This document shows, in pieces, positions 1 through 13,968 of a stretch of 13,968 bases of DNA (positions are counted from its first letter, which is position 1; every line of letters begins with the position of its first letter). The position numbers and the translations under genes were made by a program. The DNA is from Flavobacteriales bacterium (GTDB lineage: Bacteria; Bacteroidota; Bacteroidia; Palsa-965): assembly GCA_040377305.1 (NCBI GenBank), contig JBEIPA010000052.1:1-13968 (forward strand), given 5' to 3'. The notes under the pieces are model-generated. The model searched no databases, was not told the origin of the DNA, and was given only the letters and a program-made list of their open reading frames with translations.

Positions 1-74
1 CGACCACGGTGAAAAAGCATCTCACTATTGAGTCCCAAATTAGAATATTACCGTGCTCGCCGTGCCGCCGTGGT
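1..74. repeat. GC-rich inverted-repeat (REP-like) element, left arm truncated by window edge
   Basis: CGACCACGGT (1-10) pairs with ACCGTGCTCG (50-59) with one mismatch. The right arm continues as ACCGTGCTCGCCGTGCCGCCGTGGT (50-74), built from CCGTG subrepeats, across an AT-rich spacer. It lies just downstream of the stop of the minus-strand gene. Confidence 0.5.
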
Positions 75-113
75 AAAGCAGCTGCAACGCAGCCATGGAA
101 CAGAAGTAGTGGG

Positions 114-773
114 TTATAAGATCAGCTTGTGGATTTCAACAAATCCATTCTCACTCACAAATGTGAAGAAGTAAACTCCGGCAACGGGAACGTAAGCTTT
201 GTACGTTTCACCGGGTTTGGTTTTCTCAGCGGCAATGGTTTTTCCATTGATGTCAATGAGCGACCACTCTCCCTGAACTGCAGGAGAGAATTCAACTCCG
301 TGACTGAATAAATCCGCATGGATAAATGAAACCGTTTCGTGTTCGCTTATTCCGGTTGTTACATCCGCGTGATACATTACGCGAACGCTATCCGAAGGAT
401 TATCAACATTGAATATTTTCAGAACAACATTTCCGGTATCAGCATAACCGTACGGATAAATGTGAACATAAGCCATGTCTACATCACCCGGAAGCAATGT
501 CCATTCGAGACTATCATCCGGAATTGATGAGCAGTGAAATTCTGTGCAAACCGAAGAGCGCCAATACGAAGGAATGTTCTCCTCTACTCTAACCCAACGC
601 AGGGTAAGTGTATCGCCGGAAGTGTTTGTAATTGTAGGAGTCCAGGCAGGTGAAACCAAATAGCTGGAGGTAATATCACCGCTCACCGAAACATAGTTTG
701 TAGTGACTGTGAACGATTGTGCACTCAATGCAACGAAAAACAGGGCGGAAACGAGGGTAAGAAATCCTTTCAT
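114..773 (-). CDS. Small secreted protein with T9SS type-A C-terminal sorting domain
   Basis: ATG at 773 gives a clean signal peptide (MKGFLTLVSALFFVALSA-QS). It has a beta-rich domain with W..S.C....C. The C-terminus LIDINGK...GVYFF...KLIL matches the T9SS type-A CTD pattern. The track start (TTG 800) is probably 9 codons too long. Confidence 0.8.
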   Translation of the reverse strand: MKGFLTLVSALFFVALSAQSFTVTTNYVSVSGDITSSYLVSPAWTPTITNTSGDTLTLRWVRVEENIPSYWRSSVCTEFHCSSIPDDSLEWTLLPGDVDMAYVHIYPYGYADTGNVVLKIFNVDNPSDSVRVMYHADVTTGISEHETVSFIHADLFSHGVEFSPAVQGEWSLIDINGKTIAAEKTKPGETYKAYVPVAGVYFFTFVSENGFVEIHKLIL

Positions 774-778
774 CAGAG

Positions 779-786
779 CTAAGTTA
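779..786 (-). promoter_or_regulatory. Putative Bacteroidota -7 promoter box (TAACTTAG)
   Basis: One-mismatch variant of the TAnnTTTG consensus, 5 nt before ATG 773. No canonically spaced -33 TTTG was identified. Confidence 0.45.
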
Positions 787-809
787 GACGATTTTCTCAA
801 ACGGTGCTA

Positions 810-833
810 GTGTCAGGTTCGGAGACCTGACAC
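810..833. repeat. REP-like palindrome GTGTCAGGT-tcggag-ACCTGACAC
   Basis: Perfect 9-bp stem with a 6-nt loop. The reverse complement of 809-838 matches 4898-4927 with two single-base indels and one substitution. Confidence 0.75.
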
Positions 834-850
834 CACGTTGTGAGAACCGT

Positions 851-858
851 TAACTTAG
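851..858 (+). promoter_or_regulatory. Putative Bacteroidota -7 promoter box (TAACTTAG)
   Basis: Same octamer as at 779-786, 4 nt before the GTG start at 863. Confidence 0.45.
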
Positions 859-862
859 AACC

Positions 863-3800
863 GTGAATTTCACAGTCTATCGCTCGTCCGCCGGTTCAGG
901 TAAAACGTTCACTTTGGTGAAGGAATACCTGAAAATTGCGCTTGCAGATGAGAATGAGTCGCCGCTGAAGTTTCGCAAAATCCTGGCGATTACGTTTACC
1001 AACAAAGCCGCGCAGGAAATGAAAGATCGCGTGATTCGGGCACTGAAAGAGCTTGCGAATCCGAAACAAGGAGAACTGTCGCCATTGACGGTGATTCTGA
1101 TTTCAGAACTGAATCTGGAACAAATAAAGCTACAACAGCGCGCTGAAAATCTCTTGCGTGCGATTCTGCATAATTATTCCGACTTCGGAATCGGAACAAT
1201 CGATTCATTCACGCATCGCATTGTAAGAAGCTTTGCGTACGATCTCGGGTTGCCCATGAACTTCGAAGTCGAGCTGGAGAAAGAAGAAATGCTGCAGAAG
1301 GCCGTCGACAAGCTGATGAGCAAAATCGGCATTGACGAAGAAATCACCAAAACACTTCTGAAATTCTCCGAAGAGAAAACCGACGACGAAAAAGGCTGGC
1401 AGATTGAATCAGAGTTGAAATACACGGCCGATTATCTTCTCAAAGAAAGCGGAACACTCAATGCACAACGACTGAGAAATCTTTCCCTGCAGGATTTTTC
1501 TGAAATCAGAAGTAAACTCTTTCTGCTCACGAAAGGATTTGAAGATAAAATCACATTGCTTTCTCAGAAGGCGGTCGATCTCATCAAAAGTTCCGGTCTA
1601 TCTGCGGATGATTTCTACCAGAGTCGCGCAGGAATTTCAGTCTGGTTCCAGCGAATCAACACGCGCGACTACGAACCATTGGCAAAACCGAATTCGTATG
1701 TGCTGAAAGCCATCGAAGAAAATAAATGGACATCGGGCGCGGCTGCAAAGAATGGCAACGCTGCAATTGTCATGGGTATTGCCGATCGTTTGCGCGAACT
1801 GTTTGCTGAAATTCAGGAGGTCGTTCGCGAACATTATGCGCAATACGTAACGCGCAATGCAATCCGCAAACATTTGTATTCACTCGCGGTATTGAACGAG
1901 CTCGAGAAAATCCTGAAAGAGTTTCGCGATGAAGACAGCGTGATCCACATTTCGGAATTCAATCACATTATTTCCAAAGTAGTGGTTGAACAACCGGTTC
2001 CCTACATCTTTGAAAAGCTCGGTGCACGCTACTCCCATTTTCTCATTGATGAGTTTCAGGATACATCCGTTCTCCAATGGGAAAACCTTTTGCCTTTGAT
2101 CGAAAATGGTCTTGCCGAGAACAATTTCTCCATGGTTGTTGGTGATGCCAAACAAGCAATCTACCGCTGGCGCTCGGGCGATGTTGAACAATTCGTTTTT
2201 CTTCCCGCGCTTCAGAATAAGGATCAGAATATTCTGATGCAGGATCGTGAGCAAAGTCTCAAACGACATTTTCTCGAACAGGAACTTGATAAAAACTTCC
2301 GTTCGCGAAAAACGGTGGTGGAATTCAACAACGATTTATTCTACAAGCTTTCTGCGGAACTCTCCACGAACTACAAAGGAATTTACGAGCGTGTTGCCCA
2401 GCAAATCAAACCGGGTAACGACGGCGGTTATGTTGAATTACGTTTTCCAAAGCGTGAAGGAAAAACCGAAGCCATCTACGCACAGTATACCGACGAAGCA
2501 ATACAACTCGTACAGCAATTGCTCAGCGAAGGATGGCAAATGCGAAACATTGCTTTGCTAGTTCGCGAAAACCGTCAGGGAAGTTTACTCGCGAACGCAT
2601 TGATCGCTGAAGGCATTCCGGTCTTGTCGTCGGATTCTTTGCTCATCCGGAATTCTCCACTCATCTGCTGCGTCGTTTCCTTGTTACGTGTATTGGAACA
2701 TCCGGAAGACAGAATTGCGTTGACTGATGCAGTTGACTATCTCAACAAAACCGGACGCGGAGCCTATCCCCTGCACGACCTGCAACACAAGAATGCAAAA
2801 CTGAAAGACGCACTCGCCGCATTCGGAATCAACGAGGATCTGAATTATCTCTCGGTGCTTCCACTCTATCAGCAATGCGAATCACTCATCCGCACCATAT
2901 TTCCGAATGAACAGAGAAATGCCTGGGTTGTTTTCTTCCTCGACGAGCTGCTTCGCTTTGGTACTACCAGAAATCCTGACCGGGAAAGTTTCTTCGCCTG
3001 GTGGGATGATCGTTCAAGGAATGCATCCGTAGTTATTCCCGAAGGAACAGATGCGGTGAACATCATGACCATTCACAAATCCAAAGGACTCGAATTTCCG
3101 GTGGTAATCATTCCATATCTCGACTGGAAACAGCGAACATTGAGCAGCACAATCTGGATTGAACCAAACGACGTAGAAGTTCCTAATCTTGAAACCGCTC
3201 TTGTTTCAGAAAACAAAGAGTTGAAACAATCCAGTATTGCAGATCAATACTTGCGCGAGGTCGACAAGAAAGTTCTTGATCAAATGAACCTGCTTTATGT
3301 TGGATGTACTCGTGCTGTCGATCGTCTTTATCTGATTAGTCAGCGGGGCGAGCAGAAAGAAGATCCAACGAATGTTCCGGGTTGGCTCAACAAGATTTAT
3401 TCCAACGAATTGCTGGGCGCAGATGTGCTACACTTCGGAGAAACTGCTCCACCATCTGTTGAAAGTAAGAAAGGTGAAATGAGCGAATTCATTTCTCTCT
3501 CTGCCGGCGAAGGAAAATGGACGGGAAAAGTCCGCGTTCGGAAATATTCTGAAGAATCGTGGGGCGATGAAATCACGAAACGGGAAAGTGGAATTATTCT
3601 GCATAACCTGCTTCAGAAAGTAACTACTGCGGATTCGGTGGAAGAAGTAATTACGGCTGCAGTCAATTCCGGATATTTATCGGATGACAACAAATCGGAA
3701 ACTGCGCAGCTTCTCAAAAACGTAACCGAACATGCTGATCTGCGACAATATTTTGCAACTAATTCTACTTCCTTTTGCGAGTTAGATATTCTTATTCCGG

Positions 3801-3997
3801 GGGAACGAGCATCGCGCCCAGATCGTGTAGTTGTGACGAAAGACGAGGCCGTTATTCTTGAATACAAGTCTGGGGCTGAGTCAGAAGATCACTTCCACCA
3901 GGTGAAACACTATAAATCCTTGTTGGAGCGGATGGGCTATCAGAAAATTTCAGGCAAGCTGATTTATCTGGATCCGCTGAAAATTATCACCTTGTAA
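863..3997 (+). CDS. addA: AddA/RecB-like ATP-dependent helicase-nuclease (UvrD family SF1A helicase plus C-terminal PD-(D/E)XK nuclease)
   Basis: Walker A SSAGSGKT, AITFTNKAA, TIDSF, Walker B LIDEFQD, VGDAKQAIYRWR, NFRS, MTIHKSKGLEF and LYVGCTRA. C-terminal nuclease residues: G.ILH, RPDRVV, ILEYKSG, QVKHY. Confidence 0.92.
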   Translation: MNFTVYRSSAGSGKTFTLVKEYLKIALADENESPLKFRKILAITFTNKAAQEMKDRVIRALKELANPKQGELSPLTVILISELNLEQIKLQQRAENLLRAILHNYSDFGIGTIDSFTHRIVRSFAYDLGLPMNFEVELEKEEMLQKAVDKLMSKIGIDEEITKTLLKFSEEKTDDEKGWQIESELKYTADYLLKESGTLNAQRLRNLSLQDFSEIRSKLFLLTKGFEDKITLLSQKAVDLIKSSGLSADDFYQSRAGISVWFQRINTRDYEPLAKPNSYVLKAIEENKWTSGAAAKNGNAAIVMGIADRLRELFAEIQEVVREHYAQYVTRNAIRKHLYSLAVLNELEKILKEFRDEDSVIHISEFNHIISKVVVEQPVPYIFEKLGARYSHFLIDEFQDTSVLQWENLLPLIENGLAENNFSMVVGDAKQAIYRWRSGDVEQFVFLPALQNKDQNILMQDREQSLKRHFLEQELDKNFRSRKTVVEFNNDLFYKLSAELSTNYKGIYERVAQQIKPGNDGGYVELRFPKREGKTEAIYAQYTDEAIQLVQQLLSEGWQMRNIALLVRENRQGSLLANALIAEGIPVLSSDSLLIRNSPLICCVVSLLRVLEHPEDRIALTDAVDYLNKTGRGAYPLHDLQHKNAKLKDALAAFGINEDLNYLSVLPLYQQCESLIRTIFPNEQRNAWVVFFLDELLRFGTTRNPDRESFFAWWDDRSRNASVVIPEGTDAVNIMTIHKSKGLEFPVVIIPYLDWKQRTLSSTIWIEPNDVEVPNLETALVSENKELKQSSIADQYLREVDKKVLDQMNLLYVGCTRAVDRLYLISQRGEQKEDPTNVPGWLNKIYSNELLGADVLHFGETAPPSVESKKGEMSEFISLSAGEGKWTGKVRVRKYSEESWGDEITKRESGIILHNLLQKVTTADSVEEVITAAVNSGYLSDDNKSETAQLLKNVTEHADLRQYFATNSTSFCELDILIPGERASRPDRVVVTKDEAVILEYKSGAESEDHFHQVKHYKSLLERMGYQKISGKLIYLDPLKIITL

Positions 3998-4022
3998 GTC
4001 TCGTTGCGTCTGGCGACGCTCT

Positions 4023-4136
4023 GCCATCCCGACGCTTACCATCAGGACAGATTGCGCCGATTTCTCAGATTATGATCTTAGGAAACAATAGTAAAAACAA
4101 AATTTGCGCAATCTGAGAAATCTGCGCATCTGTGGC
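4023..4136. repeat. Long imperfect inverted repeat (REP-like pair) with a 21-bp palindromic insert in the left arm
   Basis: Left arm GCCA[insert 4027-4047]CAGATTGCGCCGATTTCTCAGATT (to 4071) is the near reverse complement of AATCTGAGAAATCTGCGCATCTGTGGC (4110-4136). The spacer is AT-rich. Confidence 0.7.
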
Positions 4137-4186
4137 GACAAGGTGAAGCCGCAAAATCCGCACCTTTGTATTATTCACTCACGCAC

Positions 4187-4215
4187 GTCATCCTTCGACT
4201 CCGCTCAGTATGACA
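4187..4215. repeat. REP-like element, C(T/C)TCGACTCCGCTC family
   Basis: GTCAT-CCTTCGACTCCGCTCAGT-ATGAC. The same core recurs at 13141-13163 and, inverted, at 13186-13209. Confidence 0.7.
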
Positions 4216-4254
4216 AGTGCCCGGAACCAACAGCGGATAAATTGAAAAACGACT

Positions 4255-4743
4255 ATGGCAAGTTTCGATATCGTTTCCAAATTCGACGGACAAACACTCG
4301 ACAATGCAATCAACAGCGCACGCAAAGAAATTATTGGTCGCTTCGATTTCAAGGGATCGAAAACTACAATTGATCTTGATAAGAAGGAGAACCTCATCAA
4401 GATTCACACCGAAGATGAAATGCGTTTGAAATCTGTGATCGATGTGATCCGCATGCGCATGGTGAAACAGAATCTCGATCCACGTTGTCTCGACGAAGGA
4501 AAAGAAGTGGAAGCCACAGGCATGACCATCCGCAAAGACATCAAAGTCAAACAAGGAATTGATGCTGACACTGCGCGCAAAATTCAGAAAGACATCAAAG
4601 ACTCCAAACTGAAAGTGCAAGCCCAGAAAATGGACGATCAAATCCGCGTTACCGCCAAAAAGATCGACGATTTACAAGCAGTCATTGCCCTCTGCCGACG
4701 CGGACAATATGATATGCCTCTGCAGTTTGTGAATATGAAATGA
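4255..4743 (+). CDS. yajQ: YajQ family nucleotide/cyclic di-GMP-binding protein
   Basis: 162 aa with hallmark segments MASFDIVS, RFDFKGSK, KQGID, KLKVQAQ, IRVTAKKIDDLQAVI and PLQFVN. Confidence 0.95.
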   Translation: MASFDIVSKFDGQTLDNAINSARKEIIGRFDFKGSKTTIDLDKKENLIKIHTEDEMRLKSVIDVIRMRMVKQNLDPRCLDEGKEVEATGMTIRKDIKVKQGIDADTARKIQKDIKDSKLKVQAQKMDDQIRVTAKKIDDLQAVIALCRRGQYDMPLQFVNMK

Positions 4744-4745
4744 TT

Positions 4746-4821
4746 GGATGATAGGATGATAGGATGATGGGATGATGGGATGATGGGATGATGGGATGAT
4801 GGGATGATGGGATGATAGGAT
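4746..4821 (+). repeat. 8-bp tandem repeat (GGATGAT[A/G]) x 9.5
   Basis: Counted directly: 2x GGATGATA, 6x GGATGATG, 1x GGATGATA, then GGAT. Starts 2 nt after the yajQ stop. Confidence 0.95.
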
Positions 4822-4827
4822 CTGTCT

Positions 4828-4980
4828 GCTACACTATTCGACCTGACAGCGCCACGATATCGGTTCTCACATCAAAGCCACGATCCCGGTTCTCAAGACG
4901 TGGTGTCACGGTCCCCGACCTGACACTGCGACAATCTCGGTCCTCACGACAAGCCACGATCCCGGTCTCACAACATCACT
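4828..4980 (+). repeat. Degenerate array of six 23-28 bp units arranged as two ~77-bp blocks (BIME-like REP cluster)
   Basis: Units start at 4828, 4851, 4877, 4905, 4928 and 4953. CGACCTGACA occurs at 4839 and 4916. AAGCCACGATCCCGGT occurs at 4875 and 4951. Confidence 0.7.
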
Positions 4981-4984
4981 CTGC

Positions 4985-5012
4985 TATCCGCGCGCTGAAG
5001 CGACGCGGCTAT
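4985..5012. repeat. GC-rich hairpin (REP-like)
   Basis: CCGCGCGC-TGAA-GCG(A)CGCGG: 8-bp stem with one bulge, in the convergent gap between yajQ and the small ORFs. Single copy in the window. Confidence 0.45.
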
Positions 5013-5059
5013 CATCGCTCGATCAAGGGAAAGTTGTGCACTCGCTGTGCTCGTGAAAA

Positions 5060-5185
5060 TTATTCTTTGTAAAACACGAAGTACCAGAAAATCAACACCA
5101 CAACAGCAAGGCATCCCCACATGACTATTTCCTTAACGTCATCTGGTGGTTCGCGGTGGCTAAGTGCAATACGTAATACTCTCAT
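5060..5185 (-). CDS. Small single-pass membrane protein (41 aa)
   Basis: MRVLRIALSHREPPDDVKEIVMWGCLAVVVLIFWYFVFYKE*. ATG 5185 overlaps the TGA of the upstream small ORF (ATGA). One hydrophobic helix of about 20 aa. Confidence 0.6.
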   Translation of the reverse strand: MRVLRIALSHREPPDDVKEIVMWGCLAVVVLIFWYFVFYKE

Positions 5186-5340
5186 TCCCGTTTCTTCTTC
5201 CAGGAGTAATACGTCCACAAAGCACCACCTAAGGAGAGAGTCAAAAGTACCACGAAAGCCCAATTGGCCCAATATCGCTCTTCCGGAGAAAGCTTAAAGT
5301 TCCCGTGAGGACCATAACGCAGAATCGTCAGCATCTTCAT
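5182..5340 (-). CDS. Small single-pass membrane protein (52 aa; 50 aa from ATG 5334), absent from the ORF track
   Basis: Manual translation: MKMLTILRYGPHGNFKLSPEERYWANWAFVVLLTLSLGGALWTYYSWKKKRE*. ATG 5340 overlaps the TGA of the SBBP gene (ATGA). The hydrophobic helix is followed by a KKKR positive-inside tail. Confidence 0.6.
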   Translation of the reverse strand: MKMLTILRYGPHGNFKLSPEERYWANWAFVVLLTLSLGGALWTYYSWKKKRE

Positions 5341-7040
5341 TCCACAATCAACTTGAGAGTCGACAGATTCCCTTCCGTAACCACGTTCACGAAATAAATT
5401 CCGGAGGTCAGTCCATTAAGATTTATGAAGGCTTGTTTTCCATTCAAGTGAACTTCCGTTTCAACGAGTTTTCCATCAATTGAAAAAACGGTGCACGCTT
5501 TTATAACTTCACTTGAAACTAGCGTTGCGTATTCATTTGCAGGATTCGGATAAACTTCCAAATCAGTTCTTAAAATTTCGGAATCCGGAATCACGGAATT
5601 CGAAGACCATGTCTCCGAAAGTTTATACCTCACCGCAAACCCATCTCCGTTCGAAACATAATTCGATTGAAACGGATTCAACACCGGAAGATTGTTGCTG
5701 TATGAATATCCCACCGTTGTTGCAACCGTATCTGCATTCACTGTAATGCTCATCATTTCATCAGCCCCGCTTCCACCGAAATAAGTTGATGTAACATAAT
5801 TACCCGCAGTGTCGAATTTCACAATGAATCCGTCTGTTCCGCCCCACAGCGAATCCTGCGGTGCCGTCACGTTCATGAATAAATCAGGACTGCTTGTTGC
5901 ACCTGAGACGTACAAATATCCATCGCGACGAACCATGCTCCAGGTTTTATCATCCACACTTCCTCCGAAGAACGTTGAGAAATACGGAACACCTGTGCTG
6001 TCGAATCGCGCTACCCACGCGTCGTTTATTCCCTGAAACATAGGCTGAAAAATTGTTCCTGCGGTATTGAAATCAATGCTGGATGTGTGACCAGCCAGAT
6101 AAATATTTCCATTGGAATCTCCTGCAAGACCGAAGCAATCTTCATTACCGGAACCGCCGTAGTATGTTGCGTACTTTCGTGTACCATCCATTTCAAATAC
6201 CACGTAATACGCATCACAAATGCCGAGCTTTCCGTTTTGAAATGCTCCTGGTGTACACGGAAAGTTGGTGCTGAATGATCCACCGCAGGCAAGGATTTGA
6301 TTATTCGGTGAAACAACTAGTGTGTGAACATCTTCTGTACTAGATCCACCATAAAAAGTTGACCACGCCGGCGCGAATGATTGATCAAGTACGGTGATGA
6401 ACAAATCGTTTGCTCCTGCGTTTGTTTGCTGATAGCCCAATGTACTTTGTGGCAAAGAGGTTGAAGTTGTTGCGCCACCAATCACAATCATGCCGCTGGA
6501 GTCCACATCAATGCCGTACGCTTGTTCTGCACCAATATCTCCGAAGTAAGATGCTTGCTGTATTGTTCCGTCAAAACCGAGGCGAAGAATCACGGCATCA
6601 TAACTTCCGGCATGCGTGGGTTGAAATGCATTCACCATCGGACAATCGTTGCTGTTGGTTGAGCCCACAACGTAAATCACGGTATCGTGTACAACCAACG
6701 CATTCGCCGATTCAAAGAACAGTCCGCCGTACATAACTGTCCAGACAATTTGTCCAAGACTGTCCATGCGAAAAATGACCATGTCGTAACCACCGGCAAG
6801 CGAATCCAGAGAATCTGTTCCCGGAAAAGTGGTGCTCATTGTGCGTCCGCAAACAACTACGCCTTTATCAGGCATGTCGCGCACGCAAAACAGTTCGTCT
6901 GTATCAGTGGAGCCCGCGTACGTCATCCACTGCGTAGCAAACGTTCCTGCAAGCACATTAACAGGTGCAAACTCACGCTCATTCTGCGCGAATGCGAAAA
7001 CGGAAAAAAGTAAGGAAGCTAACAGCGTGAAAAATCTCAT
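5337..7040 (-). CDS. SBBP-repeat (beta-propeller) protein with T9SS type-A sorting domain
   Basis: Signal peptide ending AFA-Q. About seven repeats of the form (S/A)T(Y/F)(Y/F)GGS..D/E ... D..G.IY..G.T.S. C-terminal VYPNPA...IDGK...LTSGIYFV...KLIVE. Confidence 0.9.
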   Translation of the reverse strand: MRFFTLLASLLFSVFAFAQNEREFAPVNVLAGTFATQWMTYAGSTDTDELFCVRDMPDKGVVVCGRTMSTTFPGTDSLDSLAGGYDMVIFRMDSLGQIVWTVMYGGLFFESANALVVHDTVIYVVGSTNSNDCPMVNAFQPTHAGSYDAVILRLGFDGTIQQASYFGDIGAEQAYGIDVDSSGMIVIGGATTSTSLPQSTLGYQQTNAGANDLFITVLDQSFAPAWSTFYGGSSTEDVHTLVVSPNNQILACGGSFSTNFPCTPGAFQNGKLGICDAYYVVFEMDGTRKYATYYGGSGNEDCFGLAGDSNGNIYLAGHTSSIDFNTAGTIFQPMFQGINDAWVARFDSTGVPYFSTFFGGSVDDKTWSMVRRDGYLYVSGATSSPDLFMNVTAPQDSLWGGTDGFIVKFDTAGNYVTSTYFGGSGADEMMSITVNADTVATTVGYSYSNNLPVLNPFQSNYVSNGDGFAVRYKLSETWSSNSVIPDSEILRTDLEVYPNPANEYATLVSSEVIKACTVFSIDGKLVETEVHLNGKQAFINLNGLTSGIYFVNVVTEGNLSTLKLIVE

Positions 7041-7102
7041 GAATGTGATTCTTCCTCTAATTTACGGCTTTTTTGAGAGGTGGATTGCACGCGAATGAAA
7101 AC

Positions 7103-7133
7103 AAAAAAGGTCCGAAGTTTTCACTCCAGACCT
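7103..7133 (-). terminator. Rho-independent terminator of the 1148-aa gene
   Basis: Minus strand AGGTCTGGAGT-GAAA-ACTTCGGACCT-TTTTT: 11-bp stem (two G-U pairs), GNRA tetraloop and U tract, 22 nt after the stop codon. Confidence 0.8.
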
Positions 7134-7155
7134 GTATGATTTCAGACTAAACTGA

Positions 7156-10100
7156 TTATCGAATCAGATTCACATGGCCCATATACTTATGCGGCTTGTC
7201 CATCTCATCTTTAAAGCGCACTTGCCACACATAGGTGTCGATTTGTGCAATCGGACCTCCGTTACGTGTTCCGTCCCAACCTTTGTTGATGTCGTTTGAA
7301 ACGAAAATTAAGTTGCCCCAACGATCAAAGATGAGCATCTGGTACGTCGAGTTATCAATGCCCAATCCGTAACCGTAGAAAATGTCGTTGTGACCATCTT
7401 CGTTCGGAGTGAATGTATTCGGTGCAAAGAATGAGAAGTCTGGTTCGATAATTACAAACTCAGAATCGATAGCGGTACATCCGTACTGACTCACTACTTC
7501 CTGTACAATCCAGTAAGTTCCCGGATCCTGATACTCGAATGTGAAAGGCAATGCAAGATTGCTCACATAAGTATCAACGCTGTCTCCCATCCAATAGTTG
7601 GTTGTATCGCAGTTGATGCAGTTCGGAGTAAACGTAATCACCGGAGCAAGGATTGAAGTCGTTTGCGGACTTACAACGAATCCTGGTGTTGGCGTAGGAT
7701 ACACTTCAATCATGTTCTGATATGTGATTGTGCTGTGACAACCGTAAATGTCAGTCACATCAAACGTTACATCGTACAAGCCTGCAGTTTGATAGCAGTG
7801 CGTAGGACTTAACGTGTTGTCAGTAGTGTTGTCACCGAAATCGTACAGGATTGTTTGTGCAGCTGGAGTTGAAGTTCCTGTGAATGTTACGCAATGTGCT
7901 TCACAACCACTTGCATCATCTGGTGTTACAGTGATTACTGGTGCAGGTAATACGGTTATAATAACTGTATCTGTCACAACCGGAGAACCACACTGATCGC
8001 TCACAGTCACCACATAAGTTGTAGTAGCCACCGGTGTTGCTGACGTCATCTGTGAATTTGGATTTGCTAAACCTGCAGCTGGTGACCAAACGTAGTTATA
8101 CTGTCCGCCATCTCCGCCTCCAGCTGTTGCGCTCACTGGAGCAGCACCACCGGGACAAATTGAATCGGAAACAGAAGCCGTAACTGTAAGCGGAGGATAA
8201 ACCGTTACCACGACAGAGTCAGAGCTTTCACAACCATTCACATCTTGCGAAACCACAACGTACGTAGTTGTGTTCGCAGGATTCGCAGAAGTAGAAGCCG
8301 TGTTTGGTGAACCTAATCCCGCAGCTGGTGACCACAAATAGTTTTGTCCGCCCGAAGCAGTTAACGTGGTTCCTGTTCCGCAAATGAATGCATCAGGTCC
8401 TGCGTTGATTACAGGTGTTGGGTTGATCGTTACCTGAACAGTATCGGTATTGAAACATCCGAACTGATCTGTAACCGTCAAAACATAGTTAGTTGTCTGC
8501 GTTGGATTCACAAGCGGAGTTGCTGTTGCCGAGCCGGATAAAATGAAATTACCCGCCCATGCGTACGTACCTCCACCCGATCCATTTAGGGTTGTGCTGT
8601 CGCCTAAACAGATTCCAACATCAGCACCAGCGTTTGGCGCTGGAAGATTTCGCACAGCAACCTGTACTGTGTCGTCGCCATAGCATCCGAACTGATTTGT
8701 ACCATGCAGGTAGAATTCAGTTGTGGTTGTTGGCGCCATGGTAGGCGTTGCGGTATTCGCGTTTGTAATTACAGTTGCGTTGCTCGCGGTCCACGCGTAG
8801 TTGTTTGCACCGGAACCAGAAAGCTGAATCACATAACCCGGACAAATACTATCATCAGGTCCCGCGTTCACAACAATGTTCATGCTCACATCAACAAATA
8901 CCGTTGCAGTATCAGCACAACCAGCACCTGCAGATCCGATTACGGTGTACGTTGCTGGTCCCACCGGAAGAAACTCCACCAAATCTCCGTTTGGAGAAAG
9001 AATGTTGTATCCACCGTTAGGTGCGCTCCAGGTGTAAGTAGTTGCACCCTGAACTAAAACGGTGTCTGTTGATGAAGGACAAATCGTCAGGCTGTCATTG
9101 GATAAAACCAGAACAGGATTTGGAGTGATGTTTACGGTGTATGTTCCGGAAGCACTACATCCTGCAGGAGTCGTTGCTGTAACGTTGTAAACTGTTGTCA
9201 CAAGCGGAGCCAGATTCACCGAATCCTGTGAAGGACTCAATGGTGTAACTGCTGGATTCCACGTATAAGTATTCGCACTTGAACCTGCATCCACATCAAT
9301 ATTGTCTCCAGCGCAAATGTTTGCGGCAGCAGGTGAGAATAGAATTACAGGAAGCGGATTCACAATGACAGTTACCGAATCAATTCCCGGGCATTGTGCA
9401 GCGGCTGATTGCAACGTGTATGTTGTTGTCACCGTTGGAGACACCGTAATGCTTTGCGTATTCGCTGTGAATGGTCCGGGCGCACTCCAGTTATACGTAT
9501 TCGGAGATCCCGACCCGTTTAGCGTAACACTTTGTCCGATGCACAATACAGGATTGGCGGGAGTAATGGTAAGATTCGGAGTTGGTGTAATACCAACGTT
9601 GATGACATTCGAATACAAAGGTGCTGCCGGGTTACACGGATTGGAAATCATCGCGCGGAAATACAATGGACCAGTTACCGGACAGAACACATAAGACAGC
9701 GTTGTTGCTCCTACAATATTTGTCCAGCCACCTACTCCATTCGGAGATTGTTGCCATTGCAGTGTTCCAACAGTGTATGAAGTAAGATTGAGTGTAACAC
9801 AACCACCCTGACAAACCACAGGTGGCGTTAAGCTCGCTGTTCCAACTGTTGGAGGTGGATTCACCTGAATTGGAACTGTAACCGGAGTAACCGGATAACA
9901 AATGAGATATCCACCGGCAACACTAACGGTGTAAGTTGTGTTTACCATTGGAGTTACTGTCCAGACCCCAGTTGTGTTTTGTAAGTTTCCTGGCTGCAGC
10001 GTGAAAGTTGGCGCACCATTTCCACATCCGCCTTGTCCCGTGATTGTAGCAGTGATAGTTACTTGTTGCCCTGCACAAATCGGAGTGTTAGGAGCAGCTA

Positions 10101-10602
10101 CTGCACTAAGGATAAAATTTGGGGCAATTCCAGGAGTTGTGAAAGTAACAGTAGGCGACCATGGTCCACCACTTCCTGATCCGCACACACGTTCTCTGGC
10201 TCGCAAAACGTACTGCGTTCCCGGACATAAATTCGCGAACGGTATCGTGACGGCGCCGTAAGGTTCAACAACACAGTTGTCGGGCCAACCTGCCGCTGCA
10301 GTATAGTTCGGAACGTTGAGGATGCTGCGGAACCAAGGATATACGTTCCAGTTTACTGCGTTACAGGCAGGTGCTAACCCGGTAAAGTTTGCCGCACTAA
10401 AACACGCAAGCTCAACTTCCATGTAATACGGACCACATCCGCATGTAGCAGGATCTGAACTTCCGTTTACCGTAATTGAGTTGCCGTTGTTCGTAGTACT
10501 GAAACCTACCAACGCCACACCATGACAAGCTTTTGCTGTGTTGGGAATCCCGATCACACACAATAGCATTATAACACAACCTACGAGTAGATTTTTGTTC
10601 AT
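7156..10602 (-). CDS. Large surface protein with Ig-like repeats, PKD domain and T9SS type-B (gliding motility-associated, CHU_C) C-terminal domain
   Basis: Signal peptide ending AKA. About nine repeats of the form IC.G....L..SG...Y.W.....P..TT.Y. PKD-like YDFGD...PTHCYQTAGLYDV. Type-B CTD motifs APNTFTPNEDGHND, IFDRWGNLIF and GWDGT. Confidence 0.92.
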   Translation of the reverse strand: MNKNLLVGCVIMLLCVIGIPNTAKACHGVALVGFSTTNNGNSITVNGSSDPATCGCGPYYMEVELACFSAANFTGLAPACNAVNWNVYPWFRSILNVPNYTAAAGWPDNCVVEPYGAVTIPFANLCPGTQYVLRARERVCGSGSGGPWSPTVTFTTPGIAPNFILSAVAAPNTPICAGQQVTITATITGQGGCGNGAPTFTLQPGNLQNTTGVWTVTPMVNTTYTVSVAGGYLICYPVTPVTVPIQVNPPPTVGTASLTPPVVCQGGCVTLNLTSYTVGTLQWQQSPNGVGGWTNIVGATTLSYVFCPVTGPLYFRAMISNPCNPAAPLYSNVINVGITPTPNLTITPANPVLCIGQSVTLNGSGSPNTYNWSAPGPFTANTQSITVSPTVTTTYTLQSAAAQCPGIDSVTVIVNPLPVILFSPAAANICAGDNIDVDAGSSANTYTWNPAVTPLSPSQDSVNLAPLVTTVYNVTATTPAGCSASGTYTVNITPNPVLVLSNDSLTICPSSTDTVLVQGATTYTWSAPNGGYNILSPNGDLVEFLPVGPATYTVIGSAGAGCADTATVFVDVSMNIVVNAGPDDSICPGYVIQLSGSGANNYAWTASNATVITNANTATPTMAPTTTTEFYLHGTNQFGCYGDDTVQVAVRNLPAPNAGADVGICLGDSTTLNGSGGGTYAWAGNFILSGSATATPLVNPTQTTNYVLTVTDQFGCFNTDTVQVTINPTPVINAGPDAFICGTGTTLTASGGQNYLWSPAAGLGSPNTASTSANPANTTTYVVVSQDVNGCESSDSVVVTVYPPLTVTASVSDSICPGGAAPVSATAGGGDGGQYNYVWSPAAGLANPNSQMTSATPVATTTYVVTVSDQCGSPVVTDTVIITVLPAPVITVTPDDASGCEAHCVTFTGTSTPAAQTILYDFGDNTTDNTLSPTHCYQTAGLYDVTFDVTDIYGCHSTITYQNMIEVYPTPTPGFVVSPQTTSILAPVITFTPNCINCDTTNYWMGDSVDTYVSNLALPFTFEYQDPGTYWIVQEVVSQYGCTAIDSEFVIIEPDFSFFAPNTFTPNEDGHNDIFYGYGLGIDNSTYQMLIFDRWGNLIFVSNDINKGWDGTRNGGPIAQIDTYVWQVRFKDEMDKPHKYMGHVNLIR

Positions 10603-10648
10603 GCGTTTATTCCGATAAAATTTGAAAAACTCTAGTATTTGCCTAATT

Positions 10649-10656
10649 CAAATTTA
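10649..10656 (-). promoter_or_regulatory. Putative Bacteroidota -7 promoter box (TAAATTTG)
   Basis: Exact TAnnTTTG consensus 46 nt upstream of ATG 10602. Confidence 0.5.
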
Positions 10657-10793
10657 AGCAATCCTAAGGTAACCGCAACCTCTGATTGCTAACATTTTGC
10701 ATAAGTAATCAACAAAGCAAAAATGGAGAAACGAATGGGGTTTCAATGTAAAATTCGATCAGGCGCATAAGTAGCCGACGAGCACCGTGCCCC

Positions 10794-10826
10794 AAACCTT
10801 AAAGGTTTTAAAAACCTTTAAGGTTT
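10794..10826. repeat. Perfect 33-bp AT-rich palindrome (REP-like)
   Basis: AAACCTTAAAGGTTTT-A-AAAACCTTTAAGGTTT: perfect 16-bp arms, each arm itself a smaller AAACCTT/AAGGTTT hairpin. Lies 28 nt past the dgkA stop. Confidence 0.8.
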
Positions 10827-10854
10827 AGCGTAGGCCTGTGCAAGGTGATTGCGA

Positions 10855-11226
10855 CTACAAAAGCGCCTTTATCTTGGGAAAAAAGACAATGACTCCGACA
10901 GCAATCGCCGCACAAGTCACGATTAAAACGGCTCCGGCTGCAATGTCCTTGATTCGTCCCGCTTTTTCTCCGTACTGTGGATGAACAATGTCGATAGTGC
11001 CCTCAATCGCGGTATTCATTGCTTCCGCAGCAATAACAGCGCCTGAAGCGAGCAGAATAATCATCCATTCAACACGATCAATTTCCAAACAGAATCCGGC
11101 AGCAACCACCACAACAAATGCCGCTAGGTGGATTCTCGCATTTCGTTCGGTCCCGAAAAGCTTCGCGCATCCATTCAACGCGTATCTGAGCGACTGTATA
11201 ATTCCGGGTTTTGAATGCTGATTCAT
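10855..11226 (-). CDS. dgkA: Prokaryotic diacylglycerol kinase family protein (DgkA / undecaprenol kinase-like)
   Basis: 123 aa with three hydrophobic segments and motifs YALNG, ERNARIH, AEAMNTAIE and KDIAAGAV. The start overlaps the upstream stop (TAATG). Substrate cannot be assigned from sequence. Confidence 0.88.
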   Translation of the reverse strand: MNQHSKPGIIQSLRYALNGCAKLFGTERNARIHLAAFVVVVAAGFCLEIDRVEWMIILLASGAVIAAEAMNTAIEGTIDIVHPQYGEKAGRIKDIAAGAVLIVTCAAIAVGVIVFFPKIKALL

Positions 11227-13118
11227 TATTCGATTATTAAACCAGGTTTCGCTGCTTTGAGTGGATTAAGGTTCACGTCATTAGGATTTGAAACATTAAT
11301 GTGCGTGAGCAAAGGTAGCTTGATGAGTGGCGTGTAATCACTTATCGGATTTCCCGAAAGGTCAATATACGTGAGCGATTTACATTTCTCAATTCCGTTC
11401 AGCGACGTAATATTATTTGCTGTAAGATCAGCTTCCTTCAGTGCAGGAAACGAACCCAGTTCGCCAATGGAAATCAATTCATTGTTGGTTGCATTAACCC
11501 GCTCAATGTTTGCGAATCCAGGGAAGTAATAAATATTTTCAAGGTTGCAGAAATCGAGATGCAGCGTTTTATCGCTTCCATACGAAGGAAACGCCAGCAA
11601 TTCATTCTGCACGCGATCACCATTGATCGTTTTCGAACGCCAGTCTTCCGTTTTGTATTCGCAGAGTTGCATGTAAACACGACGGTAAATGCGAACTGCA
11701 AACTGATTTTCATTCCCCCAGCTGCGATTGTTGAGCAAGTCGACCATGTTCAGCAAATCGTCGTCATCGTCGTACGTTTCATTCATTTCCTTCTGGGAAA
11801 ACTTCTCCGGATTTACATTCAACTCCACCAGATAAGGTAATGACTGGAACGACATCGACGATAAGTAAGCGCGGTTAACATAGTCCGATTTATACAATGA
11901 ATACCAGGTAATAAACCGCGACCAGCTTACGAGTGATGAAAACACAAACACGGCAAAGAATAACCACGTGTTTATGCGAAACAACCAGGTGTTCGTCTTC
12001 TTCGAAAATACTTTGATGATGGTTGTGGCCACGCCAACTGCAGTCAGCAATAAGTAGAAGTAAACACCGATTCGCTTATACGTCATACCGAACATTTCGG
12101 TGTAGAGATTGTTTCTTCCAGCCATGAAAAACAACATGAGAATATTCTGCGTGAGCCATAGAATAGCGAGAATACGCATCGTGCTGTATCCTTTGTCGAA
12201 ATTGATTCTGCCGCGAAAGAAGAAAAGTACGAGTCCCATCGCAAGCAAAACGTTGACGAGTAATAGTCCGATTCCCTGATGAACATAACTCGTATAAGTG
12301 ATTCCTTCCGGCAATGCGCCATCACCAAACTGAAACAGGAGATCGACTCCATTCACAAAAAGCACGAGAATATTCAGTAGCGCGAACAAAAGAATGCCGA
12401 GGAAACGTTCGTTATCGAGACTCATGAGCGAGTCGCCCCAATTTGCATTGGCGTCTTCCCGATTTTCAAGATTCCGCTGATACTTGTTGCTATCCTCTCC
12501 TATTCCACCGAATTTCCGGAGGTAGAAAAGACCGTAAACGACCACGGCACCAATGATTGTGAAGAAACACCACTTCCACGAAATCCAATCGAGATTGATA
12601 TGCTTCGTAAGCTCTTTGAATAGCACGTTTGTCGAACGATACATGACAAAGAATAACAGTACGATCAACACAGCTACAATTACAGCCCAGATACGGCCGG
12701 TGTTTCTTTTCTGTTTCACTTCTCCGCCGGGAGTTTCTTCCACCACTTGTGATCTTCGGTCGAAGAAGTCAATGATCATGAACACATAAGCGCCACCGAC
12801 CGAACAAACCGATAAGAAGAATGAAACGATCAACGAAGTTCCCGGTGCTGCACTTTGCGCGGAGAATAATAAAAGTGAAGTGATGTTAGCACCAATAGCG
12901 AGTCGAGAACCATTGAGCCACACTGCAAATCCGGAAACAATAACCAGCAATGCCGAAGCATACCAGTGTTTGTTCTTCATGGTATCGCGGCGCATCCATC
13001 CTAACGATGCTACGATTGCTAACGAGAATAGAAAAAAGTTGAAGCCGGCAGTCTGTTGGTAAAACAGAAAACTGTACGCGGCAATGCATAGAATGTAGAG
13101 CCAGTCGTTTCTTTTCAT
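11226..13118 (-). CDS. DUF4153/DUF4173-like polytopic membrane protein with C-terminal leucine-rich repeats
   Basis: About 11-12 hydrophobic segments and family-like motifs YTSYVHQG and FGMTYKRIGV. The last ~114 aa contain 22-aa LRRs (LKEADLTANNITSLNGIEKCKS, LTYIDLSGNPISDYTPLIKLPL). Confidence 0.82.
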   Translation of the reverse strand: MKRNDWLYILCIAAYSFLFYQQTAGFNFFLFSLAIVASLGWMRRDTMKNKHWYASALLVIVSGFAVWLNGSRLAIGANITSLLLFSAQSAAPGTSLIVSFFLSVCSVGGAYVFMIIDFFDRRSQVVEETPGGEVKQKRNTGRIWAVIVAVLIVLLFFVMYRSTNVLFKELTKHINLDWISWKWCFFTIIGAVVVYGLFYLRKFGGIGEDSNKYQRNLENREDANANWGDSLMSLDNERFLGILLFALLNILVLFVNGVDLLFQFGDGALPEGITYTSYVHQGIGLLLVNVLLAMGLVLFFFRGRINFDKGYSTMRILAILWLTQNILMLFFMAGRNNLYTEMFGMTYKRIGVYFYLLLTAVGVATTIIKVFSKKTNTWLFRINTWLFFAVFVFSSLVSWSRFITWYSLYKSDYVNRAYLSSMSFQSLPYLVELNVNPEKFSQKEMNETYDDDDDLLNMVDLLNNRSWGNENQFAVRIYRRVYMQLCEYKTEDWRSKTINGDRVQNELLAFPSYGSDKTLHLDFCNLENIYYFPGFANIERVNATNNELISIGELGSFPALKEADLTANNITSLNGIEKCKSLTYIDLSGNPISDYTPLIKLPLLTHINVSNPNDVNLNPLKAAKPGLIIE

Positions 13119-13140
13119 AGACTAAATTCTGATTGTTTGT

Positions 13141-13217
13141 CCTCGACTCCGCTCGGTCTGACACTAGGTCTCATCAGATTAAAGTTGTCAAACTGAGCGG
13201 AGCCGAAGGTTGACAAC
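13141..13217. repeat. Inverted pair of C(T/C)TCGACTCCGCTC-family REP-like elements
   Basis: CCTCGACTCCGCTCGGTCTGACA (13141-13163) faces TGTCAAACTGAGCGGAGCCGAAGG (13186-13209). The second copy is closed by its own 8-bp stem GTTGTCAA/TTGACAAC. Confidence 0.72.
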
Positions 13218-13279
13218 AAGGTAGTTTGCTTAACGAAACCAGAGACAATACGTTGGTGGATTTCGGAAGTTTTAACGAA

Positions 13280-13753
13280 TTAAAATGCGAATGCGTACCC
13301 AAACAGTCCTAAAATCGTAATCATGAAATAGCCCGTCAGAGAAGATGCTCCTGCGTAATCTTTCGCGACACGTTGTCCGAAGAGCAGACAAATCAGCGTG
13401 AATCCGGCAAGCGCGAGACTTAATCCCAGAATGTCGGAAGAGTGCCCCATCCACATCCAAACTATTCCGAGAATACATCCTAAACCTGAAATCAATTCAA
13501 GTATTAAGATCGTCGGTAACAGTATTGCAGTCGTGCTTCTCAGAAACGTCTTTTCAAAAACGGAATTGAAATATGATTTGTTGCCGGAATAATCAGTCAA
13601 CTTATTCAGCCCGGATTGAAGAAAAGTTATTGCAATGAACAATCCGCATAACGATGCGATCAACGCACTGGCCAAAATTAATTTAGCTCCCGGAAACGCG
13701 AATGAATCCATCATTGACTCAAATGCATCTGCTGCTGGCATGTCGTTTTCCAT
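13280..13753 (-). CDS. DoxX-like membrane protein
   Basis: Four hydrophobic helices with motifs FLQSGLNK..DYSGN, LELISG and FGQRVAKDYAGA, typical of Bacteroidota DoxX-family proteins. TAACTTGT lies 4 nt before ATG 13753, though downstream ATGs are alternative starts. Confidence 0.8.
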   Translation of the reverse strand: MENDMPAADAFESMMDSFAFPGAKLILASALIASLCGLFIAITFLQSGLNKLTDYSGNKSYFNSVFEKTFLRSTTAILLPTILILELISGLGCILGIVWMWMGHSSDILGLSLALAGFTLICLLFGQRVAKDYAGASSLTGYFMITILGLFGYAFAF

Positions 13754-13879
13754 GGAGACAAGTTACGCAATCGTTATCAGCCCTCGGTACAGCTAAAATC
13801 CACACGCACGTCACTCCGCGAATAATGGCGCTTACTCCTTTAGACTTGTGGTTAATTCAGAACTTGCCAACAAAAAGCT

Positions 13880-13951
13880 AAACAGGTAAAGCTACCTAAC
13901 AGTTTACTCTAGGATTCGAGCCTAGAGACCGATTCAGTGCTTTACCTGTTT
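13880..13951. ncRNA. Candidate structured ncRNA (possibly Flavo-1-like motif); strand not resolved
   Basis: Perfect 13-bp outer stem AAACAGGTAAAGC/GCTTTACCTGTTT, 14+11 nt internal loop, 7-bp inner stem CTCTAGG/CCTAGAG and 7-nt loop. The family label is from recollection only and needs a covariance-model search. Confidence 0.55.
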
Positions 13952-13968
13952 TCTTCAAGTGATGCTCA

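What the first reader, a model, noticed from the sequence alone, without database searches (positions are those of the whole stretch)
5060..5340. Two hidden small membrane proteins chained by ATGA overlaps to a T9SS beta-propeller gene
Seen: the SBBP gene stop (5337-5339) overlaps ATG 5340 of a 52-aa ORF, whose stop (5182-5184) overlaps ATG 5185 of a 41-aa ORF. The first is below the ORF-track cutoff and the second is mis-started there. Both share a layout: M..(I/V)LR, a His-containing polar stretch, P-acid-acid (PEE / PDD), W-small residue starting a hydrophobic helix, a W/Y aromatic belt and a short charged tail. Inference: two consecutive stop-start overlaps plus shared architecture suggest translated, possibly paralogous microproteins of an undescribed family co-expressed with a secreted cargo. 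Function is unknown.
Basis: partly seen in the sequence, partly recalled or inferred. Interest (0 to 1): 0.7.

Follow-up and report, generated by a model that had tools for sequence, protein, structure and literature searches.

The report
Two lineage-specific tiny membrane proteins
Two tiny reading frames sit directly behind a secreted-protein gene: the first has conserved counterparts at the same spot in two close relatives and is very likely a real membrane protein, the second is likely real but has no counterpart found at that spot in other species, and both are likely ordinary lineage-specific membrane accessories rather than a new system.

Summary
In detail: SBBP-T9SS gene, ATGA overlap, 52-aa ORF A (5340-5182), ATGA overlap, 41-aa ORF B (5185-5060), then convergent yajQ. 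A is very likely a real gene. The two closest relatives carry a 51-aa ATGA-coupled single-helix ORF at the same spot; those two are 65% identical with dN/dS about 0.16, and A aligns to one of them better than 599 of 599 layout-matched decoys. The three carriers form one clade; 20 other readable genus loci lack the ORF, so it is a recent add-on, not a fixed SBBP partner. B is absent from both relatives. It is still probably coding (strong helix, good start context, gap-free strain contigs), about 70%. No family, structure or true paralogue was found; the nearest look-alike is an unnamed 57-aa family in another Bacteroidia family, which A fails to join. Best reading: passengers at the operon tail, translated by reinitiation, acting as inner-membrane accessory helices. 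No RNA or ribosome data. A small new family of a common kind.

The parts
5337..7040 (-). 567-aa SBBP-repeat beta-propeller protein with N-terminal signal-like segment and T9SS type A C-terminal domain; its TGA overlaps the ATG of ORF A
   Evidence: ORF list; Pfam SBBP and Por_Secre_tail above cut-off; TIGR04183 47.4 bits, cut-off 23
5337..5340 (-). First ATGA stop/start overlap, also present at both orthologous loci
   Evidence: L017; L050
5182..5340 (-). ORF A, 52 aa: short N-terminal segment, polar linker, one hydrophobic helix (about residues 25-43), W-x-Y-x-S-W-K aromatic belt, basic tail
   Evidence: predicted helix 19-51 with pLDDT about 90 in the helix; orthologues at L017:1337-1492(-) and L050:1991-2146(+)
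5182..5185 (-). Second ATGA stop/start overlap
   Evidence: the G015 orthologue also ends in ATGA but the frame there closes after 4 codons
5060..5185 (-). ORF B, 41 aa: polar acidic linker, strongly hydrophobic helix (residues 20-38, Kyte-Doolittle 2.56), short tail; no counterpart at the two orthologous loci
   Evidence: predicted helix 15-40; gap-free strain contigs
4839..4970 (.). Short dispersed repeats (REP-like, label from recall) downstream of B, with similar copies elsewhere in the genome and at the G015 locus
4255..4743 (+). Convergent DUF520 (yajQ-type) gene that closes the variable slot
   Evidence: Pfam PF04461 200.7 bits; same neighbour at most genus loci

Best explanation
ORF A is very likely, and ORF B likely, a small single-helix membrane protein that was added at the tail of a secreted-protein operon in one narrow lineage, is likely made by ribosomes restarting at the ATGA overlaps, and likely works as an accessory helix on some inner-membrane protein rather than as a dedicated partner of the secreted propeller. 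Shown: the ORFs, both overlaps, an A-type ORF at the same position with the same overlap in the two closest relatives, purifying selection between those two, and absence from the other readable genus loci. Inferred: co-transcription with SBBP (no terminator-like site found between them), termination-reinitiation, insertion with the basic C-terminus in the cytoplasm and the short N-terminus in the periplasm (clear charge bias for A and its orthologues, weak for B), and action through helix-helix contact with a membrane protein, by analogy with described small membrane proteins. My odds: A translated 0.9, B translated 0.7, accessory-helix function 0.35, B a duplicate of the A family 0.35.
For: G015 and metagenome locus L050 each carry a 51-aa ATGA-coupled ORF after the SBBP orthologue. 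These two are 33 of 51 identical without gaps, with mismatches 12/10/24 by codon position, NG86 dN 0.25 and dS 1.52, against 0.32/1.59 for the SBBP C-terminal 70 codons; dN reached dS in 0 of 822 unsaturated bootstrap replicates (178 of 1000 had saturated dS), and both other frames contain stops. A aligns to the L050 protein with local score 57 (0 of 5000 window shuffles) and global 54 (0 of 599 layout-matched decoys). A's identity to the two orthologues (29%, 35%) matches that of the T9SS tail over the same distance (32%, 31%), and the three carriers form a 100/100 clade. Of the 24 other genus loci: 1 has the ORF, 11 run straight into yajQ, 6 hold an unrelated 101-229 aa membrane protein, 3 hold other DNA, 3 end at a contig break. 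For B: helix strength reached by 0.16% of 10,386 off-frame ORFs, start context about the 75th percentile of coupled genes and above the 90th of chance overlaps; codon score 95th percentile of off-frame ORFs; two strain contigs cover B or its 3' half with 5 and 7 substitutions and no gaps, and in one the match ends at B's stop, read as TAG, with different DNA behind it. ATGA overlaps as sites of reinitiation, and little SD use in Bacteroidetes: passages of PMC6728339.
Against: Selection was measured between the two orthologues, not on A or B themselves; positions of the strain substitutions inside A and B were not listed, and those contigs are of low depth. A's codon score is only at the 17th percentile of real genes, and the synonymous-only score at the 63rd percentile of off-frame ORFs. 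Start-context scores of A and both orthologues are low (-0.62, -0.97, -0.25, resubstitution matrix). A against the G015 protein (global 34) is no higher than A against the best look-alike from an unrelated family (34). B has no homologue in any search, and the ATGA after the G015 orthologue opens only 4 codons, so that overlap can arise by chance. The family rests on 3 sequences. No membrane partner was identified.
Confidence: 0.55

Rival explanations
1. A is a real gene, but B is a chance hydrophobic ORF in the intergenic tail that is at most translated as noise.
For: No B at G015 or L050; not called in the public protein collection; ATGA follows 85 of 322 TGA-ending genes that have no long follower; weak charge bias.
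Against: Helix strength, start context and codon score all fall on the coding side; 6 of 1550 intergenic and 3 of 10,386 off-frame ORFs share B's layout; one strain contig keeps the frame to a synonymous stop and diverges behind it.
Confidence: 0.25
2. B arose by tandem duplication of the A-family gene in this lineage and diverged quickly, so A and B are paralogues (compatible with the best explanation).
For: Adjacent, same layout and coupling. B's first 9 residues resemble the L050 orthologue better than all but 12 of 3528 gene N-termini; summed global score against the three family members is reached by 7 of 599 layout-matched decoys.
Against: Local and profile tests negative; no DNA similarity (p 0.11-0.38); 14 of 32 members of an apparently unrelated family score higher than B against the A family.
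Confidence: 0.35
3. The A family is a dedicated helper of this SBBP subtype: an inner-membrane anchor whose periplasmic N-terminus holds or chaperones the propeller between Sec export and T9SS pickup.
For: ATGA coupling to SBBP kept in 3 of 3 carriers, which form a clade; predicted N-out topology puts the N-terminus in the compartment the cargo crosses (inference).
Against: The sister locus G007 and the other readable genus loci lack it; the N-terminal segment is the least conserved part between A and its orthologues; 1 of 141 T9SS-like genes in the genome has such a follower, against 18 of 3387 other genes.
Confidence: 0.12
4. A and B are small membrane-damaging or stress peptides (type I toxin-like or holin-like) parked in a variable slot.
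For: Size, one helix and basic tail fit that class (general knowledge; the review PMC12648545 lists small membrane toxins, seen as abstract and section list).
Against: Coupling to an operon gene would tie them to its expression; single copy; no PHROG match better than E 0.045; no phage or plasmid match for B. An antisense RNA was not searched for.
Confidence: 0.07
5. A is not a separate protein but a membrane anchor joined to SBBP by a -1 frameshift, or a leftover helix of a large sensor protein.
For: The overlap is a -1 frame step; A's best weak hits lie in about 1000-aa frames at a helix-like segment (best E 2.3e-4 per genome).
Against: No slippery heptamer in the last 60 nt of SBBP at any of the 3 loci; the start codon itself is kept in all three; the three-sequence profile no longer finds those long proteins.
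Confidence: 0.04

Closest known systems
Lineage-specific intergenic microproteins of bacteria (PMC11188072, passages read)
   Same: Short, hydrophobic, potentially transmembrane, under purifying selection, narrow range, fast turnover between neighbouring genes.
   Different: That survey covers Enterobacteriaceae; this family is in an uncultured Bacteroidia lineage and is chained by stop-start overlaps.
Small single-pass membrane regulators and accessory subunits such as MgrB or CcoQ-type proteins (names recalled; class reviewed in PMC12648545, abstract and section list seen)
   Same: About 40-55 aa, one helix, aromatic belt, charged tail, no room for a catalytic domain.
   Different: No sequence match to any such Pfam or NCBIfam family; the upstream gene is a secreted cargo, not a membrane complex.
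Unnamed 54-66 aa single-helix family of Bacteroidia family f12 (motif A-P-D-x-x-Y-E-I-G, found here in 30 of 81 genomes)
   Same: Same layout; best non-self hit of the A-family profiles in two wide searches (E 7e-4 and 1.1e-5 per genome); similar helix end (A-Y-W-x-Y-x-S).
   Different: Its core motif is missing in A and its orthologues; its profile does not find A or B in this genome at E 20; profile-profile probability 87% over 22 helix-end columns only, 20% globally; different neighbours.
Termination-reinitiation gene pairs with ATGA overlap (PMC6728339, passages read)
   Same: Four-nucleotide overlap; no SD needed in Bacteroidetes.
   Different: None; the mechanism is common (193 of 3528 long genes here lead through ATGA into an ORF of 100 aa or more).

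Membership tests
ATGA-coupled gene pair | Stop and start share ATGA | tested here: met
   first overlap also at L017 and L050
ATGA-coupled gene pair | Downstream translation depends on upstream termination | not testable with these tools
   needs reporter or ribosome data
Conserved small membrane protein (A family) | Open frame of similar length kept at orthologous loci | tested here: met
   52, 51 and 51 aa at 3 loci
Conserved small membrane protein (A family) | Purifying selection | tested here: met
   dN 0.25, dS 1.52 between the two orthologues; not measured on A itself
Conserved small membrane protein (A family) | One transmembrane helix with basic C-side | tested here: met
   19-residue hydropathy 1.44, 2.17, 2.05; 3-4 K/R on the C-side; predicted helix. 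Prediction only.
Conserved small membrane protein (ORF B) | Counterpart at orthologous loci of other species | tested here: not met
   none at G015 or L050; no convincing hit in 60 relatives
Conserved small membrane protein (ORF B) | Frame kept in strain-level relatives | tested here: inconclusive
   two low-depth contigs, no gaps, stop kept in one; substitution positions not shown
A-B paralogous family | Sequence similarity above same-layout decoys | tested here: inconclusive
   local and profile tests negative; global sum 7 of 599 decoys, B against A 50 of 599
   absent from both orthologues of A
f12 A-P-D-x-x-Y-E-I-G family | Significant match to the family profile | tested here: not met
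   A and B not found at E 20 among 91,431 peptides; A 75 of 1268 and B 70 of 1268 decoys score as high, orthologues 5 and 15 of 1268
Any Pfam, NCBIfam or PHROG family, or solved structure | Hit above cut-off | tested here: not met
Programmed -1 frameshift anchor | Slippery heptamer before the SBBP stop | tested here: not met
   none at 3 of 3 loci
Type I toxin-antitoxin | Antisense RNA and toxicity | not tested
   no RNA search or assay was run

The most novel reading that the evidence does not exclude
The A family is a translationally coupled inner-membrane microprotein that meters or chaperones export of its own T9SS cargo, a cargo-specific helper gained by one clade and duplicated (ORF B) in this genome, and a far branch of a wide, unnamed Bacteroidia superfamily of 40-60 aa single-helix proteins.
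Probability: 0.1. Interest if true: 0.6.

Novelty: new member of a known kind. Interest (0 to 1): 0.3.

Why it matters
It adds a small, unnamed membrane-protein family and a clear case of genes being gained at an operon tail, in a slot that other genus members leave empty or fill with other membrane genes. That fits the known picture of fast-turnover bacterial microproteins. It would matter more only if A proved to control secretion of its T9SS cargo, which the patchy distribution argues against. The organism appears to be uncultured, so tests need a surrogate host.

Tried and rejected
Own-genome tblastn and profile searches found no paralogue of A or B. Protein-database searches returned only A itself and nothing for B; both covered near lengths only and need shared 5-residue words. 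The A-family profile found 2 of 35 genomes of the order as true hits plus 2 weak hits inside long frames; 1 other genome of 400 in the class; and, with B added to the profile, 2 of 400 in the phylum, all from the f12 look-alike family. Viral contigs: none. ESM Atlas: best scores 0.84 and 0.83, below the useful range. Complex prediction of SBBP with A: no verdict, score 0.02, not used either way. Sequencing runs: no RNA holder listed. The search of 50%-cluster representatives could not be run, so family members outside the searched genomes remain open. The DNA around 21 further close SBBP homologues (P0004-P0024) could not be fetched. The sigma-70 and terminator scan found nothing in 4830-5500; it does not cover Bacteroidota promoters. 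LWL85 failed numerically. Paper searches for SBBP with type IX secretion, and SBBP with beta-propeller and Bacteroid, returned 0 papers; some searches were seen as listings only; no supplements were opened, and small-protein catalogues in them could hold these peptides. Look-ups of earlier scan findings gave nothing relevant.

Full report
Observation. The minus strand carries a 567-aa gene (7040-5337) with SBBP repeats and a T9SS type A tail, then ORF A (5340-5182, 52 aa) and ORF B (5185-5060, 41 aa), each starting in an ATGA overlap with the stop before it. Short dispersed repeats follow, then a convergent DUF520/yajQ gene. The window is a whole contig of a 5.2-Mb genome. A is already a called protein in public collections; B is not. 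ATGA is frequent here: 302 of 3528 long genes, 193 of them leading into 100 aa or more, and 85 of 1611 genes without a long follower. The overlaps are therefore a hint, not proof.

ORF A is very likely a gene. Searching with A alone finds nothing convincing, so I read what follows the SBBP orthologue in relatives. Of 27 genus genomes, 25 have the SBBP gene, this one included. The closest, G015, has a 51-aa ATGA-coupled ORF at the same place, and so does metagenome locus L050. These two are 33 of 51 identical without gaps; mismatches fall 12/10/24 on codon positions; dN is 0.25 and dS 1.52, close to the SBBP tail (0.32/1.59), dN reached dS in 0 of 822 unsaturated bootstrap replicates of 1000, and the other two frames have stops. 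A aligns to the L050 protein above all 5000 window shuffles and all 599 layout-matched decoys; against the G015 protein 1 of 599 decoys scores as high. A's 29-35% identity to them equals that of the T9SS tail over the same distance, and the three SBBP genes form a 100/100 clade in a 25-row tree (the fragmentary G022 locus was left out, L050 added). Against: selection was not measured on A itself, its codon score is at the 17th percentile of real genes, and the start-context scores of A and its orthologues are low.

The family is narrow and the slot is variable. Among the 24 other genus loci, 1 has the ORF, 11 lead straight to yajQ, 6 hold a different 101-229 aa membrane protein, 3 hold other DNA and 3 are cut by contig ends. 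G012, one of those 6 and one row of the tree, is an unpublished genome; the conclusion does not depend on it. The three-sequence profile finds only this genome and G015 as full-length hits among 35 genomes of the order, and nothing clear in 400 class and 400 phylum genomes apart from one look-alike family. Small helix followers are not enriched behind T9SS genes in this genome: 1 of 141 against 18 of 3387 (crude motif definition of T9SS genes). The simplest history is one gain at the operon tail in the ancestor of the three carriers.

ORF B is probably, not surely, a gene. Neither orthologous locus has it; at G015 the A orthologue also ends in ATGA but the next frame closes after 4 codons, a natural control showing chance overlaps. 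No homologue turned up. For it: a helix as hydrophobic as B's occurs in 0.16% of 10,386 off-frame ORFs, and 89 of 24,045 intergenic ATGs give such an ORF; its start context sits near the 75th percentile of coupled genes; its codon score is at the 95th percentile of off-frame ORFs and the 24th of real genes. Contigs from three other runs cover parts of A and B with substitutions and no gaps; one spans 5061-5236 with 5 changes and, by its loose end, keeps B's stop as TAG and then continues in different, repeat-like DNA. These are single low-depth contigs and the changed positions were not listed. I put B at about 0.7.

Paralogy is open. A against B: local p 0.25-0.40, 50 of 599 decoys as good, no DNA similarity, and rank 440 of 490 on the family profile. 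About 0.35.

Mechanism. A and its orthologues have one helix with 3-4 basic residues behind it (predicted helix), which suggests C-terminus in, N-terminus out; B's bias is weak. No terminator-like site lies in the region and no slippery site precedes the SBBP stop at any of the 3 loci, so separate proteins made by termination-reinitiation are the likely product; passages of PMC6728339 describe ATGA overlaps as such sites and Bacteroidetes as not using SD motifs. With about 20 residues outside the membrane, and conservation concentrated at the helix end, the likeliest activity is helix contact with an inner-membrane protein, as for described small membrane proteins (PMC12648545, abstract and section list only). 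This step is inference by analogy, about 0.35, and no partner is known. A dedicated role in SBBP export is possible but unlikely (0.12), since the sister locus G007 and most relatives do without it.

Comparison and novelty. No Pfam, NCBIfam, PHROG or PDB match above threshold. The nearest look-alike is an unnamed family of about 57 aa present in 30 of 81 genomes of another Bacteroidia family. It shares the layout and the helix end, but A and B fail its profile and the global profile match is 20%; remote homology is not excluded, as the two orthologues score above 99% of decoys. Lineage-specific, hydrophobic microproteins under selection are a described and abundant class (passages of PMC11188072). 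Searches for SBBP with T9SS in the held papers gave 0; supplements were not examined. Verdict: real observation, one well-supported and one probable small membrane gene, a new small family of a common kind. Interest 0.3.

Noticed in passing
L056:1489-1662(-), L092:1501-1674(+), L059-L090: Unnamed single-helix family of about 57 aa (motif A-P-D-x-x-Y-E-I-G ... P-F-V-V-L) in 30 of 81 genomes of Bacteroidia family f12, no Pfam hit above cut-off; in the two loci read it lies between an enoyl-CoA-hydratase-like and a QueD-like gene (labels recalled from the sequences). Wider and better conserved than the finding itself.
   Followed up: partly
L022, L023, L024, L025, L029, L030 (after the SBBP stop): In 6 genus members the same slot holds a related set of 101-229 aa membrane proteins with a shared hydrophobic N-terminus, not matched by the A profile.
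   Followed up: no
G000 contig C49, about 99844-100196 (-): A tandem pair of clearly similar 57-58 aa hydrophobic ORFs behind a long gene, a better case of duplicated small membrane proteins than A and B.
   Followed up: no
window 4744-5059: The gap between yajQ and ORF B is built from short repeats with copies on many contigs; other genus members carry different repeat types in the same gap.
   Followed up: partly
window 5337-7040; L018, L019, L020: This SBBP form is about 565 aa, while many orthologues are 730-780 aa with an extra N-terminal region; the short form is shared by the three carriers of the small ORF.
   Followed up: no
G000 contig C14, after 51615-54258 (-): A 77-aa ORF with signal-like start, a proline run and a C-terminal hydrophobic segment with basic tail, sitting behind a long gene.
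   Followed up: no
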